DNA from: Podarcis erhardii
Taxonomy: Eukaryota
Strand: one strand, 5' to 3'
DNA length: 64,000 nucleotides
NCBI GenBank assembly: GCA_964252035.1
Contig: OZ176200.1
Shown: one piece after another, positions 1 to 64,000 of the stretch
How positions within the stretch are numbered: position 1 is the stretch's first letter
How the letters are laid out: each line of letters starts with the position of its first letter
Made by a program: the position numbers and the translations under genes
Notes under the pieces: model-generated
The model's database searches: none
The model's input: the letters and a program-made list of their open reading frames with translations, nothing else
What the model was told of the DNA's origin: nothing

Positions 1-309
1 CTTTGATTCCTGCCCAATAACACTTTAAATTGTCCACAATATTTCCCCTTCTTTTGTTCCATAGCTCTTACCAGAGGGTGGGGGAGGCGGGATCTAAAAG
101 GCCTGGTTCTTGAAAGCAAAATTATGGAAGTTACTGAAACTTGCATAATTCATTCTATTCACAGAACTTCATTTTAATTGGGATAAAGTTTGTAAAGCTC
201 CTTGTATCTGGTCTTCGGATATGCCTAGGTCCTAGTTCTTTTTCTTCTTAAGGAGCAGTTCAGCTTCTCAGGCATTACCAAAAAAAAAAAAAAATGTTCC
301 ATACAAAAC

Positions 310-315
310 TTTATT
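310..315 (-). terminator. DDB2: Candidate DDB2 polyadenylation signal (AATAAA)
   Basis: TTTATT on the + strand, about 620 nt past the DDB2 stop; use not demonstrated. Confidence 0.5.
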
Positions 316-936
316 GAATGTATCTCAATTTTGTAAATGAGGTGAACAAAACAAAATCCCAATAGCAACTGCTGCAATATAAAACCCAAGCCACCTGCCT
401 TAGTCTCAAACAGCCTCTTCACGAAGTCTGTACTTCTATACCTAGGCCACAAGCAGTTTATCAATCAAGTAAATGCTTCTAGCTTAACAGTTGCCTCACA
501 ACATATCTGTTTTGAGGAAGCAGTGCTGGGAAAGAACCCTTGAGAAGGGAAATTCTCACATTTTGAACTGGCATGGGAAGACAAACCCAGGTTGCTCAAT
601 ACACTGGAAGGGGAAATAGTGTGTTCTGAAAATGCAAACTGAACTGTCAGCATAGCCCAGTTCACTGCACTGTGCCATGTCCCAGACAGTTAAAAATCTG
701 CAAGTGTGCACAAATATGGTGCTCCTTTAATTGGGCCAAATGCATGTGAGTACTGAGTGTGGACCCATTCTTTGCTCTTAATAAAGGATTTTGAAACATA
801 CCATCCGTGATCCAGGAACATAACATGATCCAGAGAAGCTGGGTTAGGGTAAGGGCTTGCTTCTCTCTGAAGCCACCATTGCCTACCATGCCAGCACAGG
901 CTTTGCTCTAAATGAACACCACATATGCTTGCCTGA

Positions 937-1187
937 TCAGTCCTCTGAATATTTTCCGCTCTTCTTCTTCTCTTGTAATTTATGCTCTTTGCCCTTTGTT
1001 TTGGTGCTCTCTAATTCAAGACTAAATAGTTTAGTTTTAAGCTTGCTTGCGGTTGATTGTCTTTGGTTCTGTGTCCCCAGTCGAGATAAGTTTCTGCATC
1101 TCATTCCCTGCTCTGTCATGGACTGCATGAGACACTCCTGATTCTGGGTTACCATTTCCTCCCGACTCCAGACCAGAATATTAAAAC
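937..1187 (-). CDS. DDB2: DDB2 terminal coding exon (FNILVWSREEMVTQ...KKKSGKYSED*)
   Basis: Acceptor ttttctggcag|, phase 1, TGA at 939-937; ILVWS completes the last WD blade, followed by a charged tail. Confidence 0.9.
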
Positions 1188-1516
1188 CTGCCAGAAAAAA
1201 GTGACAATTGTAGGAATTCTGCTTTGGAAAGCAAAGTAAAAAGTACATTCTAAGAGCTCTGACCATTGCCAGCAAAAATAAAGTAATTGTTCACATGATG
1301 CTGACACAAACGCTTTGTTTATATATTATGCAAAAGAATGAAACTTTACTATCTCTCCTCTTTCCCCCATCTCTCTTCCCACTTTCTTTCCCACCAAACC
1401 CATATTGCCTGTAACTGTAATGTCTCACTCTGAATGTGACTGACCTGTATGAAGAAATATCTGACTTGAAAACAGAGACTCTGTATGTACTATTGTTACC
1501 CAAGTACATATTTTAA

Positions 1517-1531
1517 ATGATGATGATGATG

Positions 1532-1561
<30 letters not shown>
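1517..1561. repeat. Compound (ATG)n(ATA)n microsatellite
   Basis: Read directly. Confidence 0.9.
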
Positions 1562-1562
<1 letters not shown>

Positions 1563-2860
1563 ATCCAAGAGCTCAGACACTGTTTGCCAGACCCACTTAA
1601 TACTCAGCTACTAAAGTTTAATGGAGCAATTGGCTTTTGATGTTAGATCTACAAAGTCTCATTACAGGAACAGAATCCAAAGCAGTAGCTAACAATCAGG
1701 TATATCAGTAATTCATCTTTCCCAACACTTAACAGTACCTTTAAGTTAGACAGCTATGCCTGAGTATTTTTTTTATTTCATATTTTCAAACACCTCTTAA
1801 CACTTTATAAACCTCTTTAACACTTAAGACAGTTTCTTAGTGGTTTATAAAATTGTGTGTGTGTGTGTGTATGCGCCCCTGCAATTATATGTAGTATATA
1901 TATGGAGAGCAAGAGCGAGAGAGAGCAGACAAGGAAACAGAGAAACAACATTAAAATACAATACAATAAAATCCCCCAAAACAGACACAAAGTGGCAAAT
2001 TATAAAAGCATCTTAAGAGTCAATGATCCCTTCCCCCTTCCTTGACTCACAATATACAGCATTCATCTCAATGACACACACACATTACATCCGAATTCTG
2101 TCTTACATCTACTCAAATCATACATCTGCTGCTCATTCAGTATCACTCATTCCATTCTATTCTCACACATCCACCTGCTCACACACACAATCCACACACT
2201 AACTCCCACAATATCTCCCACTCAGTCACTAGTCGTCATCACCAATCACACTGTGCACTCAGCTAAAAATGTACTGCAAAAACACCAGAAGACAATGAAG
2301 CTATAGCCTAACTGAATCGTAGAAAATAACAAAACTAACTGCAACCCATTAATCACGCAGATTTACTGCTCCTAACAGCAATCTGCCTGTCACTCAGGTT
2401 GCAGTCTCCCACCCAAGACTCCCCCCACGCCTCCTTTCTTCTCGCCAAGGAATCCTGATACGCCATTTGCTTATCACCTGGTGTTTCTCCCCTGTCCCTT
2501 GCTCTCTTGCATGCCTTTATTATGTTGCCAAATAACCTCCAAGCAAGGAAGGGTCCACTTAAGATATGAAGCAGACTGCTGGAAACTAGCAAAAGTGTAC
2601 AGGTTCAGTCCACAATCCCTGGTAGTGTAACAGACAAAGGCACTGGTATACTGGTACTGCTAAAACGTTTATTTGTCCCAGGTGCTAGGTAAATTTACTT
2701 AAAGAATCCATATAACTGCCAAGGTTAAATTATTCTGGGCCTTCTGTCTTTTGCATTACTGCCTAAAAGGCCAATAGATGGCAGCAGTACTCTCCTTTCA
2801 ATAGACTGTTCCACCCTATCATTTCTAAGCTAAAGAACAAAGTAGTCAAGGGTCAAAGTA

Positions 2861-3331
2861 CCGTATTTTTTCATGTAAAAGACGATGCTTTTTGCTTAAA
2901 AAAAAAGGCAAAAATTGGGTGTCATCTTATACATGGATAATGAATGCAACAGGTGATTAATGGCAGCAGCAAGCAGGAGATTGGCAGCGGTGATTGGTGG
3001 TTGTGGCAAGGTCTGCTGGCGATTAGCTGCAGCAATTGGGAAGGCAATCGGTGGCTGTGGCGAGGCGGGTAGGCAATTGGCAGCTATGGCAAGTGGGCGG
3101 GTGGGCTGTTGGCGGCTGTGAGTGGGCAGACAATTGGCGGCTGCGGTGAGGTGTGCGATCGGCAGTGACTGTGGCAAGCGATCAGCAGTGGCGGGCAGAC
3201 AGGTGTGCAACTGGCAGAAGTGACCTCCCCCACCCCCCCAAAAAGCTAAACAACTTAATTTCTTAATTTTGAGTTAAAAAAAATAGGGGTCGTCTTATAC
3301 ATGGGGGCATCTTATACACGGGAAAATACGG
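2861..3331. mobile_element. Tc1/mariner-pogo type non-autonomous DNA transposon (CCGTA termini)
   Basis: TA|CCGTATTTTTTCATGTAAAAGACG ... CATCTTATACACGGGAAAATACGG|TA: imperfect TIRs with TA duplication; GC-rich repetitive interior. Confidence 0.8.
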
Positions 3332-3808
3332 TAGGTATGACGGACAGCAAGAGATTGCATGTGGAAATACACAAAACTGGCCCGTTCACATGCTAAGCAG
3401 GGACTGGTATCTTTAGCAGCAAGAGGATCCCACAGGAATGGGGTGATGATGAACTCTCCTCAACCTCATATTTTCTCTGTTTCTGGCTCGCTTCTGGTAA
3501 CAAAGCCAAGAAGGTGGCTGGAAGGTAAGGCATGGGATGGGTTCAGCACCACTCTCTCTTGTGCTTTTATTGTTAAAGTACCACCCATTCTTCTGTGTAT
3601 GTAAACAGTCTTAAAATACAACTTTTGTAGTTGTTGAGGAAAGGTAGGATAAAAATGTCCCAAATGAACATCTAGAAAGTGTTATAGGTATAGCCACAAA
3701 ATCCCACTCCATTGTCAGCATGCTTTTATCTGGAGAGTGCCTGATTGTTTTTATCTGGTGAGAACAGTGGTCCATTATCAAATGTGTAAGACTAAACCAA
3801 CCACTCAC

Positions 3809-3854
3809 CCATTCCAGAAGCCAGTGTGTCTCCCATAGGGTTGAACTTATTGAG
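3809..3854 (-). CDS. DDB2: DDB2 coding exon 9 (LNKFNPMGDTLASGM)
   Basis: Acceptor ttgcag|, donor G|GTGAGT; 46 nt. Confidence 0.94.
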
Positions 3855-4778
3855 CTGCAAATGTAAACACAATAATGCATTGTAACAGTGTCGGTTGTTC
3901 ACTTAACATCTTCAATCAAATAAAAAACCAGAACATTCTGGACAGAGAAATGCCCAGCACTGGATGTGGAAAGAGTTTTGCACAAATCAGCAGAGCTTTG
4001 AATAGCAGGTCTCTCCGCCATCCCCCACCTACGTTATCACGAGATGCATATGGTGACAAGAAGCAAAGGAATAAAAAGATTTTTAAAAGCCTCCTGCAGA
4101 AAATTAACTGACGGATCTAACCAGGAGCCTCAGTGAGCGGCTCTCATGAAATCTGGCTTAGGAAGAGGCAGCTCTGGCAACAGGAGATAAAACATTTCTT
4201 CCACCACAAGAATGGAAATGAACCTCTGCCTCAGAAACTGCATGGGCGCACAATTAAAATAGATTTTTTTTAAAAAAAACACCAGGGCTCTTGATTTCAA
4301 TTCTGAACATCTGGTGTGGAAATAAACAACTCAGGTATTCTTTCCCTCAGCCCACACACCAAATGAATTGACATGAACTTTGTTTATTGAAGTTTGGAGA
4401 CAGCTGTGCATCTCCTCATTTCTGGAGTTTAGGAAACGAAAAGCATGCCTCTGGAGGAAAGGGTGGGGCTATTACAGTAGTCTGTCCAGGCATTCAGTGG
4501 AAAGGCTGGAATTTGCAACATTGGAAATGGCTAATTCAGCAGCTCTTTTTTTTAAAAAAAGCTAAGAAAACCTAAAAGAAGAAAAGGAAATACAAATGTC
4601 TCTGCTACAGTTCACAAACACATTCATCAGTGGCAACAACAAAAAACCGATTCTGATGACCTTGACCCTGCAGTGGAAGGTGCCTCTTCCTCCCTGAGGT
4701 CTCCACACAATGTAGAAACTCTGACGGCTCTCACACTTCTTGCTGGTCAAGAGATACACATCAAATGCATAGACACAC

Positions 4779-4909
4779 AATCATAGAATTGTAGAGTTGG
4801 AAGGGACCACCAGGGTCATCTGTTCCAAGCCCCTGCAATGCAGGAATCTTTTGCCCAACGTAGGGCTTGAACCCACCACCCTGAGATTAAGAGTCTCCAC
4901 TGACTGACC
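4779..4909 (-). mobile_element. tRNA-head/CR1-tail SINE (POM/Squam2-like)
   Basis: Minus strand GAGACTCTTAATCTCAGGGTGGTGGGTTCAAGCCC head and GGTCCCTTCCAACTCTACAATTCTATGATT CR1-type tail. Confidence 0.7.
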
Positions 4910-5440
4910 ATACCTAAGTCATCCCACATGTACAGGAAACTTCGGAATGGGAAGGGGTCTCATCTCTGACCTTACACCATGCTTTGGATGATTCAGTAGC
5001 AGCAAGAAGCCTCCAAAGATCTCACAGGTGCAACATGGGGTCAGAAGTGAGACACAGAGGAAGGTCAGAATAATGGGAACCACAGATGCTGGCTACCAAG
5101 ACAAGCTAAAATGTGTGAAGCCCTGGCCACATCCAGTACAATAGGGCAGTCCAGGTTTCAGAGGATTTCTCTCCATTAGGCACTAGTGGTCCTACCAAAA
5201 AGTGGCAACACAGGTTCTCCCCATCCAAGTGAATTCCTGCTGTGAATATGTCTGTCCTTAAAAAATAGCTGTGTGAGAGTTATTCTTAAAGAGAAGCCCT
5301 GTATTGGAGGCAAACATTTGTCACAAGCAAACCCATCGATCAGTTGCACCATATAAGAAAATAAATAATTATTTCCCTAACCCTCCCACTTTTTTGGGGT
5401 TGGGGCACAGTAGCTCTTTGGACATGCTATCTACACTTAC

Positions 5441-5605
5441 CGAGATAATTCCAGATGCATTTGGATCGTGCAGCTGGCAAACCATCTCCCCACTGTTTCC
5501 ATCAAATATGTCAATGGTTCTCAACTCGCCCACTGTGTAGCTTGGGAACCTAGGGTCTGGGTAACGACCCACCACAATGAGGTCATAGCGAGGATGCCAT
5601 GTCGC
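5441..5605 (-). CDS. DDB2: DDB2 coding exon 8 ([18 protein letters not shown]...ASGIIS)
   Basis: Acceptor ttttag|, donor TCG|GTAAGT; 165 nt. Confidence 0.96.
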
Positions 5606-5702
5606 CTAAAATAAAGAAGAGGTGGTTAAGCAAGGTCAGTGCTAAACTGATACGTGTTACAGAGGACTAGGATGACGATGACAACAACAATCTTATCAAG
5701 TA

Positions 5703-6006
5703 CAGTGGTGCCTCGCAAGACGAAAATAATCCGTTCCGCGAGTCTCTTTGTCTAGCGGTTTTTTCGTCTTGCGAAGCATCCCTATTAGCGGATTAGCGGC
5801 TTAGCGCTATTAGCGGATTAGCGGCTATTAGCGGCTTAGCGGCTTAGAAAAAGGGGGGGAAAGGGGAAAAGACTCGCAAGACGTTTTCGTCTTGCGATGC
5901 AAGCCCATAGGGAAATTCGTCTTGCGAAGCTCCTCGAAAAACGGAAAACCCTTTCGTCTAGCGGGTTTTTCGTCTTGCGAGGCATTCGTCTTGTGGGGCA
6001 CCACTG
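5703..6006. mobile_element. Tigger/pogo-like MITE (TIR CAGTGGTGCCTCGCAAGACGAA)
   Basis: TA-flanked TIRs, repeated TTCGTCTTGCG subterminal motifs, internal TTAGCGG repeats. Confidence 0.85.
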
Positions 6007-6477
6007 TACTGGCATTCTGTGGGTCATTCAGATTCAGCTTGTACCCTTCACATGGGAGCAAACAAACTGCAGACCTTTCAAGGCATTATAATGTAGCAAC
6101 ATAATTTCCATAGGTTCTTACTAACCCTACCACTTGGAACTTGTGTACAAATCTAGGGAGACGTTCTGATTACAACTAGGTGCCACTGCCCTAGGATTCC
6201 TTCTGCCCAACCCTGCCATCAATAATGGTCTGCTGTCACTGTAGATTCCAGTCTAAGGTTGTATACTGGAATGCTTATTTATATAGATCCATAACCAGAA
6301 GCAGAATGAACCACTCTCCTCAATATCCTATACTTGAATCTATACATATAGAAAGAGCCTGTCCATAAGGCTCCCAGCAATTTTCCATACAGGAGCTGTA
6401 GGATGCTTTTCTTCTTAACTCTCTGCTCTCTGCATCAAATGGGCCATGCTCCCAGGTCAACACTCCTATTTCTTCAC

Positions 6478-6623
6478 CTTGATAGGTGTAAGGTGCTGGA
6501 ACTGCCGATGGGGATGTGAAATCAAATGCTGGGGTTTGGACCAATCAGAAGAGGAATAGACCCGGATTTCATTGTACTGGTCAGTACTCAGTAGCTTAGC
6601 CCCATCCGTTGGGCTGAAATATG
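6478..6623 (-). CDS. DDB2: DDB2 coding exon 7 ([22 protein letters not shown]...[13 protein letters not shown])
   Basis: Acceptor ccccag|, donor AAG|GTGAAG; 146 nt; contains the FQH hairpin. Confidence 0.96.
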
Positions 6624-7886
6624 CTGGGGAGGAGGGGGAGAAAACAGGAATATGTATAAATGTATTGTGGCCAATAACAAAATAACCAATGAAATATTAT
6701 ATTTATAGACATTGCAGCTATGATTACCATCTCACTATGCTTATTATTATTATTATTAGTCCTGTAGAAGAATTATAATAAATGTGTAATTGTTGAGTGA
6801 TGGTCTCTTCTAAAACAGACAAGAGCAACATTTGAATATGTCCTAAACAGCACCAGTTACAGACATAACTAGAATGTAACAAGCAATCTTATCTGAGAAC
6901 AAAATGCTGGATTTCCACCATAATCAACCAAACTATCTGCATAAATCCTTAAGTACCACTGATTTCAGTAGGTTATCTGTGTCTCTAAATTCAGTTTCCT
7001 TGGACTTAATTAAATAAATTCACACTGACTTCACTTTTAGCTTTACCAGATACTTTTTAAACAAGACTGAAAATGTGAAATGACAATTGCAGAATTTGGG
7101 GAGGCGGGGACTGGTTTAGAATTCAGTGATTCTGAAGTAACATTTAATATAAATCTTAAATATTTCACTTGGATATCTGAAAAATATAGTGTGGCCTGAA
7201 CATCTCAAGTTTATTTGGAATCTGTTTTCAGATGCCAAAATACTGATTGCAAGTAAATGGCCTAATCAAAGACCTCCTATGTTGAAGGATAGGGAAATCA
7301 TTACTATGATTTGGAATTTGGCTGAAAGATGTGCATTTATGAGATGGTAGACAATTCTTGTTACCCTTTATTTATGAACACAATTCAGACGTTAAGAATA
7401 AGATTTTATCCATGTTATACAAGTGTTGCAATTTTTTTTAACATGGAAAATAATAACTAAGCTACAACCTTCATTATTCTCTGTTGTTGTTTTTATCTTG
7501 CGGGGCTAACATTTCTATTAAAATTTTGATTTAAATTTTAGCAAGTCTATAGACACACCCTGTATAGACACACATTTCCTCTTTTTGACATGTGAAACTA
7601 TGACATGAATAGGACTAGTGTCCCGTCCGTCCCCCCCCGACATATCTTCCAATTTCCTTCACCACTTATGCCAAGGTTTGAGGGTACCTTATAATGTGAT
7701 TGTATCTCATTTTATCCAAACAATCTTGTGATGTAGCAGGACTGGCATTGACCTTTACAAGGCCAACAGTTGGTACAGTGAATGCAAGGTGGAAAGACAA
7801 AGGCATGTGGCACTGAGCTGAAACACGCACAAGCCAAGAATGGTTAGGTGGCAGAGTATAAGCCATGAGCCAATTTGCTATCTTAC

Positions 7887-8064
7887 CTGCATTAACGGGT
7901 TTATCATGTGGAAGTACATGAAGAGAACTTGACTTGTCCTTAATGTTTCTCAGATCCCAGATCTTTACTGTCTGATCCACAGAGGCTGTAGCTAAGAGCC
8001 AATCACAGTGAGAATTGAATTCCACGTGAGTCACTTTCTTTTTGTGCAGTTTCAGGTTCCATAC
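7887..8064 (-). CDS. DDB2: DDB2 coding exon 6 ([17 protein letters not shown]...[16 protein letters not shown]...PVNA)
   Basis: Acceptor ccgcag|, donor G|GTAAGA; 178 nt; WDxR motif (WDLR). Confidence 0.96.
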
Positions 8065-8537
8065 CTGCGGTGGATAAAACAAAAGCCAAAATGCATTACA
8101 ACTACAGAGCAAGAGATTTAGACATCAAACATACTTTTCTAGGAGATGGTAAAACCTCTTTAAAAAAAAAAATAATTAAAAAATAATGATGTGGAAGACA
8201 GGAGAATATATGCTTGTATTCTAAATCAGCCTAATAAAGACAATTCCAAATCTCTACCGGAGATCAAAGATTGATCTAAATAAGGAACTTCCAGGTTCTC
8301 CTCCTGGGGAATATGATCTCTGCAGTAAAGGAAACCTGTGGTTCTCCAGATGTTGTAATACTACAACTCCCATAATCCTTGATCATTGGCCTTGTTGGTT
8401 GGGGCTGATAGGAGTCCAAAATCATCCATGATATATATTCTAAGTCAGGGCAACATTAGGCAGATGTTAAAAATACCAAAAACCTATGTATGTCTGATCA
8501 AAGCAGGCTGTAAGGCAAAGAGGAGGGGCACACTAAC

Positions 8538-8637
8538 CTTTTCGCCCTCAGTACTGAGCAGAACTACGTTGCCCACATTATCACCTGTCGCCACAGTCCG
8601 GCAAGTTGCAGATACATCAACACTGCAGTACCAGAAA
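8538..8637 (-). CDS. DDB2: DDB2 coding exon 5 ([33 protein letters not shown])
   Basis: Acceptor tttttag|, donor AAG|GTTAGT; 100 nt, phase 2 to 0. Confidence 0.95.
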
Positions 8638-11600
8638 CTAAAAAAGAAAGAAGTACAAATTCAGAATGTTCATCCCCTACATGTATAACTAAGGTGGTTC
8701 TCTGTTCTTAGCAGAATGCACAAACAGTATTTGTATAAATAATGGAATCACAGCTGAGCTGAGCTGAACCCTAGTGACATTCTGATGTGGGATCAGTGTG
8801 GGATTATTTATCAAGTAGTGTAACAAAGCCAACAGGCATCACTTGGAAAGACCAAGCACACTCTTTAAAACATTCATAATGTGTATCGCATCAGTTCTAA
8901 GTATTTGAAATGAACACCAATTTTAAGTGTTGGGAAAGGGGTAGATAAGTTTGGAAGTCGTGAAACACAGGAACCCAAAGCTAGCCCAAGACACTTCACT
9001 GCCTGAAGTATAGGTCAAGATGGCTCACCACCATCACACACACACACTCCCATTCCATGGATACAGAAGCTGAGCAGAATGGCAGATGACTCTTATTTCA
9101 GCACTGGGGGTGAGACAGCGTCCACCACACTTCAGAGCAACAGGCTAGCTTAGGGGGCAGGAAATAGGGGCAGAAGGCAGACCTTGTGGCACACACTGCT
9201 CTTATAAGGAAATAGTTGAGGGGCTCAGAAAGTAGAGCAAGGGGCTTCTACTACTGCCCTAAAACATTTGCCAACATGTTCTGCCCAATGGTAGGGTTTG
9301 CCCTGCAAGTGTGAGAGCCAAGTTACACTTTCTGTGGTAGATGAGATTGCTTCTTATCTTTCACATGCCTTCCAGTGAACCTCCAGAATGCTTGAAAAAG
9401 AAACCCAGATCTAAACAAGCATTAGAATTCTATACGTTCCTCTTTCTTTGAGCATATTGCACGCTACCTCCCAGTACTAACTCCCTGAGGTGCAATTTAT
9501 ATCTTCATAGTTCCCCTTCCTGTATTACTTTGTTTTAATGGGAGGCGTGCAGCTGATAAACGTGCCTGCTATATGAAAGCAGACCTTATTGGCTCTGATG
9601 CACAGTCACACTCGCTGAGTTCGGGACAATAGGCAGTGTAAAGATAAAACCCCAGAACCTGTCTTGTTCACTCTTCTTTGAGCATACGTGACATGGTTAG
9701 AATGCTGCAGTTTGTAGAATTCCTACTGAAAAAGTTGTTTGCCTTCTCTACGTGTCAGGTGTGCTATACAGGGTATGCTATGCACCCAAGGAAAGAGGGA
9801 TTTCCAGGATCCTACTCAACACTCCATCAAGCAAAACACTACTCAAGTGCTCATGCCCACGAAAAAGCCGAACCGCTTCCATTTGCTATTATGCACAACT
9901 GTAATCATATTCCAATCCACATGATCAGAAACGTATTGCCTCCAGTAGGCCCGGGGAAACAGCCCAAGCAAATGCTAATAATCTGTCCTGGCACATTCAA
10001 AGGAAGGGTAAAGGAAATTTATGAGCTGAACAACGACACTGCCCTTCTCACTCCTCACCAAACATCATGGAATTCATGGTCACAGACTGGGGTGCGGGAG
10101 ATCACTTGCGCTGGTCGGCCCTCAAGGTGCTGTAGACTAAGGGTGCCATCCCCTGAAGCCACATAAAGATTTGCCGACTCAAATGGGCTGAATTTCATGC
10201 CTCCAAGAGAGTCTCCTGGGCCTTTCTGGAACACAGATGGGAAGAGGAGAGGAATATGCCTAAGTTACTGCGGAAGGATGGGAATAGGCAGTCAGCACAA
10301 CCTGGCAGAGATGCACTGAGTTCCGGCTCTAGGTGAATTCACACCTACCTACTTAATACTGAACATTGCACCTTGTACAGTACTAGCTCTGAACTAGTTA
10401 ACTTCTCAGATGCTGCATGCAAATTTCTTTCAGAAGTTCCACTTCAAAAATGTTGAGAAGCTATACAATATCCTCTTCAAAAGCACCAAGCAATTTTAAA
10501 AAAAAAACCTAAGAGAGAAACATTAAGCCATCTGTGTGCTAGTAGACTGGTTTATCAAGCTCCTTCTTGCGGAACTATTAATATTGACTTTCTACTCTTA
10601 CATTCTTCAACACTTCCAGTACCTATTTAAACACAGAGCAAACAAAGAACTTTGCAGAGCTAGGATAATTCTGAGGACAACATATAACATTATGTCTCAA
10701 GTCACGACACACACCCTCCGTCTTTAAACAAGTATAGTACTAAATATTCCCAACTGTGTATAGAAAACGCAAATAAGTTCTGCACCTTTATGATAAAGCC
10801 AGGCAACTTCCCACATATTAAAAAGTTCCCTTCAGCTACATTAAGGTTCCTCTTCTTCCAACTAAAGGATGTGAATGTGGCAACTGCAACTTGATGTCCC
10901 TCCACACCATTGAAAAACCAAGAATAAATTGGAACACTATTCCATCCTATTGAACCTCAGCACTGAAATTGTCCATTATATATTTCTTAGAAGGTATTTG
11001 TTCACAACTTCTCTGCAGCTGCATCCAGTGCATTGTTTATTTTACTTCTCAACAACCATTGGAGCTTCTGGAGATTCCATAGCGTAGAGGAAAGCTAATC
11101 TAATTCCATCAATCTTCGCTTTGCTGCATCAAAATGTGAAGACTTCACCCAAAAATTTATGTCACATTTATTCCTTTACACAAGGACCTCCATCTGTGGA
11201 GGGGTATAAAAATATTACATGAGGATATCCAAGCATGTGTCTGTTTTGCTTCTGATATATGCTTGAGATAACTACTGTGAGAATCAGGTTCCTGATGCCT
11301 GAATTGGGAGGAAAATAAAACACTCATGCAACCAAACCTACATTCAGGTCGACACAGATAAAAGTTTATTCACACATTCTTCCCAAAGCTGGTGTTAATA
11401 TCAGTATCAGGACAAAGTAACGTCAAATAAAGTGCTCAATGAAGTTTCAAGAGATCCTAAGATAGCTTAAGAACAAAAAATGTGAAGCTGGTAAGCATTC
11501 AAAATGAACCCAAAAACAAGGGATATGGTATCACAAGATGCTGACAAAATAAGGATGAAAAAAGAAGAAGAAAAGAAATCCTAATGTATCTCAGTCTATT

Positions 11601-12467
11601 GTCATTGAAGGCTTTCCTCAAGTGTCAAAATGAAAAGCAGCCTACAGAGATCTCTGTTAACAGCATCACTTATTTGCAGCTGGCAACACAGTTGGACTTA
11701 TTGTGGCAAGAATGTTTGTGAAGAGCCCACTTCATCAGATGCACCTCTTAATAACTTAAAGGTGCTACAAGGCTCTTTTTTGTGTTTGCTCATAATCCTA
11801 AACACTGGTGCCCAGAATAAATGTTAAGTTATAATACTGAATGTGTGTGTTTCATTTGTAAATATAATTCAAAACAAGCTTAGGAACACAATAAAATAAT
11901 TTCCACTCCTTTGTCACGTGCACAGGGGAGTTCCCAAACTACCAATCTCCTACCACATTTCCAACACTAATTTGTTCTGTTATGGCTCTTTATCTATCTA
12001 TTCATTACAGTATGTTTGCTATTGCTTGGGTATACGTCACATTTACAGACAGATCATGCACAAGTAAGGCAATAAATTCAATCTGATGCATTTGGGAAAT
12101 ATATCATTTGGGAAATATATCTCTGCCAAATGAGAAAGAACCCTTTAGGCAAAGAGATAGGCTTCTGCAAAATGATTCACTATGTTTTCCATAGCGATAT
12201 CAAATTGTACACTGTTTTCCTCCACATGGTTTTTTTACTTATGTAACCTGCCTAAAGGCCCAGTTTCAGGGGGCTAAAAGATAAAGTACATGATCAAAGA
12301 AAATAGTAGCGATTCAAGAAGAGCAAATCATTCACATTCTGAGTGAATAACTCTGGTAAGAACAGGGTGAGGGCCGACCCATGCCGAAATTACACCACTT
12401 CCTCTGTTTTGTTGCCTTCTAATACTAGAAGCAGTGAGAGGAGGGGAAAACTTTTATCACATCTTAC

Positions 12468-12613
12468 TCCCAGTTGTCGGTACTGGTGAAGACTCGAATT
12501 GTATTTCCATTAAAATCCTGCAGGGCAGTAGTTCCAGCAACTGATGATGTGTACAGCTCACTAGGGTTAAAAGGGTTAAACTTCATTCCTGTGATGGCCC
12601 CTCCAGTTCTCAT
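12468..12613 (-). CDS. DDB2: DDB2 coding exon 4 ([37 protein letters not shown]...)
   Basis: Acceptor ttatag|, donor GA|GTAAGA; 146 nt; translated by hand because it is too short for the ORF track. Confidence 0.95.
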
Positions 12614-13859
12614 CTATAATGAATGGGATGAATAAAAACAGAAAGCCACTCAGAGATGAGGAAGAAGGAAAGTCCCTCTTGTTATCTCATCTAACACCAG
12701 TACAAGGCAGCATTCATCTTTATGTGGCATTAGCCGAGCTGAACAAATATCCTCATAGGGGAGAAGTTCCCTCTGGCCAATACCATTTGTGTTAAATAAC
12801 TGCCATGTTGAAGAGCAAGCCTGCAGAACTCCTGGCACCATCTACATCTTGAGTGGTTTGGCTCAGCTTCTTCTCAGAGTTGCCACCATGAACTAAACTG
12901 TTGAAAGTCACCTACTCCACCTCTTTACAAAAATGGGTTGTTCTATGAACAGTTGCTAAAGGACTGAACCTAAGGGTACTAGCGGTGGGAGTAGGGAAAA
13001 AGGATAAAGGATAAGACTGCAGGCAAGTAATGTCCCAATGGAGGGAGGGGGTACTATATATGAAGAGTTTCAGGAGCTCAATTTGGGGGCTGAATTATTA
13101 CCTTCTTGTGAGGATTTGGGAGGATAAAATGCAACATGGAGGTGATGCCTGGAAAGCTGTTCTGGATGATAAACAACAGCTTGGGAACTCTGAAACTTCC
13201 ATATTCATTGTTGCCATAATACTCCCCCTTATTTTTGTTTGATAAAGGTGCAAATGAAAGTCTAATGTCATGTTTCTGCTCAGAGTATTAGTCTTATGCT
13301 TTTGTGAGCTTTTCTTTGGAATGGCTAAGACGATATTATTTTTAAAATATTTGCTTGAATACAGACAGATATTCAAATCATAGCAGCTCAGTATCCTTGG
13401 AGAAGACTTGGAATTCTCAAGGAAGCTATTTTTTTCCTCTGGGTGTGCTCAACCTTTAAAAAAGATGAAGTTCACTCCACAGATAAACACAAGTGTATTT
13501 TGCCAAGGCATTATTAACAATTCAAAGCAAGGCCGATGAAAAATATTATTTCATTTGCAGGGACCTCATTCCTTCAACTCAATGAAGTACTTTCACATCT
13601 AACAAAGCATGAAGCTGAAGTAAAGAGTTAAAACAAATAAAAAACCTCTCCAAATACGTATGTATTTTCTATTTTAGAGTAAAAATTATCTAACTCAAAT
13701 GTGTAGCCAGATCATTCCCTTGAATAGAAAGCTGGGAAATTACAACACAGATTTCTCCGGTGCAATAGAGTTCTAACTAGAAGCCTTCATCATTAATCTA
13801 CATACCGCTCTAACACAGAGCTTGCATAGACACTGCATTCGAACTTCACAATGACTTAC

Positions 13860-14051
13860 CCCTTTTATGAAGCAGCTTTTATTAAGCATTTCATAGTCCC
13901 AAAGGATGATGTCTCCACCTTTGGAGCCCACAGCAACTGTGCTGGGGTGCGTTGGGTGCCATTCCAAGCATGTGACCCTCCTGTCAAAGGGACTTGCTGT
14001 GCGGAACAGGCGGTACGAATAGAGGGAACGTACAAAGGGCACCTGAAGACA
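13860..14051 (-). CDS. DDB2: DDB2 coding exon 3 ([33 protein letters not shown]...FIKG)
   Basis: Acceptor taacag|, donor GGG|GTAAGT; 192 nt, phase 0 to 0. Confidence 0.96.
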
Positions 14052-14064
14052 CTGTTACAAAGAC

Positions 14065-14067
<3 letters not shown>

Positions 14068-14117
<50 letters not shown>
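14068..14117. repeat. (GA)25 microsatellite
   Basis: Read directly. Confidence 0.95.
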
Positions 14118-14120
<3 letters not shown>

Positions 14121-14196
14121 GCCCTGCAATTCCCATATACTCAAGTCTGTGCTACTCTTCCAACTATACTGCTAACAGGTTCAACTGTGGACCATA

Positions 14197-14438
14197 CAGT
14201 GGCACCTCGGGTTAAGTACTTAATTCGTTCCGGAGGTCCGTTCTTAACCTGAAACTGTTCTTAACCTGAAACACCACTTTAGCTAATGGGGCCTCCTGCT
14301 GCCGCTGCGCCACCAGAGCATGATTTCTGTTCTCATCCTGAAGCAAAGTTCTTAACCCGAGGTAATATTTCTGGGTTAGCAGAATCTGTAACCTGAAGCG
14401 TATGTAACCTGAAGCGTATGTAACCCGAGGTACCACTG
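14197..14438 (+). mobile_element. Tigger/pogo-like MITE family A, copy 1 (242 bp)
   Basis: TA|CAGTGGCACCTCGGGTTAA ... TAACCCGAGGTACCACTG|TA; near-identical to the copy at 37532. Confidence 0.9.
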
Positions 14439-15576
14439 TATTACACTACATGCATCCATATGTATTTTCCCTCTAATTTTCTTTTTTAACAGAAAACACC
14501 CTCTAGATCAGGTGTGGATCAGGAAGCTTTTTGGCCAGATCTTCATCTCCCCACACCCTGCAGGCTAACTTTGATAGGTGAGTCAATCAGCTGTCAATCA
14601 GCTGATGTCATAATGTTGTCAACATGCATTTCTGCATCTAGATAATGCAAGCTTCATAGAGGTAAAACAAGAGGAGCTGTGGAACTCTTTACCTGCTCGT
14701 TTTTCTACTTTAAATTGTTCCCCTCCCCAGCTGGTTTTCTCCAGAAATGATAAGGGGAAAAGGAATATGGTGAGAAGATGAGCAACACAACAATGAGAAA
14801 TTATTATCCTGTCCATACAGGGGCAAGAGTGAAAAGAAATGGTACTATGTATTTCCAGAATTAAAGTTTTACATTTGATGTGGTGGAGGAAAGGAAAAGT
14901 TTGTAGATAGCCATAGTTTAGCGTTGCCTCTCATCATAACCTTAATGCTATGAGCCTGAACAAAGCACTACAGTCACACACTCCCCCTTCTCCTTGCCTC
15001 CTCCTGCATGGCTAAATCAGCAGAATTTACTTTAGCTTTTAAAGAACCTCAGCTTAGTTACAATTGAACCAAGGATGTTGTTTTTATAGAAACTCCAGTT
15101 AGCCTATCAAAACAGGCCAGCTTCATAATCCATGGTTTCGAGTTGACTTGTTATGAAACTTACTAGAGTTTTGTTTTAAACCAGGATTCCTGGTTCAAAA
15201 ATAATGCTAAGCCAATATAGTTTAAAAGTGGAAGTACACTCTGCCCGTATCCCTCTCCCAATTGCACAGGAGGAGGTGGATGGAGAGTCAGTCTTTCTCA
15301 AGCTCATTCTAGCTAAACCATCATTTAGCATTATGTGCAAATGCAACCAGAGTGTCATGCAGTCAGGTGGATTTTTAAAAAGGAAAAATCTACACATGGC
15401 TGTATTATGCATACTATAGTATAGAGGAGGGAACATAAACATGGGTCAAACAGTCAATAATAACAGAACTGTAACTCTTTTCTCCTCCACACTACTATGC
15501 AGAGTATGCATTTAGATAGAAATAGAAACTGCAGGAAATTCAGGTGTTCAGCCAGTTTGTAAGGAAAAACACCTAC

Positions 15577-15707
15577 CTTTCTGAGCTGTGTCCCAATAGC
15601 ACCACCCAGCATATTCTGATGTAGATAATGGACAATGTTCTTCTGTGTTTCTCGCTGATGGAAGAACACCCCTGTTTTTCTGACCATGGATCCATGGAAA
15701 GCTTCTC
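15577..15707 (-). CDS. DDB2: DDB2 coding exon 2 (EAFHGSMVRK...NIVHYLHQNMLGGAIGTQLRK; DDB1-binding helix-loop-helix region)
   Basis: Acceptor tgtctggcag|, donor AAG|GTAGGT; 131 nt, phase 1 to 0; IVHYLHQNMLGG matches the recalled non-mammalian DDB2 HLH motif. Confidence 0.9.
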
Positions 15708-16217
15708 CTGCCAGACAACAGCAAAAGTTATATTACTACCTACTTACATGCTCATTTAGGACAGATTTCAGGTTTTTAAAAAATAAAATAAAAATGGACA
15801 CATACCCCAAACTGGAGCCAGGTGCAACGAAACAAAAAACATACTTTAAAACAAATTCTAGTCAGTTTTCAAAACAAGCCACTTCAAATCATGAGTTATA
15901 AGGCTGGCTTGTTAAATTAACCAGAGCCTATTTTAAACTGCAATCTCTGGTTAAATTGTAATAACAAGCCAGGATTCTGTGAAATCAAAATAAAACACTG
16001 CTGAAGTCTCTTGCTGGACATGTTGAAGGAGGTAGGAAGTATACAAGCCCAAGTTTGGGTTGGACTCATTCCAGCTTCTTACACATTTAATGCTAAACTA
16101 CTACATGCAAAGTACTCCACTGAGTTCAATGAGGCTTATTCTCAGGTTAAGTATGAATAGCATTGCAGGCTAACTCTCACTACACTAGATTAGGAGCAGC
16201 AGACTTTGGGAACCACT

Positions 16218-16582
16218 ACACAGCGGGTGGCACTGAGGTCTAAACCATAGAGCCTAGGGCTTGCCAATCGGAAAGTCAGTGGTTCAAATCCCCGCAACAG
16301 GGTGTGCTCCCATTGTTGAGTCCCAGCTCCTGCCAACCTAGCAGTTCGAAAGCAATTCAAAGTGCAAGTAGATCAATAGGTACCGCTCTGGCGGGAAGGT
16401 AAATGGCGTTTCCGTGCGCTGCTCTGATTCGCCAGAAGCGGCTTAGTCATGCTGGCCACAGGACCTGGAAGCTGTCCGTGGAAAAACGCCGGCTCCCTCG
16501 GCCTATAGAGTGAGATGAGCGCCGCAACCCCAGAGTCATCTGCAACTGGACCTAATGGACAGGGGTGCCTTTACCTTTACTT
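16218..16582 (+). mobile_element. Sauria SINE
   Basis: Collinear with 39155-39528: tRNA-like head, CCCAGCTCCTGCCAACCTAGCAGTTCGAAAGCA body, ACCTTT tail. Confidence 0.88.
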
Positions 16583-16910
16583 TACACTAGATTAGGGGCA
16601 GCAAACATGGGCAACCACTGGTCAGGTAGGCGTATAATATTGAGTGGTTCAAGTTTCTGAGCTACTCAAACTCTTCAGCTGGCTGGGTGTTAAGCAAAAA
16701 AAACGGGGTAGTGAGAAGACTATGCAAGGAAATAACAATGGCTGCAACAGGCCTGGAAAAACCACAGAGGCTGTATTTTGCCCCCTTTCTGAACTGAAAT
16801 AGGTTAGCAGTCAGTATAGCTCTACCAGGTTAAAAATGAGCTAAAAAGTAAGATAGCTGGAGACATCATTCTTAAAGCACAGTGGAAGAAAATAAGTATT
16901 GGCCCAGTTT

Positions 16911-16973
16911 AGGATAAAAGCCGCCCAGAGTGGCGGGGGAAACCCAGCCAGATGGGCGGGGTACAAATAATAA

Positions 16974-17013
<40 letters not shown>
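16911..17013 (+). mobile_element. 3' end of an L2-type LINE with (TTA)n tail
   Basis: GCCGCCCAGAGTGGC...CCCAGCCAGATGGGCGGGGTA followed by (TTA)n; same family as 41026-41215. The L2 assignment is from recall. Confidence 0.6.
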
Positions 17014-17014
<1 letters not shown>

Positions 17015-19714
17015 AGCACAATATTCCAGATACTTCCAAATGCATGAGAACATAAACCCCAGCCAAGCCCCCCGGAGTTCCTGCAGAAACAGAATATTCC
17101 AGGTTTGTTCTGTAGTCTACAGAAAATGTGCAGAGCTATTGGCAGGCTGTTCTCAACAAACAAACCTGCTGACTCTTCATGGAAAAGTCTAAAAACACTG
17201 TTGTCCAGGGAGAATTTTGCTGAGCAACTCAGCTTGGGATTTGTTTTCGAACATTGGTTCTGTGTTTTCTGTTTAATCACCAGAGACATCTACAGCAACA
17301 CAGAATCTGACTGCAACATGTCTAATCACCCCCAAAGCAAAGGAATAAGGCAGATTGCAATTTCTTAGGAGTCAGACAACAGTCCTCATCATGAGGTAGA
17401 AGCAGATCAAATGAAACTCTTGAAACATGTATTTTTGCAAGGAAGGGTCCATAATAAAACAAAAGTGCTTCCTTAGTCAACCAAAAGGAGAGAATATTAA
17501 GGATGCAACCCCCATTCTAATATCAGCAAAACTCCCCATAGATTTTAACTGGCCTGGTAAATCTCTATGTCACAGCAGCTTACCTGCTGTTTAAAATATA
17601 GATCTTCTCCATTCATATGCAAAGCAGTGGGGCTGCTACTAAAAGGGGGCACAAACAGAGGTGTTGAGTGCTCCCCCATCCCTGGCAAGTACTTTTCTTA
17701 TAGTCAGTCTTACTTTAAATGAGAGATTTCCAAACTATGTGCCGTGACACCGTAGCGTGTCAGCTGCAGTGTGTAGGTATGTCACGCGAACACTTCCTGC
17801 GCTCTTCCTGGGGCTGGAAAGGGGGTAGTTTAACCTCTGGTTTCCTAGTAAAACTGAATTGCTGTGTTGCAAATTGATGCATGTCTAAAAAGTGTGTCAC
17901 CAACATGAAAAGTCTGGAAAGCTCTGCTTTAAACATGGAGCATGAGAGTGCCTGAAAAGGGTTTAAACATTCCACACTCTACTGGCCCTTTCCACCACAT
18001 GAATGGGGCAGACCCAGATTTCAAAAGATGCAGTCTCATTATTGCCACATACAGTATTGGGTTTCTGTCATTCCGCAGCTGGGAGACTCCTCATCAGAGG
18101 ACAACCTGTACTCCCCAGCACTACGACAAGCCTGGGATCAAACTCAGGCTGAGGTGAGGCCATCCACACCACAAGTGAGTTCAGCCTCTAGGGTGCGTGT
18201 GCACAAGTCCTGAGCCTGGAGGAGAGATGGTACCTCAAATGCTAGACAAGATTCACCTCATTAGAAGGGCCTGAGTGCAGACAAGCACTCCATAGGGGCC
18301 AATGAGACTTCTGGATGAAGGCAGCTGATAGGAGTCATCTGGATTCAGGGTGGGAGTCCAGCACTTCCAGCTCAAAAACCCCCTCATATTTGGCTGGAAG
18401 AACTGCTGGAACAATGCCTTTGTACCAGAAATGTGACAGATTTGGCTGACTGACTAGCCTAAGCCTGACCTCAGACCTGTCACCTGCCATGCCTTTGTCT
18501 GCCCATGGATTAAACTTGAAGATGACCTCAGACTATCCCGAACTTGCCTCTCACTAGACTTCTTGTTTTAGGCCCTGATTACTTGGACCATAACCTTGGA
18601 TACCACTTCTGCTTGTGCTCCTGTCAGTATTGCCTTAACCCTAATCCTGTTTCCTAAAGAATCTAGTGAGAGCAGTACAGCCCAATTTTGAACATGTATA
18701 TGTCCAATGCTTTTACACTTCTAGCCTTATCTGCACTATTGAGAGACTTCTAATGTCAAAAGACTTTTAACACAGAGAGTTATATTTGGACCTGCTTATA
18801 TCATGAAGATTATTTCTTTAAGAGGCTTTATTTTCTAACGTTTTTCGGGTTGTACAAAGCTTCATCCTCTTTTTAAAGCCAGCGCAGTTTTTTGAACAAT
18901 ACTCGTAAAATAACATTCAAACAAAAACTAAGTGAAGTGTTAAAATAGGTCCATAAAGGGAGATATGGAAAAGATAGATTAAAGTGCTTTTACCAGATAA
19001 ATTGGAAAGGCAAAATATACTGGACTGCTGAATGGGATAAATAAGTCTCAAGGAAAGTTGACCAAATGTTCCTGTGCTTGTCTTTGTGTTCACATCAATG
19101 CATTACTAGTTCAAATAAGGCAAGGGAGTGTAAACCATTCATTCATTGTTGTATGGAAAGGAACAGCTTCTCCTTCCAGCACTGAAGCACCATTCATTTC
19201 TCTGACCCTGGAGCACACATGACTCAGGGCCCAGTGGTAAATTCCAAATAGCAGGAATGCAATTGTAAAACATGCATATATCTGAAATATAATGAAGTTT
19301 GCAGGACCAAATTAAATAATTACCAGAACATTAACTCAAAAAGTGTTACAACTGAGCAGCCCCACATGAAGCGACAAAGAATTTGATTTCTGCTTCACAT
19401 TGCTGTACAAAGCATACTTTTAAAAATCTCCCAATTTTACTATGTGGGGATTAAATTAACTTTGTTAGTTAAGAGGCAAACCACCAAAACAAGCTGCATT
19501 TAGAGCTGATTTCATTATTACTGTTTTGGCCTAGAGAGGAGCAAAAGGCTTGCAGGAAAAATGACAGGGGGAAAGATTAAATATGAAGAGATCAAATTAC
19601 ATGTACCCATGGTCTGTTAGCAATAGCAACTATCAGAACAAACAATATCAACAGAATCAAATTGCATTAGCATTACATAGACACATATAAGAAATGTATG
19701 TTTTAAGGCCTTAC

Positions 19715-19889
19715 CCATTTTTTCCAGAATCTTGGGGGCTTTTTTCACAAGAAATTTATTTGCATATGGCTCATTTTCCAGCTCTCTGGTGTCTCGCTTC
19801 CTTTTCCCAGTTGTTTTTGCCTCTTTTTCTGATGGACACTCAGGAGACTTTTGTAGTTTCTTGTCCCTTGACTGCTTCCCAGGGGCCAT
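19715..19889 (-). CDS. DDB2: DDB2 coding exon 1 (MAPGKQSRDK...KILEKM)
   Basis: Acceptor tttaccag|A then ATG at 19889; donor G|GTAAGG at 19714 (phase 1); basic N-terminal tail typical of DDB2. Confidence 0.88.
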
Positions 19890-20137
19890 TCTGGTAAATC
19901 ACTGAGAAAGACCAACAGAGTGGGGGATATAGTCATAGAAGAACTCTTTAGATTCTTAAGAAAAGTAGCATACATTTTTAAAGTAGCTTAAAATGGAAGT
20001 AAACAGCAAAATGTAACATGAGATTTCAAGCCCCACCATTTCATAAATCCTCACCAATACTTTATTATTATGAATTCTCTTTTTACATTTATATCCCAGT
20101 TTTCTTCCATCATGGAACTCCAGATAGCATGCAAAAG

Positions 20138-20264
20138 TTCTGAGGAGGTTCTGAGGAAGTGTGACTAGCCCAAGGTCACCCAGCAGCTGCATGTGGAGGA
20201 GCAGGGAAGCGAACCCGGTTCACCAGATTATGAGTCCACCGCTCTTAACCACTACACCACACTG
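20138..20264 (-). mobile_element. 5' part of a tRNA-derived squamate SINE (Squam3-like; family name tentative)
   Basis: Minus strand reads CAGTGTGGTGTAGTGGTTAAGAGCGGTGGACTC...GGGTTCGCTTCCC...GGGTGACCTTGGGCTAGTCAC (A and B boxes plus CORE-like segment). Confidence 0.7.
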
Positions 20265-21989
20265 ACTTTCCTTTCTGCAGTATCCAACAACCCCCTGTTT
20301 CATTTCTTCCCAGAAACTAAGGATTGCTCGCTTAGTACTGTATAGGTATTCTTCTCCCTTCCCTTGATCTTAAGAGGATAAGAGCAACGAATATCAGAAA
20401 ACGAAGAATTGCCATGAAATTGCCATAATTGAAGTTGTTCAATCTCTGAAGCATCAGATGTTAGTAACTGACTGGGTGAGGGCAAAACAGACTGAAGCTT
20501 AATCCAGACAAGACAGATTCGGAACAGATAAGTACTTCATTATGCAGCGCAGAGTTAAACTATGCAATCGACCTCAATAAAATAATATTCTTGTGTACAG
20601 TCTATAGATATTTTAACTTGAAGCAGTCATAAGGTGTTTAATTATTCTACAGTTGCATTTCACAATTATTATTATTTTTTAAATTATTATTAAATTTATT
20701 ACGTGCCCTTCATCAACAGCTCCCAGAGTGGGTTACAACAATTTAAAATTCAGTGTTAAAAACAGGTCAAATAGTCACAGGAAAAGGTTGGTAACTTGAA
20801 ACACACACACATCTCAGATGCCAAATGCTAGGATAAATAAACAACAGCCCAGTAATGAGAAGCAGACCGGTAGTGGTTGTAAGCAGGGGGAGATGAAAAA
20901 TCAGAGTGGGGTGGGACTGCGTTCATATCAATTATTCTCAGCAGGAATAAAACCTCATTTAATTCTGAATAAAACATACCAAAACGAACTGACTATATAT
21001 TATTCTGTAAAGGCAACATGCCTGGGGGTGAAATAATGTAAAATAGCAAAAGCACTTTGACAAACATACTCCAGTATCCTCAATCCAGCTTCTCCTGTTT
21101 TTCCCCCTGCTGCTCTGAGGGGCTTCTCCCAAGTCCCAAGTGGGGAGGAGGAGGTCAACATTCATTCGTCTGATTGCTTAGGGACAGTCCTTAACAATGG
21201 TGCTGTCTGCGGAGTGCCAAAGCATTGAAGCTACCTCCATGTTTTGTGCCCTTTCTTCAGAAATGGCCAAGTGATTTACTTTTTTATAAAAAATGAAAGT
21301 GAAAAATTGGGAGGGGGTTTTCTGCTGGTCTTTGGGCCTCCAAATCCTAGCCCTTTTACCCATCTGTTAGTGGTCCTGGGTCAACCTGTATTCAAAAGGC
21401 ACTGTAAGCAAATGTAGCCAATGGTTGCTAGACAAATTATGCCACTTCCTGCTCTTTCCAAATAAATTTATAATAGTTTCCTAATGGCCATATGATATTT
21501 AATGACAAAGCAATTTATTTTACCACGTTTATTATCAAAATAGATAAGTACAAGGAGTTGCGGTGGCGTGCATTTGATTATGAGACCCTCAGAACAAAAT
21601 CCCTGTTTAACACCTTGTGTTGTCTGTGTCCTTAATAATAACAATTATGATGATGATACTTTGGGGCATTATTCAGCGGCTAAAAAGCTCCCCTTTCATG
21701 ATGACTGGGCAGCTCTAGGACGCTGGAGACAGGAACCTTCCTGCAGGAAAAAAACAAAACGGGTCTTTGACCCCTGCAACCCTGAAATACTACACCACTG
21801 ATCTTAACACATAAAATATTTCCACCAGTCTGGAGAATTGCTAAGTGCAATGATCAGAAATCCCCGGAAGGAAAAAATTCAAGAAACCACCGTATAAGCA
21901 AATGCTGCAGGGGGGCTCCTCCTCCTCTCTCTCTCTCTTCCTCAAATACAGCACGTGAAACAACTTTCAGTTTTATGTAAGTTCAATAT

Positions 21990-22650
21990 TATTAGCATAC
22001 CAGAGGCGGGCCAAATAGTACAAGGCTGCCTAAGTAGAACCGCCCGCCCTCCCCGCCCTGGACCAAAAAGAAAAAAGCCCACCGCCTTTCAAGCGTGAGG
22101 GGACTTTGAAATAAGGTCGGGGGCAGCAAGGCGGTGCCTGAAGCAAAGAAGGAGGTCCTTGGCATCGGATAGCAAGAAGCAGGGAATGCAAGCGAAGGGG
22201 AGGGCTTTGTATCCTCCGAGGGGGGAAAGCGCCTCCCGAGCGCGGGAGCCTCCGCCACAAGTTACAAGGGGTGCAAAGGGGAAGCGGTAGCCAAGGGCGC
22301 CCCCTCACCTGAACTCCCTTGACCGCACGCTCCTTGCTAACGAGGCCGCCCCGGCTGAGGAGTGGATGGCCAAAAGGCGCGGGAAGAAGGAGCCGCCTCC
22401 TCGCCGGTTTCATAACCTGATGGGGGGGGGGAGTGTAGAGGGAGGGAGGAAGGAGGGAGCCGAGAAGAGCTTTACGCGGGAAATTAGTCGGGTTCCGGCG
22501 TGGCTTCGGAGTGGGAACCGTGTGGCTGGCAGGCGAGCAGGCAGCCTCCCTCGGCTGGGCGCTTTCTCTTTCCTCTCGCCGGAAGGAGGCGCCACGAAAT
22601 GGTCTGCAGCTGCACCGAGAAAGAGCTCTCCCCGCGGCCTTACGTTTACG
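21990..22650 (-). promoter_or_regulatory. CpG island / DDB2 promoter with E2F-type sites (TTTCCCGC at 22476-22483; TTCCCGCGCC at 22376-22385, minus strand)
   Basis: GC- and CpG-rich block within AT-rich flanks; motifs read directly. Boundaries estimated by eye. Confidence 0.7.
22309..22450 (-). other. DDB2: Probable non-coding first exon of DDB2 (5' boundary approximate)
   Basis: Strong minus-strand donor CAG|GTGAG at 22309/22308 inside a CpG island; the ATG-bearing exon begins at an acceptor (19890), so an upstream exon is required. Confidence 0.6.
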
Positions 22651-23207
22651 TGTAACCTAAACAAGCTCTAGCTTAGGGCCCCACTCTCTTGGAGCCCCCC
22701 CCAAAAAAAAAATTGAAGGAAAAAAACCTGGGCGTACATTTCCAAGATAGAAAACAAATAAAACCTATATACAGCAACAGTGTTTTGTGTTGTATAGGCT
22801 CCTATTGGTTATGTGCAGATGGCTTTAGATACCTATTAGGTCCATAAATTACCATATAGCATATATTCAACACAAAAAAACAGCGACAATTTGCAATTTG
22901 TTGTTGACAAAGGACAGCGGGACATATAAAGGGGCCCTATTACCTTCAGTAGCTTTGGGCCTCATTAAACCTTAATCCGGCCCTGGTTGCACCAGAATTT
23001 GGCCCTGACACCTGATTTATTCGTTCTTTAAATCGTAGAAAGAGAGCTATAGGAGGGTGGTTGCTTCTTTTAAGTGCCTCCGGGAAGCATCCTGGGGCGG
23101 GGAGGAGAAATAAGTTATCTGAGCGTGTGCAGAGTGCCACAGCCATAACCACTGGCAGCTCAAGTGCATAAACAGGTTCACCATACTCAAGCCCCGGAAG
23201 CAGTTAG

Positions 23208-23380
23208 CATAGGAGCCAGCTCCTAGGGGCCGAGGGGGTCTTCGCCCCCTCCCCCCCCCAAAAAAATTGATGGGCATTGCCATTCAAATGGTGTGAGTGC
23301 ACTGTGTCATGTGATTGATTATGCAGGTGGGGCTTACCTAGGGGCCCCCCCCCCAATATTTTATTCAAGTTGGCACCCCG
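23208..23380. mobile_element. Degenerate hAT-type MITE
   Basis: Weak TIR (CATAGGAGCCAGCT ... AGTTGGCACCCCG); 6/8 matching flanks (gcagttag / gcacttgg). Confidence 0.45.
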
Positions 23381-24011
23381 GCACTTGGAAACAGCTAGTG
23401 GGAAAGTGGAGGTTGGGAGATAAATCCCCAAAAGGGAATGAAATCCATGAATATAGTGTGCTACATTTGTGACATTGTTTATTCCAGCTCCTACTGGACG
23501 ACACTCGTGGACATGGTGCAGTAGCGCATAAAAAGCTGGAAAGCTCCAAGCCAGCATGGATTCATATATGAATGTTTCCCCATTTAAGAAACACCATGCA
23601 TGGCGGGGGGGGGGGGGAAGGCATGTTAGGAAGGTGTGACAAGAATGGTATCTCAAATACAACAGTTGCTGCTTACTGTTTTTGCAATGTTTTAAATAGC
23701 TATTTTTAACTGTTTTTACTGGTAATTCCATTGTTTTGTTCTTTTTATAAACAATTTTGAAGGTGTATTTTTTTCTTACAATCAAGGTATAATTTTTTTT
23801 ATTAAATAAATAACATTACAGATTTTAGGCAGGAACCACTCAAACGTGATTCCTCATCCTACAGTCTGAAGCTATATGGTCAAGTTAAGAATTGCATCAA
23901 ATGTTTCTGATTATGTAGCTCAGTACTCTGATTCTCATGAAGATGGAAGCTTTTCTATGCTTCTCTTAGGTGGCTGTTGTACTATGAGATTGTGTTGCTG
24001 GCAGCCCTTTC

Positions 24012-24257
24012 CTAACTAAATCATGTGCCCTCCTTGTACATTAGGCAGGGAAATCAGCCTGAAACCCTCTTTCTGGCCTGTATACATTCACCACTAACTA
24101 AATCATGTGCCCTCCTTGTACATTAGGCAGGGAAATCAGCCTGAAACCCTCTTTCTGGCCTGTATACATTCACCACTAACTAAATCATGTGCCCTCCTTG
24201 TACATTAGGCAGGGAAATCAGCCTGAAACCCTCTTTCTGGCCTGTATACATTCACCA
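24012..24257. repeat. Perfect tandem repeat, 3 x 82 bp
   Basis: Unit CTAACTAAATCATGTGCCC...ACATTCACCA starts at 24012, 24094 and 24176. Confidence 0.95.
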
Positions 24258-26936
24258 AACCATCTGTACACTCCCTGCATATGTATACAAACTTTTTATG
24301 TGTGGCCAGGGATCCTAGGCACACATAGTTAGGTAGCTCATTAAAATTAAGTTTTATTTCATTCTGTACCTTAAAACATGCGGAAGTCACCTAGGATTAT
24401 TTTTTTACATGTATAATAATTTTAAATTAGCAGCAATCTTTCATGCACTCTGTCAATGTCAAAAGGAAAAGGACTTCCAGCAAAGATTCATTATTAGGAA
24501 AGCAAAATGATGGACAAATGGCAATATTCTGCCAGGAAGGAAAGAGCAATCAAGAGCTGCCAAATGAGAGAGGGAAAGAACAATCAAATGCAAATTGCAT
24601 CAGGCATATTTTAATCTATTATTGATGCTGCAATTGATTAAAAAGCCAAATTAATCAATTCATTATTTCAGCTCTAATTGCATCCACAGTCAAACCTCAT
24701 TTGAGTAAATTAAAAGGCACACATTGGATGCAGTTTACAAGCTACATTTTCTAGAATAGTCTATGCTGCTGTTCTGGATTATTCATTGCTCTCATTGTCT
24801 TCTTTTCAGAGACCTATGGATTCCCATCCATTGTCAATGGTTATTCAGTAAAAGCAAATTGTGAAAAAAATATATAGATGTTTCCTTTTACATCCTATTC
24901 ATAAACCCTGAGACATCAGTTACTTCACCGGCTTGAGAAGGATATATAAACCAACAGCTAAAGGGAATGCTTTGCCATGGACTAATTGGGATTTTTGTCA
25001 TACTAATTTGCATTTGCTTCATATTTGAAAGCATAAAACGTACTGTATGTTCCTTCAAACTTAAGCTGATGCACACTTACCCAGAAGTCTCACTGATTTT
25101 CTTTTCTTTAGACAACAGTCTTTTTTCATACTTTCTAATATTTGTATTATTCCTTTTTATTTTATATTAAAAAATACAATAAATATCATATTGAAAAAGA
25201 AGTCTCACTTTGTTCAATGCGACTTACTTCCAAGTAAATGTGCACAGAACTGCAGCCTCATAATTATGTTAAAAATAATGCTACAAGTGGATGTAGCATT
25301 AGAACAGGGGTCTGGATCTGGCCAGCAGGCCATCTCCCCTTGCCCACCCCCACCCCCCAGCCAAGTTTGACAGGTGCATCCACCCACCTAATAATCACTA
25401 CATGTCACTTTTCATGTGAAGTGTGCACAACACTTGTCTGCTGCCAACAATCAGCTGGTAGGTGAGAGTGGGGAAGCCCTGTGCACAGGTCTATTTCATT
25501 CATTCTATTTCATTAATCCATCCATTTATTTATTTTAATAATTGGCATACCACTTAACTGCAATAGCCTCTAGGCAGTTTACAGAAATACAAGAGAAGCA
25601 ATACATAATTTGAAACTATAATAAATTTAAAATGCATGCTGGGATAAAAAAAAGTCTGGAGTAGTCACCAGAGGTTCAGCAGGGAGGGGGCCTGTGTGAT
25701 ATTCTGTGCTGTGCTAGGAAGGGATTTCCCCTGTGCCAACAATTAGCTGATCATCGGTGTCTGCAACACACTTTAGTTGGATCAGGGCCACTGCCTCCCT
25801 TGTTCCATGAATCCCAGTGGCTGCCACCCTTCCTTGTACAGGTAATTCAACACAACCATTGCCTCGGTTTTGCATACCAGAAGACCAGGAACTAACCTTT
25901 CTGAGCAAGCACACTTGGCACATCTCTGCTAACTCCCAAAGTGGTTGTGGGTTTGGTTTTTTTAAGATGGATTTTAATATAGACAATTGTCTGTAGACAG
26001 AATATTACAGCCGAGCAGCTGTACTGAAGGGGGAAGGATCTTGCCCTGAGCAGTACTTTGATGGGAAACCACCTGGGAATCCTGTGTAAGCCACTCTGAG
26101 ATGCTTGGAGGAAAAGCGGAGTATAATAAAGTGGAAACATATAATGAAAGACCTGGTGCACTGAACCTGGGTGGCCCTGTTTTTATCGGTTTTGAAGCAA
26201 ATGGATGCCACCCACAGAGAAGATAGTGGATCCTACATCCAAAGCAAACTCCCCCAGCTATGCGGAAGTATAACAGCGTGTAAATAAATAAATAACCAAG
26301 CAGGCTGATAAGGACCTGTGCTAATCTGTTCCTAGGCCTTACAAAATACTGAGAACAACTGTTGAGGGTGTCAGTTTGGTACGGGGGAGAAGGGAAATTG
26401 AGCAAGAAGACTTATTTGGCCTGAGATCTTCTATACATTGTTGGAACTCCTATCAGTCCCAGCTAGCATGACCAATTGTTAGGGATTATTATTAAGATGG
26501 AGTCCAGCATCTGTAGAGCTGCATGTTCCCTGGTCCTGATGCACAGTATCCTGGAGATAGGAATTAGGAAGCTGAGGCTGTGTTCCATGGAGTTCAAAGC
26601 TGCTAACCCGCACTCTGTATGGGAAGTTTCAGGAAGGAAGAAATATTTTATTTTCACACTCTTTGGAAGCTTTACCTTTATGTATCAATAATGTGTTTAG
26701 GTTCAGAGCTGGATGTCAGTGCTGAACCTGAGACCTTTGAGCATTATAAATAGCATGGGAAAAGGTTTCAGGCAGACAGGTTGGGGGGGGGGAAATAGCG
26801 TCTTAAGACTTTTATCTTTTTTCTCTGTCCCTTCCTGCAAGCTCTGAACAGCATTACACATCTTCTCTTCCAGCAGTGGCTGGAAGGACAGAAGCATTCC
26901 TGTCAGTCTGCAGATACAAGGCAACATTTTGTTGTA

Positions 26937-27016
26937 CAGGGTGAGTCCTTTAAAAGAGGCCCCGTGGATACAGAGTACACATGTTCCATGGGGCCTCTTT
27001 TAAAAGACTCACCCTG
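26937..27016. mobile_element. 80-bp minimal Tc1/mariner-type MITE (CAGGGTG termini)
   Basis: 32-bp TIRs with 2 mismatches, 16-bp spacer, TA on both sides. Confidence 0.8.
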
Positions 27017-28060
27017 TATGTTCCATTTCAAGTGTCCTTATTTCAACTTCAGGATTCAGTGTAAATATTTATGAAAGATGAAAAATTGAACTGACTCATT
27101 AAATATTAAGAGAGTTATGTGTTTGGAAAAGAACAAAAACAACAACAACAACACCCAGATACCTGGCCATGTTATCTGTCTTTTGTGGAAAAACCAGTGA
27201 AGTGTCTTCTGGCACCTTAAAGACAAACACATTTCTTATGACGTAAGCCTTTGTGCACTACAGTCCATTTTCATCATATGCATGAAGTTTTATTCTGAGT
27301 TGTAAGTATATATACACTCTTTTGGGGGGAAGGGTATTGTAAAAAGTGAGGTCAGAGGGAAATGAAATGCAGAAAAGTACAGACATTGAAAATTGCATAC
27401 TTAACAGCAATAATTCACAAAACAATTCTTGATGGCACAGACATCCTAGCATTGGTAAGCCAATTAATACATATAATGTGCTAAAAATCCTTTGGCTTGG
27501 TTCAATCCACAAGTGATAGCATTGAAATTCTTGATCTATTGTAATTCAGCAAGTCTCCCTTTGAACTTCATTTGTTCCATGGCTACATAGAGACTGGCCT
27601 GTTTGTCCTATGTTGAATGCCCAAGGGCATCACTGGCTGGTGATGCAGTAAATCACATTGGAAGATGAGCATGTGAATGAACCCTGCATGTTGTGGGTGG
27701 CATTATTAGGTCCTGTAATAGTAATTATGAGGACAAAGTTTGCATATAAGTCTGTCACAGCAGAATCTCTTTCCAAGGAAATGAAGGTGAAAAATCCACT
27801 ACTGTTAGCATACTGCATGGATTATTGTGAGAGATCAACAGAATTTAGTTTTAGGGGGTTTAAAAGACAAAGGATTTTTATCAATTTCCATCATCCCTGG
27901 CCATGCTTGCTAGGGCCGATGAGAGTTCTAGTTCGGAAAGAGCTGGAGGGTCAAAGGTTACCACTCCTGCTCCAGAGCAAGGCGGAAATTAATGTTTTTA
28001 AATATGTGGTTTACTCAAGAGTATGGACTACAAGTCTGAGACCTAATCTCGATCAGATTC

Positions 28061-28279
28061 CAGTTGTACCTCGGAAGTCGAAAAGAATCTGCTCCCAAAG
28101 TCCGTTCAACTTCTGAAACATTCGACTTCCAAAACGCGGCTTCCGAATGGTTGCAGGAAGCTCCTGCAACCAATTGGAAGTTGCAGAAACCCTGTTGGAT
28201 GTTCAGCTTCTGAAAGAACATTAGAAAACTGGAACACTCACTTCTGGTTTTCGATTGTTCGGGAGCAGAGGTACGACTG
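28061..28279. mobile_element. Degenerate Tigger/pogo-like MITE (CAGTTGTACCTC...GAGGTACGACTG|TA)
   Basis: Imperfect TIRs related to family A; central palindrome GGTTGCAGGAAGCTCCTGCAACC. Confidence 0.7.
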
Positions 28280-29208
28280 TAATGAGGTATTTTAATGAGA
28301 TCTAAACAGAGAGATACCTTAATGGGGGCCACTAGCCTTTGTCCGAGTCAGTTATCTGGAGTCTGACTTATTATTTGTTGTTTTTCTGGAACAGATGGAG
28401 CAACATAAACTAAGTGTGGTGACTTTAAAGGCTGCTGCACAAGTTACATTTTAGGTGGCAGTGATAAGCATTTAGGATTACATCCTACTGAGTTCAATAG
28501 AATTTGTTTCAGAGTAATCATGTTTAGGACTGGGCTATATGACTGAAGTTGTATTTTTCCATTCTGAAAACGTAGCATCTATGTTCCAAAATGTGTAATA
28601 CCTATAACATACTGCAGGGAAGTTCCAGTTGCCATCAATGTTCAGCGGCTTGTTTTCCTGATGCAATGTGTGTGCAAAGTCTTTTCGCTTATCACCATGT
28701 AACCAACCAATGGTTCTCACCCATATGTGATTAGGAAAAAATTGTCCAGGGTGTAAGCTCCAGATAGAAATTAGTTCTGGCAAGTTTTATTTTAGAAACT
28801 GGGACTCTATGTGGGCAGTAGCCTTCTTCCACCTAACAAAACAATAGTAATAAATCCAAACCTATACCCTCTGTAATAACGGAAGTTCTAGATTGTTAGG
28901 GTTAGCATAAACAGAAAGTAGACTGGAAAAGGAAAATGTTCCCATGCATGTAATGCAAAACCTTGTCTCAAATGTTGAGTCATAGCTAAACTAGTTTAAG
29001 GGAGGTGGAGAACGCAGCTCCACTTTTCAAGGATCCCAAAGGGCTGTAAAAGGTAGGAACTGAAAACTGGAGGTGGAGTGTTAAAATGGGAGAAGAGGAA
29101 GAGAAAAAGGGTTGTTTAAAAACAAAACAAAAAACCCGGAACCAAATTAGGGGATGAGGGAAAGGAGAAACTTGGCAATAAGAACATGTCTTTTACTGCA
29201 TCAATAAG

Positions 29209-29357
29209 CAGTGGTTTTTTCCTGGGGGGTATGCAGGGGTACACATACCCCTAAATATTTTGTGAATCTAGGTTTGGCCTCATTGAGGGGCAGTATTTCA
29301 ATATGAGTAAGAAAATAAGAGTACCCCTAAACATTTTTTTTTTTTAAAAAAGCACTG
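29209..29357. mobile_element. 149-bp hAT-type MITE with 8-bp TSD
   Basis: TCAATAAG|CAGTGGTTTTTT ... AAAAAAGCACTG|TCAATAAG: perfect 8-bp TSD, about 12-bp TIR. Confidence 0.85.
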
Positions 29358-29413
29358 TCAATAAGGCATCTTTTTAAGCATAGGAAGACACCATGGCCTT
29401 CAGAAAGAGTGAG

Positions 29414-29568
29414 TGGGGAAGGGCTGTAGCTCAGTGATAGAGCACATGCAAAAGATGAAGGTGAGGGAAGATCCCAGCTGGAAACCCCAGAGAGCTGCTG
29501 CCAGTCTGTGTAAACAGCACTGGGGTAGAAAGGCTAATGGCCTGGGTTGGTACAAGGCAGCTTCCTAT
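29414..29568 (+). mobile_element. tRNA-derived squamate SINE, internally deleted
   Basis: GGGGAAGGGCTGTAGCTCAGTGATAGAGCA A-box head; GAGAGCTGCTGCCAGTC and AAGGCAGCTTCCTAT 3' segments. Confidence 0.6.
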
Positions 29569-29679
29569 TTAAGACTTCTGGGTTCTCTTCAGACAAACAT
29601 CTCAGTGCTCTGTTCCTGGAAGCCAACAAACTGGCTGTTTGTGCCCAAGGGAGAAGTGGGGCAGCAGAAAAGGTGAGTC

Positions 29680-31470
29680 GGCTCTTCCAAGAGCGCAGCG
29701 CCAGCGCCAGCAGCCTCGTGAAGGAGTTTCCTCACGGCAGTGCCGAGCCCAGCAAACCACTAAAAAGCAATCTGGGAAGGAGGACGCCCGGGTGAATCAC
29801 TGCTTTCTCCTCTTTTGGCAGGGAAAGAGCCCCACAGCCCTTCGACAGGCTTTGCGAGTGCGACTGTCTGTTCCCTTTTTGCCCCATGGCAGAAAACCCT
29901 CCGCCTCGATATCCCCGGAGTCTCCTCGGTGCCTGCTTGTTGCTTCAGCCTGAGCTGTGCTCAGCGGCTTAAAAGGAAAGAGGAGCGACAGGGCCTGCAC
30001 ACCGCACTGGTTGGAATCCCTGCTCGTGTGAGGGCTGCGCCAGAGTCACGCACTCTCCACATGTGCAGAGGCGCTCCCACTATCCCTCGCCTGTCCCGAC
30101 TGAAACCCGGCTCCTTCGGAAGCTGAGCCCCGGCTGCGGTTATGCGAATATCACCACCCCATTCCCCCACCCCGCCGCTTTAAATGTGGCCAGCTCAGCC
30201 TCTCCTGTTGCTGCTGGGCAGGGCCTCCCTTCATCCCCACGACGACAGCGGGATAATTGGATCAGAAGCTCCCTCCCTCTCGGCCCGAGGCAGGAGGGTG
30301 GAGGGAGCCTTCTTTTTCTTGCCTCGCTCGCTCGCCCGCCCGCCCGCCCGCAGCCCAGGCCTCTTTGCGCGGGAGTCGCGCCGCGCTCCCCTTCGGAGGT
30401 CTCCGGGGGGCTGCGTGGGTCCGCCTACCGCCCGGGAGGCGGGCCGGCCTCCCCCCTCCCCAAACGCTTCGCTGTCCGTCCGGCAGCTTGAAATAGGGGG
30501 AGGGGCGACGGAGCGAACGAGAGCGAGAGTTTGCGCCGCAGGAGAGGAGCGAGAGGCGGATTGATCCGGGCAGGGTGGGCTTGGCGAGGAACGTGCCCAG
30601 CCTTTCCCCCCTCGGACGCTTCGCTGGTTGATCCCGGCGAGCCTCAGGACTCCTCTCCGAGCGGGAGTCTCCGGAGTAGCAACTTGGAGAGGTAAGTCTC
30701 CTAGTAACCTCCTCTCCCTGCGGGCTCTGGACTACTCGCAGCGTCTCCAACAAGAGCCCATTCTTCTTCTAGCAGGGAAAAGGAAGGGAGATTCTTTTTT
30801 GGGTCCCGTTCCCCCCCCCCCGGTTTTGGGAGGGTGGGACCGAGGAGGTAAGTTCCTTTCTTGGAGCTGTTCCCTAGCAAGGAGCCACAGGATCCCTGTT
30901 CCCTTTTTTGCTGCGCTCGACCTCCTGCTCTGCGTCGTGGAAAAGGCGCTCCGAGCCCTTTCGCCTCGCCAGACAGAGAGCGATTGTCCTCGAGGCAGCA
31001 GCTGCGGCAGCTTCGAGAAGGGAACGCAGCAGCGGCTCTCCAGGGAGGCGGGGGGGAGGATAACTGAGTCGTCTTTATTTTCCTCTCAGGACGGCTGGCG
31101 GGCGCCGGGGCTGCTCTCGCCCTCTTTCCACCGTCGTCGTCCTCGCTCCCCTCCTCTTCCTCCTCCCCAGTCAGGGCTGCTGCGCGTGCGGAGGCGGCGG
31201 GGCGCGAGCGCGCTTCGGGTCTCCCGCGTTGCTCTCTGCGGACATTCTTTCCGCTGGATTGCGCGGGGGCAGGTAGGTCGTAGCCTCTGTCCGGGGCGAA
31301 ACTGCCGCTGCCGCACCCACTTCCAAGATCTCTCCGGTGAAGGAGAGTGGGAATGGGGGGCGGGGAGGGTTTCTTATAACGGGTGGGAGGGACAGACGCG
31401 CTCGCCAACTTCTTCAGTTTTAAACATTAGGAACTAAGGATTTGGCGGCGTTCTGAACAGGTTTGTTTCA
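29680..31470 (+). promoter_or_regulatory. CpG island / PACSIN3 promoter and 5' non-coding exons
   Basis: Dense CpG with GC-box runs (CCCGCCCGCCCGCC near 30335-30350). Donors GAG|GTAAGT at 30691/30692 and CAG|GTAGGT at 31272/31273; acceptor tttcctctcag| at 31089/31090; a further donor AAG|GTGAGT at 29672/29673. Confidence 0.7.
30520..30691 (+). other. PACSIN3: Probable non-coding first exon of PACSIN3 (5' boundary approximate)
   Basis: Consensus donor G|GTAAGT at 30692 within the CpG island; the ATG exon at 49483 starts at an acceptor. Confidence 0.55.
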
Positions 31471-34400
31471 TACTTGTGCTCCTCTCCCTCCTCCTCCCCC
31501 CCCCTTTTCCTGTCATCGCCAAGGCCGATAACTTTCGGGTGGGAACCCCTCTGCTAGGGAGCACCCTCGTCTGATTGGTGCGGAACTGGGCTCAGGCGCG
31601 GGAGATAAGATGACAGAGCTCCTTTGTGAAGGAGGATCTGGTGCGAGCTGCTTCCCACCATGAAACTGGAAGCCACAGGCCTTGCAGGGGAGTTTAGCAA
31701 GAGGGGCTGCCAAAGAGAGTAAAACACCACTAGGATCCTTCCCTCCACACTTATCATTCCTCCCCTCCGCCATCTACAACTTGATGTTGGAAGGGCTGGG
31801 TAAAAACGCTTCTGCTTAGCCACCAAAATGAAATTTCCTCCAGCAGGAGATGGCTGAATATTACAGTTCTGGGCCGATTGGAATTTGATTTGTTTAAAAA
31901 GTGGGGTGCCAAATAAGAGTATAACACACAATTGGTGATATCAAACTAAGTCATACTCTGAGTAGAGCCATTTATATTATATTATTGGCTAGCTTATACT
32001 GTAGTCTAAAATTTAGTTGTTTGTAATATATAGATTGGATTTTAAAATTAATTTTGTATTTAAAGCTTTGGGAATTCCGACTGGAAAGAAGGGGTGGGAC
32101 AGTTTCAAGCTGTATAGTTTGTACTCTACAGAATTAAAATGGAAGTAGCAAGCCTTGCCAGCAGAAGGTGAGATGCAAACAGCTGCAGTATTACTGCAGT
32201 TTTGTGCTGGGAGGAAAAAGTGGAAGGGAAGGTCCCCTTGTAGATGCTGAGGATATTATCTCTGTACGGTTGAGTAGCATTTTGTTGATGACTGAGGTAT
32301 GGACATGCAGACACCAGGGGTTGCTCTTTGAACCTGTGTGATCTTGTTACCTGGCTCCACAGATATTTTTATTTTTATTTTGGGTAACTCTGTCCATGAA
32401 GGAAAGAAGCTAATATGCTGTGCTGATATTCTTGTACAGGGAACTTAATACTGGATTTCTGTTGTAGCAAGAGAGAAAAGACCATCTGTGGTTTGTCCTT
32501 TCTTGGTCATGGAAGAGGTCAGAAGCTCCTCAAAGGAAATGTCAGAGGAGCTTTGCAAGCTGTACAAACTGTGAACCAGTATAACAGCTTTCTGTGCCAG
32601 CTAAATTTTCCCTACTTGTTGCACTTAACACGATTTATTTATTTGAAGGGCTGGTCAAAAGGAGGAGGGAGAAAGCCACATGCAGCTTTAAATGTACCCC
32701 TCTGGATTTCTCATACAGCAGATGGCTTCCAAAAATCATAAATACCAGGGACAGTAAAGTCAGCCATGAACCTATTTGCATGGAAATGTGTGAGGTTTTT
32801 ACCGATGGTTAATAATATAACTCTCAAATGCCTCCCATAGTATTAAAGAGTTAAAACCTTGCTTTAAAAGGCGTATGTTCATTCCACTAAACTTTACGTT
32901 GAATAACATTAAGAGGATTTGCAATTATGAAGCAGAGCGTTAAACAAATGCTGGATAGAACTGACTGTTTCTAGGTGTGAGCCGATTGCTAGGTGGAGCA
33001 AGAATGGAATTTCTGCTACTGCATTACAGAGTTAGATGCATTGTGGCTCAGGGGAGGTTTGTTTTGCCACTGGGTCTTCTGACAGTTCTGGCTGTTGAAG
33101 AAACTTAAGGGCTGCTTAAGTGACACACATAGTCGCCAGTTAGGAAGTAGAAATGTGTGAAATGCACCATAACTCTGTTCTGCCATCAGTTTTGGCTATT
33201 TTATTTTTTGAAATAGTCTTTTTCATACAAAATAATCCCTTCATTATGCCAAACACAAGTGAGCCTTGCTGCTTCCCAAACCACTTTGATGTCTGCTAGG
33301 TGTAGGACCCCAGGTACTGTGAGGTATAAGATTGCTCCTCTGTTTCCACCAGCCTGACTTTTACTCTCTGCAGAACCATGTTGCTGCTTGCCCTAAACCC
33401 AGTGTATGGGGGAAACTAGAATAGGCGCACAAACTTTGTGGATTTCAGGACGCTTGCAAAGTTAACTAGTAGTTTGTCTCTGTTCCTTACACCTTAACTG
33501 CAATACTTGTTCAATATAAATTGATGTAATAAACTCACCCTGGAAACAACTGGAATAAGGGAAAATGAGACAAATATACTAGGCTATTTCCAGAGGTACA
33601 AGGTAGCTTTTGGCATGATAAACTGTGATATTCAGTTCTAGGTCAGTCTTTGATGCTTCTTTGCACTGTTAGCATATGTAATCAAGTAACTGAGATCTTA
33701 AAACTTTGCATGTTTGGGGCCTCGTGCTCAAACAGACACCAACCACTGGTTTTATCACTTAGCATCACCCCAGCAGATCTGTAAATCTTTAAAGCAGGCT
33801 GAATACACCATTCTAAAGCAGATCTTTCCTCTTACCCTCCTGTCAGGGGACCTAAAATTTTAGGCCATTTACCAGGTTTAATTGAAATAAGGGTTGAATT
33901 CCTTTATCTTCATATTCCAACTTGAAACATAGTTTGATTAGCTGAAGAAAAACATCCTGGCGGAGGGCACGTTTCACTGCCTTGTATAGCAAATGGGTCA
34001 GTTCCTGACCTGGGAGACCATGGAAGCCCTAGAAGCTCAAAAAGAAGTCATAACATGTATAGCAGCATTTAGGAATGGAGCATGTATGTGTAGTGATGAG
34101 TTTACAAGGTTTAAGATAAAGCGGCATTATCTTTTGCAAGTTACTATGCATGTATTTGTTTATTATTTGTGCTCTGCTCTTCACTGAATGGTCCCAGGGT
34201 GAGTTACAAAAATAACACAATTAAAACAGGGACAAATATATATTAAAACCAGAAAATAAAACAACAAACTAGCCAATGACAAAGTGAACAAAACATCACA
34301 GGATAATAATGCAGGAGGAGGAAAAACACCTCCCCAAAAACACCCTATTTACAGAGGGGTGACCCTCCAACAAGGAGCTTCTTGATGCTGCAATATGCCC

Positions 34401-36738
34401 CTTGTGGGGGGTTGTCATCCCACAACCCGGACATCTTCTGGACCAAAGCTGCCATATTGTGCATTTGTGTGCATTTCATAACTTATGCTGTGCACATACT
34501 TTGTGCACTGGGTACCCCAAGTACGAAAGTAATCAACTGCTTGATCTGTGTGTCAATAGTGAGAAACGTAAGTGTGGCCTGTACTGATTAATATATTTGA
34601 AGGAAACTGTGACTACGGTAATCTATCCTGTTGAAGTACAGTATTGTAAATCTGTTCTGCTTTAGCATTGTAAATGTGTATCCTTATGGCATTCCTCCTC
34701 TCTCTACTGAACTACTTTCCTAAAAGACTTTTTCTCACTGGAGAAGATAAGCTTACCTTATCCATTCCTGCTGAATGGAATGCTCTATTGCCCATTTGGA
34801 ATGGTGGCTTTTGGCTTCAGTGAGTGAGGAGGGAAAATGGGCAAGGGAAGCTGCCCAGGGAAGCCATTGGAATGTTAGTGATAGGAGGGTGGTTCTCTGC
34901 CTTACTGCCACCCAATTATTTTACATGATTTGTGCTGTATTTGTGATGCTCTATTGTTTTATTTTGTTAGTGTTATTTATCATTTGCAAGCCCCTTTGCA
35001 GTTCATTTGAATGAAATGTGGCATAGAAAAATAAGAAATCAAATCAATCAAATCCTGGCCACTACTGGCTACAAAAAAATCACACACATTCAGCATGGTA
35101 GGGTGATGACACTGGACTATTCTACAGGGACACATTTGGCAAGCTAGCATAGCCCATGCTCTCTCAGCTATATTTCCACATTATTATATAGGTATAATAA
35201 TGATACTCTTGTGGGATCACTTTTCTTTGGTATGAAGTAAGAGTTGAAAGATCATGAACTCTGTCTTTATTGCTACATTTTTGCTTTTAGTAGACATATT
35301 AGTGCCTGTTCACAGCCACACAAAAATCCTGAATGATAATAATGTGGGACAGCAGTCACTTCTCCACCAGGAAAGACCAAAAAAGGGTTTAATTAAAATT
35401 GAATCAGGAAGTTCCTTCTCCAGACTTCTCTTTGTTGAACTGAGTAGCTCTGCTTCTTTGACTATCAGTCATTGTTATTATTTCATTCATTGCTTGCAAA
35501 CACTGAAATGTGGGAGCAGACCTGACTAAAGCACCTGACTAAACAAGTGCTTTATTTTTTAACAGGCTAGCTGGGGATTATGGTCCATTTGTGGGGTGCT
35601 GCTTCCCTTGTGAATTGTACCTCAGATGCTCCAGGCTAAACATGTAGTGTAAGATGAACCAAGGCGCTAGCCTCATTCTGCAAATCTGCTGTGATTTTTT
35701 TTCCATTAAAAAAAACTTTTGGGTGCTTTAAATAAAACTGAACTGATCGGTGCTGCCTGTCATTAAAACAACATTCTTCTAGACTTGAACTCAACATGCC
35801 CAAGGCACTAATTGCATTACTTCCAACTTCCTGATGAATTCTAGAGGTAGCCCGCCTAGTATTCTCCATGCTGGGTTTGTTCATACAACACCTGGAGACA
35901 TATTCTTCCTGCATAATAAAAACATTTCTGCATTTAGACAGAGATAGATGTTGGAAGGCAAGAAAACTCAAGCTCTTTCTGGCCAGGATCTGGAATTAAT
36001 ATGTTAGCAACATAATATGATAGTACAGTATTAGTGTATGTCTTCTGTTGAGATGGATATGTATCAGTTGGGTAAAAGCTGAAGTACAAAGTCAGCTATT
36101 GGGAACCATACAGAACAGCAAAGATGTCTTAGGGCAGCAGCTACTACTTTGTTTACAAAGCTTTATAGAGGCTTCAGTAAAATCCACCTTAAAGGTGAAG
36201 GCCTTGCTATAACTATATGGGAAAGCTAAAAACAGTGGTCTGTCCTATGGAACTCAGTTGAATTGTTCATACTGATGTTCTTATTGCCTGCTGCTAACCT
36301 TTAATGCTTGAAAATCCGTAACAACTTTCTGTAGGTATATTTATAATGGTATAAATAACTAGACATGGTAGCTGCTTCATTCAAGAGCAAAATGTTGAGT
36401 TTAATGAGGTGACTAGTGAAGCTATACAGGATTTTCATTCTTCTGTTTGATTCTTAAACTGCATTCTCAGTTGTACGTTGTATGGGTTGAGCTTCGTAGA
36501 TTATCACTTAAAAAACCTATTCTGTTTTCCAAAGACAAGTATTATTGAGATGCTGTATTGTGGGATTCCAGATCCTGAGACTGGATATTCTGTGAAATAC
36601 TTTTCATTTCTTTTTGGGGGACAGAAAATAAAGAATTTCAAATTTAGACTGAACTGGAACAGATAGGCTTGTTGCTTATACGGTTGAGAAGTTTGCTTCT
36701 CAATTGGCTGTACTTCCTTTAAAACCAAGATGAGCACT

Positions 36739-36853
36739 CTGTGGTCCTCCTGAGGATATTGGACTCCTTCCCCCAACATGCCTGACCATGGGCCATGCTG
36801 GCTGGTGGGAGCTGTGGTTCAACATCTGGAGGGCCACAGGTTCCCCATCGCTG
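36739..36853. mobile_element. Palindromic hAT-like MITE fragment; related fragments at about 8323-8425 and 27886-27969
   Basis: Shared CTGTGG.CCTCCAGATGTTG / CAACATCTGGAGGGCCACAG arms and GGCCATGCT.GCT core recur at these positions. Confidence 0.55.
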
Positions 36854-37531
36854 CTGTAAAACAAGGATGGCCAGCTGGTGACCTGTGAGTGACCTCCAGT
36901 CCTGAAATTAACTTTTTTTTCAGGACCCTATTAAATTTCAATCACGATAATAGTAACATATTTTCTAAAGTTTTCCTTTTGAAAAGGAAACAGTTTTCAA
37001 AAGTTGCAAGATGTCATACTGCTATAAATACAAAAGCCAGAGAGAGATGCAGTTCTCGGCCATGTGCGCTATGACTTTGGAGCCCTTACTGTTAGATGAT
37101 GCCAACGATGTTGCAGGACCTGAATATGGATAAAATGTTCGGACTAACCTGCCAAATAAATTTCGGGACCCAGCCCACCATCTGGAGAATATAGTGACTC
37201 AGGACTATAGAAGTTGGCCTTCCCTTCTCTAACCTTTACACTGACATTACATGGGTATGGATTGCTATATCTGGTGTAAAGAAGGGAGAGGTCAGAATAC
37301 TGGCAAGCTGCCCACACCTCTCTCTAGTCATCTGTGTCAGCACTTGCCTCGCCTGATCCACAGCCTTCAAAAGAGGTAGCTGAGCACAGTATTGACCACA
37401 CAATGCCTCCTACGCAGTAGTTTCTAGTCAATTACAGGGCCAGTTTCTGCTTGCTAGTACTGAGCTGTCATATCAATAGACTAGCATAGGATAGGTTTAA
37501 ATCACTGACATCAGAACTACACTAGAAAATA

Positions 37532-37773
37532 CAGTGGTACCTCGGGTTAAGTACTTAATTCATTCCGGAGGTCCGTTCTTAACCTGAAACTGTTCTTCAC
37601 CTAAAGCACCACTTTAGCTAATGGGGCCTCCTGCTGCTGCCACGCCGCCAGAGCACGATTTCTGTTCTCATCCTGAAGCAAAGTTCTTAACCCGAGGTAA
37701 TATTTCTGGGTTAGCGGAGTCTGTAACCTGAAGCTTATGTAACCTGAAGCGTATGTAACCCGAGGTACCACTG
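37532..37773 (+). mobile_element. MITE family A, copy 2 (242 bp)
   Basis: Same TIRs, TA TSD and interior as 14197-14438. Confidence 0.9.
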
Positions 37774-39154
37774 TATATGGGATTGACTTAAAAAGTGTTT
37801 TTATTTACAATGTTGTAGTGTTCACTGTTGCTTCTGTAACGTGCCTTGATGATACAAATGAACTACTTTGATCGGTTGGTAACCTTTTACATAACTAACT
37901 TTATCACAAGTTAAGACAAGTTCTGTGTTCTACAAGGTCTGAAAAAGCCATTCTGGGAACAGGCTTGGTAAATATCTTAAGGTCACACAAAAATGAGAAT
38001 GTAAGAAAGGTTGCCTATCATCTATCTACCTATATCTATCTTCTGTTTTCAGATGCCCTCTATCAGATAATAAGCCTAGGTCAAGGGTCAGCAAACTTTT
38101 TCAGCAGGGGGCTGAAAAAACTGTCCCTCAGACCTTGTGGGGGGCTGGACATTATTGGGGGGGATGAACGAATTCCTATTCCTATGATTTTTGAGAGGGT
38201 CCACTGTCATAACAAGTCATTTATATAGCTGTTTATAGCAGAAGAGCCTGACATATCAGTTCCCCAGTATTGTATACCTGAAGTCCATAGTGGAAAATGT
38301 TTCGTTTAATCACAAGTGTTTATAGCCCTAATGGGGGGTTGGCAGCTGCTTTTTCTTTAACCATTGCATCAAACAGCCTTTTGCCAATGCTACAAATGTG
38401 TAAGTATCCCACTCCTTCCTCTCTCCACTCCCCAGTAAGATTGAATGAAAACCGAGGGACATAAACATGGTGTTTCGAAGTGGTTTTGTCAGCTTTGATG
38501 TACATTGTAGCCACTGTCACTTATTTCAAAATTAAACATTGATTGATCCTGGTTTAAACAGGTTTTGCTTCAGGTTTAAGTGTACTTGTTTGGCTACAAT
38601 TGGAATCCTACAAAAAAATAAAGTTTTATTGGTGAATCTTAACAGTTGAATTACCAGCTCTAGAGGAATGCATAGTATGCAGTTTGTCCAGTCTCCTCTT
38701 ATCCTGATCAACTTTTTTAAGTGGTTAACTATCAAGTGGACTTTGCATAAAGTCTAAACTAATTTCTTCTATGATGCTCCTGCCCATTTTGTTGCACACG
38801 CTTCTTGTGAGTTTGTCTTGTTACTGCCTGTGCTTGGGAGTAGGGACTGCGAAACAACAGTGCAACCCAACGTTGGCATTGTTGAGCTTAGAGGAGGAGT
38901 TCTTTCTATGTACCTTGATAAAGAGTAAGAAATAATCTGCAGTACAAGGTGGCGTGGCAAATGTCTAAAGGAAAGCATACAGCTATGTTTTCAAGTTGTT
39001 TCTGTTTTTGCCCCCAGCCTTTTCCCCTTTATCAGTGTGTGTTCTCTTCTTTGCTGCTCAGGATTTCTACAAATGACTAGTTTTTCTAGGCTGAAGTCCT
39101 TGGCAGATGTCTACACCTGGATAAGGCAATTGCTGAAGGCTATGGGTGGTTCTA

Positions 39155-39528
39155 GGGACGCGGGTAGCGCTGTGGGTAAAACCACAGTGCCTAGGGCTTG
39201 CCGATCGTATGGTCGGCGGTTCGAATCCCTGCGGCGGGGTGAGCTCCCGTCTTTCGGTCCCAGCTCCTGCCCACCTAGCAGTTCAAAAGCACCCCTAAGT
39301 GCAAGTAGATAAATATAGCGGGATATATTTATAGCGGGAAGGTAAACGGCGTTTCCGTGTGCTGCGCTTGTGCTGGCTCGCCAGAGCAGCTTCGTCACGC
39401 TGGCCACGTGACCTGGAAGTGTCTCCGGACAGCGCTGGCCCCTGGCCTCTTAAGTGAGATGGGCGCACAACCCTAGAGTCGGACACGACTGGCCCGTACG
39501 GGCAGGGGTACCTTTACTTTTACCTTTT
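39155..39528 (+). mobile_element. Sauria SINE, full length
   Basis: GGGACGCGGGTAGCGCTGTGG head with B-box GGTTCGAATCC; (ACCTTT)n-type tail; perfect 14-bp TSD TATGGGTGGTTCTA at 39141-39154 and 39529-39542. Confidence 0.9.
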
Positions 39529-41025
39529 TATGGGTGGTTCTACTAAATCACATGACCTGCTATGTATAACTTTATACAGGGATTGCTCTGTATTGCTGTG
39601 TGCTTTTGCCAACATCTAAATGGAGGTAGTTGTGGTGGAGAACAGACTTAGTGATCCCAGACTGGAAGCATCTTGATAAGTCTCGCCTGTGCTTATAATA
39701 TGTCTGACAGAGGGCTGCAGAGATAGCATCTGAAACAGAAAACCTGGGATTAAAAGACTCTAATTTTACAGAATGCAGACTAGGGCTCTTCTTTTGGAGT
39801 GAGATCATGATTCTCTATGTAGAAATGGGCAGGGTGTGTGAGGGTGTATGGAGAGAAACAATTTGCCAGCAATACTAACTGGGTGAAAAAAACATTCTGA
39901 GGAATGTGCCTATAGGGTGGTAATTACATTCTCAGAAACCAGCTATCAGTCTAAAGGGTTTGGGTTGTAAACCCGGCTAATGCTGGCAACATCCTTCCAC
40001 TTGAGCCCATGAGCTCAGCGCTTTTCAGAAAGTGTCAATACAGTGATGACAATTTAATGCATATAGTGCAAACTTTGTTTTGCAGTTCTAGAATATTGTG
40101 ACAGAAGCTGCATGGCCAAGAAGAGAGTATACTTCCCACACCAAGATTCTGTTTTTCTTATAACACTATCTTCTGTTAAAAATTAATGTAAATATTTGTA
40201 ATAAAACAAAGTAATGAGGAGGAAGCTTTATTTTGCACAGTATTGTGTGCATTACGCAGGCACAATTACTACTGGAACCAAGTGGAAACCAGCAGTGGAC
40301 CAGTTTTAAGAATTGCCAGCTAACTTCCTTTTTTCCAAAAGGGATGTACCACAGTTAGCTCCTCATGCCCATTGTTTAGAAAGGGACGTTGGAACAGTGT
40401 CTTGTTGGGGGGAAATAACACAGTTGCATCCTGCATTCCTAAACATTAAAGCTTTGGCAATGTGGCGAGGAACATAATTGTGCTATAATGTCATCTTGTT
40501 TCTGTGAGCTGTTGTATGGCTTCAAACAGTCTTTTTTCAATATTATGTGAAAAAAATAAATTGGTGCGTCTGGAAAAAACTGTCTAGCTTAACTTTCTCA
40601 GATGGTCACTTTTAAGTTGGTTTTGTTTTTGTTTTAAATGGGGGAAGAGTCAGGCAAGCACATCCCACATGCAGCTTGAAGTGGTTCAGAACCCCTTGGT
40701 TCTGCTGATCGGCATGAGAGGGTAAATAGATAACGTTATTAGATCAGACTCTGGTTTTATGATGTGCCAAACCTTTAAAGCAGCTGTGGTTGATGGGAGT
40801 TGGAGAGCAGCAAACATTTGGAAGGCACCAAGTCAGCAAAGGCTGTTCTAAAGTACAATTCCCATGTGAAGCATGGGCTAAGCAGATCTGGTTGGTGGCA
40901 TCTCACTCTAGCCCAGGACAGATCATAAGGAAGAAAGTGGCATCGTACATGGCAGAGGAGTGAAAAGTTGTTACTGGCAACTTCTCATCAATCAGTAGGA
41001 AGAACCAGATATAAAACATACAGAG

Positions 41026-41079
<54 letters not shown>

Positions 41080-41215
41080 TAATTATACCCCGCCCATCTG
41101 GCTGAGTTTCCCCAGCCACTCTGGGCGGCTTCCAATCGAGTGTTAAAAATAATACAGCATTAAATATTAAAAACTTCCCTAAACAGGGCTGCCTTCAGAT
41201 GTCTTTTAAAGATGT
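41026..41215 (-). mobile_element. 3' end of the same L2-type LINE (minus strand) with (AAT)n tail
   Basis: Reverse complement of the 16911-16973 segment, extended 5', with (AAT)n at 41026-41077. Confidence 0.6.
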
Positions 41216-41263
41216 CCATGTTGCACAGCTGGAAAGTTAAAAGCTTTAAGACCTAATTGGGGG

Positions 41264-41355
41264 AAAGTACAGTGAGTTGGAAGGGCACAGAGGCTCACAG
41301 AGGCTACGCTTTGAAAGAGAGTCATCATTATACTTTTAAAATGTAGCTCTAAGTG
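41264..41355 (+). repeat. 92-bp perfect direct repeat, copy 1 (copy 2 at 41632-41723)
   Basis: The two copies are base-for-base identical at an offset of 368 bp. Confidence 0.95.
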
Positions 41356-41631
41356 TCAAGAGAGGAAAGAGATAAGATATTAGGCCTACATTTTAAAAAA
41401 TCCTTGGAGATAGAAGGTAAAAAGGCTGAAATCTACAGAGATATACCCAAACATCTATTGGATCTTAGGACCACTTACACAGACCTGACCAAATTGTTAA
41501 GACATAACGCAATTCCTTATAGGTGGGAGTTTCCACAAGGACTATCATTTACTTATAAAGAAAGGAAAGTAAGAATCAAAACACCTGAGGATCAGCAGAA
41601 GTTCCTACACGACCACGAGGAGGACCTCCAA
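41356..41631 (+). mobile_element. Internal fragment of L1 ORF1 (RRM end and C-terminal domain), stop-free
   Basis: REERDKIL...EIYRDIPKHLLDLR...LRHNAIPYRWEFPQGLSFTYKERK resembles the non-mammalian L1 ORF1p C-terminus (I.Y.W.FP motif). Confidence 0.8.
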
Positions 41632-41723
41632 AAAGTACAGTGAGTTGGAAGGGCACAGAGGCTCACAGAGGCTACGCTTTGAAAGAGAGTCATCATTATA
41701 CTTTTAAAATGTAGCTCTAAGTG
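41632..41723 (+). repeat. 92-bp perfect direct repeat, copy 2
   Basis: Identical to 41264-41355. Confidence 0.95.
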
Positions 41724-42112
41724 CTGTACTTGGGATTTTCGGAGTAGTTACTTCCATTCCACTGGCACTAACCATCCTTCGAATGGTGTTTCTGTTTGAG
41801 GACTAAGTGGTACATTTTGTTTAATGTTGAGAGAGCTGATAAATCAGTTAAATCTGGGCTCCTTTCCATGCTGAGGGAAATGTCATCATCAATGTTTTTT
41901 TTTCATAATTTACCATTTATTAAGGAAAATAATAAAACACAGAAAATTAGTAACTATTTGTTATGAATCATGCCAATTTTTGTAAATCAACACTCATAAA
42001 AAAATCATGGTAACATGTCTGAGCACATCTAAATGCATAGGTTTTTAACTCCATTCTGTACTTTCACTTTCAGCAAATTTGAATCAATATCTTAACATCT
42101 TTAAAAAAAAAA

Positions 42113-42620
42113 TTTTTATTAAAGTTTTCTTGGTTTACAAAGGTATGTGCAATGTCTGTTTTTTCAAGTTACATTTTCCATAGGTCAGTTTCATTTGTTG
42201 AGACATTAGGGTTACATTAGGAAGAAAAGGGGGGGAGAGGTGGAGGGGGGAAGAGGTGAGTGGGGGTGGGGTCAGGAGGTGATGTTTCTAATTTGTTTAA
42301 TGTATGTGTGGGGTTTTGTGTCGGCATAGCTTGTGCAGGTTCTCTTTGCTATTCGCTTGTGTTCCTTTGGTGGTGAGAGAAGTTGGGGTTGGCCTAAGGT
42401 GCGGTTGCTTGTTTGTGATTGGCTGTGTTGAACTTTGTTTTCATGTGCGAGTGGGGTGTGTGTGTGTTTTTGAATCAGGTTAGCTGTATTGATTCGTATG
42501 CTGTTGGTGGATTCTTGTCGTTGTCTTGTTGGGCTGTGTATGTGATAAAGGGGAGCCATGCCGGGGTGAAGGTATCTTCTTCTATTTGTCCCCTTGTCAG
42601 TTTCAGGTTTTTCATGGATG
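42113..42620 (-). mobile_element. 5'-truncated L1 (ORF2 C-terminus and 3' UTR)
   Basis: KLTRGQIEEDTFTPAWLPFITY...PPTAYESI* followed by a 3' UTR ending AATAAAAA; boundaries approximate. Confidence 0.6.
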
Positions 42621-43084
42621 GTGGGCCCTCCCGACTCAGCTCTTCCATCTGCTGTTCCCAGGCATGTCTCTCCCCGCACTCCTTTTCCCCTCCCCAACCC
42701 AAGAGGCCTCTAAATTCTGCAGAATAAGCTGGTGTACAGCTGTTGGTCTCTAGGGTTCTACTTCTGGATGGCTCTGAACTTTGCCTTTCATGTTGTTTTG
42801 GATTTTCTTCTTGGAGGAAGTAATTGGGTAAACTAGTTAATAGCAGCAGAAGTGTGAACAATGAATCTCTCCATCATCAAAGCAGAGGAACTGATTACAA
42901 CGAGTAACAGAAAAATGGAGTTAGAGTAAATACCCCCCTTTCCTTTCCTTTTGCTCCATTTTGTAATAGCTACACAGCCCTTCATATTAATGAATCCCAA
43001 TAAATGTATCTTTTTCTTCACAAAGTTTTTTTTAAAGAGTTTTGTTCTGATATAATAGCTTGGAAGTCCGCCCTCTCCAAAATA

Positions 43085-43310
43085 CAGTGGTACCTCTGGT
43101 TACATAACGCTTCAGGTTACATATGCTTCAGGTTACAGACTCCGCTAACCCAGAAATATTACCTCGGGTTAAGAACTTTGCTTCAGGATGAGAACAGAAA
43201 TTGTGCTCCGGCGGGGCAGCGGCAGCGGGAGGCCCCATTAGCTAAAGTGGTGCTTCAGGTTAAGAACGGACCTCCAGAACGAATTAAGTACTTAACCTGA
43301 GGTGCCGCTG
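43085..43310 (-). mobile_element. MITE family A, copy 3 (226 bp, opposite orientation)
   Basis: Reverse complement of family A with TA flanks; 16 bp shorter through an internal deletion among the repeated TAACCTGAA motifs. Confidence 0.88.
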
Positions 43311-46300
43311 TATAGGGATTATTATATCAGGCAGTGTTCACCTGGCTGGTGCTTTGAAGTGCTCGAACACATTCAGTTGTTCCCTGAGTACATCAGGCAC
43401 AACTAAAGGGTAAAAATGTATGTTCTGTATGTTAGTAATAATAAACAGAGTTGTCTGGTAGTCTGACTGGGAAACTTGCTTGGGTACATGCCTGAAGCAA
43501 ATATTGAGTGCTGCTAAACCTAGAGCAATTTCTACATTACAGAAATAGGTTAAAAAAAAAATCCTCTGTACTGAAAAGAACCACGAATCTTCACAGTGAA
43601 ACAAGTCATCCAACTCTCCAAACTGTAAATAGGACTTGGTGGCCAATATTTTCTTCTTCTTGCAGTGATTCCTAATGTAAATAAAACACATTAAATATAG
43701 TCCCACAAACTATTTTAAGTCTGTAAATATGTTCAAAAAAATGAAATATCCATGTGCAATGGGTTGAAAATTAGAAATTTTGCCCCATGGTTTGGTGTTT
43801 TGTTTTTTGGTTAATGCACAATTTTTCTGCTCTACTTGGCTCCTCTTGTTCCTTGGCTAGAGCACAGTACACAGATTGTGTCATCATTGTTCATAAAAGC
43901 ACTTGTAATCAATGAGAATGCCATGGCAAATAACAGGAATTCTAAGGGAAACATGAGGAATGCATGCAGTTTTTGCTATTGATCCAGTTATGTCTTTGGT
44001 TCAGTTGTTTTAGGAAGAGGTTGAAGAATGTATGAATCATTTGCAATTTATCAATTAGAGAAAAGCTTCACTGTCTTTGTGTTTGTTGTGCTACAGTAGC
44101 TTTTCCCCAACCCAGTGCCCTGTAGTCAAAAATATCTGGAAGGCACCAGATTGGGGGAGGCTGCATTATAACAAGAAAGGTTGGTTTAAATATTGGGGAA
44201 ACTACTGTATCTGACTCTGATGTAAGCTGCCAAATAGGAAAGCAGGACAGCCAAGCTTTTTGAGGCTTGTCTAGAAGTGAATGGATCCTGTCCTCTGAGG
44301 GATGGTTTGGGAATGAACTCACTCCTATAACATAGAGGCGGGAGGGAGCAGATTGGTTAAATTTATTGAGCTGGAAGTGATCTGGCTTTCATAAGTAAGT
44401 TGACATTGAGGTTAGAAATGTACATGACACAAATGGCAAAATGCTTTGAAAGTACTGCAGTACTGTAATACAGCTGATTCATCTGGAGATGAGTCAGGAG
44501 AAGTGATACCATTACATATTAAAGTTAAAAATACCCCACCTTCAGCTGATGAGGGTGGTAACAAGCAACTATTTAGCTGTGAGGACATATGCTATAAAAT
44601 GGTACTATTTAGGTGCTTGGAGAAAGCTGAGGATTTATTCTCTCACCTATTTCTGCATTAATGAATTAATGGTGTCTTTTCCTTTAGATGTGGCACATTT
44701 GTTCACTTTCAGAGATAATGAAAGAAAGGTAGAAGCTGGAGAGCTCTAATTTCTCAATTGAGCAATATCTATCTTGTTCCCCCCTTGGATTGAAGGCAAA
44801 ATAAAATGTATGGTTGTCTGTAGAACTGCTGTGGACTGCATTCTGAATAAATTGGTGTCTGTTGGCAATACGAATTACAGTATCCTGAAACTAAGAAAAT
44901 TATATGCTTAATGTTAGAGAAACATCTACGAAGTCATAGCTTTGGAGATGGGCTGGCTAAGCATATAAAGTCTAGTACAGATTTTTGAGGTACAAAAATA
45001 TATTGGGCCCATATTACCGACTATCAGGAGCACAGAGGAGTGTTGAGTCTTTGATCTGGCAAGCTGGTCTGTTTACACTGGAGACATCCAATATGGTTCC
45101 ATATGCAGTTATTAACTGCTCGGAGATTTAAGAAGCTGAGTGTCCTGAAATCCCTTAAGTTGACTCTTCTCTGGCTTGCTGTTTTGCCAAGGTTTCTGGT
45201 GTGGAAATGTCATCTCCTGCTTGGAAGATGTGTCACTTGTGGGACTGGAACACTTAGCTAAATCTTCTCTGAAACTGGATCAGGCATTTGAAATGGGCAT
45301 AGATTCCAAGGGAGAGGCCGGGAAATGCTCGTTCCTGGCTGCTTTCTCAACCAGGTGACTCTTCCTTAGGGAGTGCCCCCTGGACAAGGAAAAACACCCA
45401 TTGCACAACTGTGCATGCATAGGATTTACTTGCTGCTGTTCAGCACAGGAGCAACAGCTCCTTTGTTGAATACCAGCTTATCAAGCTCCTCTTCAAAAAG
45501 AATACTGTGTTTAAAAGTTTTACTGTGCCATAGCTGCAGCCCACAAAGTGAACTTTGGGTCACTCCAAAAATGTGAGTACTAGTGTTTCTTTATGTGTCA
45601 TCTTAAAGGCCTAATGGATTAACTACAGGTGGCGGCAATGCAAATCTTAAAATTTAATCTAAGCAGTACAGGTATTTCCTGTTGCTTTGCTTGTTTCTTT
45701 ACTGAACGATGACATGTTTCTTGCCTATTGTTTTCTTTGTTATTGGCGTCTGATTTGTATTGCGTGCAATGTACTTTTGTTGGTTTGTTTGATTATATTA
45801 TATTAAGTCTCAATAATACGCTGTAAAATCTAAACTAAGATGATTTATAATTGAAGTTGATACAGAACAGTCTCTGCTCTCATTAGCTCTTGGTGGCTGT
45901 TGCTCAGTCACTTGTGCTCACATCCTGGCTAGTATTGTCAGCAGGTCTTCTTGTGACACAAGGTGGCAGGGAAGATAGAGAACACAGCGGGGACCTGGAA
46001 AGGTTTCTTGTCTTGGAATCCGCTTTCCCAGAGGTCTACTGAAAGCTGGCTTTATTCTTGGTTATTTGCAGAATAATTAATATTAATAGTGGGTAACGTG
46101 GTTTCAATGGAGTGATTGAGAAAATATTCCTGAAGTATGAAGAGAAAGTAAGCAATGAGTAGGTAGAGGGTCCTGCAGGTCCTAAGTAGAACCATGTCAG
46201 GCTGGATCCCTTACTCCAGTTTGGAAACACTTGAACTTGAGATTATCCCAGTTGACAAACCTCATTGGTCTTTGTGCCCCAAGTCCGGTAAAGATTACCT

Positions 46301-49300
46301 CTACTTGCTGATGCGCTGTGTGTTTGGATGCAACACAGGGTAATAAAATACATTAGCTTTTATCTGGTCACAATAGGTTGGATACCCCGTGGGCAGCTTG
46401 TCTATTGGTGTGTGCTGCTGCCAACCACAGAGGCACCGAGTGGTCCTGTTGGTGGAAAAGCTTCAGATGGTTGCACTTTTCTTAAACTTCCACTCAAGTG
46501 CCCAGGCACCACCTGGGTGTATTGAAGGGTGGTGCACAGGGAGAGGTTCTGTTTTCAGTAAACCTATACAGGTGGATAATTTATAGCCAGGCTTCCTGGA
46601 ATGTGTGGGCATGTGACGACAGCAGTCCATATGTTTCAAAGCTATAGGTCAAATAATTCAAGTAATGAGGAACCCCCCCCCTTTAAATTCTGGCTTGTTC
46701 TGTGTTTGCTTCCCAACACAAACATTCTCAGCTTTAACTCTAGAAACTGAAGAACTAGATGCTTTAATTTGTTTGATTTGGCATCTTAAAGTCATTTAAA
46801 TAACCCCTGAGCTGCAGATTCGGGACTATGTTTCTCGTGACTTTGGTGTTACAGAATGGTAGCCTTGGATCTAGAGTTTGTATGTTCAAAAAACAAAAGA
46901 AACTCACAGGCAGAGAGAAAGTGCTTATAATTTGAGAGGGAGGAGGGTGTTGGAGGAGCACAATTACTATAGTTAGAGAAACTCAATCCACTGTAGAGGA
47001 GTTAACCTTTCCCAAACAAGTATATTTAAGTTCTTAAAGCAAAAGCAAAATGACTGGGCTTCCCCATGGGTCACTCCTACAGCAACTTGACTTCTTAATT
47101 ATTACACACTGGGCTCTCCCTAGTTTAGCTCACAAGGAATCAGCAGTTGTGTTGATGTGTTTAATAACTTAAGTGGTCCCTGTATGAGCATTCCCACATG
47201 GTGCTGTGCATAAGTCAATATATATTCTGCCTGCAGAAGTTTGCAGCATTGCTTGGGGCTCAGTCAGAGCAAATCCAGCTGGGTAAACTTCATTTCCTAG
47301 CCTTTCAGATAGAAGAAATCATTTGTTGACTCAAATTATGTGGAAGCTGAATTTTGATTGTCCAAAGGATATTTATTGTTCAATGAGGGTTGTTTTTATT
47401 TAAAAATGAGATGCATCTTTGAAAACCATAAATAAGCGTCTGGGCTGTAGGATGCCCAGATGAGGAAGTAAGGCAGATTAATTGGGGCAGGTGGGAGAGC
47501 TGGGCTGTGGGCCAGTGCTGCCTGGACAGGAGATCTATGTTTGTGTTGGCTCCTTCCGGTTGGTGAGGAGCTGTTGCTTTGTACAGCTGTCCTGACCGGG
47601 CCTTTTCATACCACCCTGATACTTCTAAACTCTGGGGTAATATCTTTTTACAGTAGGACTTGGAATATTTCCAGTATATTTGCTAGAGAGTGACACCTTG
47701 GATTGCAAGGGGTAGCTGCTCCTGTTGCTATATTTGAGGGTGCCCCTCCCTAGATTCTGCTGAAACTGAGAAGTACATTCTGGGTGAGAGGGTTTTCTTA
47801 GTTGTCAGATGCAGTAGCTGTATTTGAGTCAGGCCAGTGAGAATTGGCTACAAAGCTGTGTTCACTTTTTCCAGTGTACTAAGCAAGCACTTTAAGAACC
47901 TAGAGACGTCCCTTCCATCCCTTGGTATCTGGCAGCCTTGTGTTTGGGTATGTAAATCTGTAACGAAACTGGGACTCTTAAAACGTGTGTAAGGGAAAGT
48001 GAGCCTAGTTAGTTGGGACGGAGTCTTTGGGCTTGCTTGGTAACTTCCTTGGTGGTCAGGTAAGCTAGGGCTGTTAGAGTTTTCAGTACCTAAACCAGGA
48101 GCATGCATTTTAAAACACTTTCCCACGTAACAGGAGAGGGTTGATGTGGCAACATAGCAGTGGCTTAATCTCCTTCTGTTTGGGTGCCAATTTTTCTCTT
48201 AAGGATCTCTCGGAGCATTCAGTATCATGGAAACTATTGCCACAAGCGTTTGAAGGGAGGATGAAACCCAGTCCTTTGTGCCATGGGAGCTCTGCCTTGC
48301 CATGGGAGCAAGTTGGATACCTTTCCAGGGTGTGGGGGAGCTTTTTATAGCAAGGAATGTGCAAGAGGCAATGAGCAACAGTCAAGTATGTCCATCAGTC
48401 ATTAACCATGAGCTAACCTTTATAATGAGCTATGATAATGGAATCCTCCTGTCACCGAAACAGGCTGTGGAGGGTGTCTGGGAACCTCTATTTTTGCTGT
48501 GTACGGTACATTACATGCATGCCAGCTGAGACCACTGACACAGTCTTACTAGAATTGTAGTGACTAGATAAGCATGTGTATATTGTCGAGTGAATATCTA
48601 GGAAAGTGAGACTGAGGAGGTGGTTTTAGGGTAGCATGACCAGTGCGCCAGAACAATGCTATAGGACAGAGCACAAGAGGTGGGGGTGCCAGGTGCCACT
48701 AAAATTTGAGAGCCCAAAGTCTGCCACTGGAGGCTGCTAGGGTGAAAAGTGAGCAAATGCACTACAGTGTAGCCACTCTTGTGGTGGTAAGATATAACTA
48801 TGGTCTGCTTAAACCCAAGAGCTCAAGCGCTGACAATATTATTTTTGTTCTGTTAAACAGCTTGGTAAGTTCTTTTCCTTCCAGAAAGGGAACAAACAAA
48901 AGTCCTTTGATAATACCCTAAGAATCAAGGCAGTCTGCAGAACCTTGGAGACTGACTGATGATATTAGCTTTTTGTAGGCAATGTAGTAATTCTGAATAT
49001 TACATAGGGGCTTGGATGTACTGAAATGACACATCTAGTCCCTTAAAAATCTATATACAGTGTTCCTCAGTGGATTCAGCTGTTGCAGGAGCAGCTTCCA
49101 GATTTCTCCCCTGGGATAGAGATCCCTTACCAGAGATGCCTCCCACACTCCTGACTGTGAACTGAATTGGAAAAGTAGGCAGCTGGGGTGAATGTGCCTT
49201 TGTACACTTGGGCATGTCCCAGTCTGGCCCTAACTCAACTCCTCCCAGTATCACGGAAAAGACTTGTCCTGTAAGTACTTTGTGCTACTAGTGGTATTGT

Positions 49301-49529
49301 ATGTGAAGATTCCCCCACAAGGAACCAGAAGGCCTACCTCATTCTTGTCCCTGTAGATAGTGACCGACATTCCTATATAATGGGGCTAGCCTGTTTGGGT
49401 TTGGATGACTCTCTACTTTTCAGTGTCTCATTGGAATTGCCATGTTCTGCTACATATACAGTTATTTTGCTTTTCTTCCCAGCTGCTCCAAAATCTGCAA
49501 AAATTCTCTGCTGCAAGGAAACCAGAGTG

Positions 49530-49583
49530 ATGTCATCAGAAGATGATACTGGTGGGGAGGCACCCAGTGGCAGTTTCTGGGAG
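49530..49583 (+). CDS. PACSIN3: PACSIN3 coding exon 1 (MSSEDDTGGEAPSGSFWE)
   Basis: Exon acceptor ttttcttcccag| at 49482/49483; ATG at 49530; donor GAG|GTAAGA. Confidence 0.93.
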
Positions 49584-49974
49584 GTAAGAGAGGGCAAGAT
49601 GGAAATAAAAGGGTTCCCCTTTGTCTAGAGTCACATAGGATGTGCTAAGAAATACTACCTCAACCTTGGTTTCAGTACCTCCTGGCAGAGACGTACTGAC
49701 AGCAAGCCTAGGACAAGTTGTCATTGGATGCCCCTTTTTTAAATGGTTCCACGATCCTTAGTGCTGAATAATAATAATAATAATAATAGTCCCTGGAATG
49801 TGTCCATAACAGACAAGCCAGTTACCGCCCTGCCTTCCTTGCTCCAGCTGAGAATTTGGGTGGGGTCCTGAGATGGGAGTGAACCTAGAGCTCAGAAGCC
49901 TTCAAAAGGCTTGCCTGTTCTGCCTAAAGATATATCTGAGATGTGTGCAAGAATGACTGATGGTGTTAATCTAA

Positions 49975-50241
<267 letters not shown>

Positions 50242-51747
50242 TGAGTTGGCTTACCCCCTCAGCTAAGAGTTAATGAAATAGAGGTGCTGACCTGGCAACC
50301 ATGAGCAAGATAACATCATATCTTGGGGTTAGGCAGGGAAAACAAAAAGTTAATAAATTTGGAGAGGAATGTTTAAGGGGAGAGAGAGGACAGAAACCTT
50401 TCCAGATGTAGCAGGGATATAGTAAAGGATTAGATTTAGTTTGAAGTGTGTTATGGGAAAAACTTTTTGGTTTTCATGTTTGTTCTTCTAAGTGTCGTTA
50501 TAAACATTTTTCTAGGAATAAAGACATACCGGTAACATAGTCTAATTGACAATGTGGCTGGTATGCTCTATATTTCCCCCTTTTTTTATTTACCTACCCA
50601 GCAAATATTTAACTATTTATTTGTTGGGTTATTGTGTGGTTAAAATATTTTTTTTTAATAAAAGAAAATAAACGGGTTATTTGTTCCATTTTCCACTACT
50701 GTTGTTATGGAGGAATCTGCTCAAATTAATTATCGTACAAGAAATGGCTTTGTTAAAACATGTAAAGCTGATGAAGGGTTTTAGTTTTGTGGGAATGCCC
50801 TCAGAAAGTCTATGGCAGGGGTGAGGTCTCTGCAGCCCACTGGCCAAATTTGGTCCTCGAGGTCATGTTCCCCAAACCACACCCACCTGCCCCCATATGT
50901 GACATCAGGTGTGGGACAGATATAGAGACACAACTGGATCAGCTGTGGGACCAAGTTCTCTGTGAAGAACTCAATCATGAAGGTGATCTCTGCAGAAAGC
51001 ATGGTTGAAGTCACTTCCCTTTAGCTGTTGGACACTTGAGTTCAAACCTGCTTGTTTGGCTGCATGACCCATGGAGCTGATCCCTGAAGGAGGCAACATT
51101 GCAAGCAACACCCCTTGTGCTGCAGTTCATAAGATACTTTGATAGGTGAGTGGGGCAGCTGCCTCACAGGTGGGTTGATCCACCCACAAGTCAAAAGTTG
51201 GCTTGCGGAATGGGGGCATGGATAACCATCTGACCTACTGGGCCAAAACGATTCCCTATCCCTCGTCTATAGGATAAATTCTGAGGGGAAGACAATTTTA
51301 CTTTCATGGCTTTCAGCTACTGTCCCATTAACTGAGTGCTAAGTGCCACACAGGTCAGAAGAATTCATCAGCCCAAAGAATCTGGTCAACAGAAAGCCTT
51401 GCAGGAGGAACAAAAAGTAACCTGGCATAGTGTACTGGGAAGGCTATGTGTGATGGTAGCAAGTAGGTGATGAGAGACTTGGGTGCAGGTTGGAGGACTG
51501 CCAGTACAACTCTGGATGATCATTTCTTGGATTATAAAGATGGGGAGTCAATCAAGTCTTTATGCAACAGAGACTGAGCAGAAGTTTGTTGGCACACACT
51601 CTAGTTGCAGTTACCTAGGGTTGAGCTCAGCAAACTTTGTGTAGGCGGCAAATGCACTGTCTCACACTACTATCAATATGTGTTCCTCCCACACAGCTCT
51701 TTCTTTTTGAGCAGTAAATGTACTTTTGAGATAGATGACTTTGGTAA

Positions 51748-52143
<396 letters not shown>

Positions 52144-52362
52144 TGATTAATCAGCTTTACGGTCTGGGACTTAACAGATGGCAAAACAGCTCAGTCAGCC
52201 TATTGTCCAGCCTCATGTTGCTGGTCATAGGTTAGGCAGTGTTGAGATGTAAATTGTACTTTGCTGTTTTCCTGCCACTTCCTCTTGAATACAGCTGCTT
52301 GTCTCTGTATGTCATGGGAAATAACACTGCTGATACATTATTCCATATGATATCTCTGTTAG

Positions 52363-52551
<189 letters not shown>

Positions 52552-53198
52552 TGACTCTCTTAAGCCGAGGGAGAGTCCTAAAGCAGGAACAAAAAGCAGG
52601 GCCTTTTCTGTGGTGGCCCACCTGCCTATGGAACAGTGCCAGGGAGTAGTTAGGCAAACTCTGTCACAGATCTCTCTTAAGAAGACTTTTCAAAGCTTTT
52701 TTAGAATGACCTTTAGAGATTGAAAGGTGATGGCAGCAGTTGCTGGTTTTGTCTTATTTTCATGTTTGAATACAATATGATTTTATAGTTGTATAATTGT
52801 TTTGTTTTAAAAAGCATTTTACTGTTTGTAAACTGCTTTGTTAGGTAACCAACCAGAAAAGTGGCATGGCAGTTAAAAAAATTAAATAAAAGAAACAAGC
52901 TTGATTTTGGATCTTTGTCACTAACTAAATTTTGTGGGTGGAGAGGCAGCCCAGTGCTTCAATGGATAGTCCTTTAAGCAGATGGGCCATTGCCCTTGGC
53001 TGCAATGTTTGCTGCCCCCTAACCAGACAGAAAACTCAAAAAGCATCAAGGCCCTGTTGAGCCGCTAAATTGAATGGTGCTCATGGAAGAGAGCTGTATA
53101 AGTCAATTACTATACTCTCATTCAAGTGGTGACACTAAAAGAGTAACAAGCAAGAAACATGGGTCCCACCTCGGTTCCAGTACTCCTGAGCATTATAG

Positions 53199-53818
<620 letters not shown>

Positions 53819-54178
53819 TAAAGTAAGTCGTGTCTTGTATCATCCTGCTGAAATCAGCACTCACCACTATTTCTCTATGGAATAGAAACAAAATGCATAA
53901 TATACCTGGCTTGATAGGAACATGCAAAGCTACCAGCCCAGAGTATTTGTCAATCTAACCAAATATTGACTACACTGCACTCCAGGGTGAAACCTGATCC
54001 ATTTTTAGTGGAGTTGTCTGGGATCAAACCTGGAACCTTGTTCTGCAAATAAGCAATAAACCCCCCTCCACATAAAGGATGTCCATTGTCTGTGTTGGAT
54101 GGGAGGGGGAGGGGAAGCATTCAGTTAATCTTCTGAAATATTTTTGGAACTAGGGACTGATAACTTTCTCCCCTCTAG

Positions 54179-54418
<240 letters not shown>

Positions 54419-55538
54419 TGAGAATATGAATTCCCATTAACAAGAGCATACAGAGACTATGTCCTTGCAAATTGTGAGATAAATGTCCTAGTCTAATGGA
54501 ATGCAGGGCTGTTGTTAGTTAGACCTGCTGGAAGAGCAGGAGCTATGACTGGCACTGTGCCTCTCCTCTGTCCCGCCCTGATGTAGCTCTACCTCGGCTT
54601 GTTCCACCCATTAGTGTGAGGACGCTGGTAGGATTTTCCTCTCCAGCTGTTGCTGATCTCAGGGAAAGAAGAACATTCCTCCAGTTGCAACAAAGGCAGT
54701 TCTGGATTCTTGATTTGCATCTGTTCACTATGAAGAGAGATGTCAGCTAGCCAGGCCCTTCTTACTCAGACACAGTTCATGTTAGTTCTACAGTGAAGTT
54801 AGTAGATAGCAAACATTCTGGCTTTCGTAGCTGGGTGCTTTGCATTCAAAACCCGACCAGATGGCATACTGAGCATGCTGGTCCAGTGGCTGTTGGCACA
54901 AGATTACAAAGAAGGAAAAGACAAGAGAAGTACAGGAAATAATAAATTCCTATCTTAACCTTTACTGCAATGTAGAGTCTGCTTTTGTTAACACAAATAT
55001 CACTGGCAGTAGCTATTCTGCAGCATAACCTTGCCCTTTTCTCGATTTAAAAAGGCTTGTTTGCCAATCCACAGGTATTCATACCAGGAGGAGCAAAACA
55101 GTCACTTCTATGATACCCTGAAGGCCTCGGCCTGTATGAAGTTAGTATGAAACTTAAGACTACTTAGGGTACCTGTTTCCTTGCTTCTCCTTTGCTGTAG
55201 CTTCTTAATACTTTCTAGTTAAGGAGATGGGCAGTGTTAGCACACTCTTTTTCAATTTCTCCCAAATAAACACCTTTTTAGCTTTCTTCAAATAGACCAC
55301 CTTCTCTCTACCCTGATTGTAGTCACTTAGGGCTTTTAATGTAGTTATTTCCAGAACTGGTCAAGGTTACTGGAAAGATTGTGTTTTTGAACACCTGCTA
55401 TTCTGCTCATTCTCGTTCTTTCTCTCCCCCCCACTCCCCCCGGGCTAATGGTGACTTCTTTGCCTTCCATGTTTTGCATCTTCCTCTTACTTGTTCTTCT
55501 CCTAGAAAGATGCATGATTTGGAAATGGGACACTTTAA

Positions 55539-55784
<246 letters not shown>

Positions 55785-56131
55785 TAACTTGCTTGCTAGT
55801 GTGCTTTTGGGGTATGGATGGAAATTTTCCAGTAGGACCTGGATGGCCCCAGGATGCCTGTTGCCCAAACACTTGAGTTTTCTGAGAGAATTCTATAATA
55901 AACCAAGCCATTTATGAAAGGGGTCAGCAGCATGCTAAGAAATTGCAGAGAGAGAAAGAACCAATGGGGCACTTTTTAACTACTGGGAAAGACGGAGGAT
56001 AGATAAATTACTTCAAAGTTCTTCCAAAGGGACAGGAAAAGGCATGGACTTGCTCCCAATACGGGCTCTGCGGTATGAGACTGAAGGAAGATGGCAATTG
56101 CTTCAAGTTGCTATTCCTTCTTTAAAAATGC

Positions 56132-56565
56132 TTTTATTAAGTTTTGTAGATACAGGAATATATTGGCAGAAGATAGGGAAGAAAAGAGCCCTACCCTCCC
56201 TAGATTCCCCTAATCTGATGTGAGCAATTCTCATCCCAAATTGTCTTTCCATAGAAGTCTTTGCGTTCCAGGTGGGCAGAAATCTTGTTCTTTTGTCTCA
56301 ATATCTGAAATAAAACATGACCAGATATCATAAAACTTGTTGGTTGGTTGTTCATTTCTTCTGGCATGTAATTCGTGAGTCAATTTTTCCATTAGCGCCA
56401 AGTTCCATGCTTGAATATTCCACTGCTGAGTTAGCATCCAGGGATCTCCAATGCTTGGCAATAGAGATGCTGCTATTCCCGAGACTTCCTGTATGTAGCT
56501 GGGCCTGGCCATTTGTGCATTTATTTTCCATGCCAAATGGCCAAAAATGCTTCAATATACCAGGA
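56132..56565 (-). mobile_element. 5'-truncated, frameshifted L1 (ORF2 C-terminus and 3' UTR)
   Basis: SIAKHWRS... and QWNIQAWNLALMEKLTHELH...KFYDIWSCFISDI in two frames; AATAAAA at the 3' end. Confidence 0.65.
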
Positions 56566-58164
56566 CTGTGTTCCCTTGCTCAGTGGCGGTGAAAGCAGAG
56601 CTGCATATTGAGAAATAACACATAAAGGGGAACTTGGGAGCAGGAGTCTTTCACGAGAAGCTGGCAAATTCTGGAACTGAGCAGTGATTTAACATAAACT
56701 TTCAGCACTATATGCCAGCCCAGATGGAGAGGCAGTCATCTGTTGTCACCAGTGACATAAAATGAACGTTATCACACACCTGTTTCTCTGGATGGTTGTG
56801 AGCATGGTAATGCTAGCCTTGCTCTGGGGCTAGTGGCTTGCCACATGGCCAGAGCCACAACACAATAAACTTAAATAGATGCCTTATGGTTAGTGATCAT
56901 CCGATTCCACACTAAAATAGTTTTTGTATCCACCAGCCTGATCTACTGGGAAGCACATAGGAATAGGGGCCACCTGGATCTTGGGGATTTCATTCATGCT
57001 TTAAAAATGTATTTCTAGAAATGTGATTTGTTTTTCTTTTTTACAGGTACTAAAATCTTTCAAAACCCAGCACTTGGGTTTGCATGAAACACGCATTGCT
57101 GAGTTATCATTATTAAATATTCTAGTACCAACTTACTTTGCTTGATCTGCCTATAGTAACTAATTAAAACAGGAATACTACAAGGATATCTGTAGCATGA
57201 AATAAGTACAAGAAGTAGATCCAAACTGCTTTTTGGTTTATCATTTGTGAAAAATCCTTCCAGGCACCATCCTGGTTTGCTTCTGCCTGTCATGTTGTCT
57301 TATTTATTTATAAAATAGTTGTATACCACTATATCAAAGCAGTTTACAGCAGTAAAAGCATAAAAAATTAAAATATGTTATGAAGGTAGGGACACTGAGC
57401 TTTCTATACTTGGTTTGCTGTGGTTTGTCTAGCTTGCTGCATGTGAGCTGAATTTATTGATCTCTGTCAAAGAACAATTCATCAGTTTTTCTTTTTGCTT
57501 TGCCAGGGTCGTAGTGTATACCCAAGGGCTTATGGGAACTGGGTCACTCCTCTTTTTAAAACCTATTGGTGCATCTTCCCCATCTAAATACTTCAATAAC
57601 ATGCAGTTGTATAGTTAATGCAGACAATTTGTTATTTCACTGAGTCAGTTGAACTGATGCACTATTTTCCTTTCGTTGCTGGAAGTGATATTTTAAATTG
57701 TTCTCCTTAAATAGAAAGTTGGAGCAAGTGCTGATGGGTTTTTTAAAAAGGCATTCTCTGGATGGTTACACCCCTTTCAGGTGGTCTTTAACTTCACTAA
57801 TGTGTGAATTCTGCATGGTGGTTGACTCTTCAGCATGAGTCAATTGAGATGACATGGGCAGCTGGAGAGGGTATCACTGTCTAGGAAGCATCTTCTGGCT
57901 GCTAATGCCCAAGAGCTTTTAAGGTGCTTCTCTGTACAATAATGGCTTTGTTCCAGTAGGCCACTATAATATAGTTGTATGGAGAATGAAGGCTAACACT
58001 GACCCTAAACTCGTTTGGAAATGAGACACACAGATTTCAGTGGAATTGTTATTAAATAAGTGTGCATGGTATCTCAACCTTAGCTTCACTTCCATATGTG
58101 TGCATTGCCAGCATCTCTGGAAACCAGAAGGGAAAAGAAAGCAAGTCTCATTTCATTTTAGTGA

Positions 58165-58338
<174 letters not shown>

Positions 58339-58520
58339 TTGCTTCCTCCCTTCCCCCTTAAGGTGTGCATCCTGCAAGCATTTTCTCCAGAGGTCACCAA
58401 ATCATTGGCCTCCAACTTGCGTCAAAAACCATGAAAACAATCTGGAACTTTCTGAGGACACTCTTATTGTAACCAATGCTTCCTTTTAAACATCTAGAAT
58501 TATGGTGATGATTTTTTTCT

Positions 58521-58526
58521 AATAAA
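58521..58526 (+). terminator. PACSIN3: Candidate PACSIN3 polyadenylation signal (AATAAA)
   Basis: AATAAA about 180 nt after the stop, followed by U/GU-rich sequence. Confidence 0.55.
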
Positions 58527-59405
58527 GGTATATAAAATTTTCTGAATCCTGTGTGTTATAATGGAATAGAAGGTGGAAAACGCCCCATAAAGCGCAAAGC
58601 ACCCAAACTCCTTTCCTCTTCTGTGCAGCGATTCCAACAAGCCTATTGTCTGCCAGCTGAATAAGTAGCAGTTGCTCTAAAAGCGAACATTAAAGGATAG
58701 TTAGAAGCCAACTGTGGAATGGCAACTCTCCAGCAGCTTATTCCTAGGCAAGAGTCAAACTAGCCATCTCAATTGCACCCCAACTACCTGTCTAGCAAAT
58801 ATATTACATAAGCTCCTATCCCAACTGCTGAATCTGTTGATAGTTTGTAGTACTGACATCATATGGAAGCAAGGTATTGAAAACTATGCTGTTAAGAAGT
58901 GCAACTACAATCTGATATGACTTACAGGACAAACCATAGTATCCTTCAGTATAGTTACATTGATTAGATGGAAAGCACTCAAACAGCCATTATGTTTGTG
59001 GTAACAGATGTACATCAACTATACATGTGGGGCTCCTGTGCTACATCAGGATAGTTGTGAGAGAAGGTGCTAGTGGTGTTCAAATCCACCCAAGGAAGGT
59101 TTGCCCAGAATGAATGGCACAGCATTTCAACCTATAATAGAGTGACTGCTAAGAACTGCCTTCGCCTCACTTCTTCACATGCCCCATGGAGCTATTTTTA
59201 CAGAGCACCACTGTTAGGCAGTGGACCACTTTGGGTCAGGTCCTCAGCAATCTTGCAAAAAGTTAGAAAGATCACTTGCTGTAGTTGGTGTCTTTTATGT
59301 AGCAAACATGCTTTGCCTTGGGGTTGAAGTTTTGCAACAGGTGCAAGTCTGTTGAAATATGGAGTGCAGCTGTTGCAACAAGTAATTGCTCTCATTCCTG
59401 TGCTG

Positions 59406-59411
59406 TTTATT
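59406..59411 (-). terminator. Candidate polyadenylation signal of the THAP9-like gene
   Basis: TTTATT on the + strand, about 630 nt downstream of the stop on the minus strand; unverified. Confidence 0.35.
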
Positions 59412-59729
59412 GACCTGGCCCAAGGCTTCAGCCACTTGGTGCTGGACTTTGCTTCTTGATAGCCAAAGGTCAAGAGTTATGTTCTAATCTGGGCTGCTGC
59501 CTCAGCCTTGCTTCTACAGACCAGAGTGGGGTTGGTAACAAAAGTGCTGGGGGAGGGGGAAGTCCCAATTTGGGGGACTAGTTGGAAAACAGGCATATAG
59601 TTCTTAAAACTCCAGAGCTGGGACTGCACAACAAAGGAAGCCATGATAAGTCCATAAGCGAAGTTCCAATATCCACTTGGGGAAAAACTTTATAGAGACC
59701 AGCTTTGCCAATGTAAATAGGATACCAAT

Positions 59730-59796
59730 ATTCCTGCATTGCGGGGAGTTGGACTAGATGATCCTTGGGGTCCCTTCCAATTCTACGATTCTGTGA
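59730..59796 (+). mobile_element. 3' fragment of the same CR1-tailed SINE
   Basis: ATTCCTGCATTGCGGGGAGTTGGACTAGATGATCC...CCCTTCCAATTCTACGATTCTGTGAT matches the tail of 4779-4909. Confidence 0.7.
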
Positions 59797-60038
59797 TCCC
59801 CATGCTGTAAGCCCTGCAAAAATGCTTCTCAAAGGCACACACACGTCACTTTCATGTGAAAAGTTAGAATGACCTTCCTGCATGTCAGTTCCATGTGGAC
59901 CTCCCTGCCTGTGTCTGCGCCAATAAAAAAGCCAAGTGCAAAGCAGCCTCGTAGTTTTCTACCAGCTTGCAGCATACCATAAGCTACCGCTACTCTTACA
60001 AGGCCATGTAAACATAAGCATTCAGCTTCCCACCACCA

Positions 60039-61983
60039 TCAAATAGGCATGTACCATTCCATAAGTCCACGTGTTTGCTGAGGCCAGTCCCTGCTGGGGC
60101 CCTTTGCATTCCCCGTCTGCTGCTTATCATTAGCCACTTTCAAAGAGCTGCTACATTCATGAGTCGGTGGCATGGACAACTGCCCCTGCGCTGCCTCAAG
60201 CCACAGTTCCAAGAAGGTTCGCACAAGCTCCTGCAGCAGAGTGACGTAATGGTTGGAAACTACAGTGTTGCTCTCAAAGAGGTGGTTGCCCAGGGATGAG
60301 AAAAGACTGGGCTCCTCACTCACATCTGCCAAGATGGCCAGCTGCCGCGTCAAGAACCCGCGGTGGCTGGAGTCTCCAAGGAACAAGGAAGGCAGGCCAA
60401 CAACCTGCTTTGCTCGGCGGATCACCTTCCGTACGGACTCTGCCGGGAGGTACTTTCTTCCCTTGCTCTGCACGCACAGCAGGGCACTGCCCGCAGGCAC
60501 ACCCTTACAAGGGCACAAGAGGGCAGCGCAGCATTCGGCGCAGGAGAGGAGGGGCAGCAGCTTCCCCAAAACAACGCAGGAAATGCAGGCGATGGCGTCT
60601 TCCTCCAACTCGGCCAGAAAGGCTGGGGCTATGCCCTGTGTCTCTTGTGGAGGCCCAGTGCCCTGAGACAAGCGCCAGATCTGCCCGCGAGCCAGAGGCC
60701 AGGAAGCCTGCAACTGGAGGTTAGTTCTTCTGCGTAAGGATATGTCAAGCAGGTTTGGTGGATCGAGGCCCAGACGAGAAAGAGCTCTGTTCAAGACAAC
60801 CCTGTACGCCCGCTGGAAGGTCCATGCGGGGCCAACACCTTTGTGCCCACGGGCTTGCTGTATGGCTCCCCTACACCACTCCAGAGGGTCCAGACTCCAC
60901 CAACAGGACAGCAAAGAAGTGGTGGGCTCGTCTTCTGCCTGTAGATGGGTCTGCGCCAGCCACTGAAAGCTGCGCAGGTTCACCAGGAAGCCAATGAAGC
61001 CCCATCGATGCCTGCTCAGCCCTACCAGCTCCCCGGTGGCAGTGCGGAGTTTGCGAAGCAGGTTCTCATACTCGTTGCAGAGGTTGTTGAGGGCGCTGGC
61101 ACTAGCACGGGAGAGGGTTGCCTTGAAACCTTTCCCATAGATGCTGCAGCTGCTGCACGTGTCAAAAATGGCACTCAGCAGCCCAATAAAGTGGGCGGTG
61201 GCTTCATGACCATGAAATTGAGGCAGGTTGAGCCTCGCTGCAAAATGCAAGGCCTGAACCGTGCCCTCGCTGAACAACTGTGTGGCCCCATTTCCCCACA
61301 CCTGCTGTTCTTGCGGGCTGATCGCTCCGGCCTGGCATGCTGCCTGGAGCACCACTTCTTCCTGCAGAGCCCCAAGATGCAGGAGGTAATCCCAGCAGAC
61401 CGCCTTGCCGCTCACCTGGAGGCTGCCGGCAGCTTGCAGCAAGCGGTGGATCAGCGTCAACAAATGGCTGGGATCGAAGTAGTACGCTATTTCCAGCGTA
61501 GGAGTAGCTGGATGGAAAAATGTGGACTTGACAAAGAGGCCGTCCACCACCACTCCCAGCCGCCTGGCTGTCTCGATATTGGGAGCTGTGGCATCAGACG
61601 TCACAGATACCACCTGCACACCAATGTCGTACAGTTTGAGGATACAGTGGCATAGGAGCTGGGCTTGTATGTCACCTCTAAGGGTGGCGAGGAGGAAGTA
61701 GCCAACAGGCACTATCCACTGGCCTTGGAATCCAACAGCCACAAGCAGGAGGGCTTCTCCGGCTGCCGAAACCTCATCCGCATCATATTTACCAGCACCA
61801 AAGTCCATCAAACCGTGCAAACGCCCGGTGGAAGGGTCATAGTGGCTTCTCCTTTCCAAAGGGATGGAGCCCATAAGGAGGGAGCACAACTTGAAGGTTT
61901 TCTCCCCTGCTTGGGATCTCCCTGCCAGAGCATCGAAGGCTTGTTGGCTGAATCCCGGCTCGTAATCCAGGTTTGAGAGCCAC
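60039..61983 (-). CDS. Terminal coding exon of a THAP9-like (P-element superfamily) transposase gene, 647 codons, no stops or frameshifts
   Basis: The 616-aa track ORF extends 31 codons upstream (WLSNLDYEPGFSQQAF...) to a phase-2 acceptor tttctttcccacacttcttccctcatag| at 61984/61983. Motifs GLMDFGAGKYDADE, GQWIVPVGYF, VTSDAT, YFDPSHLL, ATQLFSE, GFIGFLVN, SLDPLE, SCAEC and SNHYVTLL match my recollection of the human THAP9 last exon. No symbol is given because orthology versus paralogy is unresolved. Confidence 0.9.
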
Positions 61984-62838
61984 CTATGAGGGAAGAAGTG
62001 TGGGAAAGAAAGCTAATCAGCTCCATGTTTGGTTCAAACAAAAATCTTTCTTCTACTGCCAAACCTCGGAGCCTGAGGATAGTATGTTTCTTTGCCCTCG
62101 TGCTTATGAAAAATCAAAGCATGATGTTACTTTCATAAACTATTTTAGGCCATGCTTGTGCTAGAGGGCCTGAGAATAGTTCCACGTGGGAAGGCAGAGC
62201 CTGCATCAGTTCTGCTTATATACTCTAGTTCTCTGCAGTATTTGAAATCAAGAAGAAGAAGAAATCTCCCATAAACCATCAGGTGAGCTTGAAAGTCTGT
62301 TTTCTTCCCAACACACCAAATCACCCATGTGGTTTCCTTTAGGCTAACAGTGCATTTGGCACAGTTTGTGTGGGTCACTCTTAGGTTGCTTCCTTATGGG
62401 CTGCTATTGCTATCTAATTGTTGCCTTTCTGTAAAATCTACAAGCGGAATCACAATTGACTTTCCATAGTAAAGGGCACTTTGTGCTTTTCCCACGTGTA
62501 CATCCCCACCACGTTATGTCCACCGCTCTCTACACCACTATTTTATGAGTCCATTTTTTAACACCTATATTTTAATTATCACTGAAAGATGTTTCTGGCT
62601 CTTGAAATTAAAGAGGCACATCATTATAGCACGGTACTTTGATTTTGTTCCTTCCAAGTGCCGTTTTTGTGTGGTTCTGTGATACACGCGGCTTTGCTAT
62701 GTCTGCTTTTCTTGATGTTTCCATAGTCCAAAGTTGTTTTCCCCGTATCTGGGCTCTCACAGAATAGCAGAGTATGTTTTCTAGTGACACATCTGATTTT
62801 AGTGTTTTAACCAATTTTTACCATTTTGCATTATATAT

Positions 62839-63044
62839 CTTGGGTTACAGACGCTTCAGGTTACAGACCCCGCTAACCCAGAAATAGTACCTCAGGTTAA
62901 GAACTTTGCTTCAGGATGAGAACAGAAATCGCACGGTGGCAGCGGGAGACCCCATTAGCTAAAGTGGTACCTCAGGTTAAGAACAGTTTCAGGTTAAGAA
63001 CGGACCTCCAGAACGAATTAAGTTCTTAACCCAAGGTACCACTG
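62839..63044 (-). mobile_element. MITE family A, copy 4 (one terminus truncated)
   Basis: Family A interior ending GGTACCACTG|TA at 63044; the left TIR lacks its outer bases. Confidence 0.82.
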
Positions 63045-64000
63045 TAAACCACATAGAGACTATTGTAGTTAAGTGGCACGTGCGTCTTATGATATTTTTT
63101 CTTTGGTGCCACTGAGTGTTTGGATGGATGGGAGAAGACCAACCAATCCAGACTATCTTTCTTAGGTTGCAATCCTATATGTGGGACAGAGAGAGAGAGA
63201 GCATACTTTTTTTGAGAGAGCAAGACATATTTCTGAGAAAACCTTTAGAGGCTTGCAGTGATGCTTATACCTCCAAAGTCTAGTTTTATCAACTAGCACA
63301 GCTGTTTCCTTTTCCTTGTGAATTGTCCATTCCTCTGCTTCCTCTTGCTAATAAATCTGATCTTACTTTAACCTCCAATGGATGAAAAGCTTAACTTTTC
63401 TCTCTCACACACACACCACACACACAGGGCACACTACATCCAAGTCTTTTTGTTCACCTTGGCTTTCCCCTGATCAGAGTTTTGGGCATCATTTACCTCT
63501 CTCAAATTGCTTCCATACAACAATGTGATGCCAAGCCAGTGCAGAGGTTGTACTGTCATGCTGTACTAAACAAGGGACAGCCCAGGTTTAAATTCTGACT
63601 CACTCCTGAAGCTCCCTGGATGACCTTGGGTCAGTCACCATCTCTTAGCTTAACTTGCTTCACAGGGTTGTTGTGAGGATAAAATGGGGGTTGGACATAG
63701 AACTAAGTATGCTACCTTAGGTTCCTTGGAGGAATTTGGGATATAAACATAGGGCCCAATTCAACTAACCAGTCTCACTTGTGGAAGCCTGTGCAAGGAC
63801 TTCCGCTAGTGCAATGAAGGTTTCTCCCTATCCTCCCACTGCCTGCCCCCTGCACCTCTGATATCAGCTCTGAGGTGGTCAGGAGAACCCCTAGAAGAGC
63901 AAGCCTGAGCTGACAGTGTGATCTGTTTAGGGCTACACTGAATTCCTCCCACAATAACCCATGTAAAGTGATCAATCCGTTGGCTAGTACATTACTCAAA

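What the first reader, a model, noticed from the sequence alone, without database searches (positions are those of the whole stretch)
60039..61983. Intact THAP9-like P-element transposase gene at a locus where mammals have none: candidate undescribed domesticated transposase
Seen: a 1945-nt spliced terminal exon with 647 uninterrupted codons, a good acceptor and GC-rich coding sequence, lying tail-to-tail with PACSIN3. The L1 fragment at 56132-56565 is frameshifted by comparison, and I found no P-element TIR or 8-bp TSD on the in-window side. Established: human THAP9 is a domesticated P-element transposase between SEC31A and LIN54, and in human PACSIN3 is followed by ARFGAP2 with no transposase gene. 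As I recall it, the THAP9 last exon also starts in phase 2 just before WLS, and the GKxDADE motif is THAP9-like. Inference: this is a second THAP9 paralog, or a relocated and fast-evolving THAP9, kept by purifying selection as a host gene in squamates rather than a mobile copy.
Basis: partly seen in the sequence, partly recalled or inferred. Interest (0 to 1): 0.85.

Follow-up and report, generated by a model that had tools for sequence, protein, structure and literature searches.

The report
Second THAP9-family gene in reptiles
This lizard exon is the large last exon of an old, selectively maintained host gene derived from a P-element transposase; databases call it THAP9, but it is a separate sister gene of the real THAP9, sits next to PACSIN3, and was found here only in lizards, snakes, turtles and crocodilians.

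Summary
A 647-codon minus-strand open frame (60039-61983) starts at a good splice acceptor. It encodes the RNaseH-N, GTP-binding-insertion and THAP9_C domains of a P-element-type transposase, and it lies tail-to-tail with PACSIN3.

The window comes from a lacertid lizard. The exon product is 96% identical to Podarcis raffonei 'DNA transposase THAP9'.

That database name hides a paralogy:
- Group A is this gene. It was found in squamates, turtles and crocodilians, always between an ARFGAP2-type gene and PACSIN3.
- Group B is the real THAP9. It was found in mammals, birds, turtles, a crocodile, a gecko and a cordylid, next to LIN54.
- A and B proteins are only about 30-37% identical. Turtles and Crocodylus carry both.
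- The two groups are sister clades. AU tests reject A being a sauropsid-only offshoot of B.
- Both groups share intron positions, including the phase-2 acceptor just before WLSN.

dN/dS within group A is 0.18-0.26. No flanking inverted repeats and no extra copies were seen.

However, gene models already exist (mislabelled), and the gene is not specific to squamates. I found no paper describing the paralogy. I rate it a new member of a known kind, of moderate interest. The scan's other note on this stretch (s1-225669) covers its catalytic residues.

The parts
60039..61983 (-). Terminal (sixth) coding exon of the group-A THAP9-family gene. It has 1 split-codon base, 647 codons and a TGA stop at 60041-60039. 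It encodes the RNaseH-like N part, the GTP-binding insertion domain, the RNaseH C part and the THAP9_C domain.
   Evidence: It is 96% identical over all 647 residues to residues 262-908 of Podarcis raffonei P0001. The AlphaFold2 model has mean pLDDT 77.6, and its best PDB fold matches are the Drosophila P transposase entries 6pe2 and 6p5a.
61984..62012 (-). 3' splice acceptor: a polypyrimidine tract ending in AG, for a phase-2 intron.
   Evidence: The same acceptor position and phase occur in 7 other loci of both paralog groups.
62013..64000 (-). 3' part of the last intron. No coding exon of this gene lies here. It contains a SINE/MITE-like repeat at about 62800-63110.
   Evidence: tblastn of P0001 against the window finds only the terminal exon. 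The stretch 62238-64000 aligns to the Podarcis intron at 91% identity.
59406..59411 (-). AATAAA hexamer about 630 nt downstream of the stop codon. It is a candidate polyadenylation signal (inference only).
   Evidence: Read from the sequence. No transcript evidence is available.
49975..58338 (+). 3' two-thirds of the convergent neighbour PACSIN3. It contains F-BAR exons (inside 51748-52143, 52363-52551 and 53528-53818), an SH3 exon inside 55539-55784, and the last exon ending near 58335.
   Evidence: The stretch is collinear with the annotated FCH+SH3 gene of Podarcis. PDB searches favour PACSIN3 over PACSIN1/2: 70.9 vs about 40 bits, 67.6 vs 55, and 44.6 vs 35.

Best explanation
The exon is the last and largest coding exon of a single-copy, intron-containing host gene descended from a P-element transposase. 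This gene, called 'group A' here, is an ancient paralog of THAP9 and not its orthologue.

Both genes descend from one ancestral gene that already had introns, because they share intron positions. They separated before the mammal/sauropsid split. Group A has stayed between ARFGAP2 and PACSIN3 in squamates, turtles and crocodilians. I did not find it in birds or mammals.

The full protein, read from the Podarcis orthologue, has an N-terminal THAP zinc finger followed by the RNaseH-like catalytic core. That core is interrupted by the GTP-binding insertion domain and followed by the THAP9_C domain.

Inferred mechanism: the protein binds specific DNA sites through the THAP finger and acts on DNA through a P-transposase-type core. 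The core keeps the three acidic residues shown to be needed for human THAP9 excision and integration. Like mammalian THAP9, it lacks the canonical beta-1 Asp of mobile P transposases, having Gly there.

Shown here: gene identity, paralogy, synteny, purifying selection, fold and residue conservation. Inferred only: expression, DNA targets and catalytic activity.
For: Domains and fold: Pfam RNaseH_N, GBD and THAP9_C. phmmer matches DmTNP 6p5a. The AlphaFold2 model (pLDDT 77.6) matches 6pe2/6p5a with E 2e-15 and target-normalised TM 0.65.

Paralogy:
- The group-A profile scores group A at 1484-1864 bits for full-length proteins, and group B at only about 420-643 bits, with 32-37% identity.
- Both groups occur in the same species.
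- In the trees A, B and A+B each have 100% support under LG+G4 and under LG+C20+F+G4. Group B follows the species tree, with mammals included.
- AU tests reject A + sauropsid B as one clade, p = 4e-4 and p = 1e-5.

Synteny:
- Group A is head-to-head with an ArfGAP2/3-type gene and tail-to-tail with PACSIN3 in Podarcis and Alligator. In Chelydra the same ArfGAP exons lie upstream and the PACSIN last exon lies downstream.
- Group B lies between a SEC31A-like WD40 gene and a LIN54-like CXC gene in Apus. It is tail-to-tail with the LIN54-like gene in Hemicordylus and Eublepharis.

Shared gene structure: intron positions at about aa 26/27 and 92/93 (tblastn HSP boundaries), and an identical phase-2 acceptor before WLSN in 8 loci.

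Selection: dN/dS is 0.18-0.26 within group A. The window versus P. raffonei pair has 37 synonymous and 29 nonsynonymous changes, binomial p = 4e-8.

Not mobile: the gene has six coding exons, no flanking inverted repeats, and one contig per protein.

Residues: the equivalents of hTHAP9 D304, D374, D414, D519 and E613 are all present in the window protein. Their roles in hTHAP9 are taken from PMC8230255.
Against: - No transcript or protein evidence was available for this species.
- The outgroup used to root the tree consists of unnamed P-like representatives. Group A has a long stem (0.8-1.0 substitutions per site), so long-branch attraction could exaggerate the age of the duplication.
- No group-A orthologue or remnant was found outside sauropsids. 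The inferred losses in mammals and birds rest on tree topology plus absence from protein databases.
- The canonical beta-1 Asp (DmTNP D230) is Gly in every group-A protein, and squamate A has Lys at the hTHAP9 E776 position. Catalytic activity is therefore uncertain.
- At nucleotide level the exon (96.6% identical to P. raffonei) is no better conserved than the 56001-62240 stretch that contains it (96.8%). For this close pair, the evidence of constraint comes from the dN/dS deficit only.
Confidence: 0.85

Rival explanations
1. It is simply the lineage's THAP9 orthologue, as annotated. On this reading it was moved next to PACSIN3 by chromosomal rearrangement and evolved fast.
For: NCBI and UniProt name the squamate and crocodilian proteins 'DNA transposase THAP9'. 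No other THAP9-family protein from lacertids surfaced. Domain order and the last-exon boundary are the same as in THAP9.
Against: Turtles and Crocodylus porosus carry this gene and a separate THAP9. Gecko and cordylid THAP9 lie at the LIN54 locus and group with bird, turtle and mammal THAP9, not with this gene. Alligator group A is 74% identical to turtle group A but only 36-37% identical to turtle THAP9.
Confidence: 0.03
2. Group A is a sauropsid-specific duplicate of THAP9 that diverged very fast after duplication. Its position outside all of THAP9 would then be a long-branch artefact, and no loss in mammals need be assumed.
For: Group A was found only in sauropsids. Its stem branch is long, 0.81-1.04. 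The tree tool itself warns that long branches meet.
Against: Group B is monophyletic with mammals included, at 100% support under two models. AU tests reject A + sauropsid B as one clade, p = 4e-4 and p = 1e-5.
Confidence: 0.1
3. It is a recently inserted or still-mobile P-like transposon copy, or a decaying pseudogene whose long ORF is there by chance.
For: The ORF is long and GC-rich, and the protein keeps the acidic residues of active relatives.
Against: The gene has the same locus and exon structure in lizard, alligator and turtle. It is interrupted by introns. No flanking inverted repeats were found. Each protein sits on one contig. dN/dS is 0.18-0.26.
Confidence: 0.02

Closest known systems
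THAP9 (human PHSA/THAP9 and its orthologues in mammals, birds, turtles, gecko and cordylid; 'group B' here)
   Same: Same domain order: THAP finger, Tnp_P_element, RNaseH_N, GTP-binding insertion, RNaseH_C, THAP9_C. Similar length, about 900 aa. Shared intron positions, including the phase-2 intron before WLSN. The GxGxxDADE motif is present. The canonical beta-1 Asp is missing in both. The hTHAP9 D304, D374 and E613 equivalents are present.
   Different: Only about 30-37% identical. It forms a separate, fully supported sister clade. It sits at a different locus (ARFGAP2-PACSIN3, not SEC31A-LIN54). It has six coding exons where THAP9 has five. It co-exists with THAP9 in turtles and crocodiles. 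It keeps Asp at the D374 position, where sauropsid THAP9 has Ala or Gly.
Drosophila P-element transposase (PDB 6P5A/6PE2) and mobile P-like elements (zebrafish Pdre; unnamed representatives P0097-P0125)
   Same: RNaseH-like fold with a GTP-binding insertion domain (Foldseek E 2e-15). The second Asp (DmTNP D303) and the Glu (E531) equivalents are conserved.
   Different: About 20% identity. The first catalytic Asp (DmTNP D230, the 'DEMAI' motif in mobile relatives) is Gly here. The gene has introns and a fixed locus, and lacks TIRs and TSDs, so it is a host gene and not an element.

Membership tests
P-element / THAP9 transposase superfamily | RNaseH-like catalytic domain split by a GTP-binding insertion domain | tested here: met
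   Pfam PF21787 E 7e-39 and PF21788 E 6e-27. The fold matches 6pe2/6p5a with E 2e-15.
P-element / THAP9 transposase superfamily | THAP9-type C-terminal domain | tested here: met
   PF22824 E 1.5e-11.
P-element / THAP9 transposase superfamily | N-terminal THAP C2CH zinc finger | tested here: met
   The finger is not in the window, because the upstream exons lie beyond base 64000. PF05485 is present in the orthologous full-length proteins. C62, H65, P29 and W38 are invariant across 9 group-A proteins.
P-element / THAP9 transposase superfamily | Catalytic acidic residues | tested here: inconclusive
   The equivalents of hTHAP9 D304, D374 and E613 (DmTNP D252, D303, E531) are present. The DmTNP D230 equivalent is Gly in all group A proteins and Lys in most mammalian THAP9 proteins (PMC8230255; bioRxiv 10.64898/2026.09.03.748810).
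THAP9 orthogroup (orthologue of human THAP9) | Falls inside the clade of mammalian, avian and turtle THAP9 | tested here: not met
   It is a sister clade, 100% support under two models. AU tests give p = 4e-4 and p = 1e-5.
THAP9 orthogroup (orthologue of human THAP9) | Lies between SEC31A and LIN54 | tested here: not met
   Here the neighbour is PACSIN3, and in Podarcis and Alligator the other neighbour is an ARFGAP2-type gene. Bird, cordylid and gecko THAP9 lie beside a LIN54-like gene.
THAP9 orthogroup (orthologue of human THAP9) | No separate, closer THAP9 in genomes that carry it | tested here: not met
   Chelonia, Chelydra and Crocodylus porosus have both genes. For lacertids themselves this could not be tested, because there was no genome access.
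Active P-like DNA transposon | Terminal inverted repeats and 8-bp target-site duplication around the coding unit | tested here: not met
   No inverted-repeat pair flanks the Podarcis gene. The 5' end of the gene lies outside the window.
Active P-like DNA transposon | Multiple dispersed near-identical copies | tested here: inconclusive
   Each group-A protein sits on a single contig in the protein collection. The genome itself could not be searched.

The most novel reading that the evidence does not exclude
Amniotes inherited two domesticated P-transposase genes, and lineages kept different ones. Mammals and birds kept only THAP9. Lacertids, anguimorphs, iguanians and snakes apparently kept only the PACSIN3-linked paralog. 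Turtles and crocodilians kept both. The paralog is the copy that retains the full set of acidic residues needed for hTHAP9 catalysis, whereas sauropsid THAP9 has lost D374. It may therefore be the catalytically competent P-type recombinase of reptiles, partly redundant with THAP9.
Probability: 0.25. Interest if true: 0.7.

Novelty: new member of a known kind. Interest (0 to 1): 0.5.

Why it matters
THAP9 is usually treated as the only P-element-derived gene of amniotes, and its function is still unknown. A second, equally old and selectively maintained paralog would matter in three ways.

- It shows that the label 'THAP9' covers two non-orthologous genes in reptile annotations.
- Published 'THAP9 orthologue' comparisons drew their lizard, alligator and turtle sequences from NCBI orthologue lists (PMC10824691). 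They may therefore mix the two genes, which would affect claims of class-specific substitutions at catalytic residues such as D374. I could not check which sequences that paper used.
- It offers a natural experiment: lineages with one gene, the other, or both. That could help work out what domesticated P transposases do.

Tried and rejected
- Relocated THAP9 orthologue: rejected, because both genes occur in single turtle and crocodile genomes.
- Ophiophagus 'THAP9, partial' (P0019) as a possible snake group-B gene: BLASTP shows it is a fragmentary group-A model, so I left it out of the trees.
- PACSIN paralog assignment: the most conserved F-BAR exon did not discriminate (130.2 vs 129.5 bits). 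More variable exons did.
- ARFGAP2 versus ARFGAP3: PDB scores are nearly tied (68.1 vs 61.8 bits; 85.4 vs 86.0). 'ARFGAP2' therefore rests mainly on its adjacency to PACSIN3, which I take from my own knowledge of the human map.
- Literature: Hammer et al. 2005 is not held. Five full-text searches found no paper describing a THAP9 paralog, duplication or PACSIN3 linkage. The 2026 preprint on THAP9 RNaseH domains never uses 'paralog', 'duplicat' or 'synten'.
- Earlier scan notes gave nothing beyond this stretch.
- The organisms behind the Logan ORFs P0009, P0011, P0012 and P0015, which branch at the base of squamate group A, could not be named. Only an SRA run id was returned.

Full report
**Observation**

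On the minus strand the frame is open from 61982 to the TGA stop at 60041-60039, giving 647 codons. Just upstream lies a pyrimidine-rich AG acceptor...ttccctcatag|G TGG CTC TCA. The exon therefore begins at 61983 with the third base of a split codon, followed by WLSNLDYEPGF.

GC content is 0.54-0.59 in the exon and 0.39-0.47 in the flanks. Pfam finds TNP-like_RNaseH_N (E 7e-39), TNP-like_GBD (E 6e-27) and THAP9_C (E 1.5e-11). phmmer against the PDB finds the Drosophila P transposase entry 6p5a, with the window's SVTSDATAPN aligned on DmTNP D303.

An AlphaFold2 model built from a 63-sequence alignment has mean pLDDT 77.6. Its only strong PDB fold matches are 6pe2 and 6p5a (E 2e-15, target-normalised TM 0.65). 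RAG1, Transib and Hermes follow far behind.

**Organism and neighbours**

The window is collinear with Podarcis raffonei chromosome CM049750.1 at 91-97% nucleotide identity, and the exon product is 96% identical. The window therefore comes from a lacertid lizard.

In Podarcis the gene spans 18.3 kb and has six coding exons. Only the last exon falls inside the window. The previous exon lies about 3.9 kb upstream, beyond base 64000.

The convergent plus-strand neighbour has FCH and SH3 domains. Its variable exons score clearly higher against PACSIN3 than against PACSIN1 or PACSIN2 in the PDB: 70.9 vs about 40 bits, 67.6 vs 55, and 44.6 vs 35.

In Podarcis and Alligator the gene is head-to-head with a 540-aa gene. 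That gene's first exons encode the ArfGAP zinc finger of the ARFGAP2/3 type. In Chelydra the same ArfGAP exons lie upstream and the PACSIN last exon lies downstream. Calling the neighbour ARFGAP2 rests mostly on the human ARFGAP2-PACSIN3 adjacency, which is my own knowledge and not a tool result.

**Two genes under one name**

A search with the exon returned proteins named 'DNA transposase THAP9' from squamates, turtles and alligator at 60-96% identity. A profile of nine of these then split everything named THAP9 into two blocks.

- Group A: squamates, Chelydra, Pelusios and Alligator. Full-length proteins score 1484-1864 bits.
- Group B: mammals, birds, and other proteins from turtles. These score about 420-643 bits and are only 32-37% identical to alligator group A.

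Cluster look-ups show both groups in the same species.
- Chelonia mydas: group A is 'uncharacterized protein LOC102930032', and group B is 'DNA transposase THAP9'.
- Chelydra serpentina: KAG6937998 (A) and KAG6924647 (B).
- Several sea turtles carry both.
- Crocodylus porosus: A0A7M4F936 (A) and A0A7M4F4A2 (B).

A search seeded with the gecko group-B protein found squamate group B only in Eublepharis and Hemicordylus. More than 100 bird and mammal THAP9 proteins appeared in the same list, but none from lacertids, anguimorphs, iguanians or snakes.

**Phylogeny**

I first built a tree from 15 group-A, 17 group-B and 20 outgroup sequences. The outgroups were full-length P-like representatives from an exhaustive profile search. 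In that tree A, B and A+B each have 100% support.

A careful IQ-TREE run under LG+C20+F+G4 on 36 rows gave the same result. Group B reproduced the species tree: mammals, then turtles, then gecko plus cordylid, then crocodile plus birds. Group A ran alligator, turtles, squamates, with the window next to Podarcis and then Rhineura.

Forcing group A together with sauropsid group B is rejected by AU tests, p = 4e-4 and p = 1e-5. Given the outgroup root, the duplication predates the mammal/sauropsid split, and group A was later lost in mammals and apparently in birds.

There are caveats. The outgroups are unnamed, and group A's stem branch is long. No group-A sequence outside sauropsids was found: in the exhaustive search nothing scores between group A and group B.

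**Synteny of the true THAP9**

In the swift, group B lies between a 1275-aa WD40 gene (SEC31A-like) and an 804-aa gene with the Tesmin/TSO1 CXC domain (LIN54-like). In Hemicordylus and Eublepharis it is tail-to-tail with the same LIN54-like gene. Group B is therefore THAP9 proper, and group A is the extra gene.

**Common origin as a gene**

tblastn maps of group-A and group-B proteins on their loci place exon boundaries at about aa 26/27 and 92/93 in both groups. All eight loci examined have an AG acceptor exactly one base before the Trp codon of WLSN/WLST. Four of these are group A loci including the window, one is an unnamed Logan genomic contig of group A, and three are group B loci.

Group A has one more coding exon than group B (six versus five). 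The shared introns argue for duplication of a gene that already had introns, and against two independent captures of an intronless element.

**Selection and mobility**

Nei-Gojobori dN/dS on the terminal exon gives these values:
- 0.24 for the window vs P. raffonei (37 synonymous and 29 nonsynonymous differences)
- 0.18 for the window vs alligator
- 0.26 for the window vs Chelydra
- 0.22 for alligator vs Chelydra

For the close lacertid pair, the deficit of nonsynonymous changes has binomial p = 4e-8. For that pair the exon's overall nucleotide identity (96.6%) does not exceed that of the 56001-62240 stretch containing it (96.8%). The evidence of constraint for this pair is therefore the dN/dS deficit, plus an intact 647-652-codon frame in four lineages.

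No inverted repeats flank the Podarcis gene. The repeats found there are intronic SINE-like elements and microsatellites. Each group-A protein sits on one contig.

**Residues and likely mode of action**

Numbering follows Equus THAP9, which matches the published human positions at D304, D374 and E613. The window protein keeps Asp at positions 304 (LMDFG), 374 (VTSDATAP), 414 and 519, and Glu at 613 (DPLEWC). D304, D374 and E613 are the residues whose mutation lowered hTHAP9 excision and integration (PMC8230255).

At the position of DmTNP D230 (hTHAP9 K282, per bioRxiv 10.64898/2026.09.03.748810), all group-A proteins have Gly. Five mobile outgroups have Asp there, and most mammalian THAP9 proteins have Lys.

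Sauropsid THAP9 has lost D374: it is Ala in turtles and the gecko, and Gly in birds. Crocodilian group A has Gln at 613, and squamate group A has Lys at 776.

I infer a THAP-finger DNA-binding protein with a P-transposase core that may still cut or join DNA. Neither activity nor targets were tested.

**Comparison with what is known, and novelty**

The gene has database models, but under a misleading name. NCBI orthologue lists used in PMC10824691 include '6 lizards, 4 alligators, 7 turtles' as THAP9 orthologues. I could not check which sequences those were.

None of the full-text searches found a description of a THAP9 paralog, a duplication, or PACSIN3 linkage. The key 2005 paper on chicken Pgga is not held, so prior mention there cannot be excluded.

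I classify this as a new member of a known kind, a second domesticated P-transposase gene of amniotes. Interest is moderate at 0.5. The main reading is well supported. The biology (function, expression, true pattern of losses) is still open.

Noticed in passing
window ~14121-14445, 37501-37804, 43004-43297, 62800-63110; L001 ~12290-12540, 25040-25270, 25845-26110: A SINE/MITE-like repeat family with the core TACAGTGGTACCTCGGGTTAAG occurs several times in the window. It also occurs in the introns of the Podarcis orthologue, in both orientations.
   Followed up: no
proteins P0020, P0021, P0081, P0093 (turtles, gecko) and P0045-P0047, P0094 (birds), position aligned to hTHAP9 D374: The true THAP9 of turtles and the gecko has Ala, and that of birds has Gly, at the catalytic D374 position. 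Every group-A protein and mammalian THAP9 keep Asp there.
   Followed up: partly
P0016, P0087 (Alligator, Crocodylus group A); squamate group A proteins: Crocodilian group A has Gln at the hTHAP9 E613 position. Squamate group A, including the window protein, has Lys at the E776 position, where turtles and crocodilians keep Glu.
   Followed up: no
L003 (Chelydra serpentina JAHGAV010000020.1) 1-32251: The assembly's annotation has a single 903-aa minus-strand gene model spanning the whole locus and overlapping the transposase-derived gene. It is probably a fused ARFGAP2/PACSIN3 model.
   Followed up: no
P0009, P0011, P0012, P0015 (Logan contigs; L008 = SRR31946008_283474): Four unnamed genomic ORFs of 552-609 aa are group-A terminal exons that branch at the base of the squamate group-A clade. 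Their source species could not be identified. They might show whether early-branching squamates keep both paralogs.
   Followed up: partly
window 62238-64000 vs 56001-62240: Relative to Podarcis raffonei, the intron upstream of the exon is clearly more diverged (91.4% identity, with indels) than the exon plus the intergenic and PACSIN3 3' region (96.8%).
   Followed up: no
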